Source: Escherichia coli | GTDB lineage: Bacteria > Pseudomonadota > Gammaproteobacteria > Enterobacterales > Enterobacteriaceae | Length of the DNA stretch: 27,104 nt | Assembly: GCF_003334385.1 (NCBI RefSeq) | Contig: NZ_QOWN01000059.1 | Strand: one strand, 5' to 3' | In this document: one piece after another, positions 1 through 27,104 of the stretch | Layout of the letters: the number at the start of each line of letters is the position of its first letter | Position numbering within the stretch: position 1 is the stretch's first letter | The notes under the pieces: model-generated | What the model was told of the DNA's origin: nothing | Database searches by the model: none | The model's input: only the letters and a program-made list of their open reading frames with translations | Program-made: the position numbers and the translations under genes

Positions 1-9110: not shown

Positions 9111-9466
9111 TACTGGTAATCCCCTTCTTCACCGTGGAACTCAAGATCAACCGTGCCTTCTTCGGCATTATGGTTCGCTTCGCCGTGCAGCCAGGCGGAC
9201 GACAATACATAGACCTGACCGTTCGCCAGCTCGGCAGTGATGGTCATCTCATCAGACGAGGTGATTTTGCTCACCGGAAAATTCTTCGGCACCTTGAAGG
9301 TCCCTTTGACATAAGGCGCACGGTGAGTTTCCTTGCGGTCCACTGAACCGTCCAGGCCGATGATGTCATCATTGACCGTCCTGTTCATGGGCACCTCAAT
9401 GCCGCCGGTCAGCGATAGCTGCTGACCGTCAATTTTGAAATAACAGGTTCCCCCGATACGGGCCAT
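9110..9466 (-). CDS. Tail tube protein (Mu gpM-like)
   Basis: 118-aa ORF immediately after the sheath gene, with stop/start overlap. Confidence 0.7.
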   Translation of the reverse strand: MARIGGTCYFKIDGQQLSLTGGIEVPMNRTVNDDIIGLDGSVDRKETHRAPYVKGTFKVPKNFPVSKITSSDEMTITAELANGQVYVLSSAWLHGEANHNAEEGTVDLEFHGEEGDYQ

Positions 9467-10962
9467 TATGCAGACTCCTCTGAATACTGAAGACGGAACT
9501 GGTTAACCACGGCAAAAACACGCAACTGGTTAACATAGTCAGGCGGGAACAGCGTGTTCAGGCGGTTCGGATCGCTGGCATCACGCTCAACAACCAGGTA
9601 CTGCTTAAACAGTTCGTAGTTTTCCACGATCCCCGCACGCTCAAGCTGACGGTAGGTTGCCAGCAGTTCCCCTTTGATTACCGCCGGGGTGACAATCGCC
9701 TGACCGGGACCAAAGCGGGTACCGTCGCTGGCAAGCTTGTGACGCCCGTACTTACTGGTAATGACGGATTTCAGTTTGCGCAGTACATACGCACTGGTAT
9801 GCAGCGTCTCGCTGTCGAGGTAGCTGTTATCCGCAACCCCGTAAGCATTTTTCCTGTACGTGGTGACATCACGCTGAATGCGCAGCCCCCCGCTTTCGAC
9901 ATACGCCGTTGCCACGCCATGAGACAGCAGGGTCTGCTGCTCGGTCATCGTGAACCGTTTCCCCTTCGGCGCAGGCAGCATACCCACCAGCTCACCGGTC
10001 TGCGTGGGACGTGCCGGATCGTTGCGGATAAACACCGCTGCGCGGGCGGTACGGCTTGCCGCCAGCTCGTCGGCAGGCGTCTGGGTCTCTTTTTCGTACC
10101 CCGCCAGGGTGATGTGCTGCTGGTTAAACTGGTCACCTGCGTTCACCAGTTCTGACAGTGTGCCGGTCTTTGCCGTATACACATGACCATACAGCTGACG
10201 CGCATAGCTCCAGCGACCGCTGGTATCGTTCATCTCGGTCACCAGCGTGTTAACGGAGGCCGTGTCGTTGAACGGCAGACCGATATAATCAAACGGCTCA
10301 TCCGCCATTGCAGCCACCGCGCCGGTGAGAACCGGAGCGCCCGTTCCGGCGGTCCCCGTCGCCACGGCAATCTGTACGCCCGCTGGCAGCACTTCACCCC
10401 CACCGAAGCCGTAGTAATTGAGGCTGACAGGAATTTCATTCCCGCAAAGCCCCTTATGACGCGCGGTCAGCGTGACAACACCAGCCGAAGATGAAGCTGT
10501 AAACGGCAGAGTCGGAACGGCATTGATAGCATCCTGGATACTGCTGGCAATCGTCGTGACGTTATCGCCGTTGGTCACCGGAGCCTGCACGCGGGTACGT
10601 CCCACATAGACATTCACCGTGCCGCTTTCGGTTGCTTCCCCGGTCACCGTCAGCGTAACCGTTGCCGCCGCGCCTGTGGATTCAGGAACGGCAATCACAT
10701 ACAGCTCGCCAAACGGGTCAGTCTGGCGATAAGCCTCGACCATACGCGCCAGCTGACTTCCCGCACCACAAATCTGGCGTGCATAGTCTGCCGACGGCAT
10801 CAGTACCAGACTGTTGGCAACAATCTCTGCACCGTTATTGGCATGACCAATCAGCAGCGATGCTCCGCTGTCCTGTGCAGTATTCGCCGCCTGGTTATCC
10901 ATTTCCGCATAAAACAACGGAACCAGCGTATTCGACGGAATGGTGTTAAAGCTTATCGTCAT
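9466..10962 (-). CDS. Contractile tail sheath protein (Mu gpL-like)
   Basis: 498-aa ORF followed by the tube and chaperone genes; size and order match Mu-like sheath genes. Confidence 0.8.
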   Translation of the reverse strand: MTISFNTIPSNTLVPLFYAEMDNQAANTAQDSGASLLIGHANNGAEIVANSLVLMPSADYARQICGAGSQLARMVEAYRQTDPFGELYVIAVPESTGAAATVTLTVTGEATESGTVNVYVGRTRVQAPVTNGDNVTTIASSIQDAINAVPTLPFTASSSAGVVTLTARHKGLCGNEIPVSLNYYGFGGGEVLPAGVQIAVATGTAGTGAPVLTGAVAAMADEPFDYIGLPFNDTASVNTLVTEMNDTSGRWSYARQLYGHVYTAKTGTLSELVNAGDQFNQQHITLAGYEKETQTPADELAASRTARAAVFIRNDPARPTQTGELVGMLPAPKGKRFTMTEQQTLLSHGVATAYVESGGLRIQRDVTTYRKNAYGVADNSYLDSETLHTSAYVLRKLKSVITSKYGRHKLASDGTRFGPGQAIVTPAVIKGELLATYRQLERAGIVENYELFKQYLVVERDASDPNRLNTLFPPDYVNQLRVFAVVNQFRLQYSEESA

Positions 10963-11116
10963 CGGTGTTCACCTTTTTATTCACGCGCCGGATATCACCC
11001 GCTGCTTCACGGCGCAGCCAGTAGTTGTTCTCGTCAACATTTCGCCCTTCGGCGGGCAAAAGGTCGCCGCGGGCAGGGTCAGGCACTGACCGCCCTTTAA
11101 CAGGTTTGACAAACAT
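10946..11116 (-). CDS. Small conserved protein preceding the sheath gene (DUF2635-like); not in the supplied ORF track
   Basis: 56-aa ORF (MFVKPVKGRSVPDPARGDLLPAEGRNVDENNYWLRREAAGDIRRVNKKVNTDDDKL) translated by hand. GAGGA lies 5 nt upstream of the ATG and the stop overlaps the sheath start. Confidence 0.5.
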   Translation of the reverse strand: MFVKPVKGRSVPDPARGDLLPAEGRNVDENNYWLRREAAGDIRRVNKKVNTDDDKL

Positions 11117-11124
11117 GAGGATCC

Positions 11125-11685
11125 TCAGGAAGGAAGGGTTATTTCGGTGTGATGTTCGATATCGCCGTCAGGCCCGTTACCGGGATCGAGATAATCAACA
11201 TCAATCGCCAGCGTTCGCAGTTCATCCAGACTGTTCAGATCATCCTGCTGGCGGGTATCGTCTTCAGTCAGCTCGCTGATGACCGAAAAATCGAACTGAT
11301 AAATCAGCTCATGACGATTCAGATCCAGCAGCGTGCCGCCGTCATAGGTAATCGGGTTACCGCACGCTTCCGGGTTCCAGCCCAGCAGGGCCTTAAAGAG
11401 CATCTGCCGGACATCGTCCACCACATCATACGAGGCAAACTGACCGCGCTCATCACGCCCGTTACTCAGTATGACAACCACGGAGAAGCCCTCTTTCAGC
11501 TCCTGCCAGTAGTCGGTCTGGCTTTTGTTTTCTCCCGGAGAGTCATCACCCGGTACCACATACGCCGCCGGGAGTCTCAGCTTTCCGACCTCCGGCAGAT
11601 TTTTGAACTGTGCCGCGCCTGCCACCCGGTTTTCAAAATACGGGCAGCGGGCACGCAGCGCAGCAATAACAGGCGTCAGTTTCAT
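11125..11685 (-). CDS. Tail completion/terminator-type structural protein (Mu gp37-like), function uncertain
   Basis: 186-aa ORF between the neck genes and the sheath module. Confidence 0.4.
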   Translation of the reverse strand: MKLTPVIAALRARCPYFENRVAGAAQFKNLPEVGKLRLPAAYVVPGDDSPGENKSQTDYWQELKEGFSVVVILSNGRDERGQFASYDVVDDVRQMLFKALLGWNPEACGNPITYDGGTLLDLNRHELIYQFDFSVISELTEDDTRQQDDLNSLDELRTLAIDVDYLDPGNGPDGDIEHHTEITLPS

Positions 11686-12188
11686 CTGTGTCGTCGCTCC
11701 GGCTTCAGTGATTTACGCAATTCCCGCGCCAGAAAATAGCGTGTCCAGCTGCGGTTCTTTTCAAGAGTTTCCACCATGAAGTTATTACGTGGAGCCAGTC
11801 GCCAGCCGCTGCCACCGGATGCACCACGATGATGACTACGACGACGTTTTGCTCCTCCCCGGACACCAAAAAACAGAAATGCCGGATAGAAGTCACCAGA
11901 GATCATCCGGTTCCCCTTCCCGTTGCGCTGGTTAGGGGCAATGCGTGTCATAAAACCGGCTCGCTTTTTACTGGCTCTCGGCACCATATAACCAATCGAA
12001 CGAGCCAGGCGTCCGGTCTGATAACCGGGGTTTTCACCTGGTGCCGACCGCGCACGGCGCATCACCAGCCGACGGGCATCACGCATATGACGCTGCCCAA
12101 TCGTGACAAACGCCCGCCGGACACGGGCGCGGTTAAAGCGCATCTCGGCGGGCTGCTGAACATCAACGTGAAAAAAGGGAGTCGCCAT
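11682..12188 (-). CDS. Virion morphogenesis/neck protein (HK97 gp10-like), function uncertain
   Basis: 168-aa basic protein in the head-tail joining region. Confidence 0.4.
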   Translation of the reverse strand: MATPFFHVDVQQPAEMRFNRARVRRAFVTIGQRHMRDARRLVMRRARSAPGENPGYQTGRLARSIGYMVPRASKKRAGFMTRIAPNQRNGKGNRMISGDFYPAFLFFGVRGGAKRRRSHHRGASGGSGWRLAPRNNFMVETLEKNRSWTRYFLARELRKSLKPERRHR

Positions 12189-12573
12189 TGCTGCCTCCGT
12201 GACTCTGCCTACATTCGCCCAGCTCCGTACACTCCAGCAGCAGAAAGCGCCGCGCCCCGTTCAGATCACGCTGACGTTTCACCCGGTACACACTGTCATC
12301 ACAGACCACCTCATAATCAGCAGTGATCCCCCGGCGGTAACGAATGGTGATGTAATGGGTGATGGCGTCCCCGGTCTGCGCGGTTTCCTGCCAGGTGGTG
12401 GCACTGGTCTGGATAACCTTCGCCCATGTCCGGAACGTAACCGGGTATTGAGGCTCCACGCCAAAGTTATCCGCGGGCATATCCACCCGCTGGCGGATCA
12501 GGACGCGTTTATTCAGTTCACCGGGGTCCGGCAGAATGTAGGTTGCGCTGGTCTGCGCCTGACGAATTTTCAT
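12163..12573 (-). CDS. Head closure/head-tail adaptor protein
   Basis: 136-aa ORF directly after the connector gene. Confidence 0.5.
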   Translation of the reverse strand: MKIRQAQTSATYILPDPGELNKRVLIRQRVDMPADNFGVEPQYPVTFRTWAKVIQTSATTWQETAQTGDAITHYITIRYRRGITADYEVVCDDSVYRVKRQRDLNGARRFLLLECTELGECRQSHGGSNGDSLFSR

Positions 12574-12893
12574 TGCGGAAAGTACCTGTACGGGCCGACA
12601 AGCCAGCCAAAACTCTGCGGCATGTCGAGTTTCTCCACTTCCGTAACCGACGAGCGGTTTTCGTAAAAATGGCTGATAAGCATCAGCATCCCCAGACGAA
12701 TATCATCCGGCAGGTGCAGCCCGTCCGGATCGCTGTCCGGAATGGTTTCATTCGGTGCATAGAGCTTCCGGTTCAGATACGTTTCCGTCCGCTTTTGTGC
12801 CGCACAGGCCAGCAGTTGCAGATGGCGGTCATCAGCATCGAAATCCTCATCCAGCCGGAGTTGGGCTTTAATCTCTTCCATTGTCAGAAGCAT
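12570..12893 (-). CDS. Head-tail connector protein (gp6-like)
   Basis: 107-aa ORF with N-terminus MLLTMEEIKAQLRLDEDFDADD, typical of gp6-like connector proteins; follows the capsid gene. Confidence 0.65.
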   Translation of the reverse strand: MLLTMEEIKAQLRLDEDFDADDRHLQLLACAAQKRTETYLNRKLYAPNETIPDSDPDGLHLPDDIRLGMLMLISHFYENRSSVTEVEKLDMPQSFGWLVGPYRYFPQ

Positions 12894-12895
12894 AC

Positions 12896-13096
12896 TCAGC
12901 CCTCTTTACTGGTCGTGGCTTTTTTCTCTTTTGCCGCTTTACTGCTTTTTGCACTGATTCCGCGCTCTGCTAACCCGGCCTGAAGTGCAATCTCCTGCAC
13001 CCGGGCAGGAAGTGCCCCGTCGTCATACTCACCGGCCCGAATGACCTCAACACGCATACCGTCCGGTGACCATTTCAGATCTTGTTTCAGGATCAT
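12896..13096 (-). CDS. Hypothetical small protein between capsid and connector genes
   Basis: 66-aa ORF that fills the intergenic space exactly, with a GGTGA ribosome-binding site upstream. Confidence 0.4.
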   Translation of the reverse strand: MILKQDLKWSPDGMRVEVIRAGEYDDGALPARVQEIALQAGLAERGISAKSSKAAKEKKATTSKEG

Positions 13097-13145
13097 GATT
13101 CTTCACCCGTCAGAACAGGGGGCGCGGTTCCGCGCCCTTGAGTGA

Positions 13146-14351
13146 TTACGCCGCTGCAATCTTCAGCAGTTTGATGGCCTGCGAATCGACCAGCATCCCG
13201 CCGGTGCGCTTGGTGGTATAAAAACCGACAAACGGTTTATTGGTGTACGGGTCACGCAGAATGCGGGTGCCGATACGGTCAACGATGGTGTAACCCCGTT
13301 TGAAGTTACCAAATGCAATGGCTTTCGCATCAGCGGCGATATCCGGCATCTGTTCGTTTTCAGCGATACCGTAACCCGCCAGAGAGGACGGCTGCCCCAG
13401 TTCCAGCCCCGGACGCCACAGATAGTTACCCTCGCTGTCTTTAAGCAGACGGATGGCAAACAGGCTGTTGTTGTTCATCATGAACTTCGCGCCAGTGCGG
13501 TGTGCCTTACGCAGCGTGTAAATCAGTTTGATAATGGCGTCTGCGGTCACCGCGGTCGCTTCGCCGGATACAATATGCTGAAGTTTGCCGAACGCCCGGA
13601 CCTTGTCGGTTTCATCAGTGGATTCATACGCCAGGAACCCTTTCGGCTTCTTGGTGCCATCGCCTGAGGTAAAGGCAATTTCTTCCTGTTCGGCAAATTC
13701 GGTTGCCAGCTCGCTGTTGATCCAGGCCTCCACGTTGAAGAAGGCATCGTCCAGCATTTTCTGGGTAGCCTGCGGGTTGCCGTAAATTTCCCCCATGAGA
13801 GGTTCAATCAGCTCCAGTCTGGAGGTGGCAGTCTGGGATCGCGTATCCGTTTCCCCCACCCATCCGGAAGCCGTACCGCCCAGATTCGCCAGTTTTTTGT
13901 AGTCGGAACCGCCAACGGTGATCACCGTGGCTTCCTGACGCATCACCACTTCATCTTTCAGCAGGTTAAGAATGTTGCGATCCAGTTCTTCCGGCACGGC
14001 GTAGCCACCGTCTTCATCGGTACCCACCTGCAATGCCTTACGCTCCAGATCGCGCAGACCGTCTTCACGGCCTTTACGCAGGAAGCCCACAAACGCCTCT
14101 TTATGCTCGGTGGCCAGTTTATTTTGCGCTCCACCAGCCGGACGTTTCAGCTCAAGCAGCTCTTTTTCAAGGTCGCTTTTGAGATTTTCCAGCTCGCTGA
14201 GTTTCCCGTTCAGGGTTTCCACCTGCCCGGCAAGCTTGCCTTTTTCCTGCTCAATCGCATCCACGCGCTTGTCGTTCTTTGCTTTGAAGTCGTCAAACTT
14301 CTGCTGCAGCTCCTGCGCGACCTGTTCGACATCTTTAATATCAACCGCCAT
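13146..14351 (-). CDS. Major capsid protein, HK97 fold with N-terminal coiled-coil delta domain
   Basis: 401-aa ORF after the prohead protease; its N-terminal ~100 aa are a charged coiled coil (VEQVAQELQQKFDDFKAKNDKRVDAIEQEKGKLAG...). Confidence 0.8.
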   Translation of the reverse strand: MAVDIKDVEQVAQELQQKFDDFKAKNDKRVDAIEQEKGKLAGQVETLNGKLSELENLKSDLEKELLELKRPAGGAQNKLATEHKEAFVGFLRKGREDGLRDLERKALQVGTDEDGGYAVPEELDRNILNLLKDEVVMRQEATVITVGGSDYKKLANLGGTASGWVGETDTRSQTATSRLELIEPLMGEIYGNPQATQKMLDDAFFNVEAWINSELATEFAEQEEIAFTSGDGTKKPKGFLAYESTDETDKVRAFGKLQHIVSGEATAVTADAIIKLIYTLRKAHRTGAKFMMNNNSLFAIRLLKDSEGNYLWRPGLELGQPSSLAGYGIAENEQMPDIAADAKAIAFGNFKRGYTIVDRIGTRILRDPYTNKPFVGFYTTKRTGGMLVDSQAIKLLKIAAA

Positions 14352-14365
14352 CGTATTTCTCCTGA

Positions 14366-15052
14366 TTAGAAGTTCAGATTTTTCAGTGCATTCAGTGCAG
14401 AGCCCACATCCTCAGCGTCGCGCAGGGACAGTGCGCTATAGCCCCCGGCCATGAATGCTTTGGCCTGGGTGCGGGAGAGTCCGACATCACGCAGGACTCT
14501 TTCGATTTTTTTCTGTTCGGGGATTTCCCCGCGGGCCAGTGCGTTCTTGACGTCGCTGATCCGCGCCTCGTCGTTAGACGGGAACGTCACCAGGCTGACT
14601 TCCCAGAGGTCGATTTCTTTCAGCAGAAAGGCTTCTTTGCTCCGGTCGTATTCCCAGTCTTTCAGGACGTACCCAATAGAAAGGCCGGTTAACGAACCGG
14701 CCTTCATGTGTGCATGTGCGCGTTTTGCGAGGGGATCATCATCAATAAGCAACCGTCCCCTGACGTAAAGCCCGACATCGTCTTCCTTCATTTCGGTGTA
14801 AACACCGATGGGTTCATCCATGCGGTGCTGCCAGAGCAGCGCAGGTAACGCTTTTCTGTCACTCCACGCCCGCAGGGAAGCAGCAAATGCCCCGGACATC
14901 ACCACATCATCGTGGCTGTCCTTTACACCAAAGACGGAGCCATACCCTTCAAACTCACCGGAGTCACTGACAGATTTCAGACTCAGCGGTACATCAAGAC
15001 GTTGTTTCGTCTGCATTGGCGTTATCCTTCTGCTTACCGGCTTTACTGCCAT
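14366..15052 (-). CDS. Prohead protease, HK97 family
   Basis: 228-aa ORF between portal and capsid with the motif GYGSVFGVKDSHDDVVMSGAF. Confidence 0.8.
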   Translation of the reverse strand: MAVKPVSRRITPMQTKQRLDVPLSLKSVSDSGEFEGYGSVFGVKDSHDDVVMSGAFAASLRAWSDRKALPALLWQHRMDEPIGVYTEMKEDDVGLYVRGRLLIDDDPLAKRAHAHMKAGSLTGLSIGYVLKDWEYDRSKEAFLLKEIDLWEVSLVTFPSNDEARISDVKNALARGEIPEQKKIERVLRDVGLSRTQAKAFMAGGYSALSLRDAEDVGSALNALKNLNF

Positions 15053-16235
15053 CGGAGGGTTTCGTGGTCATGTTCATCGGTGTGAGATAGACATCACCAC
15101 CGGGACGCGGATTCATATCTTCCAGGTCGCGGCAGTCATTGGGAGAGTCAATTCCCCAGTTGATCCCGGTGGCGTAGGCTTCAAAACGGGACTTCATATC
15201 CCCGCGCAGTAACGCCCCGGCGTTAAATTTGGCGTAATAAACGCCCTGCTTACTTTTTCGTACCAGTCCGGTGTTGATCCGCTGTTCGATGCGGGTCAGA
15301 TACGGCACCAGTGAATAGTTGATAAATCCCAGCCCCAGCTCTTCGATATTGTTGAAGGTGGCGCGATCGGTGTTCTGCACCATGTGCAACGGCACCCGGA
15401 ACAGACGACAGATTTCTTCAAGCTGAAACTTGCGGGTTTCCAGGAACTGGCTGTCCTCGGCGTTCAGCGCCATCGACTTCCAGTCCAGCCCCATCTCAAG
15501 GATCATCGGGCGGTGAGCATTGCCAAGCCCGGTGTGACGCTCCTCAAAATCTTTCTTCAGGCGCTCATAAGCCTGATCTGACAGCGTCTGCTCTGTACGC
15601 AACACACCCGACGTCACCGCGCCATTGCTGAACAGTCTGGCCCCGTGCTCTTCGGTCGCAGCTGCCAGCGATATTGCCTCGCGGGCATAGGCGATGGGAT
15701 TCAGCCCCACCAGTCCGTCCAGCGTCAGCGTGCGCACATGCCAGATATCCTCCTGGCTCAGTACATCCGTGGAGCCATCCGGGAATGTGACCTGATAGAT
15801 CGGCTCCCAGCTACTGTTAAGCTTCGGTACCACACAGCCGGGATCGACGGGCAGCAGTTCAGCCACTTCGCCAAATGCTTTCACTTTGTAGGCGTAAAAG
15901 TTTCCCCGCAGGCACAGACAGGTGACCACCAGCTCCCAGAACTCCTGCGGCGTCATATAGCCATTGGGATGCGTGGAGATCAGTTTATGCAGACGTTCGC
16001 CGGTGGCTCTCTGTTTCAGGCTGCCGTTCAGGTGATACAGGTTGCAGGGCAACATCCCGACCGACTCCGCCAGCACCCTGACGCAGGAAAAAACCGCCGT
16101 CAGTCGCATGGCCCGCTGGCTGCTGATCTGCTTTCCGGTATAGGTGTCATATGACAGCCCGATAGCATCCGCCAGCTCTGCTGGCGTGGTCACCGGTGCG
16201 TCACTTTTTCGTTGAAATAATCCCGAAAAGAACAC
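14994..16235 (-). CDS. Portal protein, HK97 family
   Basis: 413-aa ORF after the large terminase and before the protease. Confidence 0.85.
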   Translation of the reverse strand: MFFSGLFQRKSDAPVTTPAELADAIGLSYDTYTGKQISSQRAMRLTAVFSCVRVLAESVGMLPCNLYHLNGSLKQRATGERLHKLISTHPNGYMTPQEFWELVVTCLCLRGNFYAYKVKAFGEVAELLPVDPGCVVPKLNSSWEPIYQVTFPDGSTDVLSQEDIWHVRTLTLDGLVGLNPIAYAREAISLAAATEEHGARLFSNGAVTSGVLRTEQTLSDQAYERLKKDFEERHTGLGNAHRPMILEMGLDWKSMALNAEDSQFLETRKFQLEEICRLFRVPLHMVQNTDRATFNNIEELGLGFINYSLVPYLTRIEQRINTGLVRKSKQGVYYAKFNAGALLRGDMKSRFEAYATGINWGIDSPNDCRDLEDMNPRPGGDVYLTPMNMTTKPSDGSKAGKQKDNANADETTS

Positions 16236-16417
16236 TATTTACCTCCGCCGACAGACGGCTGTGTACGGTCGAGATATCGCGCCACCAGCCACGACCAGAA
16301 CAGGCACAGCGCCCCGGCAACAACAAACCCCGCCGGGGGATAAATCAGCCAGGCACCATACGCCAGCAAAAGCGCACCCAGCACGCCCACCAGAGGCGCG
16401 AGAATCAGCATGATCAT
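16235..16417 (-). CDS. Small membrane protein (two predicted transmembrane helices) between terminase and portal
   Basis: 60-aa ORF ([49 protein letters not shown]...) fitting exactly between the terminase stop and the portal start. Confidence 0.45.
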
Positions 16418-16428
16418 AATTACCTCAG

Positions 16429-18162
16429 TTAAAGCGAGCGGATCCCATAGGATTCAATGTGGTCAGACAGCGTGTCTTCTTTCTCGTACAGCATGGCTCT
16501 GCCAACCGCCATAATCAGCGCAACTGCACCATCGATTTTGTTTTCCGCCTGCTCTTTGACGGGCTTCACCACATCATCGTTACCCGGAATGGTTTTGCCG
16601 ACCACGTTGCCGATACACCAGGTCATGATGGGATTGCCATCATGATGAAAGCGCCCCGATTCAATTGCCGCTTCCAGCTCTTTCATCGGGTCGGACATGT
16701 TGGTGTAGTTCTGAATGATGGTGACGGGGTTCAGGTCTTCATCAGCAAGGTCATGTGAGAGCCCGGTCGCCCCGAAGGGGTCGATGGGTGACTCGCTGAC
16801 CGGGCTGATTTTGTTCGCCGCTTTGGCCTCTTCGAGGATGTAGCGATAATCCACCTCTGCACCATCGGTAACGGTCAGGACGCCCATTTCCACCCATTTC
16901 TGAAAGCGTTCGGCTGTCCGTCGATCTTCATTTTTCTCGACGCTGTACACCGTGTCATACGGTACCCAGAAACGCGGGGCCACACTGTAGTAATGCGTTT
17001 TACCGTCAATCTCGCGGGTATAAAGTCGCGCCATGCTGTTCATATCCAGCTTACGCGCCAGGTCAAAGGCCAGAATGCACGGCTGCCCCTCGAACTGCTC
17101 AAGGGTCAGTGATTTATCCTCGCAGCTCTGCCAGCTTACCAGGTTGAAATACGCCGAACGCGCCGACACCCAGATATTGAGGTGTTTTGTTTTAAAGACG
17201 TTTGCCAGACGGGCGTTATTTTTCGCACGCTGCTGCTGACTTAACAAAAATTCGCGATAAACCGACACGCCAATATTTGGATTGGCTTTTTCCAGCACCT
17301 GCGGGTCGGTCCAGTCGTCACCTTCATCAACGGTATAGATGATCCCGAACAGTTCATCGTTGGGTACCGAACCGTTGAGCATCTCGATGACTTCCCGCCG
17401 TTTGTCGTAGCACGGCCCCTCAATGTTGTACCCGGCGGTAGTGATAGCCCACATCAGTGGCTGACGTCGCGCCCCCATCCCGGTAAGCATCGTGGTGTAA
17501 AGCGCATCTGTGGCGTGCTCGTGATATTCATCCACCACCGCACAGTGGGGTGATGAACCATCACCAGGGTTACCGATCAGCGGTTCAAAACGCGCACCAT
17601 CCTCCGGACGGTTCATGTTTGAGGCGTTAACCTCAATCCCGAACGCTTCCGTCAGCATGGGTGTGCGTTTACACATCAGTCGTGCCGGACGAAAGACTTC
17701 CCACGCCTGTTTCTCCGTCGTGGCACCGGAATACACTTCCGCGCCAAACTCGTTATCACAGGCAAAACAATACAGGGCAACACCGGCAGAGATTGCCGAT
17801 TTGCCGTTCTTACGGGGGATTTCGGTATACACCTCCCGGAAGCGGCGCAATCGGGAGCCTTTATTGACCCAGCCAAACGCACAGCAGATCACAAATAGCT
17901 GCCACGGCTCCAGCGTGATGGGCATCCGTTTAAATGCCCACTCACCCTTGGTGTGCGGCAACAGCTGAATAAATTTGGCGGCCCGTTCAGCCAGGTCCTT
18001 GTCGAAGCGGTAACGAAACGACTTACTTTTTTCCGCCATCAGGTCATCAAGATGGCGCTGGCAGGCCTGAATCACAAACTGGCAGGCCACAATCTTTCCG
18101 CGCACGACATCACGGGCATACTGATTGGCAGCATTTACGTTGGGGTAAGATTTCCGGCTCAT
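16429..18162 (-). CDS. Terminase large subunit
   Basis: 577-aa ORF with ATPase and nuclease character, flanked by small terminase and portal genes. Confidence 0.9.
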
Positions 18163-18662
18163 GATTCGATGATTTTCAGAAACGGGTTAGTGGCTTTCTT
18201 CTGCCCCGCCAGGCCAATCAGACGCTGGCGGCTGCTGGGGTCGAGTCCGAGCATTGCCCCCGTGCTGCTCATCTCGGACTCCTGTTCTTTCTTGGCGGTC
18301 AGCTCCGGATTTTTGACCATGCCGCCCATTGCACCGGTGATGGTGTTGCCCTGTCTGGCAATATTTTTCACGGCACGTCGCCAGAACTCATAGGCCACGC
18401 ACCACCGCTCAAGCACTGCGAGGTCAGTCACGCACAGCAGGCCCTGACCGCAGAGTTCTTTGGTTGTCAGTTGCCACATGATCGTGGCGAGAGGAAGCTC
18501 TTCTTCAGCGAACCACTCCGGTGGCTCAACACCTTTGATGGGCGTAAAAACAGGTTCATCTTTGTTCAGGGCTCGCTTGCCGGGGTTTCCGGCCAGCGCC
18601 TTGCGCGCCGTTGGCTTAGGGCGACGCCCGGAACGCCCCGCCGTTCCAGCCATATGCGGCAC
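18159..18662 (-). CDS. Terminase small subunit (P27-family-like)
   Basis: 167-aa ORF with a basic N-terminus ([27 protein letters not shown]), overlapping the large terminase start. Confidence 0.7.
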
Positions 18663-18700
18663 TCCTGGTTAAATTTCATTTTTCGCGGGTATAAAAAAAC

Positions 18701-18756
18701 GATGGGGCGGGCAGTCCGGAAGACGTCAGGTCACAGAGATTTGACCCGCCCCTCCC
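18701..18756. other. Candidate cos/packaging recognition region
   Basis: GC-rich inverted repeat GGGGCGGG (18704-18711) and CCCGCCCC (18746-18753) in the HNH-terminase intergenic region, which is where cos lies in HK97-like phages. Confidence 0.25.
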
Positions 18757-18778
18757 CTCAGACAGTTGAGAATTATGA

Positions 18779-19129
18779 TCACTTTAGCCGTTCACGGGCC
18801 GTCTTCGCCTTATGGCACGGCCAGCACAGGCTCTGCAGATTGCTGTCGGCATCTGTGCCGCCATGCGCTTTAGGGATGATGTGGTCAACGGTTTTCGCCT
18901 CACGTACCACACCAGCACGCAGACATAACTGACACAGGCCTTTGTCACGTTGCAGCACACGCACACGGATAACATCCCACTTAGAACCATAACCGCGCTG
19001 ATGACGGGACTGACCTGGCTTGTATTGCTTCCAGCCTTCGCTTTTGTGGCTTTCGCAATAGCCTGACGAGTCAGTGGTGGTATGGCGGCAGCCGCGAACG
19101 CGGCAGGCTTTTGGGGTTCGTGGGGGCAT
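18779..19129 (-). CDS. HNH endonuclease (terminase-associated, HK97 gp74-like)
   Basis: 116-aa ORF with zinc-finger cysteines and the HNH core (CQLCLRAG...VDHIIPKAHGGTDADSNLQSLCWPCHKAK), immediately upstream of the terminase genes. Confidence 0.85.
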   Translation of the reverse strand: MPPRTPKACRVRGCRHTTTDSSGYCESHKSEGWKQYKPGQSRHQRGYGSKWDVIRVRVLQRDKGLCQLCLRAGVVREAKTVDHIIPKAHGGTDADSNLQSLCWPCHKAKTARERLK

Positions 19130-19130
19130 A

Positions 19131-19165
19131 AAAACACCAGTAAAAAGCCTCGCTAATGCGAGGCT
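19131..19165 (-). terminator. Rho-independent terminator after the membrane moron
   Basis: On the minus strand: stem AGCCUCGC, loop AUUA, stem GCGAGGCU, then UUUUUACUGGUGUUUUU. Confidence 0.5.
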
Positions 19166-19207
19166 AATTCATAGTAACAATTTACTCTGACAGTACCACG
19201 ACTGTAG

Positions 19208-19897
19208 TTAAATCTTTGTTCGCTGATAATCAGCAGAATCAATTAAATTATACATACCATTCATATCATGCTCATAATGATATTCAGATTCATACGAATA
19301 CCCCAATATACTCTCATAAGTCAAAACGACCCGAAAATGTTCAGGCACATCTCCAGCATTTATTTTATTTTTAGGAAATTTAATTGCGCCATTGCTACTT
19401 CTAAAAAAATGCGAGCTATATTCCCCGATAGGAGGGTCAAAAGTTAAGCTTATATTTTTCGCTGTTTTACCATCACTAAATACCGACCAATTATACTCAT
19501 ACTGTTCACCACTTTTAACTGACCATCCCAGATTCAACATATATAGATCAGGCTTCGTTTCTTTTTCTCTTTCCAGCCTTTCTGTCATGGCTTTGATTGA
19601 TTCATTTTCTAATTGCTGTTTAGAAACGGAAACCATCTCTTTATATTGTTCGACTGAGTTTTTCAACTCAGTGGCTTGTAACTTTAACGCTTCAGTATTT
19701 TGCTGTAGTTCTTTTTGTTGCTGTAAATACCCAAGCACAAGCCAAAAAAAGGCCACTGGGGAAAATGCACCAGCAAGAAAATCTCCAAACTCATTCCACG
19801 ACGTCATCTGGTTCAAATCAAGAACATGGATCGTAATACCTAAGCCAAAGAAATAAACGACACTAACTAAAACACCGCACCCAAAAATTCTCATCAT
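19208..19897 (-). CDS. Hypothetical membrane protein with coiled coil (moron)
   Basis: Visibly AT-rich ORF with two hydrophobic helices at the N-terminus, a coiled-coil stretch (QQQKELQQNTEALKLQATELKNSVEQYKEMV...) and a Tyr/Glu-rich C-terminal domain. Start placed at the ATG preceded by GGGGAGAGA; the track ORF extends to 19921. Confidence 0.55.
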   Translation of the reverse strand: MMRIFGCGVLVSVVYFFGLGITIHVLDLNQMTSWNEFGDFLAGAFSPVAFFWLVLGYLQQQKELQQNTEALKLQATELKNSVEQYKEMVSVSKQQLENESIKAMTERLEREKETKPDLYMLNLGWSVKSGEQYEYNWSVFSDGKTAKNISLTFDPPIGEYSSHFFRSSNGAIKFPKNKINAGDVPEHFRVVLTYESILGYSYESEYHYEHDMNGMYNLIDSADYQRTKI

Positions 19898-19945
19898 TCT
19901 CTCCCCATTTGGAGAAAACATTTAACAACTGTCAAATAGTCAAGG

Positions 19946-20407
19946 TCAATGCAAACACTGCAACTTTACATACTCCTGCAAGTAGTTAACCTGCGCCGTT
20001 ATCTTGTCGATTCCACTTCGGAGACGGTAATAATTGAGTTCAGCATCTGCTGTAAGTCTTGGACTTTCTCCATCGCCCATGCCGCTGGCTCTGGTCGTTG
20101 ACTTTGCACAGGTGGCAGCGACTTGCAGGCGCTTACGCCCAGCAGAAACATCAGCACGGAGACTTTCGATAGTCGCGTTAGCATCAGCAAGCTCCTTTGT
20201 GTATCTGGCGTCAAGTTCTGCTACGTCACGTTGACGCTTCTGCATATCAGAGATGGTCGCCATAGCCGAATCTAATGCCATAGCATTCTCATCACGCTGC
20301 TTTTTGTATTCAATAGCTTTATTGTGGTAATGATTCACTGAACAGATAAAAGAACCAACGACAGAAACGAAGAAAACAGCGATAACCAGCTTATAGCTCA
20401 ACTTCAT
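19946..20407 (-). CDS. rz: Rz-type i-spanin
   Basis: 153-aa ORF with an N-terminal transmembrane helix and coiled coil, closely resembling lambda Rz (NHYHNKAIEYKKQRDENA...MQKRQRDVAELDARYTKELADA); overlaps the endolysin 3' end. Confidence 0.8.
   Translation of the reverse strand: MKLSYKLVIAVFFVSVVGSFICSVNHYHNKAIEYKKQRDENAMALDSAMATISDMQKRQRDVAELDARYTKELADANATIESLRADVSAGRKRLQVAATCAKSTTRASGMGDGESPRLTADAELNYYRLRSGIDKITAQVNYLQEYVKLQCLH
19999..20184 (-). CDS. rz1: Rz1-type o-spanin lipoprotein embedded in rz in the +1 frame
   Basis: Signal peptide with lipobox (MLTRLSKVSVLMFLLGVSAC) and a Pro-rich mature part, fully inside rz. Start chosen at the second Met; the track ORF extends to 20214. Confidence 0.7.
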   Translation of the reverse strand: MLTRLSKVSVLMFLLGVSACKSLPPVQSQRPEPAAWAMEKVQDLQQMLNSIITVSEVESTR

Positions 20408-20867
20408 TTACCACCCCACCAGCCTCTTTAAACCGGGCAATCAGGTCATCGATTTTATGTTCATACTGACCGTAACCCGCACCGGGTAACGACGCCCAGA
20501 TATTGCTGCAACGATCGATAGCCTGACGGATATCACCGCGATCAATCATCGGTAAAGCACCACGCTCTTTAATCTGCTGTAATGCCACTGAGTCCTGGCT
20601 TTTGGGAGAGAAGTCTTTCAGCCCAAGCTGCTTGCGGTAAGCATCCCACCAGCGTGAAAGAAGTTGATAACGGCCTGCAGCTGTTGATTTGAGTTTCGGG
20701 TTTAGCATGACAAGTTTACGAGGGTGATCGGAGTAATCAGTGAACAGTTCGCCACCGACAATAACATCATAACCATGATTTCTCGTTTTCTGCCGTCCGT
20801 TATCCGTTCCTTCTGACCATGCCACCATATCCAGGAAAGCTTTACGCTGGGAATTTAGTACCTGCAT
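20391..20867 (-). CDS. Endolysin, lambda R-type lytic transglycosylase
   Basis: 158-aa ORF nearly collinear with recalled lambda R (NSQRKAFLDMVAWSEGTDNGRQKTRNHGYDVIVGGELFTDYSDHPRKL...). Confidence 0.9.
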   Translation of the reverse strand: MQVLNSQRKAFLDMVAWSEGTDNGRQKTRNHGYDVIVGGELFTDYSDHPRKLVMLNPKLKSTAAGRYQLLSRWWDAYRKQLGLKDFSPKSQDSVALQQIKERGALPMIDRGDIRQAIDRCSNIWASLPGAGYGQYEHKIDDLIARFKEAGGVVNEVEL

Positions 20868-20870
20868 AAA

Positions 20871-21197
20871 TTACTCCTTAGAGCCACCAAACTTGTTACC
20901 GATTACTCTCATTGCAGCCCCACGAATAGCATCGACACCGATCAGCCCCACCCCACCACCAATGGCAACAGATAGTGATTTAGGCCATCCGACATACTCA
21001 AGAGCGGATGCAAAAGTCAGCGTCAGAGCACCACAGAGCAAAATCTCGAGCGTTTTTCGCTTCCAGCCACCACCACCGCCAAAATAGGCAATGCGCAAGC
21101 CAGCCATAACGATCGACATAATTACTGCGCCCAGCGGCGTGTCTCCACGCCACCAGCTCTGGACCAACTCCAGCCAGGTATTTGGGTTATGAGGCAT
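20871..21197 (-). CDS. Holin (putative)
   Basis: 108-aa hydrophobic protein with two to three predicted transmembrane segments, immediately upstream of the endolysin with a 4-nt gap. Confidence 0.6.
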   Translation of the reverse strand: MPHNPNTWLELVQSWWRGDTPLGAVIMSIVMAGLRIAYFGGGGGWKRKTLEILLCGALTLTFASALEYVGWPKSLSVAIGGGVGLIGVDAIRGAAMRVIGNKFGGSKE

Positions 21198-21337
21198 TTG
21201 TAGTTATCTCTCACCTCGCCGATACAAGAGGTGCAAATTGAGGGAGTACCACGAACCGCAAATCAGAAGCGGAAACGTAAAAGAAGCCGAGCCAATGGAT
21301 AAGAGCTAGATAGACCAAGCCCAACGAATACCAAAGC

Positions 21338-21371
21338 CCAGAAACGACAAAACCCGCTCAATGGCGGGTTT
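21338..21371 (-). terminator. Candidate tR'-type intrinsic terminator in the late leader
   Basis: On the minus strand: stem AAACCCGC, loop CAUUGA, stem GCGGGUUU, then UGUCGUUUC; about 70-100 nt downstream of the candidate late promoter and upstream of the holin. Confidence 0.4.
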
Positions 21372-21416
21372 AAGCTGTGTGGCGAAGTAACCACTCTTAA
21401 CATAATACAATACTTT

Positions 21417-21445
21417 TTGCGTACGCGTTAATAATTCTATATTAT
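21417..21445 (+). promoter_or_regulatory. Candidate sigma70 promoter of the ATPase-methyltransferase operon (TTGCGT-N17-TATTAT)
   Basis: Plus-strand hexamers at 21417-21422 and 21440-21445, about 30 nt upstream of the GTG start at 21476. Its -10 overlaps the -10 of the divergent late promoter. Confidence 0.35.
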
Positions 21446-21470
21446 ACAAGAAAAACAAGCTGGAAGACAA
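21441..21470 (-). promoter_or_regulatory. Candidate Q-dependent late promoter (pR'-like): TTGTCT-N18-TATAAT, with a second -10-like TAGAAT just downstream
   Basis: Minus-strand hexamers at 21465-21470 (-35) and 21441-21446 (-10), followed by an intrinsic terminator and then the lysis genes. Confidence 0.35.
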
Positions 21471-21475
21471 TTAAA

Positions 21476-23254
21476 GTGAGTGAAATCAGAAAGTTAAAAG
21501 GGCTAATGAATACAAATGCTATTGAGCCGTTCATTCGCCATATACGGTTTCCGTATTTTAAAAATCTTGAAGAATATAGCACTATACATTTTCACTATCC
21601 TATTACTGCATTAGTTGGTCAAAATGGAACCAATAAAAGCTCAGTATTACGTGCATTATATGGTTCTCCAAATAATTATTCCTTAGGAAATCTTTGGTTT
21701 TCAACTGATCTAGACGAGATTAAAGATGGTGGTCGTTCTAGATTTATTTATGGATACTATGATTCCGCATCTAAAGATGTTGTTGAAGTAATAAAAACAA
21801 GGATTGTAGACAAGGAGGATCCTGATTTATGGGAAACTTCGAGACCTCTAACTAAAGATGGTATGAAAAAAATACCAACAGATATTATTTCGCCAAATCA
21901 GCAAAAATCACGCTGGAAACAGATAGACAAAATTGTCACATATATTGATTTTAGAGCTTCGATCAGTGCATTCGATAAATTCTTTTATCATTCGGACTTT
22001 GATCTTTATCCAAAGAAAAATCACCTGAGAAAAAGAAGCCATCTTCTTAAAGAGATAATAGATAAAGGCCTAACATCATACAAGCCCTTTAAAGGTAAAA
22101 AAGAAAGGTTGTATAAGAATGAATTACTTTCTCAAGAGAAGGTAGAAATCATCAGCGATATACTTGGTAGACCTTACAAAACAATTAGACTTATTGAGCA
22201 TGCCTTATTTACAAACAATAAGGCTTCAACCGTTATTTTAGAGTCTCATAGTCTCAACTACTCCGAGGCTTTTGCAGGAAGTGGGGAGTTTGCAGTAACT
22301 ATTCTCGTAAATCAAATTGTTAACGCGCCAACAGCATCATTAATTCTTTTAGATGAACCCGAAGTCTCACTTCATCCAGCAGCACAGTTTAAATTGATGT
22401 CTTTTCTAAATAAGATTTGCTTAAAAAACAAACATCAAATTGTTATTTCAACACACTCATCATCTATAGTTAGCCAACTACCTAAGGAAGCCATAAAACT
22501 TTTTAATCTTAATTCAAACTCAGGAAAAGTTAGTATAGTTGAAAACGTTAGCCCTGAGGAAGCTTTCTTTACGCTTGGAGACCGACTATCAAAAAAAACT
22601 ATCTTTGTAGAAGATAAACTGGCTAAAAAATTCGTTGAGAAGGCTTTAAAATCAGGAGGTCCTGCCCTAGCCAATACATTTGATGTTATATATTGCCCAG
22701 CTGGTGCAAGCACATTATTAGGTAATATGATTGTCTCATTATTTTTATCAAGAGTTGATAATGCGGTATTTTTATTGGATGGTGATCAGAAGACAAGCCA
22801 TGATTTCATTACATCAGCCTTAATACCAAGCAGTGAAGATAATTCTTTAAATGAAAAAATAAAAAATATTCTTGGGTGTGAAATTAAAATACCAACTGAT
22901 GGGCATGGTGGAACTCCAAATAAACAGCAGAAGATTCAACTTCAGCGTGATTTCATTGATTTTTCATATAATTATGTAGGGTATTTACCTATCATTAATC
23001 CAGAAACTTTTTTGATTGACAATCTTCCGGCTTTTTACTCCGATATGATTAAAGATTTAAACTTATCAAAACTATCACCAAAATCAATAATTGCAGAAAT
23101 ATGTAAAAGAGACATAGAAAATAACGTTATAACTTCGGATGATATTTTCGCAACACAAATCAGGATACTAACCCGAATACCTGAGAATCATGTCGCATTT
23201 TCTGAAACGAGAGAAATGCTGAAATTTTTCCTTGAACATGGTAAGATAAGATAA
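21476..23254 (+). CDS. ABC-type ATPase with C-terminal TOPRIM-like nuclease domain (OLD/PARIS/Gabija-like architecture)
   Basis: 592-aa ORF. Walker A GQNGTNKSS (residues 48-56), Walker B LILLDEPE (289-296), H-loop ISTHS (324-328), then TOPRIM-like FVED (E379) and LLDGDQ (D435, D437). Visibly AT-rich. Start may be the GTG at 21476 or the ATG at 21506. Confidence 0.7.
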   Translation: MSEIRKLKGLMNTNAIEPFIRHIRFPYFKNLEEYSTIHFHYPITALVGQNGTNKSSVLRALYGSPNNYSLGNLWFSTDLDEIKDGGRSRFIYGYYDSASKDVVEVIKTRIVDKEDPDLWETSRPLTKDGMKKIPTDIISPNQQKSRWKQIDKIVTYIDFRASISAFDKFFYHSDFDLYPKKNHLRKRSHLLKEIIDKGLTSYKPFKGKKERLYKNELLSQEKVEIISDILGRPYKTIRLIEHALFTNNKASTVILESHSLNYSEAFAGSGEFAVTILVNQIVNAPTASLILLDEPEVSLHPAAQFKLMSFLNKICLKNKHQIVISTHSSSIVSQLPKEAIKLFNLNSNSGKVSIVENVSPEEAFFTLGDRLSKKTIFVEDKLAKKFVEKALKSGGPALANTFDVIYCPAGASTLLGNMIVSLFLSRVDNAVFLLDGDQKTSHDFITSALIPSSEDNSLNEKIKNILGCEIKIPTDGHGGTPNKQQKIQLQRDFIDFSYNYVGYLPIINPETFLIDNLPAFYSDMIKDLNLSKLSPKSIIAEICKRDIENNVITSDDIFATQIRILTRIPENHVAFSETREMLKFFLEHGKIR

Positions 23255-23280
23255 ATTTTAGATTATTATAGAGACAGATC

Positions 23281-24315
23281 ATGAAGAAAAAAATCAAAGT
23301 TTTTGACTTCTTTTCAGGATGCGGGGGAACAAGCAAAGGCCTTAAAGAGGCTGGGTGCGAAATTTTCTTCGGTCTCGATTATGATTATGACTCTGGTCAA
23401 ACCTTTCAGGCAAATAATCCTGATGCTATATTTTTTAATGAGGATATACGCTCCGTTAAGTTAAATGATTTATTTCAGCTTGTAAAAAAAGCGAAGCAAG
23501 ACTCACATGTTTTGTTTTGTGGTTGTGCTCCATGTCAACCGTTCTCAAGGCAAAATAAAAATAAAAGCAAAGAAGATCCTCGAAGAGGATTATTAAACGA
23601 ATTTGGTCGTTTTATCGAGTACTATTGTCCTGATTATGTACTGATAGAAAATGTTCCAGGATTACAAAAAGTTGATATTAACGATGGACCATTGCATGAT
23701 TTTATAACTCTTCTGAAAAAGAAAGATTATAATTTAGCTTATGGTGTGATTCCCGCTTTATGGTACGGAGTGCCTCAAACCAGAGAGCGTTTTGTTCTTA
23801 TGGCCTCACTTCATTCCCCAATCCATCTACCAGAGCGCACGCATAATGGCGAAGATATCCCATTTGCGACGGTAAGAGATTGGATCGGAAATATACCACC
23901 AATTGAGGCAGGTGAATCACATCCTACATTACGAGATCATGTTAGTGCAAAACTCTCTGCTTTAAATCTTAAAAGAATTAAAGCAACGCCAGAGGGTAAA
24001 GGTCGAGAGTTTTGGCCTAAAGAGTTGTTACTTGAATGTCATAAAAACCATACAGGTCACAGCGATGTATATGGCCGATTAGCATGGGATAAACCTGCTA
24101 GTGGATTAACTACAAGATGCATTAGTTACTCTAACGGAAGATTTGGCCATCCTGAGCAACACCGGGCAATTTCTGTTCGCGAGGCTGCACTGCTACAAAC
24201 ATTTCCATTGGATTATATATTCATCGGTTCAATGCTTTCTAAAGCTAAACAAATTGGTAATGCAGTCCCACCTAAAATGGCGGAGTCTATAGGGCATGTT
24301 TTTATGAATATTTAG
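23281..24315 (+). CDS. DNA cytosine-5 methyltransferase
   Basis: 344-aa ORF with C5-methyltransferase motifs in order: FDFFSGCGG (motif I), GCAPCQPFS (catalytic Cys85), LIENVPG, QTRERF and QIGNAVPP. Starts 26 nt after the ATPase gene. Confidence 0.9.
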   Translation: MKKKIKVFDFFSGCGGTSKGLKEAGCEIFFGLDYDYDSGQTFQANNPDAIFFNEDIRSVKLNDLFQLVKKAKQDSHVLFCGCAPCQPFSRQNKNKSKEDPRRGLLNEFGRFIEYYCPDYVLIENVPGLQKVDINDGPLHDFITLLKKKDYNLAYGVIPALWYGVPQTRERFVLMASLHSPIHLPERTHNGEDIPFATVRDWIGNIPPIEAGESHPTLRDHVSAKLSALNLKRIKATPEGKGREFWPKELLLECHKNHTGHSDVYGRLAWDKPASGLTTRCISYSNGRFGHPEQHRAISVREAALLQTFPLDYIFIGSMLSKAKQIGNAVPPKMAESIGHVFMNI

Positions 24316-24335
24316 CTGGAGCGTAAGCTCCAGCT
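24314..24335. terminator. Hairpin between the convergent methyltransferase and Q genes (possible bidirectional terminator)
   Basis: 9-bp stem AGCTGGAGC / GCTCCAGCT with loop GTAA, immediately after the methyltransferase stop and before the Q stop. No strong U-tract on either strand. Confidence 0.3.
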
Positions 24336-24338
24336 TAC

Positions 24339-24695
24339 CTATAACATTGACATTACTCCCTCAACAAATCCCAAGGCGGATTGCAAATCCTTCCGGATAG
24401 TCCCGTCCGAACATTTCCGCTTCTTTGCAATTGTGCGGAGTGAAATACCTATAACAAAGTGAACAATGAGCAGCTCAAACTCATCTGGCTTATACTTTCG
24501 TAACCGAGCCACACAACTGTCTACCATAATACCTTCGTCATCATCACACTGAATCCGGGACTTTTTGCCATGAGGTAAAAGCCCCTTAAAGCCAGCGGCT
24601 ACCTGTTGCCAATCCACACCACTGTTTTCTGCCGCAGCCCATGCCCCCCAGCGGTCCAAAACTTCATACATATCACGCATCAACTTTCTCCACAA
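24339..24695 (-). CDS. Late gene antiterminator Q (QuuD/phage 82 type)
   Basis: 118-aa ORF resembling recalled E. coli QuuD (VLDRWGAWAA...AAGFKGLL...SRIQCDDDEGIMVDSCVARL...CSDGTIRKDL). Confidence 0.7.
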   Translation of the reverse strand: MWRKLMRDMYEVLDRWGAWAAAENSGVDWQQVAAGFKGLLPHGKKSRIQCDDDEGIMVDSCVARLRKYKPDEFELLIVHFVIGISLRTIAKKRKCSDGTIRKDLQSALGFVEGVMSML

Positions 24696-24697
24696 AA

Positions 24698-25693
24698 TCA
24701 GGCCAGCACGCCTATTGCCAGCGCACGATCGATAAAACGAAATATCAGCTCCAACTGGGAGCCATACTTCTCTTCAAATGCCACGGTATCCGCATGTAGT
24801 TCGTCGTGATGCTTTCTGCACAAAGGCAACACAAAGAGGTCATGCGCTTTTGTACCCATTCCCCCCTGACCGTGGCCTATCAGGTGGTGGGGATCATCAG
24901 CAGGCTTTCCACAACATGCACACGGCTGTGTCTTAACCCAGCGCGTGTACTTTTCATTAACCCAGCGGCGACGTTTTGGGCGTAACATAAAAGACTCCGG
25001 CGACTCCGGATCCACTTTCAGCGCCAGCACCTTTTTCGCCTTATCCTGGATGATGCTGGTGGCAGGAACCGAAGGCACAAGGTCACTTTCCCGGGTGACA
25101 GACGGCACAACAGGCTTCGGTAATCTCAGTGCCTTACGGGCTGCACTTTCCGGTAAGGCATCCGCCAGGTCATTACGAATCAGCCACCAGCACAGTTCCG
25201 GCATTGTCACAACGTGACTGTCATCAAAACCGAGATCCCGACGCACAACAGACAACACCCAGCGGGCACAGTTATCCGTTGCCATTGATTCCAGCCGTTC
25301 CGTGAACTGATCGCGCAGCTGGTTATCGCAGTGCCAGCACAGACGGATTGCGCCCGGAGCGTGTCGCATTGTGGTCATGTTCTCGCTGTGCCAGTCGGAA
25401 TGAGGCCACTGGCAGCCTTTTTCACGAAGTAACCAGCTTTCAAGACATTCCACGCCACCAGCACGACGGATCACTGCCTCATTGCGGAACACGCCCCGAA
25501 CGGCAGGATCATCCGCCAGCGGTTGTGATGCCGCGGGAACGGCACCACTGGCGAAAGATGAATAACGCTCCGGCTCAGGCTCCAGCAGGACACGCCCCTG
25601 CATAAACAGGGGCATCAGCTCTGAACCTGGCCTGAACAATACGATCCCCATACGCGGGGCAATTTCAGGGGTCAGTAGTGCTCTCACGGTCAC
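24698..25693 (-). CDS. DUF968 (YdfU-like) prophage protein
   Basis: 331-aa ORF with a C-terminal Cys/His cluster (CACCGKPADDPHHLIGHGQGGMGTKAHDLFVLPLCRKHHDELH) typical of the YdfU family; directly upstream of Q. Confidence 0.6.
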   Translation of the reverse strand: MTVRALLTPEIAPRMGIVLFRPGSELMPLFMQGRVLLEPEPERYSSFASGAVPAASQPLADDPAVRGVFRNEAVIRRAGGVECLESWLLREKGCQWPHSDWHSENMTTMRHAPGAIRLCWHCDNQLRDQFTERLESMATDNCARWVLSVVRRDLGFDDSHVVTMPELCWWLIRNDLADALPESAARKALRLPKPVVPSVTRESDLVPSVPATSIIQDKAKKVLALKVDPESPESFMLRPKRRRWVNEKYTRWVKTQPCACCGKPADDPHHLIGHGQGGMGTKAHDLFVLPLCRKHHDELHADTVAFEEKYGSQLELIFRFIDRALAIGVLA

Positions 25694-25694
25694 C

Positions 25695-26504
25695 TCAATG
25701 AACGGTATCGAGCAGCTTTAACAGCTCAGGGAATCGGGATTCGAAGAAATGCGGCTGCGTCTCGCGCGGATTTGCAGGACTGGTGATGTTCTTGCCGAAC
25801 ATGCAGCCTTTCGCTGTCAGCGACCAGAATTTTTTGATGTTGTTAATCGCGGTACGGCTGTATCGTTCGCGCTGCTCGACGATCCCCAGCTTCACCATCT
25901 GGTGATATGCCTGATTAGCTGTCAGGTGGATACCATACTGCTTCAGCAGTGCACTCAGTGACAGCGTGGGGCGGCTTGAGCCATCAGGCGCGTCAGCAGG
26001 AGCATCAATGGCATAGCGCGGTGCCAGATTCGGTAAGCCAACAGCCTCCTGGAGTTTCTGACAGGCACCAAGCACTGAAGAGTTAGACAGGTTTAACTCC
26101 CTGCGCATAAAGTCCAGCAGAATCACTCCAGCCTGCATCTTGTCAGCAGCCTGCCCGGATAATTTTTCCGATGCGCTGGTTACCATATCGAAAGTACGGA
26201 TCACCTTCAGATGGAATGACGGGCTGATCCACATTGCATAGGCATACACCAGTTCTTTGCAGACATACGTCCCCTGGTTATTTCCGCCATTAATGACGCT
26301 AACTGGTTGATTTTGTTCCAGAGGTGGAATTCCACCCTCGGTGAAAAGTTGTTCAATCAATTCACAGGTTTGCTTATTGGAGAGCCAGTATTTCGGGCGG
26401 TTTTTTTGTTCTCCCCCGGCTGCCCTGTGCAGATCGTTCAGGCTGTAACGCCCATAAGCATCACGACGAACTTCAATACCATCAATGACCATCAGATTAT
26501 TCAT
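25695..26504 (-). CDS. KilA-N domain protein
   Basis: 269-aa ORF; N-terminal region (GRYSLNDLHRAAGGEQKNRPKYWLSNKQTCELIEQL) fits the KilA-N pattern. Confidence 0.55.
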   Translation of the reverse strand: MNNLMVIDGIEVRRDAYGRYSLNDLHRAAGGEQKNRPKYWLSNKQTCELIEQLFTEGGIPPLEQNQPVSVINGGNNQGTYVCKELVYAYAMWISPSFHLKVIRTFDMVTSASEKLSGQAADKMQAGVILLDFMRRELNLSNSSVLGACQKLQEAVGLPNLAPRYAIDAPADAPDGSSRPTLSLSALLKQYGIHLTANQAYHQMVKLGIVEQRERYSRTAINNIKKFWSLTAKGCMFGKNITSPANPRETQPHFFESRFPELLKLLDTVH

Positions 26505-26523
26505 ACTTCGTTTCTCCTCTTAA

Positions 26524-27104: not shown

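What the first reader, a model, noticed from the sequence alone, without database searches (positions are those of the whole stretch)
10946..11116. Unlisted 56-codon gene upstream of the sheath gene
This ORF is below the 60-aa cut-off of the supplied track but has a GAGGA ribosome-binding site, a stop overlapping the sheath start, and sequence character (MFVKP...LPAEGR...NYWLRR) that I recall from the small DUF2635-type proteins that precede Mu-like sheath genes.
Basis: partly seen in the sequence, partly recalled or inferred. Interest (0 to 1): 0.3.

Follow-up and report, generated by a model that had tools for sequence, protein, structure and literature searches.

The report
Known small tail gene (DUF2635)
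The 56-codon reading frame is a real, strongly conserved phage gene, the counterpart of phage Mu gp38 and SfV orf10 (Pfam DUF2635). It is already annotated in public genomes, so the find is ordinary, although nobody yet knows what the protein does.

Summary
Confirmed and ordinary.

**What is there**
- The ORF lies on the minus strand (10946-11116) and encodes 56 aa.
- A GAGGA ribosome-binding site sits 5 nt upstream of the ATG.
- Its last 17 nt overlap the sheath gene's start.

**Identity**
- It matches Pfam DUF2635 (E 1e-16) and PHROG 208 (E 4e-26).
- It is 100% identical to SfV orf10 and 42% identical to Mu gp38.
- RefSeq annotates it in 1070 of 5426 complete E. coli genomes.

**Evidence that it is a gene**
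- dN/dS is 0.06-0.28 across related phages.
- The ORF is intact in 80 of 80 related viral contigs.
- The order terminator, DUF2635, sheath, tube is conserved across phages with unrelated head modules.

**Function**
Function is experimentally unknown; these clues bear on it.
- Headless SfV-type (Rp4) tailocin clusters of Pseudomonas keep the gene, so it belongs to the tail module, not to head joining.
- It is absent from the near-atomic Mu virion model. Its probable counterpart, gp125 of phage 7-7-1, is absent from that phage's virion model and virion proteome.
- Rare variants fuse the domain to PKD or fn3 domains.

My best inference, at moderate confidence, is a small docking or assembly accessory protein acting at the terminator/sheath end of Mu-type tails. 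It would not be retained as an ordered stoichiometric virion part. Novelty: already known. Interest: low.

The parts
10946..11116 (-). DUF2635 gene, the SfV orf10 / Mu gp38 orthologue; 56 aa plus stop
   Evidence: ORF listing. Pfam PF10948 i-E 1.1e-16. phrog_208 E 3.6e-26. 100% identical to SfV NP_599042.1. dN/dS 0.06-0.28.
10982..11116 (-). Codons 1-45: the conserved folded domain (strand 2-5, helix 31-39, strand 42-45)
   Evidence: In alignment A1 of 129 sequences, W33 is invariant and P5, D13, P14, G24, V27, R35 and R36 are conserved at >=90%. AlphaFold2 pLDDT is 93-97 over residues 1-40, mean 87.7.
10949..10981 (-). Codons 46-56: variable, predicted-disordered charged C-terminal tail (NKKVNTDDDKL)
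   Evidence: Mean pLDDT about 55 over residues 51-56, and 78 for the 41-50 block. Across the family the tails have a median length of 21 aa, are A/K/P/E-rich, and 63% have >=2 K/R in the last 8 residues.
11122..11126 (-). Shine-Dalgarno GAGGA, 5 nt upstream of the ATG, overlapping the terminator gene's TGA stop
   Evidence: Read directly from the sequence.
10946..10962 (-). 17-nt out-of-frame overlap between the end of the DUF2635 gene and the sheath start codon
   Evidence: Sequence. Related loci overlap by 4-20 nt, 52 of 80 by exactly 17 nt.
10970..10975 (-). AAGGTG, the likely ribosome-binding site of the sheath gene, embedded in codons 48-50 of the small ORF
   Evidence: Sequence; the function is inferred.
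11125..11685 (-). Upstream neighbour: tail terminator protein (186 aa)
   Evidence: Pfam PF23840 Phage_tail_terminator E 2.5e-26, with a weak Gp37 PF09646 match at E 0.0016. PGAP names it 'phage tail terminator protein'.
9466..10962 (-). Downstream neighbour: Mu-type tail sheath (498 aa)
   Evidence: phrog_165 tail sheath E 1.6e-231. 37% identical to Mu gpL in alignment A2.
9110..9466 (-). Tail tube protein (118 aa), next gene in the module
   Evidence: phrog_185 E 1.1e-44.

Best explanation
This is the SfV orf10 / Mu gp38 orthologue. It is a 56-aa DUF2635 protein translated from the late tail operon, from its own GAGGA site, between the tail-terminator and sheath genes.

Shown:
- It is a genuine gene under purifying selection.
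- It consists of a confidently predicted 45-residue alpha/beta mini-domain plus a disordered charged tail.
- It travels with the Mu/SfV-type terminator-sheath-tube module whatever the head type.
- Headless tailocins retain it.

Inferred: the conserved domain is a small docking module that binds a component at the terminator/sheath (head-proximal) end of the tail. In its short form it would act as a tail-assembly accessory factor, for example by holding sheath or terminator subunits competent, or by capping the free tail end. It would then be released, or remain disordered or sub-stoichiometric, rather than become an ordered stoichiometric part of the finished particle.

Confidence by step:
- Real gene and DUF2635 member: about 0.97.
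- Function intrinsic to the tail module: about 0.8.
- Assembly accessory not retained in ordered form: about 0.45.
For: Identity:
- Pfam DUF2635 and phrog_208.
- 100% identical to SfV orf10 and 42% identical to Mu gp38.

Coding:
- dN/dS is 0.06-0.28, with third-position bias such as 2/4/20 differences.
- The ORF is intact in 80 of 80 IMG/VR loci, with 29 protein variants.
- There are 252 distinct 50%-identity clusters.

Tail-module linkage:
- The order terminator, DUF2635, sheath, tube is seen in Mu, BZS1, PG1, phiAP1, PBb002, BgVeeders33, ST64B, EPP-1, YeP1 and AH07. These carry HK97-like, lambda E/D-like or Mu T-like head modules.
- Headless Rp4-type tailocin clusters begin exactly with terminator, DUF2635, sheath. 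Examples are P. fluorescens Q8r1-96 and P. protegens. The literature states that these clusters lack head genes.
- The adjacent P2-type tailocin has no such gene.

Not an ordered virion part:
- The Mu virion reconstruction at 3.3-3.8 A assigns the neck, terminator, sheath and tube but 'could not resolve' gp38.
- No DUF2635 sequence occurs in any PDB entry, by single-sequence or profile search.
- Phage 7-7-1 gp125 is the positional counterpart and a probable remote relative (Foldseek prob 1.0; hhalign E 1.3e-4).
- gp125 is missing from the 24-protein virion proteome, which did detect a 3.2-kDa protein and both flanking gene products.
- gp125 is also missing from the 3.0-3.6 A models of that phage.

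Fold: a confident compact domain with a disordered tail.
Against: - No experiment on any DUF2635 protein was found.
- Absence from cryo-EM models and from one proteome is negative evidence. A flexible, sub-stoichiometric or purification-labile protein would also be missed.
- Homology of 7-7-1 gp125 is weak: hhalign probability is 54% and hmmsearch finds no hit.
- About 5% of family representatives carry the domain at the N-terminus of longer proteins with PKD, fn3 or other large C-terminal regions. These lie among neck and virion-structural genes. That pattern is typical of virion-displayed proteins and fits a permanently attached anchor better than a released chaperone.
- Retention in tailocins shows tail linkage but not which step is affected.
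Confidence: 0.5

Rival explanations
1. It is a permanent but low-copy or flexibly attached virion component. The conserved domain would anchor on the terminator ring or the top of the sheath (a collar position) and the C-terminal tail would project outward. In long variants that tail is replaced by adhesin-like PKD or fn3 domains, giving neck appendages.
For: - In all 8 long representatives among the 150 listed, the domain is N-terminal and is followed by PKD (P0192), fn3 (P0157) or large uncharacterised regions (P0262, 737 aa).
- These genes sit between the head-tail adaptor and head-closure genes, beside proteins matching 'virion structural protein' PHROGs and a discoidin-domain protein.
- In locus L011 the fusion is the only DUF2635 copy, and the terminator and sheath genes abut with no small gene between them. 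This suggests functional replacement.
- The Mu authors list gp38 as 'probably structural'.
Against: - It was not seen in the Mu neck/terminator/sheath maps at 3.4-3.8 A.
- The probable 7-7-1 counterpart was not seen in maps or in the virion proteome.
- No PDB chain carries the domain.
- Each fusion is known from a single metagenomic contig.
Confidence: 0.3
2. It is the 'sheath terminator', as the current Mu GenBank record labels gp38. On this view a ring of the small protein caps the last sheath layer, analogous to T4 gp15 or P2 gpS.
For: AF083977.1 annotates Mu_38 as 'putative sheath terminator protein', with no reference given. The gene's position between the terminator and sheath genes fits the idea.
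Against: [quoted passage not shown]
- In 7-7-1, the terminator's C-terminal arm likewise contacts the sheath.
Confidence: 0.05
3. It is a head-tail joining (neck) factor needed only when tails dock to filled heads.
For: It lies at the boundary between the neck genes (adaptor, head closure, Neck1) and the tail genes. The fusion variants lie among neck genes.
Against: Headless tailocin clusters have lost the portal, adaptor, head-closure and Neck1 genes but still keep it directly after the terminator gene. It is widely conserved in fluorescent Pseudomonas.
Confidence: 0.05
4. The peptide has no function of its own. On this view the ORF is a chance frame, or matters only as a translated leader that couples ribosomes onto the sheath gene.
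For: There is a tight 4-20 nt overlap with the sheath start, and the sheath's ribosome-binding site lies inside the ORF.
Against: - Strong amino-acid-level constraint: dN/dS 0.06-0.28.
- An invariant Trp and seven positions conserved at >=90% across 129 divergent sequences.
- A confident predicted fold.
- The domain persists when relocated and fused elsewhere in the genome.
Confidence: 0.02

Closest known systems
Mu gp38 (Mup38) / FluMu gp38 / SfV orf10: Pfam DUF2635 (PF10948), PHROG 208
   Same: It is the same family by profile. It is 100% identical to SfV orf10 and 42% identical to Mu gp38. It has the same size class and the same position between the terminator and the Mu-type sheath.
   Different: Nothing material differs. 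The C-terminal tail differs in sequence, as it does throughout the family. The overlap with the sheath gene is 17 nt here and 4 nt in Mu.
Sheath-terminator / tail-completion proteins (T4 gp15, P2 gpS)
   Same: The gene lies next to the sheath gene in the tail-end part of the operon, and the Mu GenBank record borrows this label for gp38.
   Different: From general knowledge, those proteins are much larger and form rings seen in particles. DUF2635 is a 45-residue domain that is not seen in Mu virions, where the terminator gp37 caps the sheath. No sequence or significant fold similarity was found.
Tail assembly chaperones (lambda gpG/gpGT, Mu gp41/gp56)
   Same: This compares how it may work, not membership. 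Both are small proteins encoded inside the tail operon that are absent from the finished Mu particle model. The Mu authors list gp41 together with gp38 as unresolved.
   Different: There is no sequence relation. Chaperones of that class lie between the tube and tape-measure genes and use a programmed frameshift. DUF2635 lies between the terminator and sheath genes, with no frameshift evident.
Agrobacterium phage 7-7-1 gp125 (J7FAS5, 68 aa)
   Same: It occupies the same slot: terminator gp124, gp125, sheath gp126, tube gp127. It is the best BFVD structural match (prob 1.0, TMq 0.72). hhalign to the family profile gives E 1.3e-4, with the W...RL..GD[IV] segment aligned.
   Different: It falls below HMMER detection and hhalign probability is only 54%, so membership is unproven. 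It is uncharacterised, undetected in the virion proteome and unmodelled in cryo-EM.
Small alpha/beta domains with a similar fold: GINS B-domain, B. subtilis prophage protein YqbF N-domain, lambda gpFI C-domain, ribosomal L9 N-domain

Membership tests
Pfam DUF2635 (PF10948) | Significant match to the family HMM over essentially its whole length | tested here: met
   i-E 1.1e-16, 60.7 bits, query residues 3-47 against model positions 1-45 of 46.
Pfam DUF2635 (PF10948) | Family-conserved residues present (P5, D13-P14, G24, V27, W33, R35-R36) | tested here: met
   All are present in the window protein. W33 is invariant and the others are conserved at >=90% in the 129-sequence alignment A1.
Pfam DUF2635 (PF10948) | Homology to the founding members (Mu gp38, FluMu gp38) | tested here: met
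   tblastn against Mu gives 42.3% identity over residues 3-54, E 9e-7, landing on Mu_38. The SfV record notes 'similar to phage Mu GP38'.
Pfam DUF2635 (PF10948) | Genomic context: between the tail terminator and the Mu-type sheath gene | tested here: met
   In the window, the terminator is at 11125-11685 and the sheath at 9466-10962. The same order holds in 12 distinct phages and in 80 of 80 IMG/VR loci.
PHROG 208 (unknown function) | Match to the PHROG profile | tested here: met
   E 3.6e-26, residues 1-55 against profile positions 4-59 of 64.
NCBIfam curated families | Match to any curated NCBIfam model | tested here: not met
   No family matched at E <= 0.01. PGAP's name 'DUF2635 domain-containing protein' therefore presumably comes from the Pfam-derived model, which is my inference.
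Sheath terminator / tail completion ring (the label used for Mu gp38 in AF083977) | Forms an ordered ring capping the last sheath layer in the particle | tested here: not met
   This was tested only through published structures. In Mu, the last sheath ring is capped by the gp37 C-terminal hairpin and gp38 is unresolved. No DUF2635 chain exists in the PDB.
Virion structural protein (generic) | Physically present in purified particles | not testable with these tools
   Only indirect evidence exists. Mu gp38 is not modelled. The probable 7-7-1 counterpart is not detected by MS or cryo-EM. No proteomic data on SfV-type virions or Rp4 tailocins were found.
Tail assembly factor (generic) | Required for correct tail assembly but absent from the product | not testable with these tools
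   No mutant data were found. Retention in headless tailocins is consistent with the role but not decisive.

The most novel reading that the evidence does not exclude
DUF2635 is a portable about-45-residue docking module specific to Mu/SfV-type contractile tails and the tailocins derived from them. In its common short form it would be a transient assembly or capping factor for the head-proximal tail end, invisible in finished virions. In rare phages the same module would have been recruited as the anchor that hangs PKD or fn3 adhesin-like domains on the neck. That would assign a first function to a family present in about a fifth of complete E. coli genomes and in many Pseudomonas tailocin loci.
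Probability: 0.35. Interest if true: 0.35.

Novelty: already known. Interest (0 to 1): 0.12.

Why it matters
For genome annotation it matters little. The gene is already in Pfam, PHROGs and RefSeq, and the window is a common SfV-like E. coli/Shigella prophage.

The residual value is twofold.
- It shows that a 60-aa ORF cut-off hides real, conserved structural-module genes. Some deposited records (phiP27, SfIV) still omit this one.
- DUF2635 remains one of the few universally conserved genes of the Mu/SfV tail module without an assigned role. Engineered tailocins of the Rp4 type carry it, so knowing whether it is needed for assembly or stability would be of practical use.

The observations assembled here narrow the hypotheses and point to cheap experiments. 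These are retention in headless tailocins, absence from two virion structures, and the PKD/fn3 fusions.

Tried and rejected
- **Literature.** Searches for 'DUF2635' and 'Mup38' found no papers. 'FluMu protein gp38', 'tailocin + gp38' and 'Mu + gp38 + sheath' returned only annotation mentions, apart from the Mu cryo-EM paper. PMID 29767456 (Mu neck subunits) is not held. Table S1 of the R-syringacin paper is not held, so the P. syringae B728a orthologue could not be confirmed from the paper.
- **PDB by sequence.** The single sequence and the 129-sequence profile gave nothing except a chance low-complexity hit to a RAGE peptide at E about 1.
- **Related loci.** The search for related loci with the DUF2635 alignment failed because no stretch was conserved enough. 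I used a sheath alignment instead, but the 80 loci returned were mostly close relatives (73-99% sheath identity).
- **Co-folding.** I considered co-folding the protein with the terminator or sheath as a linker fusion, using the second AlphaFold job. I did not run it because the tool returns no coordinates or PAE (one search shows no model files), so an interface could not have been evaluated.
- **Terminator comparison.** Pairwise BLAST of the window terminator against Mu gp37 found no similarity. The relationship is visible only at profile level, so terminator/DUF2635 co-divergence could not be used as an argument.
- **Transcription signals.** The promoter/terminator scan of 9000-13300 found no promoter-like sites and no more terminator-like sites than shuffles give. 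There is no evidence for a separate transcription unit.

Full report
**1. The observation**

Reading the window shows an ORF on the minus strand at 10946-11116. It has an ATG start, 56 codons and a TAA stop, and translates to MFVKPVKGRSVPDPARGDLLPAEGRNVDENNYWLRREAAGDIRRVNKKVNTDDDKL.
- GAGGA lies at 11122-11126, five bases before the ATG. It overlaps the TGA stop of the upstream 186-aa gene.
- The ORF's last 17 bases overlap, out of frame, the ATG (10960-10962) of the 498-aa sheath gene. An AAGGTG that probably serves the sheath gene lies inside the small ORF.
Only the strand (minus) was left unstated.
- ORF length alone is not evidence: 55 ORFs of at least 30 aa overlap this 5-kb stretch.

**2. 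What it is**

The protein matches Pfam DUF2635 (PF10948) over the whole model at i-E 1.1e-16. It matches PHROG 208, 'unknown function', at E 3.6e-26. No curated NCBIfam model matches.

The window is an SfV/SfII/SfI/SfIV-like prophage, 96-99% identical over this region.
- The protein is 100% identical to SfV orf10 (NP_599042.1), whose record already says 'similar to phage Mu GP38'.
- Mu gp38 itself is 42% identical (E 9e-7).
- RefSeq annotates the gene as 'DUF2635 domain-containing protein' in 1070 of 5426 complete E. coli genomes. It is flanked by 'phage tail terminator protein' and 'phage tail sheath ... protein'.
- The upstream gene is confirmed as a tail terminator (PF23840, E 2.5e-26). The downstream genes are sheath and tube.

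**3. Is the frame conserved?**

- An exhaustive HMMER search of 1.84 billion cluster representatives finds 252 distinct 50%-identity clusters at E <= 1e-3.
- An alignment of 129 of them has an invariant Trp (W33). P5, D13, P14, G24, V27, R35 and R36 are conserved at >=90%.
- Across six enterobacterial phages with 61-81% nucleotide identity, dN/dS over the first 45 codons is 0.06-0.28. Differences pile up at third positions, for example 2/4/20 for window against ST64B.
- In 80 of 80 IMG/VR loci recovered through the sheath gene, an intact DUF2635 ORF lies directly upstream of the sheath.
- In those loci it starts 3-21 nt after the terminator stop in 78 of 80. It overlaps the sheath ATG by 4-20 nt. 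There are 29 distinct protein variants.
- The frame is conserved, and the gene is real.

**4. Anatomy of the protein**

AlphaFold2 with the 129-sequence alignment gives a confident compact mini-domain (mean pLDDT 87.7).
- pLDDT is 93-97 over residues 1-40.
- The elements are strand 2-5, helix 31-39 and strand 42-45.
- The tail is low-confidence: the last six residues average about 55, and the 41-50 block averages 78.

Across the family the domain is always N-terminal, with a median leader of 1 residue. The C-terminal tail has a median length of 21 aa, is A/K/P/E-rich and often ends in lysines.

Fold searches found nothing significant.

**5. Context across phages and tailocins**

The order terminator, DUF2635, Mu-type sheath, tube, chaperone, tape measure holds in Mu, Serratia BZS1, Stutzerimonas PG1, Acetobacter phiAP1, Bordetella PBb002, Burkholderia BgVeeders33, ST64B, EPP-1, YeP1 and AH07. 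Their head modules differ: HK97-like, lambda D/E-like or Mu T-like. The gene therefore belongs to the tail module.

The most informative case is the SfV-derived (Rp4-type) tailocins of Pseudomonas.
- The literature describes them as lacking integrase and head-morphogenesis genes.
- The P. fluorescens Q8r1-96 cluster has Orf9 (annotated only as a hypothetical bacteriophage protein, but in the terminator position), Orf10 (DUF2635) and then the sheath.
- In P. protegens the Mu-type tail block starts, right after a chitinase cargo gene, with Phage_tail_terminator, DUF2635, sheath. It runs through to the fibre gene with no portal, adaptor, head-closure or Neck1 gene.
- The adjacent P2-type tailocin has no DUF2635.
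- Orthologues are widespread in fluorescent pseudomonads.

A role restricted to head-tail joining is therefore unlikely. The function is intrinsic to the tail.

**6. Is it part of the particle?**

The 2025 whole-virion cryo-EM study of Mu (PMC11915804) built models for capsid, portal, adaptor gp36, terminator gp37, sheath gp39, tube gp40 and the baseplate at 3.3-3.8 A.
- It states that gp35, gp38 and gp41 are 'probably structural' but could not be resolved.
- This undercuts the label 'putative sheath terminator protein', which the current Mu GenBank record gives gp38 without a reference.

No PDB chain contains a DUF2635 sequence, whether queried with the single sequence or the profile.

The best structural match among predicted viral proteins is Agrobacterium phage 7-7-1 J7FAS5.
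- I take this to be gp125, on the basis of organism and length. gp125 is the 68-aa gene between terminator gp124 and sheath gp126.
- hhalign to the family profile gives E 1.3e-4 at 54% probability. HMMER does not detect it.
- I treat it as a probable remote relative and a certain positional counterpart.
- gp125 is not among the 24 virion proteins found by MS. That set includes a 3.2-kDa protein and the products of both flanking genes.
- It is also absent from the 3.0-3.6 A models of that phage's neck, terminator, sheath and tube.

All of this is negative evidence. It is consistent across two independent systems.

**7. A counter-current**

Eight of the 150 listed representatives are long proteins with the DUF2635 domain at the N-terminus.
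- P0192 carries PKD domains (175 aa), P0157 carries fn3 (402 aa), and P0262 is 737 aa with no other Pfam domain.
- In their contigs these genes lie between the head-tail adaptor and head-closure genes. Their neighbours include proteins matching 'virion structural protein' PHROGs and a discoidin-domain protein, with the same Neck1 family as the window.
- Each locus has a single DUF2635 copy. In L011 the terminator and sheath genes abut with no small gene between them.
- From general knowledge of phage Ig-like domains, such domains are typical of virion-displayed proteins. In these phages the DUF2635 module most plausibly anchors a larger protein on the particle.

**8. Synthesis**

Shown:
- A real gene, a DUF2635 member, and part of the Mu/SfV-type tail module.
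- Retained in headless tailocins.
- Not an ordered stoichiometric component of the Mu virion model.

Inferred: the conserved domain is a docking module for a component at the terminator/sheath end of the tail. The short form behaves as an assembly or capping accessory that is released, or remains disordered or sub-stoichiometric.

I give the assembly-accessory reading about 0.45-0.5. A permanently attached low-copy neck or collar component gets about 0.3. The 'sheath terminator', 'head-joining only' and 'leader only' readings are unlikely for the reasons above. Tight overlap with the sheath start suggests translational coupling, but gene packing is tight throughout these operons, so I give it little weight.

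**9. Novelty and score**

The gene, its family and its position are already in public databases, so the novelty class is 'already known'. Function remains open. The tailocin retention, the absence from two virion structures and the fusion architectures give testable hypotheses but are not a discovery in themselves. Interest: 0.12.

Noticed in passing
window 21476-24315 (+ strand): A two-gene cassette lies opposite in orientation to the surrounding phage genes. The first gene encodes a 592-aa OLD/ABC-type AAA ATPase (PADLOC HEC-04 1e-34, ATPase-Toprim_I-B 2e-27, PtuA/GajA/AriA-like). The second encodes a 344-aa C5 cytosine DNA methyltransferase (TIGR00675 5e-40). It sits between the ORFs I take, from position only, to be the lysis genes and the HNH/regulator genes. 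It is a candidate prophage-borne defence or moron cassette.
   Followed up: partly
window 8700-9110 (- strand): The 89-aa gene after the tube gene (8841-9110) matches only the first half of a 201-position 'tail protein' PHROG. A second frame stays open across its 3' end and runs to the tape-measure start at about 8699. This fills the apparent 141-nt gap and looks like the usual programmed-frameshift extension of a tail assembly chaperone, as annotated for Mu gp41/Mu_56. The SfV record annotates only the short form.
   Followed up: partly
window 12896-13096 (- strand): Another small conserved gene (66 aa, phrog_1020, E 2e-44, unknown function) lies between the major capsid and head-tail adaptor genes. 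ST64B sb7 and a YeP1 hypothetical protein occupy the same slot.
   Followed up: partly
window 6245-6775 (- strand): A 176-aa ORF (phrog_5485, unknown function, no PADLOC or NCBIfam match) sits between the tape-measure gene and the DNA-circulation gene. In SfV those two genes are adjacent, so this looks like an insertion into the tail operon.
   Followed up: partly
L004 (phiP27 NC_003356, locus 2501-2662) and SfIV NC_022749 / KC814930, record 7619-7786: These deposited phage records leave the DUF2635 gene unannotated. In SfIV, tblastn finds it at 100% identity. In phiP27 it is an intact 53-aa ORF in the 'gap' between L43 and the sheath gene L44.
   Followed up: yes
L010 3036-4244; L011 1093-1620; L002 1580-3793; L012 769-1575: Metagenomic phage contigs carry the DUF2635 domain as the N-terminal module of longer proteins: +fn3 (402 aa), +PKD (175 aa), a 737-aa protein and a 268-aa protein. 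In L010 and L011 the gene has moved to between the head-tail adaptor and head-closure genes. L011 has no small gene between the terminator and the sheath.
   Followed up: partly
L100 3733-3939 (Agrobacterium phage 7-7-1 gp125): A 68-aa hypothetical protein lies between the terminator gp124 and the sheath gp126. It is a probable remote DUF2635 relative (Foldseek prob 1.0; hhalign E 1.3e-4; not found by HMMER). It is not currently assigned to the family, and it is absent from that phage's virion proteome and cryo-EM models.
   Followed up: partly
L003 2492-2695 (Mu_38 in AF083977.1): The current Mu GenBank record labels gp38 'putative sheath terminator protein' without a reference. The 2025 Mu virion structure shows the terminator gp37 capping the sheath and does not resolve gp38, so the label is unsupported.
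   Followed up: yes

Follow-up and report, generated by a model that had tools for sequence, protein, structure and literature searches.

The terL–ymfR–portal junction

The window (the whole stretch of Escherichia coli DNA analyzed here, 27,104 nucleotides in length) carries a prophage of the SfV/e14 type whose head module is of the HK97 type, and ymfR is a protein-coding late gene of this prophage. The initial annotation had pointed to a hydrophobic ORF of 60 aa that fills the gap between the terminase and portal genes, a description that proved accurate. The ORF, which encodes two hydrophobic stretches, occupies 16235..16417 on the minus strand, with an ATG at 16417 and a TAG at 16237..16235 (as read from the ORF list and translation); an 11-nt spacer separates it from the stop codon of the large terminase subunit gene (terL), and it shares one base with the GTG start codon of the portal gene. 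In the order of reading, the features of the junction are:

16429..18162, minus strand: large terminase subunit gene (terL), directly upstream of ymfR (PHROG 9, E=1.5e-197)
16422..16426, minus strand: GAGGT Shine-Dalgarno sequence for ymfR, inside the terL–ymfR spacer (sequence read)
16235..16417, minus strand: ymfR coding sequence, 60 aa plus TAG (PHROG 502 match; RefSeq "protein YmfR", WP_000605605.1, for identical DNA)
16343..16414, minus strand: TM1, codons 2-25, with small residues G11, G14, and G21 (hydropathy; AlphaFold2 helix 2-25)
16328..16342, minus strand: tight turn YPPAG, codons 26-30, the center of the best conserved motif of the family, predicted to face the periplasm (alignments)
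16271..16327, minus strand: TM2, codons 31-49 (hydropathy; AlphaFold2 helix 27-52)
16238..16270, minus strand: short basic tail, codons 50-60, predicted cytoplasmic, ending in GG plus K, E, or D (poorly conserved)
16241..16246, minus strand: GGAGGT Shine-Dalgarno sequence of the portal gene, inside ymfR codons 57-58 (Gly-Gly), in the context GGC GGA GGT AAA TAG TG
16233..16237, minus strand: TAGTG overlap of the ymfR stop (TAG) with the portal start (GTG) (sequence read)
14994..16235, minus strand: HK97-family portal gene, directly downstream of ymfR, N-terminus MFFSGLFQRK (PHROG 12, E=6.5e-144)

Judged by sequence identity, the ORF is ymfR, a prophage gene that already has a name. Using a 901-nt query, a RefSeq locus annotated as ymfR (WP_000605605.1) was found to be 100% identical to the DNA of the window, and the K-12 MG1655 ymfR locus to be 97.8% identical; the region is present in 1577 of 5426 complete E. 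coli genomes (about 29%). The "membrane protein" HMM of PHROG 502 matches the window protein at E=1.7e-28, with residues 1-55 placed on profile positions 3-57/58. Because the gene is thus already catalogued, both as ymfR and within PHROG 502, nothing new has been discovered at these coordinates. E. coli K-12 carries ymfR in its e14 prophage, where the gene is intact between remnants of the terminase and portal genes; in the window, unlike in e14, the whole head module is intact. The portal protein also matches TIGR01537 (portal_HK97) at E=8e-76, with 255 bits against a cutoff of 112.

Both junctions of the gene are tight. The 11-nt spacer after terL (16418..16428, CTGAGGTAATT) holds the GAGGT Shine-Dalgarno sequence, and the GGAGGT of the portal gene overlaps codons 57-58 of ymfR, which accounts for the conservation of the C-terminal GG of the protein. 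Relatives show the same arrangement of the portal Shine-Dalgarno sequence inside the 3' end of the ymfR homologue, and nearly all related loci have a stop/start overlap of -1 or -4 with the portal gene. As read from these junctions, ymfR is translationally coupled both to terL, which precedes it, and to the portal gene that follows.

Among 43 distinct enterobacterial alleles, the reading frame has the lowest dN/dS of the six frames (0.29 over codons 1-46, 0.61 over the tail). A 78-aa ORF on the opposite strand (16196..16432, plus strand) was dismissed as a shadow frame, as all three antisense frames gave dN/dS values of 0.59-1.55, compared with 0.39 for the ymfR frame.

Topology and spread of the YmfR family

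The view of the product as a small two-helix protein of membrane type, likewise put forward in the initial annotation, is borne out, and the protein is conserved. YmfR matches PHROG 502 and has a GRAVY value of 1.20, and in its hydropathy profile YPPAG separates two hydrophobic stretches. AlphaFold2, run with a 73-sequence alignment, models a hairpin composed of helix 2-25 and helix 27-52 with a mean pLDDT of 81.7. In the same alignment, G14 and G21 are conserved at 90% or more and G35 is invariant. In a separate alignment, the C-tail is variable except for the terminal GG; pLDDT of the model falls to 62 in the last block. Across the family, 93% of members have K or R in the C-tail, compared with 5% in the loop (by a rough regex placement); from this charge distribution, both termini are predicted to be cytoplasmic and the conserved turn to lie on the periplasmic side of the inner membrane. 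Tandem-duplicated versions with four helices also exist in the family.

The initial annotation had proposed looking for the ORF in related prophages, where the frame is indeed conserved. A profile search returned 378 clusters (50% identity) at E<=1e-3, and the family comprises at least 1764 clusters at 90% identity; 10 distant relatives also match PHROG 502. No match to a characterized protein, by sequence or by fold, emerged from Pfam, NCBIfam, PADLOC, PDB, or Foldseek: Pfam-A gave no family at E<=0.001, the best matches being generic TM families; NCBIfam gave no match; a PDB sequence-profile search found no relative; Foldseek against PDB yielded nothing informative (only V-ATPase subunit e, E=4.5); and in PADLOC-DB the window protein matched nothing at E<=1, while two relatives matched only LeoBC, at chance level (E=0.09-0.64). 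A literature search on ymfR, PHROG 502, and small terminase–portal membrane proteins found no paper on function; ymfR appears in gene lists, as a neutral integration site, as one clone in an ASKA screen, and in one transcriptome table.

The placement of the gene is strikingly constant. In bacterial assemblies taken at one genome per species, the order terL–ymfR–portal was observed in 23/23 loci, including those of Reyranella, Rhizobium, Sulfitobacter, Rhodoferax, Mangrovibacter, Providencia, Ruminococcaceae MAGs, and Streptomyces; hosts of YmfR thus span alpha-, beta-, and gammaproteobacteria, Ruminococcaceae, and Streptomyces. An initial scan of viral contigs with the enterobacterial alignment returned only loci that were 98-100% identical and was therefore redone with distant members. 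Among 166 family ORFs from viral and metagenome loci, terL was recognized upstream and the portal gene downstream for 129, most of the remaining loci being truncated contigs or having unrecognized divergent neighbors, and distant members inspected singly showed the same context. The filled gap had been called unusual for a structural region, a view at odds with the 23/23 genome loci and with nearly all of the viral contigs examined.

Several apparent exceptions were discarded along the way. Neighbor classes labeled terS, protease, or MCP reflected truncated contigs, or terL and portal genes too divergent to be recognized, rather than other contexts. A 259-aa "fusion" in L122 was an artefact, in that longest-ORF calling over-extends family ORFs in high-GC contigs. 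A proposed restriction of YmfR to Gram-negatives was dropped in view of the members in Streptomyces and Ruminococcaceae contigs.

Divergence of the family tracks that of the portal: identity in the YmfR core follows portal identity (Spearman 0.71), and the core motif is still ~41% identical where portals fall below 40% and terL is about 26-28% identical. These comparisons indicate that ymfR has long resided between terL and the portal gene in an extensive lineage of head modules of the HK97 type, found in several bacterial phyla. Since the hairpin has been inherited with the terminase and portal genes across these phyla, ymfR is not a stray insertion; few small genes in HK97-type head modules keep their place so stably.

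Packaging and portal genes had been described as usually adjacent, which is only partly true. Hairpin genes are in fact common at this site: when 21 phage records were drawn at even intervals from the ranked relatives of the portal, 8 had a short ORF for a hydrophobic hairpin between terL and the portal gene. Related head modules without ymfR include those of mEp234/HK97-like phages (HK97 itself lacks the gene), AbIPP1, McSteamy, and others; among the sampled phages, its absence was seen only in distantly related head modules. Portals encoded after a hairpin gene carry an N-terminal hydrophobic stub (M-phi-phi-x-x-phi-phi) in 8/9 cases, compared with 3/13 without a hairpin gene, a comparison with a post hoc definition, a small sample, and no phylogenetic correction.

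Possible roles of YmfR

Morons possess their own promoter and terminator, have deviant composition, are patchy among close relatives, and would be expected to be expressed on their own from the prophage. The suggestion in the initial annotation that ymfR might be a moron-like addition does not stand up well to this description. A consensus scan, itself a weak test, found no promoter- or terminator-like sites flanking the gene; its GC3 of 0.69 is like that of its neighbors (0.64 for terL and 0.68 for the portal gene); and the coupled translation, the fixed slot, and the portal-tracking divergence described above likewise argue against such an addition. From these sequence features, the classification of ymfR as a moron is not supported. 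In K-12, stress that induces the SOS response raises ymfR mRNA (log2FC 4.5) along with that of the other lytic genes of e14, expression evidence that concerns mRNA only and comes from a defective prophage (PMC10012262). Elsewhere in the window, true low-GC inserts lie at 19.2-19.9 kb and 21.5-23.3 kb.

The best explanation, which we offer tentatively as possible rather than probable, is that the late gene ymfR encodes a hairpin protein which, during the lytic cycle, assists the portal or the packaging step as an accessory on the membrane side. The gene is read from the late operon. YmfR would be made in step with the portal and terminase and, once embedded in the membrane, could assist them. 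This role appears the likeliest because YmfR would be produced in step with, and is inherited with, the low-copy portal and terminase. Through the small-residue faces of its helices, YmfR may oligomerize into a platform, which may in turn hold or nucleate the portal (or a nascent complex of late mRNA and protein) at the inner membrane. Such a role might be functionally analogous to the membrane-bound initiation of the T4 portal with gp40 and YidC. To our knowledge, no membrane step is known for HK97-like phages. Precedents for membrane-bound portal initiation come from T4 gp20 with gp40 and YidC (PMC9958956; PMC4493910) and from SPN3US (PMC9026906), and membrane-bound prohead initiation has been described as a peculiarity of T4-like rather than HK97-like phages (PMC4493910).

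Two observations temper this proposal. As related head modules exist without the gene, YmfR must be dispensable in principle for capsid formation. The portal and terminase are cytoplasmic, and the parts of YmfR predicted to be cytoplasmic are tiny and the least conserved (dN/dS of 0.61 in the tail); the best conserved residues lie at the end of the hairpin predicted to be periplasmic, which counts against direct contact between YmfR and the portal.

A more specific and bolder version, which we regard as unlikely, holds that hairpins of the YmfR family (PHROG 502, and probably 7105/4810) form an oligomeric inner-membrane platform on which the HK97-type portal docks or nucleates, the short hydrophobic stub at the portal N-terminus (MFFxGLF...) perhaps serving as the contact. 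The stub is a weak lead, as three portals without a hairpin also carry it. If this version were true, membrane-initiated prohead assembly would be widespread in HK97-like temperate phages of several phyla, instead of being the peculiarity of T4-type phages for which it has been taken, and would be mediated by a dedicated, overlooked protein of 50-70 aa. Apart from this bolder version, a conserved membrane protein in the packaging/portal operon points to an unrecognized membrane-linked step in the assembly of well-studied capsids.

A somewhat unlikely alternative, in line with the small membrane effector suggested in the initial annotation, is that YmfR is an inner-membrane effector that blocks DNA entry by superinfecting phages or alters a host membrane protein. 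Small prophage membrane proteins are known to act on phage DNA entry or on a host membrane protein, as exemplified by HK97 gp15 and also T4 Imm, and YmfR, too, is small, with a hairpin predicted to sit in the inner membrane. The predicted periplasmic end, which holds its most strongly conserved residues, would be well placed to meet incoming tape-measure or ejection proteins or the outer faces of host transporters; PHROGs assigns family 502 to the category "moron, auxiliary metabolic gene and host takeover"; and the ability of related head modules to manage without ymfR fits an accessory of this kind. Against it, the absence of a promoter and terminator of its own, the neighbor-like composition, and the coupled translation inside the late operon all weigh again, as does the lack of a PADLOC match. 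The slot beside terL and the portal gene is, moreover, the same in phyla whose envelopes differ greatly (Streptomyces and Ruminococcaceae are among the hosts); thus, ymfR does not behave as a host-specific moron. Its mRNA follows prophage induction (PMC10012262), and deletion of ymfR had no host phenotype, according to the authors' statement (PMC9145139).

It is decidedly unlikely that YmfR instead engages YidC, Sec, or FtsH, or that its insertion tethers the terL–portal–capsid mRNA to the membrane (transertion), whereby head assembly would be localized at the membrane without direct contact between YmfR and the portal. The motif is conserved across phyla rather than being host-specific, which suggests a universal or phage-encoded partner, and short-loop hairpins are typical YidC substrates. 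YidC is also involved in T4 portal initiation (PMC9958956). This reading is purely inferential, however, and a pure tether would need no strongly conserved motif.

We consider it quite improbable that YmfR is a holin-, pinholin-, or antiholin-like hairpin that tunes permeabilization or the timing of lysis, possibly in connection with head-gene expression. The two TM helices, the predicted N-in/C-in topology, and the short basic C-tail recall class II holins, the helix faces are rich in glycine, and ymfR is a late gene; yet it lies outside the lysis cassette, as the lambda-family holin, endolysin, and spanin genes are situated at about 19946..21197, 3.5 kb away, and it stays by the portal gene wherever the lysis genes lie. 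No holin Pfam family was matched (at best, one alignment member matched Phage_holin_10 at 0.023), and a viable ASKA overexpression clone of ymfR in a screen (PMC10299036) offers weak evidence against strong lethality.

Finally, a chance ORF, or a spacer that only couples terL and portal translation, might be imagined for so short a gene, the last codons of which are constrained by the Shine-Dalgarno sequence and start of the portal gene, but this reading is effectively refuted by conservation: the amino-acid motif is kept in hundreds of divergent clusters, synonymous change exceeds non-synonymous change, the core is better conserved than terL or portal at large distances, and four-helix tandem duplications occur.

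Comparison with known phage systems

ORFs labeled "putative integral membrane protein" in phiP27, SfII, and ST64B, together with Gp3 of phiKO2, represent the same gene, being identical or near-identical to YmfR, of the same length, and in the same slot. Proteins of PHROG 7105/4810 (Salmonella F1055 gp3, Ralstonia Dina gp25, Morganella IME1369_02, and Vibrio K231 and H8) also occupy this slot and are hydrophobic hairpins of 46-67 aa whose genes overlap terL and the portal gene. Unlike YmfR, they are without the YGAW..YPPAG motif, and K or Q is frequent in their loops (YLKFG, HLQFG); they cross-match PHROG 502 and the YmfR family profile weakly, and homology is marginal.

In lambda, gene W lies between A and B, and gpW resembles YmfR in being the product of a small gene between A, for the large terminase subunit, and B, for the portal. 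The ymfR homologue is called "head-tail joining protein W" in several GenBank records; however, lambda gpW is a soluble head-completion protein, whereas YmfR is a hydrophobic hairpin that matches no Pfam family, gpW included, and the label is a positional mis-annotation. Prophage morons such as HK97 gp15 resemble YmfR as small inner-membrane proteins encoded within the late structural region, but ymfR differs from them in having no promoter or terminator of its own, no deviant composition, and a fixed, deeply conserved slot. The useful result is a correction: on its sequence features and placement, ymfR is not a moron, and it is welded translationally to the portal gene and sometimes mislabeled as lambda W.

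Class II holins and pinholins (e.g., S21 of phage 21) are likewise small, have two TM helices with a predicted N-in/C-in arrangement, are glycine-rich, and end in a basic C-terminus; YmfR is distinguished from them by its lack of a holin-family match, by its position outside the lysis cassette, and by the presence of a dedicated holin in the prophage.

For the portal/packaging accessory that we tentatively favor, the T4 head is the system of comparison. In T4, the genes of the head module are not ordered as in HK97-type modules, and genes 40 and 20 are not neighbors. In the PHROGs comparison, no sequence relation was found between T4 gp40 and YmfR, as YmfR and its 10 relatives match only PHROG 502/7105, neither of which carries a functional name. 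The proposed analogy is instead one of function: with gp40, YidC, and the gp20 portal, T4 brings together a phage accessory and the inner membrane when head assembly begins (PMC9958956; PMC4493910; PMC9026906), and YmfR may do likewise.

The ymfR gene and its junctions

The initial annotation described a small two-helix membrane ORF between terminase and portal genes, a description that agrees with coordinates, hydropathy and junctions alike.

16429..18162: large terminase gene (terL), upstream of ymfR (PHROG 9, E=1.5e-197)
16235..16417 (-): ymfR ORF, ATG start, 60 codons plus TAG
16238..16246: conserved C-terminal Gly-Gly-(Lys/Glu/Asp) of enterobacterial YmfR, the portal GGAGGT Shine-Dalgarno read as codons
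14994..16235: HK97-family portal gene, downstream of ymfR (PHROG 12, E=6.5e-144; TIGR01537, 255 bits)
16214..16235: hydrophobic portal stub, codons 1-8

YmfR (GRAVY 1.20) carries YPPAG between two hydrophobic stretches, and an AlphaFold2 model (73-sequence alignment; mean pLDDT 81.7) places helices at residues 2-25 and 27-52, followed by a floppy tail. Small terminase and HNH endonuclease genes lie farther upstream, beyond the large terminase, and prohead protease and then major capsid genes come after the portal gene. The terL-ymfR junction reads ...TAA CTGAGGTAATT ATG..., and the ymfR-portal junction ...GGC GGA GGT AAA TAG TG.... From these sequences, ymfR has its own ribosome-binding site (GAGGT, read within the 11-nt spacer), its stop codon shares one base with the portal GTG start, and the portal ribosome-binding site, GGAGGT, lies inside ymfR as the two C-terminal Gly codons. 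The conservation of this C-terminus in enterobacterial YmfR thus reflects constraint on the nucleotides.

As an object, the gene is already known (ymfR / PHROG 502, 'membrane protein', matched at E=1.7e-28); no relatives were found in Pfam, NCBIfam, PADLOC, PDB sequences or PDB folds. E. coli NT1F25 matches a 901-nt query around ymfR at 100% identity; RefSeq names the gene there 'ymfR: protein YmfR', flanked by 'terminase large subunit' and 'phage portal protein'. Of 5426 complete E. coli genomes, 1577 carry the region, and in K-12 MG1655 an intact ymfR sits in the defective e14 prophage, with a terminase remnant on one side and a portal remnant on the other. Cultured carriers include SfI, SfII, SfIV, ST64B, phiP27, PY54, phiKO2 (Gp3), YeP1-3, Azospirillum phage Cd and Marinobacter phage AS1, in whose records the product is labelled hypothetical, membrane protein or, wrongly, 'head-tail joining protein W'. 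In lambda, the small gene W occupies the equivalent position, which accounts for the misannotation; the label (GenBank ON470580, ON470603, ON470584 and PQ793804) was apparently given by position and size. The ymfR homologue shows no similarity to the gpW family.

Selection, family size and predicted topology

Across 43 distinct enterobacterial alleles, dN/dS was 0.29 over codons 1-46, rising to 0.61 in the tail (descriptive values, as pairs are not independent), and the annotated frame had the best score in a six-frame comparison. Searching 1.84 billion cluster representatives with a profile (E<=1e-3) returned 378 family clusters, nearly all of 45-90 aa; a word-indexed search gave at least 1764 clusters at 90% identity. 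YmfR is, on these comparisons, a protein under selection, and a non-functional ORF is essentially excluded.

All members share a core, ..G..G..L. followed by a motif centred on the turn. By a rough regex placement, Lys/Arg occur in the turn of 5% of members, versus 93% in the C-tail and 50% in N-terminal extensions; an N-in/C-in hairpin is therefore predicted, its conserved turn lying at the outer membrane face. In a few members (P0151, P0170, P0179 and P0214; 102-122 aa) the hairpin is duplicated in tandem, giving the motif twice and four predicted helices, consistent with the hairpin unit acting as an oligomer. The gene for P0170 (64..399 of its retrieved locus, L005) is overlapped by its downstream gene.

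The slot between terL and portal

The suggestion that ymfR is a moron-like addition does not survive. A site scan, itself a weak test, detected nothing resembling a separate promoter or terminator on either side of ymfR, and its GC3 (0.69) resembles that of terL (0.64) and portal (0.68), while genuine low-GC inserts occur elsewhere in the window. An SOS-inducing siderophore conjugate raises ymfR mRNA 2^4.5-fold in K-12, along with that of ymfJ/L/M/Q, xisE, tfaP and pinE (PMC10012262), and replacing ymfR reportedly leaves the host phenotype unaffected (PMC9145139). Together with synteny, these observations lead us to reject the moron-like reading. Elsewhere in the window, composition deviates in these features:

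21476..23254 (+): 592-aa ORF, strand opposite the late genes, GC 0.32-0.37 island
19208..19921 (-): 237-aa ORF, GC ~0.36, between a spanin-like gene and an HNH endonuclease
6001..7200: GC falls to 0.40-0.43 within the tail-gene block

Walker A (GQNGTNKS) and Walker B (LILLDEPE) motifs are present in the 592-aa ORF, which matches PADLOC HEC-04 (1e-34), ATPase-Toprim_I-B (2e-27) and, more weakly, PtuA/AriA/GajA/Old ATPases, making it a genuine moron-type candidate anti-phage defence gene. NT1F25, the closest E. coli record, is annotated differently here; the window is thus mosaic relative to it. The 237-aa ORF, another composition-deviant insert, has an N-terminal pair of hydrophobic segments and then a coiled-coil-like region, with no match in PADLOC. 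At roughly the position of 6001..7200, the closest record has a 'hypothetical protein' between tape-measure and DNA-circularisation genes.

Synteny was assessed in 167 loci (seven from four metagenome/assembly look-ups and 160 viral contigs). Among 166 family ORFs, 129 had a recognised terL before them and a recognised portal after them; the others lie mostly on truncated contigs or beside neighbours too divergent for the ad hoc profiles. Distant members looked up singly sit directly behind a PF03354/PF20441 terminase and ahead of a PF04860 portal, and the order terL-YmfR-portal(-protease-capsid) held in 23/23 loci from a one-genome-per-species collection, including Sphingopyxis, Reyranella, Sulfitobacter, Bradyrhizobium, Rhizobium, Rhodoferax, Lysobacterales, Mangrovibacter, Edwardsiella, Providencia, Citrobacter, three Ruminococcaceae MAGs and Streptomyces sp. 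NRRL F-2664. Members bearing WLIYPPA(G/S)FIVGG lie directly upstream of portal-protease-capsid in Gram-positive genomes, namely in the Streptomyces locus (L199, 2833..3117) and in Ruminococcaceae (L181, L182, L189); terL was recognised ahead of the member in the latter but not the former. The family is thus not confined to Proteobacteria. 'Enterococcus phage Efm 3-10' (OR844959.1, 1764 nt) and a 'Bacillota bacterium' MAG contig from the same collection (L197, identical to the E. coli type) encode YmfR that shares 94-100% of its residues with the E. coli protein; mislabelling or contamination, not a Firmicutes phage origin, is the probable explanation for both.

A ymfR/portal overlap of -1 or -4 is nearly universal in related loci. 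In 82 non-redundant modules, YmfR-core identity tracked portal identity (Spearman 0.71; terL vs portal 0.55), and the core was still ~41% identical where portals fell below 40% and terminases to ~26-28%. ymfR is thus a long-standing part of the head module and no recent insert.

Nor is such a gene unusual for a structural region, as had been supposed. The window's portal retrieved 1481 records by tblastn (E<=1e-20); in eight of 21 phages sampled at even steps down this ranking, a hydrophobic hairpin ORF of 46-67 aa separates terL from portal and overlaps each of them.

Small hairpin gene between terL and portal in sampled phages
Present (8): Vibrio K231, Vibrio H8, Salmonella F1055, Burkholderia phiBtTUL1a, Stutzerimonas PG1, Ralstonia Dina, Morganella IME1369_02, E. 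coli vB_EcoS-716R1
Absent (13): mEp234 (HK97-like), Serratia OS31, Bacillus McSteamy, Streptococcus Javan105, Acinetobacter AbIPP1, Moraxella Mcat27, Pseudomonas phi2 and CF121c, Rhizobium, Sinorhizobium and Labrenzia phages, Vibrio 1271 and NatCom_43819

Seven of the eight, scanned against PHROGs, fall in PHROG 502, 7105 or 4810, which match each other weakly; the vB_EcoS-716R1 protein was compared with the YmfR profile only. A small hydrophobic gene is thus common, though optional, in this slot. From the initial interpretation, the membrane protein stands, and its moron-like and unusual character do not.

Possible roles at the packaging vertex

ymfR is translated between, and coupled to, the genes of two low-copy packaging-vertex proteins. 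This coupling, and inheritance with terL and portal across very different envelopes, points to a partner that is universal or internal to the phage, more than to a host-specific target. For these reasons, and by a precedent in phage T4, we tentatively rank first a membrane-side accessory in portal nucleation or packaging, where YmfR might serve as an oligomeric platform. A weak lead in its support is a hydrophobic portal N-terminal stub (M-phi-phi-x-x-phi-phi, as in MFFSGLF, MFLSKLL, MLIDAIF, MIFDRLF and similar, often followed by basic residues), read at the portal starts of the window and of loci L169-L176, L203 and L208; it occurs in 8/9 portals after a hairpin gene vs 3/13 without (Fisher 0.0075, on a small sample, with a post hoc criterion and ignoring phylogeny).

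Against the portal-accessory role, YmfR exposes only very small, variable parts to the cytoplasm, its best conserved residues lie on the predicted periplasmic side, and no membrane requirement is known for HK97-like assembly. For these reasons three rival roles stay in consideration. An effector acting on the envelope or in exclusion, as the initial annotation partly envisaged, is unlikely, given the coupling and inheritance that disfavour a host-specific target; a role as client or modulator of YidC/Sec/FtsH, or as a tether for mRNA, is quite improbable, and a lysis-timing protein less probable again.

YmfR is of interest as a small membrane protein with a very wide distribution and a tight link to the portal, whose putative role is a tractable question rather than a surprise. 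For the portal-accessory role, T4 provides the known precedent of a membrane step at the portal, by analogy with which the role of YmfR is proposed: its gp20 assembles into a dodecamer at the inner membrane, together with phage gp40 and host YidC (PMC9958956, PMC4493910, PMC9026906).

Follow-up and report, generated by a model that had tools for sequence, protein, structure and literature searches.

The gap between the HNH endonuclease gene and the small terminase gene terS in the window, by which we mean the whole 27,104-nt stretch of E. coli DNA analyzed here, is, judged from its sequence and with a probability of about 90%, the cos site and packaging module of a temperate, SfV-like myovirus that is integrated in E. 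coli and has an HK97-type head and terminase. The initial annotation had placed cos between these two genes, and this position holds: the gap matches the joined ends of phage SfV at 100% identity and contains the mapped end of phage SfI. In a megablast comparison, the linear records of SfV, SfIV, SfI and SfII all break within this gap. For example, the two ends of the SfV record (NC_003444), ...GGGGCGGGTCAAATCTCTGTGACCTGACGTCT and TCCGGACTGCCCGCCCCATCG..., when joined give exactly the minus-strand sequence of the window, and the identity to these joined ends is 100% from position 18760 down to 18654. For SfI, run-off sequencing of virion DNA showed that 10 nt present in the prophage, 5'-TGCCCGCCCC-3', were missing (PMC3636060), and the SfI record ends with these same 10 nt. 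Restriction analysis of SfI DNA (data not shown in that report) pointed to a linear genome, and the authors concluded that the phage uses a cos site and not headful packaging (PMC3636060). SfIV and SfII have been reported to have the same cos as SfI. From the identity to SfI and SfV and the register shared with HK97 and phiE125, the cohesive end, which is the equivalent of cosN, is assigned to TGCCCGCCCC at 18704..18713 on the minus strand. The left arm of an inverted repeat listed in the initial annotation (18704-18711), extended by two bases, is the mapped SfI end.

Within the window, TGCCCGCCCC is predicted to form a 10-nt 3' overhang. The SfI paper does not state the polarity of the ends; we infer it for the SfV group from the run-off reads, both of which showed a gap and not an overlap, as recessed 5' ends and hence 10-nt 3' overhangs would produce. 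The positions of the nicks can be predicted by comparison with HK97 and with the Burkholderia phages phiE125 and phi644-2. The cos of HK97 has 10-nt 3' overhangs (PMC9410871), and the HK97 record ends with ...AAATGAC CGCCGCCAAA and starts with GTTTG.... The right 3' extension of phiE125 and phi644-2 has been published as the 10-base 5'-CGCCCGCTTC-3' (PMC2920897), and the phiE125 record ends with ...CGGGAC CGCCCGCTTC. When 15 phages were aligned on the trinucleotide GAC, the mapped ends of HK97, SfI and phiE125 all started in the same column as TGCCCGCCCC of the window; each of the three is 10 nt long, and the 3' polarity is stated for HK97 and phiE125. The record of Proteus phage Pm34 terminates exactly after GAC. 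Since the SfI, HK97 and phiE125 ends share this register after GAC, nicks are predicted at 18714|18713 in the bottom strand and at 18704|18703 in the top strand. In the GenBank record of SfV, the linear junction is at 18721|18720, which is 7 nt upstream of the bottom-strand nick deduced from SfI.

Upstream of the gap lies the gene for a 116-aa HNH endonuclease (18779..19129, minus strand), and its description in the initial annotation as a terminase-associated protein is well founded. The ORF matches PF01844 at residues 66-112 (E=4e-16) and the HNH family phrog_144 (E=8e-45), aligns over its full length with the structure of the GVE2 HNH protein (5h0m, E=3e-12), and shares 38% identity with HK97 gp74 over 69 aa (BLASTP, E=2e-11). 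It is 97% identical to SfV orf53 and relatives, and a search of IMG/VR with the protein returned relatives of 95-97% identity only. The HNH residues C66xxC69, D82-H83, N97 and C102xxC-H106 can be recognized, with both CxxC pairs present, and the N-terminus carries a CX4CX10CX2H motif. The gene is directly upstream of terS and terL, with all three on the minus strand, so that the claimed adjacency to the terminase genes is also correct. The small terminase gene (18159..18653, minus strand) encodes a 164-aa protein of the P27 family, which scores 76.3 bits against TIGR01558, compared with a curated cut-off of 45.6, and matches phrog_83. The large terminase gene (16429..18162, minus strand) encodes a 577-aa protein of the HK97 type, with PF03354 and PF20441 both present and with matches to the HK97 TerL structure (6z6d, E=4e-25) and phrog_9. 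The portal (TIGR01537), protease (TIGR01543) and capsid (TIGR01554) proteins are all of the HK97 type and score above their cut-offs. With cos placed as predicted, HNH would be the last gene and terS the first gene of the virion chromosome. A strong terminator is found at 19146-19165, just upstream of HNH, and the expression of HNH and the terminase genes therefore depends on antiterminated read-through.

The length of the gap depends on the start codon assigned to terS. The 116 nt of the initial annotation are correct for the listed GTG start at 18662, but the gap measures 125 nt (18654-18778) with the ATG at 18653, which is the start in both the SfV record and the PGAP annotation and has the sequence AGGAG 8 nt upstream. 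Reading along the minus strand, a spacer that varies among 59 relatives (18759..18778) follows the HNH stop codon. Alignment then defines a G-rich box, GAGGGGAGGGGCGGG (18745..18759), which includes the right arm of the inverted repeat (18745-18752, CCCGCCCC on the plus strand). The box is followed by the motif TCAAATC (18738..18744), recognized by its spacing of 28 nt, first base to first base, ahead of GAC, and by a 21-nt spacer (18717..18737) that the alignment shows to be fixed in length and variable in sequence. The conserved GAC (18714..18716) directly precedes the mapped ends of HK97, SfI and phiE125. Downstream of the cohesive end, a cosB-like leader (18654..18703) is, from its conservation and its likeness to HK97, the probable TerS recognition region; it contains a run of seven T (18693-18699), ACCCGCGAAAAA (18679-18690), then AAATTT, and the AGGAG ribosome-binding site (18662-18666). 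In the layout seen across the aligned phages, this region corresponds to a T run and an ACCCGCG-A-tract block.

Several of these elements recur at the same positions in other phages. In 14 of the 15 aligned phages the G-rich block lies in the same columns, with that of D3 offset by 3 nt, and GAC is replaced by TAC or CAC in two phages. The distance from TCAAATC to GAC is exactly 28 nt in the window, in HK97 and in five further loci that were retrieved through HNH protein similarity and not through a DNA pattern; the same spacing is found in phiE125 and Moraxella Mcat28. Between sub-lineages, the 21-nt spacer is unrelated in sequence and constant in length. Blocks resembling the leader are also present in phiE125, Mcat28 and PhiPS02. 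In the Klebsiella phages KLB28 and NAR688 and the Vibrio phage H20, this layout is absent directly after HNH. A full-text literature search for GGTCAAATC returned primer matches only. An IHF site at TCAAATC was considered and rejected, as the consensus WATCAANNNNTTR does not fit by eye. GGGGAGGG occurs in the G box as a natural variant of GGGGCGGG.

Conservation among close relatives was assessed in a set of 59 distinct sequences found by protein similarity. The gap sequences of related loci (n=80) were collected from match coordinates, and wider diversity was drawn from a tblastn search against a phage collection and from a DNA pattern scan. Among the 59 relatives, both spacers vary freely: 80% of the columns vary in the post-stop spacer 18759-18778 (mean minor-allele frequency 0.152) and 71% in the spacer columns 18717-18733 (0.076). 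Less variation is seen in the cohesive end and the leader than in the coding sequence on either side. Only 15% of the columns vary in GAC plus the cohesive end (2 of 13; mean minor-allele frequency 0.003) and 12% in the 50-nt leader (0.005), compared with 25% in the HNH 3' coding sequence (0.034) and 21% in the terS 5' coding sequence (0.012). The G-rich box also shows low diversity among close relatives.

Scanning IMG/VR with the pattern GNTCAAATC-N21-GACYGCCSSC gave at least 122 matches. Positions specified by the pattern would be circular as evidence for conservation and were excluded; the 14 G-rich nucleotides lie outside the pattern except for one G, and the T run after the cut is likewise outside it. 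In the 14 nt before TCAAATC, G makes up a mean fraction of 0.77 across 87 distinct IMG/VR sequences among the matches listed, and the T run is conserved among the IMG/VR matches listed. An HNH homologue is encoded in the 600 nt upstream of 115 of the 122 pattern matches listed, and about three of the matches look like chance. On the downstream side, at least four unrelated leader-plus-terS types occur among the matches listed, with the P27 type of the window in 60, a second type in 35, the HK97 type in 10 and a fourth in one. A change of terS type brings a change of leader block but leaves the upstream half of cos as it is. With at least four terS types behind one upstream half, it can be deduced that the upstream half of cos goes together with HNH and TerL, and the downstream half with terS. 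Such swapping of the downstream half together with terS would be expected if the downstream block is read by TerS.

A G box and a TCAAATC-like motif at fixed spacing were found in HNH-carrying 3'-cos phages of E. coli/Shigella, Klebsiella, Proteus, Vibrio, Moraxella, Burkholderia and Acidovorax. The fixed position of this upstream box across phages of Gamma- and Betaproteobacteria is a mildly new point and suggests a cosQ-like element. The HK97 literature examined defines the downstream TerS site only, and we did not find a description there of a rigidly placed upstream G box with TCAAATC. A tentative reading, which we regard as possible, is that the G box and TCAAATC form a cosQ-like element in a cos that is modular in the manner described above. 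If this is true, the G box could be a brake or a docking site that is sensed by TerL, HNH or the portal near the cut. The comparison, with its rigidly spaced upstream box in distant phages and a downstream half that changes along with terS, is of some value to work on the termination of HK97-type packaging.

A packaging scheme can be proposed from these elements. After induction, the P27-family TerS would recognize concatemeric phage DNA at the T-tract/ACCCGCGAAAAA leader (18654-18703), just downstream of the cut, probably by reading the seven T and ACCCGCGAAAAA at +5..+25. The HK97-type TerL, with the help of the adjacent HNH protein, which may be required, would nick at 18714|18713 and 18704|18703, 10 nt apart, and so leave 10-nt 3' overhangs of TGCCCGCCCC and its complement. 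Packaging would then proceed from the terS side through the structural genes, toward decreasing window coordinates, and terminate at the next cos, where the motor would arrive from the HNH side and meet the G box and TCAAATC first. HK97 provides the model for much of this scheme. Its TerS binds a 15-bp site, ACCCGATTTTTTT, at +15..+29 (PMC11331095). This site contains ACCCG and an A/T tract, and the bound TerS is a roadblock that switches TerL to its nuclease mode; in addition, HK97 gp74 stimulates the cleavage of cos by TerL in vitro and may cut one strand (PMC11331095, PMC9410871, PMC10359639). The leader in the window resembles the HK97 TerS site by position and composition only. As the TerS of the window has no sequence similarity to HK97 gp1 detectable by BLASTP (E=7), the TerS-DNA contacts of HK97 are not transferable, and the analogy that remains is positional.

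The initial annotation had taken a GC-rich inverted repeat as the marker of cos. The two octamers, GGGGCGGG at 18704-18711 and CCCGCCCC at 18745-18752, are indeed inverted copies of each other, with no third copy on either strand of the whole 27-kb window. Their spacing is 33 nt, however, and not the 34 bp given earlier, and the repeat begins at 18704 as described but stops at 18752, not at 18753. The repeat is real and non-random: the spaced pattern GGGGCGGG-N10-40-CCCGCCCC occurs once in the window and in none of 100 dinucleotide shuffles. The arms are perfect over 8 nt, they are kept in 22 of the 87 distinct relatives listed, each of which has the SfV-type end, and the SfV record junction at 18721|18720 falls between them, all of which could be taken to mean that the repeat itself is the cos signal, acting as a cruciform or hairpin or as the site of a symmetric dimer, with the cut between the arms. 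We regard this as very unlikely. Among the pattern matches listed, a complement of 8 nt between the cohesive end and the G box is found only in the SfV type; its maximum length is 3-4 nt in HK97, a phage with a cos that is functional in vitro, and 3-7 nt in other sub-lineages. Even where TGCCCGCCCC is kept but the box reads GGGGAGGGGGAGG, the longest complement is only 4-5 nt. Moreover, the mapped SfI end coincides with one arm and does not lie between the arms, and folding of the gap strand is no better than that of shuffles, either as single-stranded DNA (z = -1.2) or as RNA (z = -0.6). The minus-strand transcript would read GGGGCGGG...CCCGCCCC, followed after 4 nt by UUUUUUU, and a G/C stem with a U run could in principle be an intrinsic terminator or attenuator between HNH and the terminase genes. 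The loop of such a terminator would be 33 nt, though, with the U run offset from the stem; a scan for rho-independent terminators found no terminator-like site in 18654-18778, and the RNA fold energy just given argues against it as well. Relatives without the stem also have the T run, with its distance from the cut conserved, and the corresponding T tract of HK97 belongs to the TerS binding site, so that a terminator here seems extremely improbable. The inverted repeat is instead the overlap of two separate elements, and neither a hairpin nor a symmetric binding site: the left arm belongs to the cohesive end proper, the right arm falls within the separate conserved G-rich box, and the complementarity is a by-product of two functional elements that are both G/C-biased. 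The part of the original claim that identified the gap as cos is thus upheld by the identity to SfI and SfV, but the repeat as a functional unit is not, the pairing being lost in relatives with working cos sites such as HK97.

Two further explanations concern the HNH gene and the state of the prophage. HNH genes are often mobile, and this one could be a free-standing homing endonuclease that lies beside the terminase genes by chance, with packaging independent of it. The records ON470603 and ON470612 annotate it as a homing endonuclease. This explanation has little to recommend it when the HNH-cos-terS order is found in 115 of the 122 matches listed, with at least four terS types, and is kept across phages of Gamma- and Betaproteobacteria, and when many linear phage records have an HNH homologue at their extreme right end. 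The protein also matches the terminase-associated gp74 and GVE2 HNH proteins, and close relatives differ little in its 3' coding sequence, with a minor-allele frequency of 0.034. Alternatively, the prophage could be defective, with its cos surviving as an unused relic. One related element, e14 of K-12, is a defective prophage, and PGAP gives the name YmfR to the small ORF between TerL and the portal; in addition, the window shows only part of the prophage, and in the closest E. coli genome a pseudogenised KilA-N gene is found nearby. Against this, the ORFs for HNH, TerS, TerL, portal, protease and capsid each have their full length, the structural region shares 97% identity with that of the plaque-forming phages SfI, SfII, SfIV and SfV, and the cos DNA is identical. 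A relic is therefore an unlikely, but not a negligible, explanation, and the reading of the gap as an SfV-type cos is preferred.

An SfV-type cos at 18704-18713 fixes the map of the phage. The virion chromosome would start at the terS side, from 18703 downward, and end at 18704, past HNH. The genes from Q to HNH would thereby be placed in the last ~6 kb to be packaged, which agrees with the earlier proposal that the morons and a defence cassette sit at the right end of the packaged chromosome. This predicted right end comprises the Q gene (24339-24695), a low-GC cassette on the plus strand encoding a 592-aa ATPase and a 344-aa cytosine methyltransferase (21476-24315), the holin, endolysin and Rz genes (19946-21197), a low-GC ORF of 237 aa (a moron) with its own terminator (19208-19921), the HNH gene, and finally the segment running from 18759 to 18704, which holds the G box and the cohesive end. 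The exact coordinates can be used for the construction of cos plasmids or, after induction, for checks by end sequencing. The feature is otherwise an ordinary one. The HNH-cos-terS module is found in 1165 of 5426 complete E. coli genomes, or about a fifth, and is routinely annotated, and publications have already described both the cos of these phages and the association of HNH with the terminase.

The SfV group is the nearest known system. Over the ~16.5 kb aligned, the packaging, head and tail module has 97% nucleotide identity to SfI, SfII, SfIV and SfV, and its closest relatives are the E. coli phages vB_EcoM-689R6 and vB_EcoM-720R4. From the G box to the terS start, the window has the same cos DNA as SfV, SfI, SfII and SfIV, the HNH protein is 97% identical, and the gene order lysis-HNH-cos-terS-terL is shared. 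The differences lie in the host, which is Shigella flexneri for the SfV group and E. coli here, and in the accessory genes. Rz and HNH are 27 nt apart in SfV, whereas in the window the 237-aa low-GC ORF lies between them, and the low-GC ATPase and methyltransferase cassette between Q and the holin gene is a further departure from the group.

HK97 shares with the window the position of HNH as the last gene and of terS as the first gene of the virion genome, the homologous TerL, portal, protease and capsid, and the succession of a G-rich box, TCAAATC, 21 nt, GAC and a 10-nt C-rich end, with a T-tract site downstream. It differs in its TerS, which is unrelated in sequence, and in its downstream recognition block; in addition, gp74 lacks the N-terminal Cys/His motif, the HK97 cos has no inverted repeat, and HK97 is a siphovirus, in contrast to the contractile tails of SfV-like phages. 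The Burkholderia phages phiE125 and phi644-2, which are also siphoviruses, infect a betaproteobacterial host, and their HNH identity to the window is ~51%. Nevertheless, HNH is again the last gene, the G-rich box, an AAA motif, the spacing, GAC and the 10-nt end are in register, and the leader is similar (TTTTCACGCCCGCGAAATT against TTTTTATACCCGCGAAAAAT).

A further comparison is with the cos of lambda. Lambda has 12-nt 5' overhangs, a gpNu1/gpA terminase, an IHF-assisted cosB and no HNH protein. In the window, TerS is of the P27 family and TerL of the HK97 type, not of the Nu1/gpA type, and none of the lambda sequences is present. The likeness to cosQ-cosN-cosB is one of arrangement: an upstream element that is met first, a nicking site, and a downstream site for the small terminase next to the terminase genes. 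The HNH protein of GVE2 (5h0m) comes from a phage of a thermophilic Gram-positive host (Geobacillus) and its identity to that of the window is low, but the two proteins align over their full length, including both the N-terminal CX4C...CX2H motif and the HNH core.

The GenBank record of Shigella phage SfV (NC_003444) begins at TCCGGACTGCCC..., which corresponds to the window junction 18720/18721. The SfI run-off data, together with the HK97/phiE125 register, place the inferred end 7 nt further downstream. The authors of the SfII sequence annotated bp 59-125 as "cos", and this is the same stretch that runs from the SfV record start to terS (window 18720..18654). Either the SfV end was mapped at lower resolution or the record was linearised by convention. 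Within the leader, the minus-strand block GTTTTTTTATACCCGCGAA (18682-18700) has a 74% direct-repeat copy, GTTTTTATGCCCCCACGAA, at 19117-19135, spanning the HNH start codon; this resemblance is possibly due to chance.

Related loci show other layouts of the module. In at least two IMG/VR prophages, L119 (2690316149_000015) and L131 (2711768073_000020), two direct copies of the bipartite cos pattern are found ~3 kb apart, and two same-sense cos sites this close should interfere with packaging. For example, L119 (92-5902) has an HNH-cos-terS set followed by a 2-kb insert, after which come another HNH-like ORF, the second cos, terS and finally terL. The insert carries 288-aa and 102-aa ORFs on the minus strand, sizes that as a pair are typical of an IS3-family element and make the insert a candidate for one. 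A further arrangement was seen in Vibrio phage H20 (L091), where an HNH homologue with 53% identity ends only 6 nt before the terS start (1060-1067). This leaves no space for a cos site between the two genes, and thus the HNH-cos-terS order is not universal in the family.

Two low-GC segments lie in the vicinity of the lysis genes. In SfV, Rz and HNH are separated by 27 nt, whereas in the window they flank an inserted 237-aa ORF (19208-19921, minus strand), 37% in GC content and hydrophobic at its N-terminus. It matches phrog_9267, a family of unknown function, had no match in a PADLOC search, and is present in only 12 of the 1165 E. coli genomes with the HNH-cos-terS module. The ORF is followed by a clean minus-strand terminator (8-bp stem plus T run; 19165-19146), and 10 nt separate this terminator from the start of HNH. 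The other segment is a two-gene cassette of 31-35% GC between the Q and holin genes (21476-24315), encoded on the plus strand, opposite to the late genes. Its products are a 592-aa ATPase, with PtuA/GajA-like ATPase regions and best PADLOC matches to HEC-04 and ATPase-Toprim_I-B, together with a cytosine methyltransferase of 344 aa (MTase_II, E=7e-86). Since this position is taken by two other genes, both hypothetical, in the closest E. coli genome, the Q-holin interval looks like a cargo hotspot.

Upstream of Q, a 331-aa ORF (24698-25693, minus strand) has a C-terminal Cys/His-rich HNH-like motif (CACCGKP...HHLIGHG...CRKHHDELH); for the equivalent gene of the closest E. coli genome, the PGAP name is DUF968 domain protein. 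The 331-aa product would be the second HNH-like protein of the window, by position unrelated to packaging. The HNH protein next to cos (18779-19129) carries at residues 9-28 an N-terminal C9-X4-C14-X10-C25-X2-H28 motif, which is probably an extra zinc site. The solved HNH protein of GVE2 aligns with it across this Cys/His motif, whereas HK97 gp74 is without the motif and its alignment begins only at residue 41.

What the first reader, a model, noticed from the sequence alone, without database searches (positions are those of the whole stretch)
19131..19921. Second AT-rich moron: membrane and coiled-coil protein between the spanin genes and the HNH/cos region
The roughly 230-aa protein has two N-terminal transmembrane helices, a coiled coil and a Tyr/Glu-rich C-terminal domain, and is followed by a strong intrinsic terminator. 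It occupies the position that the bor-type moron takes in lambda, but on the late strand and with unrelated sequence. It is a candidate membrane-bound abortive-infection or superinfection-exclusion factor.
Basis: partly seen in the sequence, partly recalled or inferred. Interest (0 to 1): 0.55.

Follow-up and report, generated by a model that had tools for sequence, protein, structure and literature searches.

The report
Prophage cargo gene: AbiC-like membrane protein
A small self-contained gene cassette, inserted between the lysis and DNA-packaging genes of an E. coli prophage, encodes an uncharacterised membrane protein whose membrane part resembles that of the AbiC "abortive infection" proteins, so it is most likely an untested anti-phage defence gene rather than part of the phage's own lysis machinery.

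Summary
Window 19208-19897 (- strand) is a real 229-aa gene: two N-terminal transmembrane helices, an 80-residue helix that runs from TM2 into a stalk, and a Tyr-rich beta-sandwich. It has low GC (0.36 against 0.46-0.59 in the flanks) and a strong terminator.

It is accessory cargo. Only 12 of 5426 complete E. coli genomes carry it. Related prophages have the slot empty or filled with Iss, DUF2441 or small ORFs. A sigma70-like promoter sits 25-31 nt before the ATG in most of the enterobacterial homologue loci examined.

It is not a lysis accessory. Homologues occur with unrelated lysis cassettes, in the opposite orientation in Acinetobacter Mu-like prophages, and in non-phage islands next to RM, reverse-transcriptase, Panacea and PDC-S49 genes.

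The family is large (3048 clusters at 50% identity) and has no Pfam, NCBIfam or PADLOC match. TM2 and the proximal stalk are 70-83% identical across the family; the beta domain is 17-27%. Profile-profile comparison links the 2TM module to the N-terminus of putAbiC (PF16872) proteins (96% probability), but the putAbiC domain itself is absent.

DefensePredictor (Science 2026) already lists this protein cluster as a "predicted novel defense gene", untested.

Verdict: a likely single-gene, membrane-anchored Abi-type defence moron. It is a new variant of a known kind, and its function is not demonstrated.

The parts
19130..19970 (-). Variable cargo cassette (moron): promoter, gene and terminator
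   Evidence: Homology with five other E. coli prophages stops at 19129-19149 (the HNH start codon is at 19129). It resumes at 19971 in L013, or further inside the lysis genes in the others. The slot is empty or holds other genes in relatives.
19920..19949 (-). Sigma70-like promoter: -35 TTGACC (19949-19944), 18-nt spacer, -10 TTAAAT (19925-19920). The Rz stop codon TGA (19948-19946) lies inside the -35.
   Evidence: Read from the sequence. The same architecture, TTGACx-N17/18-T[TG][TA]AAT with the -10 ending 25-30 nt before the ATG, is found in 10 of the 15 other enterobacterial homologue loci examined. Some of those loci are near-duplicates, and weaker matches occur in the rest. Relaxed promoter-like matches occur in 6% of random 150-nt windows. 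Function is inferred, not shown.
19901..19906 (-). Shine-Dalgarno GGGGAG
   Evidence: Read from the sequence. It lies 3 nt before ATG 19897 and 6 nt before ATG 19894.
19208..19897 (-). Coding sequence, 229 aa plus stop (WP_000984534.1; alternative start at 19894)
19820..19891 (-). TM helix 1 (residues ~3-26), poorly conserved
   Evidence: Hydropathy, AF2. Pairwise identity is 0.37 in the close set and 0.23 in the diverse set.
19724..19795 (-). TM helix 2 with the motif NEFGDFLAGAFSPVAFFWLVLGYL (residues 35-58), the most conserved part of the family
   Evidence: Pairwise identity is 0.83 / 0.70. G43, P47 and W52 are invariant. This segment aligns to the N-terminal module of putAbiC-family proteins.
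19553..19723 (-). Cytoplasmic stalk helix (residues 59-115), continuous with TM2. The proximal half is conserved (QQQKELQQNTEALKLQA.ELKNSVEQ) with a heptad-like pattern.
   Evidence: AF2 helix 34-114. Identity is 0.76 / 0.63 in the proximal half and 0.34 / 0.24 in the distal half; heptad register.
19211..19552 (-). C-terminal Ig-like/CARDB-like beta-sandwich (residues 116-229), Tyr-rich and highly variable between homologues
19136..19165 (-). Intrinsic terminator (8-bp stem with 6 GC pairs, 4-nt loop, U-rich tail)

Best explanation
The cassette at 19130-19970 is a moron, meaning an independently transcribed accessory gene carried by the prophage. It encodes a single-polypeptide, inner-membrane-anchored anti-phage protein of the abortive-infection type.

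**Proposed mechanism (inferred).**
- The protein is made in the lysogen from its own sigma70 promoter. It is also made from read-through late transcription.
- It inserts with the N-terminus in, a short periplasmic loop, and the C-terminus in.
- The strongly conserved TM2-plus-proximal-stalk module is shared with AbiC-family proteins. It is the membrane-acting and oligomerising part.
- The rapidly diverging cytoplasmic beta-sandwich is the part that recognises a component of an infecting phage.
- Recognition changes the oligomeric state of the TM module and compromises the membrane, or otherwise blocks late phage development, so that the superinfecting phage fails.

**Shown here:** gene reality, domain architecture, cargo status, promoter and terminator signals, homology of the membrane module to putAbiC-family proteins, and independence from lysis genes.

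**Inferred:** expression in the lysogen, topology, the sensor/effector division of labour, and any defence phenotype.
For: **Cargo status.**
- The gene is present in 12 of 5426 complete E. coli genomes, while its flanks occur in thousands.
- In relatives the slot is empty or holds Iss, DUF2441 or small ORFs.
- Cassette boundaries coincide with the ends of the neighbouring genes.
- The gene has lower GC than its flanks in all 77 viral loci analysed.

**Own transcription unit.**
- A promoter-like element is conserved at a fixed distance from the ATG across homologues that are only 43-50% identical.
- A terminator follows the gene.
- In Acinetobacter Mu-like prophages the gene is in the opposite orientation, between the large terminase and a Dam methylase.

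**Defence link.**
- hhalign of the family profile against a putAbiC (PF16872) family profile gives probability 96.3% and E = 1.6e-9 over TM1, the loop, TM2 and the juxtamembrane segment.
- DefensePredictor Table S10 lists cluster WP_000984534.1 with mean log-odds 7.65 (cut-off 4), labelled "predicted novel defense gene", with an HHblits hit to AbiC at probability 97.6.
- Distant members lie beside MmeI-type RM, a reverse transcriptase, DUF4238, SocA-Panacea and a PDC-S49 candidate.
- The same prophage carries an OLD-like ATPase-Toprim nuclease plus a Dcm methylase in its other cargo slot.

**Precedent.** S. aureus prophage PdpSau is a membrane-anchored AbiP-like Abi protein. It is always encoded directly downstream of the lysis module and depolarises the membrane on infection (PMC10127798).

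**Conserved membrane module with a variable C-terminal domain.** TM2 is 0.70-0.83 identical and the beta domain 0.17-0.27. The C-termini of relatives with a similar N-terminus cannot be aligned. Charge distribution fits an N-in/C-in topology.
Against: - There is no experimental phenotype for any family member.
- PADLOC, Pfam and NCBIfam give no hit.
- The AbiC similarity is confined to the membrane module. That module could be only an anchor or dimerisation unit, and the mechanism of AbiC itself is unknown (PMC13064643).
- Only 45% of the DefensePredictor predictions that were tested validated, and no AbiC-like unit appears in its tables of tested systems.
- In enterobacterial phages the gene is co-directional with the late operon and lies 24-53 nt after Rz. 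It will therefore also be made late in the phage's own cycle, which fits phage-serving roles too.
- The -10 hexamer is weak (4 of 6), and the standard scan did not call this promoter.
- No partner or antitoxin explains how a membrane-active protein would be kept silent.
- Rhodobacterales copies sit directly after parE, with no obvious defence neighbours.
Confidence: 0.5

Rival explanations
1. Superinfection exclusion rather than abortive infection. The membrane protein blocks DNA entry of incoming phages at the inner membrane, as P22 SieA, T4 Imm and HK97 gp15 do, without killing the cell.
For: It is a small inner-membrane protein encoded by a prophage. It has a promoter-like element of its own. 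TM2 is extremely conserved, with invariant G/P/W and acidic residues at the periplasmic edge, which could contact a conserved host or phage injection component.
Against: About three quarters of the protein (stalk plus beta-sandwich) is predicted to be cytoplasmic, and the periplasmic loop is only ~8-10 residues. The only detectable homology is to the membrane module of Abi-named proteins. No similarity to known Sie proteins was found. PADLOC gave nothing, although its coverage of Sie proteins was not checked.
Confidence: 0.15
2. A phage-serving late function. The protein is made with the lysis genes and acts in the phage's own cycle, for example as a lysis-timing regulator (antiholin-like), or by protecting the lysing cell or its progeny from secondary adsorption.
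For: It lies on the late strand directly after Rz/Rz1, with a gap of 24-53 nt, in several enterobacterial prophages. It is a membrane protein. There is a weak PHROG match to an Rz-like spanin across the coiled-coil region (E = 0.09).
Against: - It is absent from nearly all E. coli prophages that share the same lysis and terminase genes.
- It is found with three different holin/endolysin types.
- It lies far from lysis genes, and on the opposite strand, in Mu-like Acinetobacter prophages.
- It is present in non-phage chromosomal sites.
- The spanin match is only low-complexity coiled coil.
Confidence: 0.08
3. A lysogenic-conversion factor that benefits the host for reasons unrelated to phages, such as envelope stress, serum or colicin resistance, or signalling. 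This is the role Bor/Iss plays in the same slot.
For: The same slot carries iss in a related prophage. The cassette has the classic moron anatomy. The family also occurs at conserved chromosomal sites in Rhodobacterales.
Against: There is no lipobox or signal peptide, and the bulk of the protein is predicted to be cytoplasmic. The family is spread across very different hosts and is enriched in (pro)phages: 137 IMG/VR contigs. The homology and the machine-learning evidence point to defence.
Confidence: 0.1
4. An orphan relative of the cyclic-nucleotide-gated 2TM effectors (S-2TMbeta: CBASS Cap15, Panoptes OptE). It would respond to a signal made elsewhere in the cell, or act as a phage-encoded decoy or sponge.
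For: The overall plan is the same: two TM helices plus a beta-rich cytoplasmic domain. Two AFDB50 Foldseek matches carry the UniProt name "SMODS-associating 2TM beta-strand rich effector domain" (E ~1e-9, 23-24% identity).
Against: - None of 133 family members matches Pfam S_2TMBeta, and 11 members have no PADLOC hit.
- No cyclase gene adjoins it in any context inspected.
- A ~55-residue stalk separates the TM hairpin from a sandwich, whereas S-2TMbeta proteins have a beta-barrel that begins at about residue 73 in VnOptE (PMC12657218).
Confidence: 0.05

Closest known systems
AbiC/AbiP group of lactococcal abortive-infection proteins and the wider putAbiC (PF16872) family ("putative phage abortive infection protein")
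   Same: - It is a single-gene, membrane-anchored protein; AbiC has two TM helices (PMC13064643).
- The N-terminal module is homologous: TM1, loop, W..[FL]GD[FW]..G...P, TM2, Q..EL (hhalign probability 96.3%).
- It is carried on mobile elements.
   Different: The putAbiC domain, which is C-terminal and alpha-helical (residues 169-262 in the Vibrio protein), is absent. It is replaced by a stalk plus a beta-sandwich. No PADLOC AbiC or AbiP hit was found. An Abi phenotype has not been tested.
PdpSau of Staphylococcus aureus prophages (PMC10127798)
   Same: It is a prophage gene placed directly downstream of the lysis module. It encodes a membrane-anchored protein with a cytoplasmic C-terminal domain that is related to the AbiC/P group. 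It gives Abi with loss of membrane potential.
   Different: PdpSau has one TM helix and an OB-fold-like nucleic-acid-binding domain. It comes from a Gram-positive host. No sequence similarity to it was tested or seen here.
S-2TMbeta effectors: CBASS Cap15 and Panoptes OptE
   Same: They have two TM helices followed by a beta-rich cytoplasmic domain, they disrupt the membrane through oligomerisation (PMC12657218), and they are of similar size.
   Different: There is no sequence match, no linked cyclase, a long stalk helix is present, and the domain is an Ig-like sandwich rather than a nucleotide-binding barrel.
Lambda Bor / Iss moron
   Same: It occupies the same genomic slot between the spanin genes and the packaging genes, and iss fills this exact slot in a related E. 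coli prophage. It has moron anatomy.
   Different: Bor/Iss is an outer-membrane lipoprotein encoded on the opposite strand. The sequence, the fold and the presumed function are unrelated.
Inward-rectifier (Kir/KirBac) channels (architectural resemblance only)

Membership tests
AbiC/P (putAbiC, PF16872) abortive-infection proteins | C-terminal putAbiC domain (PF16872) | tested here: not met
   hmmscan of the query and of 133 family members found no PF16872 match at E <= 0.1. The control Vibrio protein matches at 6e-14. The AF2 model shows a beta-sandwich instead.
AbiC/P (putAbiC, PF16872) abortive-infection proteins | N-terminal membrane anchor (two TM helices in AbiC) with the conserved GD..G...P motif | tested here: met
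   hhalign of A2 against A4 gives probability 96.3%, E = 1.6e-9, over 63 columns. A3 and A2 against the single Vibrio protein give 89-94%. An independent HHblits hit to AbiC has probability 97.6.
AbiC/P (putAbiC, PF16872) abortive-infection proteins | Confers abortive infection on phage challenge | not testable with these tools
   Only a machine-learning prediction exists (log-odds 7.65).
S-2TMbeta effectors (Cap15/OptE) | Sequence membership (Pfam S_2TMBeta or PADLOC Cap15 models) | tested here: not met
   No hit for the query or for 133 and 11 members respectively.
S-2TMbeta effectors (Cap15/OptE) | Operon or neighbourhood link with a CD-NTase or mCpol cyclase | tested here: not met
   No cyclase is present in the window or in the annotated contexts.
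S-2TMbeta effectors (Cap15/OptE) | [quoted passage not shown] | tested here: inconclusive
   A ~55-residue stalk intervenes, and the domain matches generic Ig-like sandwiches. No Cap15 or OptE structure is in the top lists. Two AFDB matches carry the S-2TMbeta name.
Moron (independently transcribed accessory gene in a prophage late region) | Present or absent between otherwise closely related phages | tested here: met
Moron (independently transcribed accessory gene in a prophage late region) | Base composition different from the flanks | tested here: met
   GC is 0.36 and GC3 0.32, against 0.46-0.59 and 0.45-0.67. The same holds in all 77 related loci.
Moron (independently transcribed accessory gene in a prophage late region) | Own terminator | tested here: met
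   Terminator-like sites follow the gene in 9 of the first 16 loci listed, which form the enterobacterial clade. The background rate is 4.3% per 150-nt window.
Moron (independently transcribed accessory gene in a prophage late region) | Own promoter, active in the lysogen | tested here: inconclusive
   A promoter-like element is conserved at a fixed distance from the ATG. The gene is in the opposite orientation in Mu-like prophages. Activity was not measured, and the stricter scan did not call it.
Phage lysis proteins (holin/antiholin/spanin accessory) | Consistent linkage with a lysis cassette across related and unrelated phages | tested here: not met
Bor/Iss lipoproteins | Signal peptide with lipobox, and sequence similarity | tested here: not met
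   No NCBIfam or Pfam match was found. The N-terminus is a TM hairpin with no lipobox.

The most novel reading that the evidence does not exclude
The TM2-plus-proximal-stalk module (NE.GDFLAG.F.P.AF.WL.LGY.QQ..EL.QNT.AL.LQA.ELK.SV) is a widespread, self-sufficient membrane-permeabilising effector shared by AbiC-type proteins and by this family of more than 3000 clusters.

In this family it would be gated directly by a hypervariable cytoplasmic Ig-like domain that binds a phage protein. That would make it a one-polypeptide sensor-plus-pore immune receptor carried as a promoter-gene-terminator cassette by many unrelated prophages.

If so, it would give the first mechanistic handle on AbiC-like defence, whose mechanism remains unknown although AbiC was first reported in 1992. 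It would also define a large defence family that is missing from Pfam, PADLOC and NCBIfam.
Probability: 0.3. Interest if true: 0.6.

Novelty: new variant of a known kind. Interest (0 to 1): 0.45.

Why it matters
- **A large family with no annotation.** The protein belongs to a family of 3048 clusters at 50% identity. It spans Gamma- and Alphaproteobacteria and at least 137 viral contigs, and has no entry in Pfam, NCBIfam or PADLOC.
- **A modular system, if it is defensive.** It would be a compact single-gene system with a near-invariant membrane module and a swappable recognition domain. That would be convenient for dissecting how membrane-anchored Abi proteins of the AbiC type sense phages and act.
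- **Cargo hotspots in lambdoid coliphages.** The spanin-terminase junction is a second cargo hotspot alongside the Q-holin junction. The cassettes are joined there so precisely that the Rz stop codon lies inside the cargo gene's -35 element.
- **Limited novelty.** DefensePredictor (2026) already predicts this cluster to be defensive, so the expected function itself would not surprise a specialist.

Tried and rejected
- **Sequence libraries.** Pfam, NCBIfam and PADLOC gave no hit. PHROGs gave only phrog_9267 (unknown function), matching the N-terminal half. The profile against PDB sequences gave nothing below E = 0.08. Rfam on the whole window gave no RNA family.
- **S-2TMbeta/Cap15/OptE membership** was rejected.
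- **Conserved lysis accessory** was rejected on comparative context.
- **Conserved partner gene.** Clustering the neighbours of 77 loci showed only lineage-specific neighbours: Rz/HNH in enterics, TerL/Dam/portal in Acinetobacter, and DNA methylases or PAPS reductase in the higher-GC loci. So it is a single-gene unit.
- **N-terminal-module profile search** of the 5.8-billion protein set returned mainly short (90-150 aa) proteins without Pfam annotation and did not reach AbiC. The link was instead obtained through a weak tblastn hit on a Vibrio plasmid and profile-profile comparison.
- **Sequenced phage genomes.** Only 3 weak hits were found.
- **Literature.** The accession is in no main text. 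A plain "AbiC" search was swamped by clinical acronyms.
- **Not used.** The genome contigs and metagenome scans were not run, so there is no quantitative defence-island enrichment.
Full report
**What is there.** The late genes of this prophage run on the - strand: holin (20871-21197), GH24 endolysin (20391-20867), Rz with embedded Rz1 (19946-20407), the ORF in question, HNH endonuclease (18779-19129), then the small and large terminase subunits (RefSeq annotation of an almost identical E. coli prophage).

The ORF runs to 19921 from its first ATG. RefSeq starts it at 19897 (229 aa, WP_000984534.1, "hypothetical protein"). The Shine-Dalgarno GGGGAG at 19906-19901 and the alignment with homologues favour 19897 or 19894.

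Its features are as follows:
- GC is 0.36 and GC3 is 0.32, against 0.46-0.59 and 0.45-0.67 in the six neighbouring genes.
- Hydropathy shows two hydrophobic segments, at residues ~3-27 and ~37-58.
- An AlphaFold2 model built on 51 homologues is confident (pLDDT 94). It shows helix 2-25, one continuous helix 34-114 (TM2 plus a ~55-residue stalk), and a beta-sandwich at 118-226. The C-terminal domain modelled alone gives the same fold.
- The proximal stalk has a Leu/Val heptad.
- The C-terminal domain is Tyr-rich.
- A hairpin with a U run follows the stop codon at 19165-19136. It folds at -26.2 kcal/mol (z = -3.06).

**It is accessory cargo.** Megablast finds the gene in only 12 of 5426 complete E. 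coli genomes, while the flanking lysis and terminase DNA occurs in about 3500. In prophages whose HNH and terminase genes are ~95% identical, the slot differs:
- 26 nt of spacer (L010);
- a 145-aa hypothetical protein (L009);
- a DUF2441 protein (L011);
- iss on the opposite strand (L012);
- two small ORFs (L013).

Homology stops at the HNH start codon (19129) and resumes at 19971, inside the last codons of Rz.

**It carries its own expression signals.** The standard promoter scan called nothing upstream. A relaxed scan found TTGACC(19949-19944)-N18-TTAAAT(19925-19920). The same arrangement, TTGACx, a 17-18 nt spacer and T[TG][TA]AAT, with the -10 ending 25-30 nt before the ATG, recurs in most of the enterobacterial homologue loci examined. 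Those proteins are only 43-50% identical to this one and their flanks differ. Relaxed promoter-like matches occur in 6% of random 150-nt windows. Terminator-like sites follow 9 of the 16 enterobacterial-clade loci, against a 4.3% background. In this window, and by reading of the printed sequences in several other loci, the Rz stop codon lies inside the -35 hexamer. This is comparative evidence for a promoter-gene-terminator unit. Activity in the lysogen remains to be shown.

**It is not a lysis accessory.** Homologues of 45-50% identity sit between the lysis and packaging genes of Enterobacter, Klebsiella and Pantoea prophages that have different holin, endolysin and terminase types. In Acinetobacter Mu-like prophages the gene lies on the opposite strand, between the large terminase and a Dam methylase. 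In higher-GC viral contigs it neighbours DNA methylases and a PAPS-reductase-like gene. Distant members also lie outside phages:
- directly after parE in Ruegeria and Sulfitobacter;
- beside an MmeI-type RM gene and a resolvase;
- among a reverse transcriptase, DUF4238 and SocA-Panacea, and next to a gene matching the PADLOC candidate PDC-S49.

No neighbour is conserved across lineages, so it is a single-gene unit. In all 77 viral loci analysed the gene has lower GC than its surroundings.

**The family.** A phmmer search against 1.84 billion representative proteins finds 3048 clusters (1501 at E <= 1e-10). Nearly all of the 150 best hits are 190-310 aa long. At least 137 IMG/VR contigs encode a relative. 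None of 133 diverse members matches any Pfam family convincingly, and 11 tested members match no PADLOC model. NCBIfam and PDB sequence searches also give nothing.

Conservation is strikingly uneven (close set / diverse set):

| Region | Pairwise identity |
|---|---|
| TM1 | 0.37 / 0.23 |
| TM2 | 0.83 / 0.70 |
| Proximal stalk | 0.76 / 0.63 |
| Beta domain | 0.27 / 0.17 |

**Link to known systems.** The paper on DefensePredictor (DeWeirdt, Mahoney and Laub, Science 2026, PMC13092281) lists this very protein cluster in its Table S10. The cluster_id is WP_000984534.1 and the representative is WP_126677051.1 (229 aa). Mean log-odds is 7.65 against a cut-off of 4, and the label is "predicted novel defense gene". 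The table also records an HHblits hit to AbiC covering 19% of the query at probability 97.6. AbiC-like entries appear only in the prediction tables, not in the tables of tested or validated systems. Overall, 45% of tested predictions validated.

I reproduced the AbiC link independently:
- A weak tblastn hit on a Vibrio plasmid is annotated "putative phage abortive infection protein".
- Its putAbiC domain (PF16872) is C-terminal, at residues 169-262.
- Its N-terminus reads W-GTFGDFIGGILNPLIALLAFYWL...Q..EL.
- A 50-sequence profile of that family, all members PF16872-positive, aligns with the 133-sequence profile of this family at probability 96.3% (E = 1.6e-9). The alignment covers 63 columns spanning TM1, the loop, TM2 and the juxtamembrane helix (single-sequence versions).

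So the membrane module is shared and the C-terminal domain is not. A 2026 review states that AbiC has two TM helices, groups it with AbiP, and notes that its mechanism is unknown apart from reduced capsid-protein production (PMC13064643).

The closest precedent in both position and type is PdpSau of S. aureus prophages. It is a membrane-anchored AbiP-like protein that is always encoded just downstream of the lysis module, and it causes abortive infection with membrane depolarisation (PMC10127798).

Two AFDB matches named "S-2TMbeta effector" prompted a test of the Cap15/OptE family. The test found no sequence match, no linked cyclase and no Cap15 or OptE among the PDB fold matches, and it showed an intervening stalk. 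Membership is not supported.

**Interpretation.** The best-supported reading (confidence about 0.5) is a prophage moron encoding a single-polypeptide, inner-membrane-anchored, abortive-infection-type defence protein. The AbiC-like TM2-stalk module would be the conserved acting part, and the variable cytoplasmic sandwich the recognition part.

What is shown:
- the architecture of the protein;
- its status as accessory cargo;
- the expression signals;
- the homology of the membrane module;
- its independence from lysis genes.

What is inferred:
- expression in the lysogen;
- the membrane topology;
- the division of labour between the domains;
- any defence phenotype.

The rivals are superinfection exclusion (0.15), a non-phage lysogenic-conversion role (0.1), a phage-serving late or lysis function (0.08) and an orphan S-2TMbeta-like effector (0.05).

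**Novelty and score.** This is a new variant of a known kind: an AbiC-like membrane module with an unrelated stalk-plus-sandwich C-terminus, in a large unannotated family. It is of moderate interest. The cassette anatomy and the sharply conserved TM2 motif make it a good experimental entry point to AbiC-type defence. However, a defensive role would not surprise specialists and has already been predicted for this exact cluster.

Noticed in passing
window 21476-24315 (+ strand): The other AT-rich cassette, between antiterminator Q and the holin, encodes a 592-aa ATPase-Toprim (OLD-like) nuclease followed by a Dcm-type cytosine methyltransferase. The nuclease matches PADLOC HEC-04 (E = 1e-34), ATPase-Toprim_I-B, and PtuA/GajA/Old ATPase models. 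The methyltransferase matches MTase_II at 7e-86. In related prophages the same Q-holin slot carries a TIR-domain protein or another ATP-binding protein.
   Followed up: partly
window 19930-19949 (- strand); L022, L024, L026 upstream regions: The Rz stop codon TGA lies inside the -35 hexamer of the cargo gene's promoter-like element in this window, and in several other phage backgrounds that carry diverged homologues. Here three TTGAC motifs are packed within 20 nt (19949, 19943, 19935). This suggests a recurrent recombination joint at the conserved Rz C-terminus (..QCL).
   Followed up: partly
proteins P0343, P0285, P0278, P0325, P0301: Many database proteins of 90-135 aa consist of the TM hairpin plus stalk only, with no beta domain. 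One 107-aa form is seen on 93 contigs and is marked complete by one source. I did not determine whether these are functional stand-alone modules, truncations or split genes.
   Followed up: no
L007 8001-8723; L096 7001-7711; L097 1134-1844: In Ruegeria and Sulfitobacter the homologue starts at the stop codon of parE (topoisomerase IV subunit B), at a syntenic chromosomal site with variable downstream genes. A Fic-domain gene lies just upstream of parE in Sulfitobacter.
   Followed up: no
L094 7001-9436: A distant homologue is followed 22 nt later by a 579-aa gene matching the PADLOC candidate system PDC-S49 (E = 4.5e-22). A reverse transcriptase, a DUF4238 gene and a SocA-Panacea gene lie within 7 kb. 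This may be a two-gene arrangement in that lineage.
   Followed up: partly
window 19392-19856 (+ strand): A 154-aa ORF lies antisense to the gene. That is unusual for DNA of 36% GC, but it has no independent support and is probably a by-product of the coding frame opposite.
   Followed up: no
[not shown]
   Followed up: partly
AFDB hit A0A721XR84: A 95%-identical copy exists in Salmonella enterica, so the cassette has crossed genera recently.
   Followed up: no

Follow-up and report, generated by a model that had tools for sequence, protein, structure and literature searches.

The window examined here, i.e., the whole stretch of 27,104 nucleotides that was analysed, is part of a lambdoid Escherichia coli prophage which combines an HK97/P27-like head with a Mu-like contractile tail. 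On its minus strand the holin, endolysin and Rz/Rz1 genes follow each other in what is almost certainly a standard lambdoid lysis cassette, with the following features:

20871..21197, minus strand: holin of the lambda family, 108 aa, the first gene of the cassette (TIGR01594 holin_lambda, 121 bits against a cut-off of 55; PHROG 126)
20391..20867, minus strand: R-like endolysin, 158 aa, upstream of rz (PHROG 90, E=2e-63; RefSeq name 'glycoside hydrolase family 24 protein')
19946..20407, minus strand: rz, the 153-aa i-spanin or inner-membrane subunit (ATG-started ORF; PF03245; PHROG 13)
20336..20389, minus strand: rz codons 7-24, the hydrophobic N-terminal segment LVIAVFFVSVVGSFICSV (L7-V24), read from the translation
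19999..20184, minus strand: rz1, 61-aa o-spanin prolipoprotein lying wholly inside rz, at Rz nt 224-409 of 462 (PF06085; PHROG 3198; HK75 Rz1)
20192..20197, minus strand: Shine-Dalgarno sequence AAGGAG of rz1, 7 nt upstream of ATG 20184 (read from the sequence; present in 57/57 relatives)
20125..20184, minus strand: Rz1 signal peptide MLTRLSKVSVLMFLLGVSA and lipobox Cys20 (codon 20127-20125), with Lys at +2 (PROSITE PS51257)

All four lysis ORFs are intact, and rz has the location of a lysis-cassette gene, following the holin and endolysin genes with all of them on the minus strand. The first 17 nt of rz are shared with the 3' end of the endolysin gene, whereas the equivalent genes in lambda overlap by 4 nt. 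The GC content of the cassette is about 47-48%, and two AT-rich inserts flank it.

At the protein level, Rz matches the Pfam family PF03245 (Phage_lysis) over residues 30-151 with E=4.2e-38 and PHROG 13, 'Rz-like spanin', with E=3e-64; RefSeq names it simply 'lysis protein' (WP_000778471.1). It is 47% identical over 146 aa to lambda Rz, which is likewise 153 aa long, and the two align across both the CC1 and CC2 regions, with additional weak coiled-coil-type Pfam matches being recovered for residues 23-95. Both cysteines of the lambda protein are conserved, Cys100 aligning with lambda Cys99 and Cys151 with lambda Cys152. Further, the L7-V24 segment, which is presumed to be a signal-anchor transmembrane domain, aligns with the N-terminal TMD region of lambda Rz.

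An earlier note on this DNA had claimed that an rz1 lipoprotein gene with an LLGVSAC lipobox is nested in the +1 frame of rz, and this claim is borne out by the Pfam and PHROG matches of the product, the position in the lysis cassette, its near-identity to HK75 Rz1 and the dual-coding footprint described below. The starts of rz and rz1, at 20407 and 20184, are 223 nt apart and, since 223 mod 3 = 1, the nested frame is +1. Its open stretch spans 20214 to 19999, the remaining off-frame being full of stops, and holds the string ...MFLLGVSAC..., in which the lipobox proper is V-S-A-C. The coordinates 19946-20407, under which the nested pair had been reported, are right for rz alone; rz1 itself extends over 19999-20184 and occupies 0.48-0.89 of the Rz length, which is consistent with the range of 0.4-0.5 L to 0.9-1 L published for about 70% of embedded o-spanins (PMC6139136).

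The product read from ATG 20184 is MLTRLSKVSVLMFLLGVSAC followed by KSLPPVQSQRPEPAAWAMEKVQDLQQMLNSIITVSEVESTR, 61 aa in all. Its residues 20-58 cover the complete PF06085 model (positions 1-41 of 41; E=4.1e-19), with model position 1 falling on Cys20, and it also matches PHROG 3198 with E=2e-27. When the lipobox is defined as [LVI][ASTVI][GAS]C, accompanied by a basic n-region and a hydrophobic core, the predicted signal MLTRLSKVSVLMFLLGVSAC passes the PS51257 pattern together with the conditions on the position of the Cys and on the presence of K/R within the first 7 residues. Additionally, the residue at +2 is Lys, in keeping with the rule that lipoproteins sorted to the outer membrane have no Asp there. 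A database entry with exactly this Rz1 sequence already exists under the name 'Lipoprotein Rz1 precursor'. Judged from these sequence features, Rz and Rz1 very probably constitute an embedded two-component spanin pair of a lambda-like prophage. Several small ORFs on the plus strand, antisense to 19946-20407 (22-66 aa, mostly TTG-started), were considered as well and dropped, there being no evidence in their support.

A nested frame of this kind could in principle be a non-coding by-product of Rz, i.e., a chance frame which happens to carry a chance lipobox. In randomised versions of rz, off-frame ATG-started ORFs of at least 50 aa are indeed common, arising in 30% of codon-order shuffles and 48% of synonymous recodings; however, such an ORF is coupled with a PROSITE-type lipoprotein signal in just 59 of 20,000 shuffles (0.3%) and 162 of 20,000 recodings (0.8%). 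Synonymous recoding is a poor control in this context, with 48% of the recodings keeping the ORF because much of the +1 frame is already determined by the amino-acid sequence of Rz. A codon-order shuffle was added to it, and the main reliance was placed on conservation and homology, the latter being far stronger evidence for rz1 than the shuffle and recoding figures.

The relatives used for this purpose comprise 80 viral loci along with HK75, HK106 and lambda (83 loci); 57 distinct rz sequences were aligned. The arrangement AAGGAG-N7-ATG, followed by an intact lipoprotein ORF of 58-63 aa, is retained in 82 of the 83 loci, out to lambda. Among these 82 relatives the lipobox is VSAC in 78, VSGC in three and VVGC in one, the +2 residue is Lys in 77, five prolines are present in 76, and a single Cys in 80. 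Further, the entropy at the third codon positions of Rz, calculated over the 57 distinct sequences, drops to 0.17 bits within the overlap, compared with 0.54-0.70 bits upstream and 0.58 bits downstream of it. As these third positions are the second positions of Rz1, their low entropy is the expected signature of selection acting on both frames. This specific constraint inside the overlap, together with the PF06085 match (E=4e-19) and the persistence of ORF, lipobox, Shine-Dalgarno sequence and ATG across the relatives, leaves the chance-ORF reading with next to no probability, and it can be regarded as effectively refuted.

The start of rz1 had been described as ambiguous between three in-frame Met codons, at 20214, 20184 and 20151. 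Inspection of the sequence shows that only the latter two are ATG, and the two candidates other than 20184 can be described thus:

20212..20214, minus strand: TTG, the earlier 'Met 20214'; no Shine-Dalgarno sequence; TCG in 42/57 distinct relatives
20149..20151, minus strand: internal ATG, Met12 of Rz1, in the h-region of the signal peptide; no Shine-Dalgarno sequence

The rz1 start is ATG 20184, and the ambiguity is thereby resolved. All 57 distinct relatives keep the Shine-Dalgarno sequence and this ATG unchanged, as do lambda, HK75 and HK106 when the three are aligned with the window; the codon coincides with the annotated starts of both lambda Rz1 and HK75 Rz1, and the signal peptide obtained from it is 19 residues long, contains Arg4 and Lys7, and passes PS51257. 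It is very unlikely that Rz1 is made from another start, whether TTG 20214 (giving 71 aa) or ATG 20151 (giving 50 aa). No stop codon intervenes between 20214 and 20184, and PS51257 is in formal terms satisfied by the 71-aa form (Cys at 30, Arg7), but this TTG is neither preceded by a Shine-Dalgarno sequence nor retained in most relatives. ATG 20151 is kept in 56/57 relatives, a conservation that is attributable to the constraint which both frames place on it; however, it too is without a Shine-Dalgarno sequence, and its 8-residue uncharged leader fails PS51257. Against both stands the perfect Shine-Dalgarno sequence at 7 nt from ATG 20184, with a start shared with the annotated lambda and HK75 genes. 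ATG 20151 is not plausible as an export-competent start. By analogy with dual-start holin/antiholin genes, it might be envisaged as a second start producing a non-exported, non-lipidated cytoplasmic isoform of 50 aa that modulates spanin action or lysis timing or, more broadly, the Pro-poor, Cys-less, helical Rz1 of the HK97 type might be imagined to possess a fusion motif mechanistically unlike the proline-rich region of lambda; this line of thought is highly improbable.

The start at ATG 20184 is one of several features that place the window Rz1 among known o-spanins. The 'HK97' family of embedded o-spanins has been described with 32 members, including HK97, HK75, HK106, HK633 and P22 (Kongari et al. 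2018, PMC6139136), and the HK97-family spanins compared here (HK97, HK75, HK106, HK633, mEpX2, P22) share with the window the Rz1 length of 61 aa, the start, the Shine-Dalgarno sequence and the VSAC lipobox. HK75 Rz1 (ADU77444, encoded by the equivalent 186-nt ORF) shows few differences from the window version (G16/V, L24/P, V41/A). Within this family the window Rz1 is a minor allele, with Leu in place of Pro at mature position 4: the KSLPP form is restricted to 4 loci and the window, most relatives having KSPPP. The pair in lambda, the prototype known from experimental work, has the same embedded +1 architecture, with the Shine-Dalgarno sequence and the start codon in identical positions, and lambda Rz1 is 39% identical to the window Rz1, including the AW.M and LN.II..SE motifs. 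However, mature lambda Rz1 contains 10 Pro in 40 residues and a penta-proline stretch, P32-P36, which is essential for its function (PMC5295617), whereas the mature window protein, with 4 Pro among its 42 residues, lacks such a stretch; its lipid Cys is its sole Cys, and there is no equivalent of lambda Cys29. On account of these differences, and of the similar state of its relatives, the Rz1 under consideration is HK97-type and not lambda-type, and its previous characterization as a Pro-rich peptide typical of Rz1 was an overstatement. Mature Rz1 is predicted to be largely helical, residues 33-59 forming a helix in a single-sequence AlphaFold model of Rz1 alone (moderate to low confidence, pLDDT 71) that was used as a helicity hint only; this predicted helical C-terminal half is in line with the helix content of 47% published for the HK97 o-spanin (PMC6139136). 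Beyond the embedded pairs, P2 LysB/LysC, T4 PseT.3/PseT.2 and the unimolecular T1 gp11 perform the same role of outer-membrane disruption by means of an inner-membrane anchor and an outer-membrane lipid anchor. In contrast to the fully embedded pair of the window, these overlapped, separated and unimolecular spanins (P2, T4, T1) have other gene architectures, and they display no sequence relationship to it.

At the DNA level, megablast searches with the Rz/Rz1 locus recover HK106, HK633, HK97 and HK75 at 91-97% identity, and the extent of these matches reveals a mosaic junction inside rz near Rz nt 150 (window ~20257). In most HK97-like phages, among them HK97, HK75, mEpX1/2 and ECP1, the match is limited to Rz nt 151-437 (95-97%); for HK97 and HK75 this corresponds to the Rz1-containing two thirds of the gene. 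Matches beginning at Rz nt 11 are confined to HK106 and HK633, the HK106 gene being 91.8% identical to the window rz over 92% of its length. The N-terminal third of the window Rz is thus of the HK106/HK633 type and not of the HK97/HK75 type. It follows that Rz has exchanged its N-terminal TMD module separately from the C-terminal module, which contains Rz1.

In functional terms, rz would encode a type II inner-membrane protein with a periplasmic coiled-coil domain, anchored by its N-terminal segment L7-V24, and rz1 would be translated independently from ATG 20184 by means of its own AAGGAG ribosome-binding site. By analogy with lambda, Rz1 would be exported, lipidated on Cys20 and cleaved by signal peptidase II, after which the Lol system would sort it to the outer membrane, a destination favored by the presence of Lys rather than Asp at +2. 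The C-terminal parts of Rz and Rz1 would then bind each other across the periplasm, as in lambda, and once the holin has acted and the endolysin has removed the peptidoglycan the complex would disrupt or fuse the outer membrane as the last step of lysis. The lipidation of Rz1, the formation of the complex and membrane fusion are all inferred from lambda genetics (PMC5295617, PMC6139136). The lambda spanins are functional only if a disulfide is present at Rz C152 or at Rz1 C29 (PMC5295617). Since the mature window Rz1 is without a periplasmic Cys, Rz Cys151, the equivalent of lambda C152, would be obligatory for covalent dimerisation. The Pro-poor mature Rz1, with neither the penta-proline stretch nor Cys29, also means that the mechanistic details from lambda may not be transferable one-to-one.

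Intact genes could nevertheless be functionally dead cargo of a cryptic prophage, for example if they were not expressed or if the Pro->Leu substitution beside the lipid anchor had inactivated them. This is unlikely in view of several observations. The 2.2-kb stretch around rz is 99.9% identical to E. coli WP4-S18-ESBL-08 (NZ_AP022095), whose prophage adjoins a tRNA-Thr gene on the downstream side of proA, extends from the integrase gene to the tail-fibre genes and has a single frameshifted gene. Further, the four lysis ORFs have remained open and the identical Rz is found on 707 contigs. The minority status of the KSLPP allele is a point in favor of inactivation, but the substituted residue is in the linker region, outside the stretch that aligns with the proline-rich region of lambda. 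The placement of the late promoter is a second such point, in that a 2.9-kb insert on the opposite strand lies between Q and the holin gene and splits them, and the region upstream of the holin shows no meaningful homology to the annotated pR'/tR' of HK106 and HK75, so that the late promoter could not be located by comparison with them. Just upstream of the holin gene there is a promoter-like site, TTGTCT-18-TATAAT (10/12), at 21441-21470 on the minus strand, with a hairpin some 70 nt beyond it at 21350-21371 (minus strand). These could represent a pR'/tR' pair downstream of the defence island described below, although matches to promoter and terminator consensus sequences are no commoner than in shuffled sequence.

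The surroundings of the cassette offer additional observations. Between the gene for the Q antiterminator (24339-24680, minus strand) and the holin gene is found an AT-rich island (31-41% GC) of two plus-strand genes:

21476-23254, plus strand: ABC/AAA_21-type ATPase, 592 aa, RefSeq 'ATP-dependent nuclease' (best PADLOC matches HEC-04, E=1e-34, and ATPase-Toprim_I-B, E=2e-27)
23281-24315, plus strand: DNA cytosine methyltransferase (PHROG 116)

The ATPase additionally shows weaker PADLOC matches to PtuA, AriA, GajA and Old, and the island probably represents a cassette for anti-phage defence or methylation that is carried by the prophage. On the other side, directly downstream of rz and with no terminator in between, lies an AT-rich (36-38% GC) ORF of 237 aa (19208-19921, minus strand), for which RefSeq uses the start at 19897 to give 229 aa, and after which there is a terminator-like hairpin at 19165-19146. 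Its product is predicted to be a membrane and coiled-coil protein, with an N-terminal hydrophobic region and a coiled-coil-like middle, and belongs to PHROG 9267, 'unknown function'; searches of Pfam, NCBIfam and PADLOC returned no matches, and tblastn against phages only weak ones, to a fecal phage contig and an Agrobacterium phage. The ORF occupies the place taken by a GIY-YIG nuclease in HK106 and by bor in lambda; it resembles a moron and could encode a lysis-associated or exclusion protein. Further along the minus strand, an HNH endonuclease gene (18779-19129) is immediately upstream of that for the P27-family small terminase subunit (18159-18662), an order which is the usual packaging arrangement of HK97-type phages. 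A 117-aa alternative-frame ORF that overlaps the HNH ORF is probably spurious.

As the earlier note remarked, automated annotation easily overlooks nested genes, and this locus illustrates the point well. The RefSeq record of the 99.9%-identical genome, WP4-S18-ESBL-08 (NZ_AP022095, 20894-21355), has Rz annotated and no Rz1 feature, and those of HK106 and HK97 similarly list only Rz. The identical Rz has been called on 707 contigs as against only 4 for the identical Rz1, which shows that rz1 is systematically missed by gene callers. No NCBIfam model matches either Rz or Rz1, which probably accounts for both the generic name 'lysis protein' and the missing Rz1. The scientific weight of the pair is small: the embedded Rz/Rz1 arrangement was worked out years ago, and the pair described here is textbook biology, already known as an allele inside a catalogued family. 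Its value is for annotation, to which the 61-aa rz1 should be added at 19999-20184 on the minus strand, with ATG 20184 as its start.

Follow-up and report, generated by a model that had tools for sequence, protein, structure and literature searches.

A probable late control region lies 2.9 kb from its Q gene, beyond an antisense cassette, in a lambdoid prophage of Escherichia coli

Results

Gene order and cargo of the late region

The stretch of Escherichia coli DNA analysed here (27,104 nucleotides, designated the window) is a lambdoid prophage of the SfII, SfIV, and DLP12 kind, in which the late genes occupy the minus strand (Table 1). In the late direction, Q is preceded by the genes encoding RusA, a KilA-N protein, and a DUF968 protein, and the lysis genes, which begin with the holin gene (start at 21197), are followed by terminase, head, and contractile-tail genes on the same strand. 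The Q gene of the window encodes a PF06530 Q protein with a helix-turn-helix similar to region 4 of ECF sigma factors. Comparison with the solved Q21 structures 6P18 and 6JNX returned a weak phmmer match (E value of 0.0017, about 80 residues).

Two genes of opposite orientation, forming a cassette of low GC content, are located between Q and the holin gene. PADLOC matched the product of the first gene best with HEC-04 and ATPase-Toprim_I-B, and more weakly with PtuA, GajA, and AriA; the methyltransferase encoded by the second gene is of the Dcm type. Together, the nuclease and the methyltransferase resemble a restriction or defence pair linked to methylation. In other strains, the same site is occupied by a version of this cassette with about 79% DNA identity (locus L009). 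The stop codons of Q and of the methyltransferase gene are convergent, and the 23 nt between them are filled by a perfect 9-bp hairpin, AGCTGGAGC-TTAC-GCTCCAGCT (24314–24335), which has no U-tract on either side and may terminate transcription in both directions or stabilise RNA. On the other side of the cassette, 278 bp separate it from the holin gene.

The interval between Q and the holin gene is a hotspot for cargo genes. A 4-kb query comprising Q, the cassette, and the start of the holin gene matched 3837 of 5426 complete E. coli genomes, and the same flanks were found around many different cargoes in complete E. coli genomes and phage records. Strains WP4-S18-ESBL-08 and EC6563 have a locus identical to that of the window. 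These cargoes include OLD-type nuclease and methylase genes, a nucleoid-associated protein with an unknown partner, a TIR and caspase pair, porins (lc of PA-2 and nmpC of DLP12), and several pairs of unknown genes. The presence of antisense genes in this interval is not new, PA-2 lc and DLP12 nmpC being earlier examples. About 25 different cassettes, all of low GC content (0.30–0.42) and nearly all antisense to the late genes, were present among the sampled loci (L001 to L130). The hotspot extends from the last few codons of Q to about position −47 of pR' (21432–24366 in the window). The C-terminal 8 to 12 residues of Q change with the cassette, which places the left junction inside the end of the Q gene.

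Table 1. Features of the region between Q and the lysis genes.
Feature	Coordinates	Strand	Remarks
Third lysis-gene ORF	19946-20407	-	Rz position, after holin and lysozyme
Holin gene, lambda family	20871..21197	-	TIGR01594, E 1.8e-35; first late gene past the terminator
Intrinsic terminator, tR' equivalent	21371-21341	-	8-bp stem with 5 G-C pairs, 6-nt loop, then UUUUGUCGUUUC; scan and RNA fold
Small leader hairpin GUGGU-UACUUC-GCCAC	21379..21394	-	RNA fold; within the predicted short transcript
Candidate sigma-dependent pause element AAGAGT+GG	21398-21391	-	Invariant in all loci; predicted pause near 21384/21383
Predicted pR' start, A 21395 +/- 1	21394..21396	-	From -10 spacing alone
pR' -10 TATTAT	21407-21402	-	TAnnnT in 28/29 unique promoter variants
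Candidate pR' -35 TTAACG, 18-nt spacer	21431-21426	-	First part of the conserved block; weak, predicted
Palindrome GCGTACGC and A5 tract, candidate Q-binding element	21426-21419 and 21414-21418		Centre about -27.5 of pR'
Cassette promoter -35 TTGCGT	21417-21422	+	Inside palindrome/A-tract; invariant in type-A loci
Cassette promoter -10 TATTAT	21440-21445	+	Exactly 17 bp from TTGCGT
Originally proposed pause element TAGAAT	21439-21434	-	Cassette-specific, not conserved
Originally proposed late promoter TTGTCT / 18-nt spacer / TATAAT	21470-21465 / 21446-21441	-	In cassette-specific DNA
Antisense two-gene cassette, low GC (about 0.35)	21476..24315	+	NCBIfam and PADLOC matches; RefSeq names in identical loci
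OLD/ABC-type ATPase-nuclease gene	21476-23254	+	Cassette gene 1; GTG start at 21476
DNA cytosine-5 methyltransferase gene	23281-24315	+	Cassette gene 2
Q antiterminator gene, 118 aa, Q21/Q933W family	24339..24695	-	Pfam PF06530, E 2e-43, residues 6-118

A conserved block upstream of the holin gene

Nine loci in which different cassettes separate Q from the holin gene were aligned. On the holin side, their homology does not start before about position 21431; the sequence common to the nine loci reads cTAACGCGTACGCAAAAAnTATTGTAtnnTGTTAAGAGTGGTTACTTCGCCACACAGCTTAAACCCGCC..GAGCGGGTTTTGTCGTTTC. The block was further surveyed in 124 leader-carrying loci obtained from viral contigs and other fetched records. 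In three cassette-free relatives (L045, L012, and L038), the stop codon of Q is found 39 to 46 nt upstream of the leader anchor, directly before the block, and Q is immediately upstream of pR'. The block thus holds the position in which lambda and phage 21 keep pR'. The original prediction that the late promoter is located in the gap between the cassette and the holin gene, rather than beside Q, therefore agrees with the conservation of the block, and so does the statement that the cassette parts Q from this promoter by 2.9 kb. Q antiterminators can work in trans. Adjacency of Q and pR' is accordingly a matter of positional habit and not a requirement of the mechanism.

At the sequence level, a sigma-70 pR' is recognizable upstream of the late genes by a −10 signature and a weak candidate −35 hexamer located 18 nt upstream. 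The −10 position was occupied by nAnnnT in all 29 unique promoter variants, through 13 different hexamers. Retention of TAnnnT in spite of variation of the middle bases is what a functional −10 should show. The hexamer present 5 bp further upstream was TAnnnT in only 11 of the 29 variants. For this reason, an alternative −10, TATTGT (21412–21407), which would place a pause element after the start as in phage 21, was set aside (11/29 versus 28/29 for 21407–21402); it is a minor possibility in loci with the palindrome of the window (type A, see below). The −35 hexamer matches the consensus at 4 of 6 positions in the window and at 3 of 6 in most relatives; most type-A relatives have CTAACG. As a whole, TTAACG-18-TATTAT scored 9/12 in the consensus scan.

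Between the −10 and the terminator, the loci of all palindrome types have almost the same sequence. This stretch includes the invariant sequence AAGAGT-GG-TTACTTCG (21398–21383), which is similar to AACGAT-GGG-TTAATTCG, the inducer of the +16/+17 pause in lambda, and AAGAGT-GG is a candidate sigma-dependent pause element. This candidate begins 9 bp past the −10 and overlaps the predicted start, as compared with distances of 12 bp in lambda and 14 bp in phage 21. The leader sequence AAGAGTGGTTACTTCGC resembles positions +1 to +18 of lambda pR' (AACGATGGGTTAATTCGC), with modest significance (local alignment, P of about 0.03), and its similarity to the initial transcribed region of phage 21 was not significant (P of 0.74).

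The small hairpin of the leader is nearly invariant in sequence; the C to U change of PA-2 and DLP12 retains a G-U pair. This segment, AGTGGTTACTTCGTCACACAG, was read as a CRP site in the PA-2 record of 1986 (J02580; 1730–1750 of locus L003). We did not retain this reading: as a CRP site, the segment has a poor left half, and its sequence does not vary between phages that have different genes beside it, which points to a part of the late leader. No Rfam family matched at its gathering threshold anywhere in the window. Under relaxed conditions, the Pseudomonas sRNA P9 matched positions 21349–21438 of the minus strand (20.1 bits versus a gathering threshold of 43, E value of about 0.02–0.04); the match was driven mostly by the terminator stem (AAACCCGCC...GGCGGGUUUU) and was judged not meaningful. 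It does raise the question of whether P9 is itself the terminated late-leader RNA of a phage.

An intrinsic terminator is predicted between pR' and the first late gene. The hairpin, AAACCCGC-CATTGA-GCGGGTTT (21371–21350), followed by TGTCGTTTC on the minus strand, was the best of the 9 sites found in the region, a number above the chance expectation (3.4 ± 2.1). It folds as predicted, and it was conserved in all related loci examined, including Stx phages with different downstream genes. These observations support the original description of this hairpin as a terminator of the tR' type. No compensatory changes were detected in the stems of the terminator or of the leader hairpin among related loci; the stems are invariant, and covariation is therefore not usable for these two structures. 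In the PM4-type loci (L008 and H45 to H50), the same module of Q, cassette, promoter, and leader is joined to DNA of the Stx-phage type at about 21349–21378, with a small ORF and then a DNA methylase past the junction. A switch within the leader or terminator implies recombination at the late leader. The PM4-type loci inherit Q, the cassette, and the block together.

A palindrome that varies with the type of Q

The spacer of the conserved promoter harbors a palindrome, whose centre is located exactly 22 nt upstream of TTAAGAG in all 124 leader-carrying loci and which is usually followed by the A5 tract. Six types of palindromes were found: GCGTACGC (type A, present in the window), GCGGTCCGC (type B), TTTACAATCGTAAA, TTTACGTACGTAAA (type D, present in PA-2 and DLP12), GGAATTCC, and TGTTATAACA. 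Each type pairs with one type of Q helix-turn-helix, based on the analysis of 51 unique Q proteins and about 25 cassettes. The Q types diverge mostly in their C-terminal helix-turn-helix segment. For example, types C and F have different palindromes, and their Q proteins are 76% identical in the N-terminal part and 52% identical in the helix-turn-helix part. Since the type of palindrome tracks the type of helix-turn-helix, the palindrome GCGTACGC is likely to be the Q-binding element of the window. Its position is the same as that of the annotated QBE of phage 21. The combination of a variable palindrome and helix-turn-helix with a nearly invariant sequence between the −10 and the terminator is as expected if Q binds to the palindrome and the leader serves the conserved part of Q, which contacts the polymerase. 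The putative site is dyad-symmetric, whereas that of Q21 consists of directly repeated 8-bp subsites, and the mode of binding would thus differ.

The promoter of the cassette

The plus-strand TATTAT had been proposed to be the −10 of the cassette promoter, and the comparison of cassettes supports this assignment. A cassette-specific TAnnnT was present exactly 17 bp after TTGCGT in 15 of 18 distinct type-A junctions and was one base off in the remaining three. With a background of 0.033 per position for TAnnnT, the binomial probability of 15 in 18 is about 4 × 10–20. In the window, the predicted start of the cassette transcript (about 21452, plus strand) is located 24 nt before the GTG codon. 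A cassette −10 at this fixed offset was not found in type-B loci, indicating that the shared-site design of the promoter is specific to the Q type of the window and is not universal.

The late and cassette promoters are interleaved: each has its −35 inside the spacer of its partner. With predicted starts at about 21395 and 21452, about 57 bp apart, simultaneous occupancy of the two promoters is unlikely. The divergent promoters of the original prediction do overlap physically, and the elements that overlap are the −35 of the cassette promoter and the Q site and spacer of the late promoter, not two −10s. Any TAnnnT on one strand generates nAnnnT on the other strand, shifted by one base, so that the overlap of two opposed −10s is not independent evidence. 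The minus-strand TATAAT (21446–21441) is accounted for as the mirror image of the −10 TATTAT of the cassette. Opposed −10s one base apart are present in the cassette of the window, and the minus-strand half of this arrangement is not conserved in the 17 other junctions. Binding of a protein to the palindrome would occlude the −35 of the cassette promoter. Cassette and late expression may be inversely coupled, through elements that differ from those proposed initially.

Alternative readings of the region

Originally, the late promoter was identified with TTGTCT-N18-TATAAT (21470–21441) and TAGAAT (21439–21434) with the pause engaged by Q. All of these motifs were found where they had been reported. 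The promoter scores 10/12, above the 9/12 of the conserved promoter, and has a −10-like hexamer directly after it and a terminator downstream. However, it is one of three sites reaching 10/12 in a scan of positions 20800–25000, and this region contains as many promoter-like sites, this one included, as expected by chance (10 observed versus 11.8 ± 4.0 in shuffled sequences). The proposed −35, −10, and TAGAAT are all located upstream of about position 21431, where the DNA changes with each cassette, and they occur only in loci harboring the same cassette (the window and the PM4 type). Seventeen other type-A junctions, which carry near-identical Q proteins, score 1 to 8 out of 12 at the same offset, and the cassette-free relatives have the coding sequence of Q or its stop codon at this position. 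DNA that is swapped with every cassette cannot hold a cognate Q site. Likewise, TAGAAT is lost when another cassette occupies the gap, and it would span positions −5 to +1 of the proposed promoter, outside the transcribed region. We therefore regard this promoter and its pause element as a very unlikely late control region. An incidental activity of TTGTCT-N18-TATAAT is less improbable, although we also consider it unlikely: the site could be real and incidental, as the antisense half of a bidirectional promoter centred on the TATTAT of the cassette, with starts about 18 bp apart (about 21452 on the plus strand and 21434 on the minus strand). A second short transcript would then run over pR' to the terminator, with no role for Q. 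Bidirectional promoters that derive from the symmetry of the −10 have reportedly been described as a class. The symmetry of TAnnnT automatically provides nAnnnT on the opposite strand, and the mirror image is in this case a perfect TATAAT with a 4/6 match to the −35 at 18 bp; against this, the arrangement is not conserved in other cassettes and the match is at the chance level. Location of the late promoter at the 3' end of Q or just past it, as in lambda and phage 21 where it directly follows Q, would imply that Q-modified polymerase crosses the whole cassette in antisense and would reduce the block to a leader and a terminator. A promoter-like sequence, TAGAAA-18-TATAAT, does exist on that side (24241–24212, minus strand, 10/12), antisense within the terminal part of the methyltransferase gene (3' end), in cassette-specific coding DNA, and is at the chance level for AT-rich DNA. 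Furthermore, only 23 nt, occupied by a hairpin, lie between the two stop codons, the block itself directly follows Q in cassette-free relatives, and the block has its own −10 signature and a palindrome specific to the Q type. This location is extremely improbable.

The palindrome could have a function other than Q binding, as the operator of another regulator or as back-to-back divergent −35s, its pairing with Q reflecting only linkage. In types C and D, it reads TTTACG on both strands, a 4/6 match to the −35 consensus, but the cores of types A and B (GCGTACGC and GCGGTCCGC) are not −35-like on the late strand. Absence of dyad symmetry in the solved Q21 site, a direct repeat, also speaks for a different function. 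Exchange of cassettes by recombination in both flanks would keep pairs of Q and palindrome together, and the pairing could partly be linkage for this reason. Against this reading, divergence between types is concentrated in the helix-turn-helix of Q and in the palindrome, next to a nearly invariant sequence between the −10 and the terminator, and the position matches the QBE of both lambda and phage 21. A palindrome unrelated to Q binding appears decidedly unlikely on these grounds.

Discussion

We propose that the conserved late promoter, the palindrome in its spacer, and the terminator form the true late control region of the gap between the cassette and the holin gene, and we put the probability of this reading at roughly 0.68. 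This promoter lies about 40 bases downstream of the one originally proposed. Insertion of the cassette would have moved this region 2.9 kb away from its Q gene. The late promoter would consist of the weak −35 TTAACG, the palindrome-bearing spacer, and the −10 TATTAT, with a start near 21395. In the absence of Q, the polymerase would synthesize an RNA of about 55 nt and halt at the terminator (21371–21341). In its presence, Q would bind to the palindrome GCGTACGC and be loaded onto polymerase paused in the invariant leader, possibly at the candidate element AAGAGT-GG. The Q-loaded polymerase would then read through into the holin, lysozyme, and structural genes. The cassette would be transcribed in the opposite direction from its own promoter, whose −35 TTGCGT is located within the putative Q site, and TTGTCT, TATAAT, and TAGAAT would belong to the cassette promoter and to the DNA of its 5' leader. 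The pR'/tR' reading of the original prediction is thus retained with other elements than those first named, namely the conserved block and the conserved terminator.

A more speculative proposal extends to the short-Q branch of the Q21 family as a whole, in which the Q-binding element might be a dyad site in the pR' spacer. In type-A phages, this site might double as the −35 of the promoter for any antisense defence or moron cassette located between Q and pR', such that a single binding event, when late transcription begins, would load the antiterminator for the lysis and virion genes and shut off the defence cassette. We regard this as a tentative idea, on the doubtful side. If it is true, a hard-wired switch between lysogeny and lysis would be common to dozens of different cassettes. 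If binding of Q represses the cassette promoter, expression of defence functions would be inversely tied to that of the late genes, as originally suggested, by way of other elements.

The logic of pR' and tR' is textbook knowledge, but few phages have a known Q site. In the literature searched, we found no description of the promoter of the block, of its Q site, or of the shared-site promoter of the cassette, and a full-text search with the leader and palindrome sequences returned nothing relevant. What appears to be new is a late region of the Q21 family with a putative dyad Q site, exchangeable antisense cargo located between this site and Q, and a cargo promoter superimposed on the site. 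The analysis provides a testable map of promoter, Q site, pause candidate, and terminator for a very common group of E. coli and Shigella prophages; DLP12 of K-12 and some Stx phages are members of this group. A note of caution is also warranted, since a near-perfect consensus promoter in AT-rich cargo DNA proved to be the wrong candidate.

Among known systems, phage 21 is similar in several respects. Its Q protein belongs to the same family, PF06530, and the Q of the window matches the Q21 structures directly, if weakly. In phage 21, the order of elements is a −35, a QBE in the spacer, a −10, the start, a pause element, and a terminator, and the block follows the same plan, with a putative QBE, a predicted start, and a candidate pause element; in both cases, the terminator lies within about 50–55 nt of the start and late lysis genes are downstream. 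The annotation of phage 21 is experimentally based and cites structural work. The differences are a shorter Q (118 versus 162 residues) with weak sequence similarity, a putative element consisting of an 8- to 14-bp palindrome and an A-tract instead of two tandem 8-bp subsites, a pause candidate that overlaps the predicted start instead of spanning +2 to +7, and the distance of 2.9 kb from Q created by the antisense cassette. The lambda system of pR', qut, 6S RNA, and tR' relies on the same logic, which is predicted here from sequence: a constitutive promoter, a proximal pause, a terminator, and Q-dependent readthrough. In lambda, however, Q belongs to an unrelated family (PF03589) and adjoins pR', and the leader is 194 nt long instead of about 55 nt. 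The PT/PR region of mer is controlled by MerR from a dyad site that is located in the spacer of one promoter and overlaps a divergent promoter. When two divergent promoters share a dyad site, one protein could act in opposite ways on both. The protein considered here is an antiterminator instead of an activator of the MerR type, and its action on the two promoters is putative.

StxS is a prematurely terminated pR' transcript made in lysogens of Stx phages that encode the 144-residue Q933W (PMC7547250). It involves another Q subtype and a 258-nt leader processed to 74 nt, of a sequence unrelated to the block; given the size of Q and of the leader, StxS was not retained as the same element. Further parallels are PA-2 lc and DLP12 nmpC, which occupy the same hotspot in the same orientation and are associated with the same block (type D palindrome TTTACGTACGTAAA) before the lysis genes. 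Both carry a porin gene in place of a defence operon, with several hundred bp between its start and the block. In E. coli K-12 MG1655, DLP12 harbors an intact block between nmpC and essD (L134, 3690–3790; about 577,190–577,290, plus strand), with the type D palindrome, the −10 TATGCT, the leader, and the terminator. The predicted start is at about 577,229, for an RNA of about 50 nt. At this block, the Term-seq supplements of PMC7815308 listed nothing in K-12, and the paper on the DLP12 lysis operon gives no start coordinates. This intact copy could make K-12 a ready test bed.

Follow-up and report, generated by a model that had tools for sequence, protein, structure and literature searches.

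An OLD-superfamily ABC ATPase-TOPRIM nuclease paired with a C5 cytosine methyltransferase in an Escherichia coli prophage: a candidate restriction-modification-like module

Few components recur in anti-phage systems as often as nucleases of the OLD family, examples being P2 Old, Gabija, PARIS, retron Eco8, and HEC-04; their triggers are still being established one system at a time. Class 1 OLD proteins are defined by an isolated gene (PMC6755086, PMC10568477). GajA of Gabija is a nucleotide-gated, site-specific DNA-nicking enzyme (PMC8136825), so that there is already one OLD protein known to cleave DNA at a defined sequence. P2 Old and AriB of PARIS, on the other hand, cleave tRNA and not DNA (bioRxiv 10.64898/2026.07.10.737580; PMC12409363). 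In HEC-04, the K62A and the E319A/D375A/D377A mutants lose phage defence (bioRxiv 10.1101/2024.01.29.577857). The literature searched on OLD, TOPRIM, or ABC ATPase proteins with methyltransferase or restriction gave no published description of an OLD-methyltransferase module, and methyltransferases are not mentioned in the OLD review; REBASE lay outside this search, and a prior description is possible.

Such a pair is present in the window analysed here, a stretch of 27,104 nucleotides of E. coli (contig NZ_QOWN01000059.1 of assembly GCF_003334385.1). The two genes and a possible promoter are (window coordinates):

21476..23254, plus strand: OLD-superfamily ABC-ATPase/TOPRIM nuclease gene, GTG start, 592 aa

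23281..24315, plus strand: partner gene, a 344-aa C5 DNA cytosine methyltransferase, DNMT1/HgiDII-like, 26 bp 3′ of the nuclease gene

21417..21445, plus strand: TTGCGT-17-TATTAT, possibly a weak sigma-70 promoter for the cassette, picked out by eye and below the scan threshold

The nuclease frame has an alternative ATG start at 21506, giving the 582-aa form chosen by many gene callers; E. coli genomes with 100% identity annotate the protein as "ATP-dependent nuclease" (WP_233706513.1). The promoter scan upstream of this frame reported no plus-strand promoter, and an Rfam search of positions 20500-25000 gave no match with E < 0.5. Together, the two genes form an island of 33% G+C in prophage DNA of 50%-58% G+C. 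The cassette is a moron of low G+C in an e14/P27-like lambdoid prophage, with the gene for the Q antiterminator on one side and the late promoter/holin on the other; the late genes run on the opposite strand. In other lambdoid phages, Stx toxins are said to occupy this Q-holin slot. In the phage GenBank collection the cassette is absent, matches being limited to the flanking pR′/tR′ region. In E. coli its occurrence is patchy (18 of 5426 complete genomes), with two alleles in 10 and 8 genomes, all as intact pairs.

The ATPase part of the nuclease contains the following elements:

21527..22540, plus strand: ABC ATPase region, residues 18-355, with a conserved insert at residues 61-265 (from Pfam, the AF2 model, and conservation of the insert)

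21617..21640, plus strand: Walker A GQNGTNKS, residues 48-55, with Asn53 in place of the canonical Gly

22274..22291, plus strand: ABC-signature-like AGSGEF, residues 267-272, with G270 and E271 invariant and S269 nearly so

22340..22378, plus strand: Walker B and D-loop LILLDEPEVSLHP, residues 289-301, with D293 and E294 invariant and H300 near-invariant

22445..22459, plus strand: H-loop ISTHS, residues 324-328, with H327 invariant

Pfam matches this region with AAA_21 (1.4e-16), AAA_15 (4.1e-12), and SMC_N, and has no match past residue 343. Conservation was read from 189 family representatives at 35%-53% identity. Residues K54, D293, E294, and H327, together with E379, D380, and D435 further along the chain, are invariant in all 189; D437 is kept in 188, E510 and K536 in 187 each, and H300 in 184. 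Conservation of this order implies that the motifs are not there by chance. The first-pass annotation, made from the letters and their open reading frames, had listed GQNGTNKSS, LLDEPE, ISTHS, FVED, and LLDGDQ, and all five sit at the residues it gave in the 592-aa frame (48-56, with N53 and K54; 291-296; 324-328; 377-380; and 433-438, respectively). It had also described the ABC motifs as degenerate, a description that we do not retain. The full OLD-typical set is present (Walker A Lys, Walker B Asp/Glu, D-loop His, H-loop His, and signature), and Asn53 is a clade variant of the canonical Gly: position 53 is N in 133 and G in 50 of the 189 relatives, alternating between clades. Counted from D293, H300 lies at +7 and H327 at +34; in P2 Old (K37, D299), H306 lies at +7 and H332 at +33 (PMC7049728).

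The remainder of the protein contains the putative nuclease site:

22541..23251, plus strand: TOPRIM plus helical (DUF4435-like) nuclease region, residues 356-592

22610..22615, plus strand: E379-D380 at the end of TOPRIM strand 1, with the metal-binding Glu (from the AF2 model and conservation)

22778..22786, plus strand: D435-G436-D437 (DxD) at the end of TOPRIM strand 3 (from the AF2 model and conservation)

22988..23005, plus strand: P505..E510 after strand 4, near-invariant, a candidate metal-B site by analogy with Bp T506/E508 and Ts S478/E480

23081..23083, plus strand: K536, kept in 187 of 189 relatives, a candidate catalytic lysine by analogy with Bp K562 and P2 K550

The AF2 model of the full-length nuclease has a pLDDT of 86.8, and its top Foldseek matches in the PDB are Ts OLD (6p74, 2.1e-13), GajA, and the OLD protein of retron Eco8. 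Residues 356-592 are modelled as a single unit, which in structure comes closest to OLD nucleases, to AriB, and to a DUF4435 protein; the 237-aa C-terminal model superposes on the 260-aa DUF4435 protein with a TM score of 0.81. A TOPRIM-like fold had been proposed from the 56 residues between E379 and D435, and structure prediction with Foldseek comparison agrees with it: the Glu is on strand 1, the DxD on strand 3, and OLD nucleases lead the matches. At the sequence level, the likeness to class 1 OLD covers about 60 residues around Walker B, and searches of the PDB with the single sequence and with a profile found Walker A and Walker B only.

The last ~150 residues had been offered as a possible sensor or target-recognition domain. 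In the model they form one structural unit with the TOPRIM core, and they carry P505..E510 and K536; with two such near-invariant residues (Glu510 and Lys536), this stretch probably belongs to the catalytic region and is not a separate sensor. The positions of D380, P505..E510, and K536, near-invariant as a set, would suit a second metal site and the lysine of OLD enzymes; P505..E510 and K536 are candidates for these roles by analogy of position. The same ~150 residues are the most variable part of the nuclease (20% mean identity), and their covariation with the methyltransferase is no better than that of other nuclease regions; a part in specificity is still conceivable. In PADLOC, no model matches the last 145 residues or the 61-265 insert beyond weak core matches; with PHROGs included, these weak matches are to the TOPRIM cores of HEC-04 and retron I-B and to phrog_3940, of unknown function. 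No DNA-reading domain is recognisable in the nuclease.

The partner matches TIGR00675 at 4.9e-40. The C5-methyltransferase motifs can be read from the translation (I, FSGCGG; IV, PCQ; VI, ENV; VIII, QTRER; X, GNAVPP), and the motif residues are invariant in the methyltransferase alignment. The best conserved part across phyla is the target-recognition region (80%-97% identity), which implies one fixed specificity. Clues to that specificity are the DNMT1-like recognition region and the automatic name "M.HgiDII" on one homologue.

The association of the two genes is not restricted to E. coli. Among 140 loci with related nucleases, a C5-methyltransferase gene is directly adjacent in 107 and within 5 kb in 23 more. 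On genome contigs it is adjacent in 46 of 72 loci (within 5 kb in another 19) and, on viral contigs, in 61 of 68 (nearby in four); the viral loci include near-identical prophages, so that the locus counts are not counts of independent events. Where no methyltransferase is seen, the locus either lies at the end of its contig or comes from a subfamily with 27%-30% identity, and in the main family no intact and fully flanked nuclease gene occurs without a methyltransferase, an indirect hint that the nuclease may be toxic by itself. In the reverse direction, all 39 assessable methyltransferase relatives with scores of 394 bits or more are directly preceded by the nuclease gene, against 0 of 40 with lower scores; four of four genome look-ups agree. 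The Asn53 clade, to which the window belongs, has the nuclease followed directly by the methyltransferase in 38 of 40 loci. The identity matrices of the two proteins are correlated (r = 0.66; Mantel 0/2000). Judged from record titles, the linkage spans Proteobacteria, Actinobacteria, Firmicutes, Bacteroidota, Nitrospirota, Patescibacteria, Planctomycetes, and Melainabacteria, inside and outside prophages. The two genes are thus linked and co-inherited, and the methyltransferase partner, singled out by the first-pass annotation as the distinguishing feature of this locus, is conserved much more strongly than could be known from the sequence alone.

This linkage bears on one alternative, two unrelated neighbours, in which a stand-alone abortive-infection gene of HEC-04/IbfA or Class 1 OLD type happens to lie beside an orphan anti-restriction methyltransferase of the phage. 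Orphan phage methyltransferases are common: in one prophage of the set (L002) an N6-adenine methyltransferase gene stands apart, and a prophage of Hafnia (L243) has, elsewhere in the phage, a gene for a large Dam/C5 methylase. Further, the best PADLOC match of the nuclease is the single-gene HEC-04, and both HEC-04 and IbfA defend alone. However, the HEC-04 profile matches the ATPase and TOPRIM core only (154-385 of 494), the two genes diverge in a correlated manner, and they occur together in about 130 of 140 loci over many phyla, in and out of prophages. We consider this alternative very improbable, and a chance neighbourhood or a stand-alone HEC-04 gene is rejected on the two-way linkage.

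About 20 of the 140 loci, from Gly53 clades, have a further gene separating the OLD-like gene from that of the methyltransferase; it encodes either a classical Type II restriction enzyme (PDLC03563) or a BbrUII/HgiDII-family GHKL protein. The OLD-like product of such an operon is not the sole nuclease and may be an accessory. In the 40 loci of the Asn53 clade, there is no match to the three extra nuclease/GHKL families screened for. True Vsr homologues occur in 19 loci, many directly beside the module (e.g., L039, L040, L048, and L051); the query was the E. coli Vsr sequence, with matches of 1e-15 to 1e-39.

An accessory could also act in repair, as an analogue of Vsr/MutS that nicks the T:G mismatches left by deamination of 5-methylcytosine (compare dcm-vsr of E. 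coli). The nuclease would then resemble Vsr in accompanying C5 methyltransferases of more than one clade, with or without a restriction enzyme; MutS is itself an ABC ATPase, and some of the related operons carry a MutL-like GHKL ATPase. Replacement of Vsr is rejected as the main reading: with true Vsr in 19 of the same loci, that niche is already filled. The characterised relatives (P2 Old, GajA, HEC-04/IbfA, retron Eco8, AriB) are all defence or toxic nucleases, and presence in 18 of 5426 E. coli genomes, low G+C, and a moron slot are typical of defence cargo. A repair accessory thus appears improbable.

The reading that we prefer, with a confidence only slightly above even, is that of a methylation-gated, restriction-modification-like defence module of two obligate partner genes, combining an OLD-superfamily ABC ATPase-TOPRIM/DUF4435-like two-metal nuclease with a C5 methyltransferase. 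The analysis establishes the motifs, the predicted fold, catalytic residues that are kept throughout the family, gene linkage in both directions, and a prophage setting. The methyltransferase would modify one short, fixed site in lysogen and prophage DNA. The ATPase heads of the nuclease would bind DNA, ATP binding and hydrolysis gating the TOPRIM site, and the nuclease would attack on meeting unmethylated incoming phage or plasmid DNA. The site could be read in two ways, either by the conserved ATPase insert (residues 61-265) or by the methyltransferase acting as specificity subunit, as in Type III systems. Because the cassette lies in a prophage slot on the strand opposite to the late genes, it is expected to be expressed in the lysogen, which it would protect against superinfection. 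That methylation protects against the nuclease, that DNA is the substrate, and how the site is read are points that we infer.

Several observations fit this model less well. The operon begins with the nuclease gene and lacks a controller protein, which would be awkward for a classical Type II system entering a new host. None of the restriction-enzyme HMMs of PADLOC (REase_II) matches the full-length nuclease or its parts, and with the NCBIfam model TIGR04435 ("restriction system-associated AAA ATPase") the score is only 32.5 bits, where the cut-off is 300. Moreover, P2 Old and AriB share the architecture and cut tRNA, and the effector target could be RNA.

The last point leads to a guard of the PARIS kind, in which the ABC ATPase would watch the methyltransferase (or the methylation/restriction machinery). 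Inhibition of that machinery by a phage, through an anti-restriction protein, a SAM hydrolase, or the like, would make the ATPase free the TOPRIM nuclease to attack tRNA or other RNA of the host; the methyltransferase would be bait and not a shield of self DNA. In PARIS, the AriA ABC ATPase and the AriB TOPRIM protein are triggered by Ocr and cut tRNA (PMC11464382, PMC12409363); a report on P2 Old describes it as a tRNase (bioRxiv 10.64898/2026.07.10.737580), and the HEC-04/IbfA relatives are abortive-infection-like and toxic when induced. The OLD-like gene also stands beside m5C systems that have their own restriction enzyme, as would a back-up layer. Yet in the Asn53 clade the pair is alone, with no restriction enzyme to back up. 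Guards would be likelier on methyltransferases that also exist alone, whereas the close methyltransferase clade is always found with the nuclease (39/39), the mutual dependence expected of a restriction-modification pair. In addition, no AriA or AriB HMM matches the C-terminal region of the nuclease. A guard is, in our view, unlikely, though the least so of the alternatives.

Within the restriction-modification-like reading, a broader proposal can be made only tentatively: the family would be a type of restriction enzyme not classified before and, by genetic context, the fifth class of OLD, with ATP-dependent restriction, by an ABC ATPase and TOPRIM, of DNA without the m5C mark of its dedicated DNMT1/HgiDII-like methyltransferase. 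The methyltransferase might be a specificity subunit in the manner of Type III. The module occurs in at least eight phyla and is carried repeatedly in the Q-holin slot by lambdoid prophages of enterobacteria. Known folds of restriction nucleases include PD-(D/E)xK, HNH, GIY-YIG, and PLD; if the proposal is true, TOPRIM joins them, and restriction-modification biology gains a new type of motor along with the new nuclease fold. An OLD branch tied to m5C at one site would also be a tractable trigger for the gating of TOPRIM by an ABC ATPase. Annotation and defence tools would return "ATP-dependent nuclease", or, in view of the PADLOC match, probably HEC-04, plus an "orphan" methyltransferase, and would miss the pairing and its likely self/non-self logic. 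For E. coli genomics, the Q-holin moron slot would hold another defence cargo, a restriction-modification-like defence that we have not found described, rather than a stand-alone nuclease.

In comparison with the known systems, the closest tested relative is HEC-04 (PDLC04149; plasmids R64 and pUA1135), the best PADLOC match at 1.1e-34 (profile positions 154-385 of 494); the C-terminal region alone matches it at 1.7e-4. Both are single-chain ABC ATPase-TOPRIM proteins with 56 residues between Glu and DxD, E319/D375/D377 of HEC-04 corresponding to E379/D435/D437 here. The loss of defence in the HEC-04 mutants thus supports, by analogy, the competence of K54 and E379/D435/D437. HEC-04 and IbfA differ in being shorter (~494-518 aa vs. 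592 aa, with ~68 extra residues here between Walker A and the TOPRIM Glu) and in standing alone, while the present nuclease is essentially always paired with a C5 methyltransferase; its match to the HEC-04 profile is not full-length, and it is not a single gene. A tblastn search of plasmids for IbfA-like relatives gave 13 distant matches, none of them IbfA.

The class 1 OLD proteins (P2 Old and that of Thermus scotoductus, 6p74) are the best structural match of the full-length model, with the same set of ATPase motifs, including the D-loop and H-loop His, the same TOPRIM metal-A triad, candidate residues at positions analogous to metal B and the Lys, and carriage as prophage morons. They differ in that P2 Old is reported to sense DNA structures and to cut tRNA (bioRxiv 10.64898/2026.07.10.737580), and the class 1 gene stands alone, unlike the present one with its methyltransferase adjacent or nearby in ~130 of 140 loci. 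With GajA the nuclease shares ABC ATPase and TOPRIM (Foldseek E of 4.8e-13 to 1e-10); the UvrD/PcrA-like GajB helicase of Class 2 is absent, the neighbours being the holin, the methyltransferase, and Q. As to Class 3, there is no RT gene and no Rfam msr/msd match in positions 20500-25000; the PADLOC match to ATPase-Toprim_I-B (1.6e-27) covers the shared core only. As to PARIS, split or fused, the AriA HMMs match the ATPase part only (2.4e-17) and none of AriB matches residues 356-592, the similarity to AriB and DUF4435 being structural only; PARIS has no methyltransferase link, and its trigger is Ocr.

Finally, the Type III and Type I restriction-modification systems resemble the module in having an ATP-using nuclease subunit beside, and dependent on, a methyltransferase, in tightly coupled or overlapping genes that are mobile; EcoP1I on phage P1 is a phage-borne Type III example. 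In those systems, however, the motor of Res and HsdR is an SF2 helicase, their nuclease is of the PD-(D/E)xK fold, and methylation is by N6-adenine enzymes. In the present module, the motor is an ABC ATPase, the nuclease a TOPRIM, and the partner a C5-cytosine methyltransferase.

The nuclease and methyltransferase genes follow one another on the plus strand, within an e14/P27-like lambdoid prophage of E. coli, and form an island of 33% G+C in surrounding DNA of 50%–58% G+C. The cassette and the signals beside it are:

21476–23254, plus strand: nuclease ORF, GTG start, 592 aa
23281–24315, plus strand: methyltransferase ORF, 344 aa, 26 bp 3′ of the nuclease ORF
21470–21441, minus strand: promoter-like site TTGTCT-18-TATAAT
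21431–21402, minus strand: promoter-like site TTAACG-18-TATTAT
21371–21350, minus strand: strong terminator-like hairpin, after the promoter-like sites and just upstream of the holin gene

Many gene callers report a 582-aa form of the nuclease, which begins at an in-frame ATG ten codons into the ORF. E. coli WP4-S18-ESBL-08 has the same region at 100% identity, and there PGAP names the products "ATP-dependent nuclease" and "DNA cytosine methyltransferase." The flanking genes are all on the minus strand, with holin-lysozyme-lysis genes on one side and genes for a Q-family antiterminator, DUF968, KilA-N, and RusA on the other. The minus-strand signals at 21350–21470 resemble a lambdoid late promoter (pR′) and the terminator tR′ that goes with it, and this stretch is the sole part of the query common to SfII, SfIV, and Stx2 phages. 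The 2.9-kb cassette parts it from the Q gene (24339–24695, minus strand), whose stop codon lies 23 bp from the cassette end, in convergent orientation. The Q-holin slot acts as a hot spot for morons and defence genes.

Elsewhere in the window, a 237-aa ORF at 19208–19921 (minus strand; ∼40% G+C, hydrophobic N-terminus), between the HNH endonuclease and lysis genes, is possibly another moron; its product hits phrog_9267 (unknown function) and nothing in PADLOC. A second dip in G+C, to 39%, contains a 176-aa ORF at 6245–6775 (minus strand), with a match to phrog_5485 (unknown function) and none in PADLOC. In different lambdoid prophages of E. coli C4 (L002), Hafnia (L243), and Klebsiella (L246), divergent cassette alleles occupy the Q-holin slot, together with a HicAB toxin–antitoxin pair in Klebsiella.

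Nuclease relatives and their flanking sequences were taken from IMG/VR and from genomes (one per species), and all ORFs were searched with the window methyltransferase. Among 72 strong nuclease matches on genome contigs, a C5 methyltransferase gene is directly adjacent in 46 (26 downstream, 18 upstream, 2 on the opposite strand), within 5 kb in 19, and absent in 7; for the 68 on viral contigs the numbers are 61, 4, and 3, and these are counts of loci, not of independent events, because the viral loci include many near-identical prophages. The 19 genome loci with a methyltransferase within 5 kb comprise 11 with a strong match to that of the window and 8 with a more distant Dcm-like C5 methyltransferase 1–3 kb off (confirmed as such in L014, NCBIfam TIGR00675, 2.2e-95, and L048, PADLOC MTase_II, 5.2e-117). 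Of the seven genome loci without a methyltransferase, five are truncated at contig ends and two fall in a 28%–30%-identical subfamily; of the three viral ones, one is next to a contig end and the others come from this subfamily as well. According to the record titles, the hosts include Proteobacteria, Actinobacteria, Firmicutes, Bacteroidota, Nitrospirota, Patescibacteria, Planctomycetes, Verrucomicrobia, and Melainabacteria, and the pair is found in prophages and ordinary chromosomal sites alike.

The reciprocal survey ranked 80 IMG/VR relatives of the window methyltransferase by score. Where upstream sequence is available, relatives of at least 394 bits (about 53% identity) have a nuclease gene immediately upstream in 39/39 cases; below 394 bits, none of the 40 IMG/VR relatives has one. 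Look-ups in genomes of Hafnia, Massilia, Herbaspirillum, and Klebsiella gave the nuclease with the methyltransferase in all four. Over 43 loci, nuclease and methyltransferase pairwise identities correlate (r = 0.66, a value reached in 0 of 2000 permutations). The window allele is present in 10 of 5426 complete E. coli genomes and a 60%-identical allele, in the same prophage slot, in 8 of 5426, with both genes annotated intact in every case. The methyltransferase partner, flagged as unusual in the first-pass annotation, is thus borne out by linkage from both genes, and nuclease and methyltransferase are an obligate module, the feature worth following up. Such linkage contradicts the idea of two unrelated neighbours, which is extremely improbable.

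More distant relatives are found in larger, conserved m5C operons. In eight loci from five phyla (L014, L018, L031, L043, L047, L048, L051, and L057), a Dcm-like methyltransferase gene is followed by a classical Type II restriction enzyme gene (PADLOC PDLC03563, down to 7e-114) and then by the OLD-like gene; a Vsr gene is present in L031, L048, and L051. Four loci (L017, L022, L036, and L063) have a GHKL ATPase, "BbrUII/HgiDII family restriction enzyme" (NF050001), between or beside the methyltransferase and OLD-like genes; the L017 protein has a TIGR02391/HEPN-like tail. Seven others (L032–L034, L040, L044, L066, and L126) encode a 995-aa GHKL/histidine-kinase-like protein, with, in five of them, a ∼541-aa protein of unknown function; the gene order of this type is methyltransferase, 995-aa protein, 541-aa protein, OLD-like protein. 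What the family has in common is therefore an OLD-like protein with an m5C methyltransferase, the extra nucleases being optional. In the window's own clade, the methyltransferase gene directly follows the nuclease gene in 38/40 loci. A Vsr/MutS-like repair role for the nuclease is highly unlikely, since true Vsr genes share these operons. A PARIS-like guard would account for an OLD-like gene beside complete restriction–modification systems, and fits the tRNA cleavage reported for AriB and P2 Old, but accounts less well for a close methyltransferase clade that is never alone; we consider it improbable.

All motifs quoted in the first-pass annotation are present in the 592-aa ORF at the residue numbers it gave. 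In the ATPase half, Pfam matches (AAA_21, 1.4e-16; AAA_15; SMC_N) extend across residues 20–343, with no Pfam match past residue 343, and PDB sequence searches (single-sequence and profile) retrieve Thermus scotoductus OLD, PtuA, AriA, and Rad50 solely at the Walker A and B motifs. Across 189 aligned family representatives (35%–53% identity to the window nuclease), G48, N50, G51, K54, G270/E271 (in the signature-like AGSGEF), D293/E294, and H327 are invariant and H300 is conserved in 184. The D-loop His is at +7 from Walker B, as in P2 Old, and the H-loop His at +34, versus +33 in P2 Old, where the mutants K37A, D299A, H306A, and H332A are each inactive (PMC7049728). The sole unusual residue (Walker A, 21617–21640) is Asn53, in place of the canonical Gly; among the 189 sequences, 133 have Asn and 50 Gly, following the clades. 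Because the conserved set is complete and its spacing OLD-typical, with Asn53 a clade variant, the motifs are not degenerate as had been proposed. Asn, like Gly, tolerates a left-handed backbone conformation, which may be why it replaces Gly at 53. The residue before the Walker A Lys follows architecture as well as clade: Asn clades consist almost wholly of plain two-gene modules, and Gly53 clades, which hold most of the larger operons (L126, with Asn53, is an exception), include operons with extra restriction or GHKL genes.

The full-length AF2 model of the nuclease (pLDDT 86.8, pTM 0.62) has the following strands in the TOPRIM region:

Residues 374–378: strand, ending in E379-D380
Residues 402–406: strand
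Residues 430–434: strand, ending in D435-G-D437
Residues 501–503: strand, then P505..E510

A helical bundle continues to the C-terminus. Foldseek against the PDB places Ts OLD first (6p74, 2.1e-13), then Gabija GajA and retron Eco8 OLD; with these strands, the matches support the TOPRIM fold suspected at residues 370–440. In AFDB50, a 237-residue C-terminal model superposes on the C-terminal parts of numerous ∼600-aa "AAA family ATPase" proteins (TM 0.75–0.95) and on a stand-alone 260-aa DUF4435 protein (TM 0.81). E379, D380, and D435 are invariant, D437 is present in 188/189 sequences, and E510 and K536 each in 187/189. By position, E379/D435/D437 match the metal-A triads of Ts OLD (E377/D431/D433), Bp OLD (E400/D455/D457), P2 Old (E398/D453/D455), and HEC-04 (E319/D375/D377). 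From position rather than superposition, D380, E510, and K536 plausibly correspond to the OLD metal-B ligands and catalytic lysine. Residues 440–592, thought at first to be a separate sensor, belong instead to the same structural unit as the TOPRIM core, with conserved catalytic-type residues; they are the least conserved part of the nuclease (20% mean identity) and co-vary with the methyltransferase no better than other nuclease regions.

The methyltransferase carries all C5 motifs. Among solved structures it is closest to eukaryotic DNMT1 catalytic domains (1e-38), with M.HaeIII and M.HhaI far behind (1e-17 to 1e-13), and the DNMT1 alignment spans the C-terminal portion of the recognition domain, including the HPEQHR..SVRE region. 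In the nuclease-linked clade, the recognition region is the best conserved part, 80%–97% identical among E. coli, Tolumonas, Erwinia, Microbulbifer, Pseudomonas copies; such conservation implies a single, fixed target sequence in this clade. An 82%-identical Klebsiella homolog is auto-named "Modification methylase HgiDII"; M.HgiDII methylates GTCGAC, for the window methyltransferase a lead rather than a determination.

The two-way exclusivity, the co-divergence, and the conserved catalytic residues, with the window's clade devoid of other nucleases and a mobile, low-G+C prophage-moron context, lead us to lean toward a restriction–modification-like module. Methylation would protect self DNA from the OLD-type nuclease, and the target site would be read directly by the ATPase insert (61–265) or by a Type III-like complex with the methyltransferase supplying specificity. 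We favour such reading, as a proposal, because of the gene order (nuclease first), the tight spacing or overlap of the two genes, and a weak hint from co-variation, in which the insert tracks the methyltransferase recognition region best (r = 0.64 vs. about 0.5). GajA is an OLD enzyme able to cut DNA at specific sites (PMC8136825).

The family comprises 388 clusters at 50% identity with E below 1e-30, nearly all of about 580–630 aa. A 27%–30%-identical subfamily (L074, L075, L151, and L152; 547 aa, canonical Walker A Gly, no C5 methyltransferase) looks like a defence-island relative and may be a bridge to HEC-04. Its gene is directly downstream of two ORFs in L074 and L152; those of L074 match the Hachiman HamB helicase and a GmrSD/HEC-06-like protein, with a Type I methyltransferase gene downstream.

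Methyltransferases go unmentioned in a 2023 review of OLD classes, and we found no description of an OLD–methyltransferase pairing in the literature; prior notice is possible. The initial reading of an OLD-like ATPase-TOPRIM protein with an unusual methyltransferase partner stands, shorn of degenerate motifs and C-terminal sensor. The context of the nuclease differs from those of OLD Class 1 (gene alone), Class 2 (UvrD-like helicase), Class 3 (retron; the window locus has no RT and no Rfam match), and split PARIS. The best PADLOC match is HEC-04 (1.1e-34, residues 208–445 on profile positions 154–385 of 494), followed by retron ATPase-Toprim_I-B (1.6e-27) and generic PtuA, AriA, GajA, and Old ATPase matches. 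No PADLOC model matches insert residues 61–265, and residues 356–592 match just the HEC-04 TOPRIM core (1.7e-4), with no restriction-enzyme or AriB model. HEC-04, discovered inside Hma systems, is a single-gene defence of the ABC ATPase-TOPRIM type; it counters several coliphages, T4 and T5 among them, and loses defence in K62A or E319A/D375A/D377A (bioRxiv 10.1101/2024.01.29.577857); it is homologous to IbfA of IncI plasmids (PMC12111858). By architecture, fold, and motifs, the window nuclease is a member of the OLD superfamily; judged by sequence, it is closest to HEC-04/IbfA, with the core alone in common, yet falls outside their full-length profile.

What the first reader, a model, noticed from the sequence alone, without database searches (positions are those of the whole stretch)
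23281..24315. Prophage-borne C5-methyltransferase with no Vsr partner and no classical restriction endonuclease
All core C5-methyltransferase motifs are present and ordered (FxGxG, PCQ, ENV, QxRxR, GN), so the enzyme is probably active. There is no adjacent vsr-like gene and no small type II endonuclease; the only neighbour is the ATPase-TOPRIM gene. It could be an orphan anti-restriction methyltransferase, or the modification half of the unusual pair above. The variable region between the QTRERF and QIGNAVPP motifs (about residues 160-320) would set the sequence specificity.
Basis: partly seen in the sequence, partly recalled or inferred. Interest (0 to 1): 0.6.

Follow-up and report, generated by a model that had tools for sequence, protein, structure and literature searches.

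The report
Methyltransferase paired with OLD-type nuclease
The prophage cytosine methyltransferase is real and intact, and it is not an orphan: it is one half of a two-gene cassette, found across many bacterial phyla, whose other half is an ATP-driven OLD-type nuclease that almost never occurs without such a methyltransferase, and the pair probably forms an unnamed restriction-modification-like defence.

Summary
ORF 23281-24315 (+) encodes a 344-aa C5 DNA methyltransferase with all catalytic motifs. The window has no vsr and no classical restriction gene. The upstream gene, 21476-23254 (+), encodes an ABC-ATPase fused to an OLD-type TOPRIM nuclease.

The 'orphan' reading is rejected. In 63 of 68 genome loci from at least ten phyla that encode a relative of the ATPase-TOPRIM protein, a C5 methyltransferase lies beside it. 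In 47 loci the two genes abut, in either order. None of the other five loci is a clean exception: four are cut or uninformative at a contig end and one is degraded. All 56 partner methyltransferases keep the catalytic residues. All 69 nucleases keep the Walker A/B and TOPRIM acidic residues.

The dependence runs one way. Related phage methyltransferases at about 40% identity occur alone, but the nuclease does not. Five loci have a broken nuclease with an intact methyltransferase. The reverse was never seen.

Near-identical nucleases pair with very different methyltransferases, and 16 loci have a classical type II endonuclease between the two genes (two or three more have one just beside the pair). 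The nuclease therefore probably does not read the target sequence itself.

Best reading: a restriction-modification-like module, a new gene context for OLD nucleases. The mechanism is inferred, not shown. I found no name for the pair in PADLOC, NCBIfam, Pfam, PHROGs or the searchable literature.

The parts
23281..24315 (+). C5 DNA (cytosine-5) methyltransferase gene, 344 aa (M).
   Evidence: PF00145 E=6.9e-55 over the full length. TIGR00675 is above its cut-off. PADLOC MTase_II E=6.8e-86. NCBI annotates the identical gene as WP_063083632.1 'DNA cytosine methyltransferase'.
23302..23328 (+). Methyltransferase motif I, FDFFSGCGG, residues 8-16 (AdoMet binding).
   Evidence: Read from the translation. 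G15 and G16 are invariant in 56 partner methyltransferases.
23530..23538 (+). Methyltransferase motif IV, P84-C85-Q86 (catalytic cysteine).
   Evidence: Invariant in alignment A3.
23647..23655 (+). Methyltransferase motif VI, E123-N124-V125.
   Evidence: Invariant in alignment A3.
23776..23790 (+). Methyltransferase motif VIII, Q166-T-R168-E-R170. The variable (target-recognition) region follows, about residues 172-294.
   Evidence: Q166, R168 and R170 are invariant in A3.
24256..24261 (+). Methyltransferase motif X, G326-N327.
   Evidence: Invariant in A3.
21476..23254 (+). Partner gene, 592 aa (A): N-terminal ABC (SMC/Rad50/OLD-like) ATPase with two inserts, and a C-terminal OLD-type TOPRIM nuclease domain plus a helical tail.
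21617..21643 (+). Walker A, G48-Q-N-G-T-N-K54-S-S.
   Evidence: G48, N50, G51 and K54 are invariant in 69 sequences.
22352..22363 (+). Walker B, D293-E294-P-E296. The H-loop H327 lies downstream.
   Evidence: D293, E294, P295 and H327 are invariant.
22541..23251 (+). C-terminal region, residues 356-592: TOPRIM fold with E379-D380 at the end of strand 1 and D435-G-D437 at the end of strand 3. P509-E510 and K536 are conserved.
21437..24338 (.). Low-GC (33-36%) two-gene island inserted between the Q antiterminator and the late-promoter/holin region of a lambdoid (P27-like) prophage, transcribed opposite to the phage genes.
   Evidence: GC profile. Other E. coli prophages match window 21200-21436 at about 96% and then diverge. 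A second allele of the pair sits at the same slot. Arsenophonus and Hafnia prophages carry the pair at the same slot.
21350..21470 (-). Context only: promoter-like sites followed by a hairpin and T-run on the phage strand. This is the probable late promoter and short leader terminator that bound the island on the left.
   Evidence: Pattern scan. The overall number of promoter-like sites in the scanned region does not exceed the shuffle expectation, so this is a weak call.

Best explanation
The methyltransferase (M) and the upstream ABC-ATPase/TOPRIM protein (A) form one functional two-gene cassette. It is a restriction-modification-like defence carried as a prophage moron.

M puts 5-methylcytosine on the DNA of the lysogen, and on the phage's own DNA. 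A is an ATP-dependent OLD-type nuclease whose activity is harmful unless that mark, or M itself, is present. DNA entering without the mark is attacked. Loss of the cassette could also expose the host chromosome.

A probably does not read the target sequence itself, because closely related A proteins work with unrelated methyltransferase subfamilies. It more likely uses the methyltransferase as its specificity module, in the manner of a type III enzyme. Alternatively it senses C5 methylation state generically while moving on DNA.

Shown here:
- the genes, the motifs and the folds
- the near-obligate, one-way linkage of A to C5 methyltransferases
- the autonomy of the pair as a mobile two-gene unit

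Inferred:
- that A cleaves DNA
- that methylation blocks it
- how discrimination works
For: (1) Linkage. In a scan of one genome per species, 63 of 68 loci with a family member (34-51% identity to A) carry a C5 methyltransferase. In 47 loci the genes abut or overlap: 29 as A then M, 18 as M then A, and 45 of the 47 on the same strand. The loci come from Proteobacteria, Actinobacteria, Firmicutes, Bacteroidota, Acidobacteria, Nitrospirota, Planctomycetes, Verrucomicrobia, Patescibacteria and Melainabacteria. Four of the five loci without M are cut or uninformative at a contig end and one is degraded. None of 11 more distant ABC-ATPase relatives has one.

(2) Both activities are under selection. 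PCQ, ENV, QxRxR and GN are invariant in 56 partner methyltransferases. Walker A/B, the H-loop, E379-D380 and D435-G-D437 are invariant in 69 A proteins.

(3) One-way dependence, as expected of a toxic nuclease and its antidote. Among the 79 closest viral relatives of M, only three have A, and about 20 phage methyltransferases at about 40% identity stand alone. A is disrupted while M is intact in L009, L062, L069 (an IS insertion), L070 and L071. The reverse was never seen.

(4) Autonomy. The pair sits alone between housekeeping genes in Microbulbifer, Burkholderia, Massilia and Stutzerimonas. It sits in the Q-holin moron slot of E. coli, Arsenophonus and Hafnia prophages.

(5) Co-inheritance. 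Pairwise identities of A and M correlate at r=0.51, and 0 of 2000 Mantel permutations reached that value. Two E. coli alleles differ in both genes (60% and 67% identity) at the same slot.

(6) Family precedent. HEC-04, a stand-alone ABC-ATPase-TOPRIM protein, defends against phages and needs its Walker A lysine and its TOPRIM acidic residues. IbfA, Gabija, PARIS and P2 Old are all defence nucleases.

(7) Distribution. The pair is patchy and rare, present in 18 of 5426 complete E. coli genomes, as is typical of mobile defence genes.
Against: No experiment bears on this family. Nuclease activity, substrate (DNA or RNA) and sensitivity to methylation are all untested. Several OLD-family TOPRIM nucleases turn out to cut tRNA rather than DNA (PARIS AriB; P2 Old in a 2026 preprint).

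In 16 loci a classical type II endonuclease (HpaII-like, BbrUII/HgiDII-family or another) lies between M and A, and two or three more loci have one just beside the pair. There A is not needed as 'the' restriction enzyme.

A proteins 66-68% identical pair with methyltransferases only 23-25% identical. A simple cognate, sequence-specific restriction enzyme would not allow this.

No promoter-like site for the cassette was found on the + strand upstream of 21476.

The correlation in point (5) could partly reflect shared host phylogeny. The frameshifts in metagenome bins counted in point (3) could be assembly errors.
Confidence: 0.55

Rival explanations
1. Guard or abortive-infection model. A is a latent suicide nuclease, possibly a tRNase, held inactive by binding the C5 methyltransferase or by a normal methylation state. 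It fires when a phage inhibits, titrates or bypasses the methyltransferase or restriction system. This is the logic of PrrC with the EcoprrI type I enzyme, or of PARIS sensing anti-restriction proteins.
For: A sits beside complete type II systems (M plus an endonuclease) in 16 loci, with two or three more having an endonuclease just beside the pair, as an add-on would. A tolerates partner swaps between methyltransferase subfamilies, which fits recognition of the conserved catalytic core rather than of a DNA sequence. The known ABC-ATPase-TOPRIM systems (P2 Old, PARIS, IbfA) act by abortive infection, and some cut tRNA. HEC-04 is toxic when induced.
Against: All 56 partner methyltransferases keep every catalytic residue. 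A pure scaffold or bait would not need them. In 45 of the 63 loci with M, no recognised endonuclease family was seen next to the pair. Where I checked the flanks they are housekeeping or phage genes, so in the window there is no restriction system to guard. The guard model does not explain why only C5 methyltransferases are partners and never N6 methyltransferases.
Confidence: 0.2
2. Repair-accessory model. A processes DNA damage that C5 methyltransferases themselves cause, such as T:G mismatches from 5mC deamination or trapped covalent enzyme-DNA adducts. It would be a functional companion of the methyltransferase in the way Vsr is, and not a defence gene.
For: The association pattern resembles that of Vsr: only with C5 methyltransferases, whatever their subfamily or accompanying endonuclease, and in either gene order. 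The ATPase head resembles Rad50, SMC and RecF repair ATPases. M can exist without A, but A does not exist without M.
Against: Vsr itself (TIGR00632, above its cut-off) is present as well as A in 12 of the 63 loci, so A does not replace it. A dispensable repair factor would sometimes survive loss of M, and that was never seen. The low-GC mobile two-gene island, the prophage moron slot and the rarity within a species (18 of 5426 E. coli genomes) are hallmarks of defence or selfish genes, not of repair. All characterised relatives are defence nucleases.
Confidence: 0.1
3. Orphan phage methyltransferase. M serves the phage alone, protecting its DNA from host restriction enzymes or regulating genes. 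The ATPase-TOPRIM gene is an unrelated stand-alone defence gene of the HEC-04/IbfA/class 1 OLD kind that happens to lie next to it.
For: Related phage methyltransferases at about 40% identity are solitary. Stand-alone ABC-ATPase-TOPRIM defence genes exist.
Against: 63 of 68 related loci keep the pairing and none of the other five is a clean exception. All four sampled close relatives of M have A upstream. The two genes travel together as a two-gene insertion. They co-vary. The match to HEC-04 is partial, covering residues 208-445 only.
Confidence: 0.03

Closest known systems
OLD-family nucleases (P2 Old, Thermus OLD = class 1; Gabija GajA = class 2; retron Eco8 effector = class 3; PARIS AriA/AriB = class 4)
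   Different: The classes are defined by gene context: alone, UvrD-type helicase, reverse transcriptase, or split ATPase and nuclease. Here the constant partner is a C5 methyltransferase, which none of the four classes has. Sequence similarity is confined to the Walker B region (E=1e-10 to Thermus OLD).
HEC-04 / IbfA (stand-alone ABC-ATPase-TOPRIM defence proteins)
   Same: HEC-04 is the best PADLOC match (E=1.1e-34). The spacing of the TOPRIM acidic residues is identical. HEC-04 needs both its ATPase and its TOPRIM residues for defence.
   Different: Only residues 208-445 align. HEC-04 and IbfA are about 495-520 aa long and act alone. They lack the conserved N-terminal insert of this family, and no methyltransferase is required.
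Type III and ATP-dependent type II-like restriction-modification systems (Mod/Res; CglI and NgoAVII with C5 methyltransferases). Comparison from my own knowledge of these systems.
   Same: A methyltransferase marks self DNA, and an ATP-using nuclease subunit lacks sequence specificity of its own or depends on a partner for it.
   Different: Those motors are helicase-type (SF2) and their nucleases are PD-(D/E)xK or phospholipase-D. Here the motor is an ABC ATPase and the nuclease is a TOPRIM. No complex has been shown.
dcm-vsr and C5 methyltransferase-Vsr gene pairs
   Same: An accessory nuclease is found only beside C5 methyltransferases, regardless of their specificity.
   Different: Vsr is a 150-aa PD-(D/E)xK-like mismatch nickase. 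It is absent from the window but present together with A in 12 related loci, so the two are not interchangeable.
PrrC with the EcoprrI type I system. Comparison from my own knowledge.
   Same: A latent nuclease with an ABC-ATPase-like domain is genetically tied to a restriction-modification system.
   Different: PrrC has a HEPN-type anticodon nuclease and is embedded in a type I (N6-adenine) system. No data show that A is a guard.
M.HgiDII-like C5 methyltransferases (for the methyltransferase itself)
   Same: A submitter named an 82%-identical Klebsiella protein 'Modification methylase HgiDII'. Relatives at 41-42% identity lie next to BbrUII/HgiDII-family endonucleases.
   Different: The name is an automatic transfer, and I could not align to M.HgiDII itself. 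The specificity of the window enzyme (GTCGAC or another site) is unknown.

Membership tests
C5 DNA methyltransferase (Pfam PF00145 / TIGR00675) | Full-length match to the family profile above its threshold. | tested here: met
   PF00145 E=6.9e-55 over residues 5-339. TIGR00675 at 138.2 bits against a 100.65-bit cut-off.
C5 DNA methyltransferase (Pfam PF00145 / TIGR00675) | Ordered motifs I (FxGxG), IV (PCQ with the catalytic Cys), VI (ENV), VIII (QxRxR), IX and X (GN). | tested here: met
   All are present in the translation. They are invariant across 56 partner enzymes.
C5 DNA methyltransferase (Pfam PF00145 / TIGR00675) | Transfers a methyl group to C5 of cytosine in a defined sequence. | not testable with these tools
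   This needs bisulfite, EM-seq or nanopore 5mC mapping of a strain that expresses the gene.
Orphan (solitary) phage methyltransferase | No conserved partner gene. | tested here: not met
   The partner is conserved in 63 of 68 related loci and in all four sampled close relatives of the methyltransferase.
dcm-vsr type pair | An adjacent Vsr mismatch endonuclease. | tested here: not met
   A Vsr profile finds nothing in the window.
Classical type II restriction-modification system | An adjacent ATP-independent endonuclease of a known type II family. | tested here: not met
   None of the 25 best PADLOC matches of the partner is a REase_II model. The other flanking genes are phage genes.
Classical type II restriction-modification system | Endonuclease and methyltransferase share one recognition sequence, and methylation blocks cleavage. 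| not testable with these tools
   This needs biochemistry. Partner swapping argues against an intrinsic matching specificity in A.
OLD-family nuclease (for the partner) | N-terminal ABC ATPase with Walker A, Walker B and H-loop. | tested here: met
OLD-family nuclease (for the partner) | C-terminal TOPRIM domain with a conserved Glu and a DxD. | tested here: met
OLD-family nuclease classes 1-4 | Gene context: solitary (1), UvrD/PcrA helicase (2), retron reverse transcriptase (3), split AriA/AriB (4). | tested here: not met
   The partner is a C5 methyltransferase. A UvrD-like helicase is adjacent in only 2 of 63 loci.
HEC-04 / IbfA | Full-length similarity and stand-alone function. | tested here: not met
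   The PADLOC HEC-04 match covers residues 208-445 of 592. The gene is not solitary.
Anti-phage defence system (generic) | Reduces phage plating when expressed. | not testable with these tools
   Only context supports this: a prophage moron slot, a low-GC island, patchy distribution, and relatives in defence islands.

The most novel reading that the evidence does not exclude
A widespread, unnamed class of OLD-type nucleases (hundreds of 50%-identity clusters) tells self from foreign DNA by C5-cytosine methylation without reading the methylated sequence itself. Either it uses any co-encoded C5 methyltransferase as a swappable specificity subunit, or it senses 5mC generically through the conserved, clade-specific insert (about residues 80-156) of its ABC ATPase. 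This would be a fifth gene-context class of OLD nucleases and a new architecture of restriction-modification.
Probability: 0.35. Interest if true: 0.8.

Novelty: new variant of a known kind. Interest (0 to 1): 0.62.

Why it matters
The methyltransferase on its own is ordinary. What matters is the pairing.

OLD-family nucleases are currently sorted into four classes by their partners, and how they tell self from non-self is an open question for most of them. A class that is tied almost without exception to an active C5 methyltransferase offers a simple, testable answer for one branch of the family, namely methylation.

The pair would also add an ABC-ATPase/TOPRIM engine to the known architectures of restriction-modification. 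It would change how 'orphan' C5 methyltransferases next to 'AAA family ATPase' genes are annotated in hundreds of genomes. It is a compact two-gene cassette that can be cloned and tested directly in E. coli.

For the host strain, the cassette implies a second 5mC pattern and a prophage-borne barrier to superinfection and to DNA uptake.

Tried and rejected
(1) Vsr substitute. I rejected this as the main reading because genuine Vsr genes coexist with A in 12 loci.

(2) WonAB of Vibrio cholerae. From memory I suspected it might be the same system. The paper shows an OLD-type ABC ATPase plus a PD-(D/E)xK nuclease and no methyltransferase, so it is a different system.

(3) PluTI element. The OLD-like gene there is paired with a helicase, which is the Gabija arrangement and not this system.

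(4) MORC/paraMORC systems linked to methyltransferases. These concern GHKL ATPases, which turn up here only as BbrUII/HgiDII-type endonucleases between M and A in some loci.

(5) Literature searches. Combinations of OLD/TOPRIM with cytosine methyltransferase, Pfam domain names and the four RefSeq accessions found no description of the pair. The 2023 OLD review and a 2026 OLD preprint do not mention methyltransferases. The ABC-ATPase classification of Krishnan et al. 2020 is not held in the library, so I could not check whether this context is listed there. REBASE could not be consulted.

(6) Sequenced phages and plasmids. There is no relative of A in the phage collection and one distant relative in the plasmid collection.

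(7) PDB sequence search with the family profile. It detects only the Walker B region, so fold comparison was needed to establish the TOPRIM domain.

(8) Promoter scan. It found no + strand promoter-like site upstream of the cassette, and the overall counts do not exceed shuffles, so it is uninformative.

(9) Site counts in the window. GTCGAC occurs 3 times in the window and 0 times in the island. This is too few to say anything about specificity.

Full report
**Observation.** The ORF at 23281-24315 (+) is real. It encodes 344 aa and starts with ATG. It matches Pfam PF00145 over residues 5-339 (E=6.9e-55) and TIGR00675 above the curated cut-off. Motifs I, IV (P84-C85-Q86), VI (E123-N-V), VIII (Q166-x-R-x-R170), IX and X (G326-N327) are present and in order. 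The variable region spans roughly residues 172-294.

The window has no Vsr gene, no second methyltransferase and no classical endonuclease next to the gene. The gene lies 26 nt downstream of a 592-aa ORF on the same strand (21476-23254). Both sit in a 33-36% GC island within a 52-58% GC lambdoid, P27-like prophage. The island lies between the holin (20871-21197, - strand) and the Q antiterminator (24339-24695, - strand). Other E. coli prophages share the 240 bp next to the holin at about 96% and then diverge, so the island is an insertion between Q and the late-promoter region.

**The neighbour.** The 592-aa protein (A) matches Pfam AAA_21 and AAA_15. An alignment of 69 family members has these invariant positions:
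- Walker A (G48, K54)
- Walker B (D293-E294)
- H-loop (H327)
- in the C-terminal third, E379-D380, D435-G-D437 and K536

The best library matches are only partial: PADLOC HEC-04 over residues 208-445, and a retron-type ATPase-Toprim model. No NCBIfam model reaches its cut-off. PHROGs places the protein in a family of unknown function.

**Is the methyltransferase an orphan?** No.

Ten of 5426 complete E. coli genomes carry the identical pair. Eight more carry a second allele at the same prophage slot. In that allele the nuclease is 60% and the methyltransferase 67% identical to those of the window.

A scan of one genome per species with the family alignment returned 79 loci, and 68 of them hold a true family member. 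In 63 of those 68 a C5 methyltransferase ORF is present:
- in 47 it abuts or overlaps the A gene (29 as A then M, 18 as M then A; 45 on the same strand)
- in 16 one or two other genes lie in between

None of the five loci without a methyltransferase is a clean exception: four are cut or uninformative at a contig end and one is rearranged. The hosts span at least ten phyla. As a control, none of 11 more distant ABC-ATPase relatives in the same scan has a C5 methyltransferase nearby.

In the other direction, four close relatives of the window methyltransferase (58-69% identity) from Hafnia, Burkholderia, Massilia and Stutzerimonas all have the ~590-aa AAA_15/AAA_21 gene directly upstream. In several of these genomes, and in Microbulbifer, the pair sits alone between housekeeping genes. 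In Arsenophonus and Hafnia it sits in the same Q-holin slot as here.

**One-way dependence.** Among the 79 closest relatives of the methyltransferase in viral contigs, only three carry A. About twenty phage enzymes at about 40% identity are solitary. The methyltransferase fold can therefore do without A, but A is not found without a C5 methyltransferase.

Five loci have a disrupted A gene (a nonsense codon, frameshifts or an IS insertion) next to an intact methyltransferase. No locus has an intact A next to a disrupted methyltransferase. Every partner methyltransferase keeps the catalytic residues, so methyl transfer, and not merely the protein, appears to be needed. Pairwise identities of the two proteins correlate (r=0.51; 0 of 2000 permutations reach this value), although shared host ancestry may contribute.

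**What complicates a simple 'cognate endonuclease' reading.** Where genes lie between M and A, they are classical type II endonucleases:
- an HpaII-like family in eight loci
- a BbrUII/HgiDII-family GHKL enzyme in four loci
- a large GHKL protein plus a 550-aa protein in five Bacteroidota loci
- one further family

Vsr is present in 12 loci. The A proteins of L047 and of L046/L049 are 66-68% identical, yet their methyltransferases are only 23-25% identical and belong to different subfamilies. A is thus tied to C5 methyltransferases as a class, not to one recognition sequence.

Methyltransferase-less distant relatives (28-30% identity) lack profile positions about 82-156. In the methyltransferase-linked clade this insert is rich in invariant aromatic and charged residues (W74, F75, T77, D80, E120, R146). 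That insert is a candidate for the clade-specific function, but this is an inference only. Those distant relatives sit in defence islands, beside Hachiman, a GmrSD-like gene, a type I methyltransferase or a PD-Lambda-3_B homologue.

**Mechanism.** The best-supported reading is a restriction-modification-like cassette. M marks the DNA of the lysogen. A is an ATP-dependent nuclease that is harmful without the mark or without M, and that acts on unmarked incoming DNA. Because of the partner swaps, A most likely relies on the methyltransferase for site recognition, or senses methylation state generically.

What is shown is the anatomy, the conservation and the linkage. What is inferred is cleavage, its substrate and its control by methylation. 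I give this reading 0.55.

The rivals are:
- a guard or abortive-infection nuclease kept silent by the methyltransferase (0.2)
- a repair accessory for lesions made by C5 methyltransferases (0.1; weakened by coexistence with Vsr and by the mobile, defence-like context)
- an orphan methyltransferase next to an unrelated stand-alone nuclease (0.03; contradicted by the census)

**Specificity of the methyltransferase.** This is unknown. A submitter's automatic name for an 82%-identical protein is 'Modification methylase HgiDII'. Relatives at 41-42% identity lie next to BbrUII/HgiDII-family endonucleases. GTCGAC is therefore a lead and nothing more. By sequence, the nearest solved structures are DNMT1 catalytic domains, followed by bacterial enzymes.

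**Comparison with known systems and novelty.** The partner is an OLD-family nuclease by architecture and fold. It fits none of the four context-defined classes, which are solitary, helicase, retron and split PARIS. It is not HEC-04/IbfA, where the match is partial and the proteins act alone.

The pair works most like a type III or ATP-dependent type II-like restriction-modification system, but with an ABC-ATPase/TOPRIM engine. No model for the pair exists in PADLOC v2, NCBIfam, Pfam or PHROGs, and no paper I could search describes it. I could not check Krishnan et al. 2020 or REBASE.

The family is sizeable. It has 756 representatives of 50%-identity clusters at E<=1e-30. Nearly all of the best 150 are full-length at about 570-650 aa, a few are truncated, and none is long enough to be a fusion.

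I rate it a new variant of a known kind. The methyltransferase alone is ordinary, and the interest lies in the pairing.

Noticed in passing
L046, L047, L049 (Lachnospiraceae/Roseburia bins): Closely related ATPase-TOPRIM proteins (66-68% identity) sit next to methyltransferases of different subfamilies (23-25% identity). In L046 and L049 the order is Vsr, HpaII-type methyltransferase, HpaII-like endonuclease, A. In L047 it is Vsr, window-type methyltransferase, A. This is a recent partner swap.
   Followed up: partly
L025:8782-11694 and L037:2845-5853: A UvrD/PcrA-like helicase with a Cas4-like C-terminal nuclease domain lies directly beside the A-M pair in two Betaproteobacteria. This is reminiscent of the GajA-GajB arrangement of Gabija.
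   Followed up: partly
L030-L032, L038, L042 (Bacteroidota): Between the methyltransferase and A lie a ~1000-aa protein with two GHKL/histidine-kinase-like ATPase modules and a 550-600-aa protein with no family match. This conserved four-gene variant is of unknown function.
   Followed up: partly
L072-L074: Relatives of A at 28-30% identity lack the insert at profile positions ~82-156 and have no C5 methyltransferase. In L072 the gene lies between Hachiman HamB, a GmrSD-like gene and a type I methyltransferase. In L073 it is followed by a PD-Lambda-3_B homologue.
   Followed up: partly
window 21350-21470 (- strand): Two promoter-like sites are followed by a GC-rich hairpin and a T-run just upstream of the holin. 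The region is conserved at ~96% in hundreds of E. coli prophages and is probably the late promoter with its short terminated leader. The island is inserted between it and Q.
   Followed up: partly
window 19208-19921 (- strand): A 237-aa ORF with predicted hydrophobic N-terminal segments lies in a second low-GC patch (~40%) between the Rz-like lysis gene and the HNH/terminase genes. It matches PHROG 9267, of unknown function. The allele-2 prophage (L002) has a different small gene here, so this may be another variable moron slot.
   Followed up: partly
window 6001-7000, ORF 6245-6775 (- strand): A third low-GC dip (39%) among the tail genes holds a 176-aa ORF that matches PHROG 5485, of unknown function.
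   Followed up: no
L002 and L003 (E. coli strains C4 and G1/2): The second allele of the pair occurs at the Q-side slot of two different prophage types. One is P27-like. The other has tRNA genes and a truncated methyltransferase fragment next to it, so the cassette moves between phage backbones.
   Followed up: partly
L164:7444-9708: The Hafnia prophage that carries the pair also encodes a 754-aa fusion of a C5 methyltransferase domain and a Dam domain in its early region. It therefore has a second, separate C5 methyltransferase.
   Followed up: no
L069:2556-3370: In Acetobacter pomorum an IS-type transposase is inserted inside the A gene while the downstream methyltransferase is intact.
   Followed up: partly
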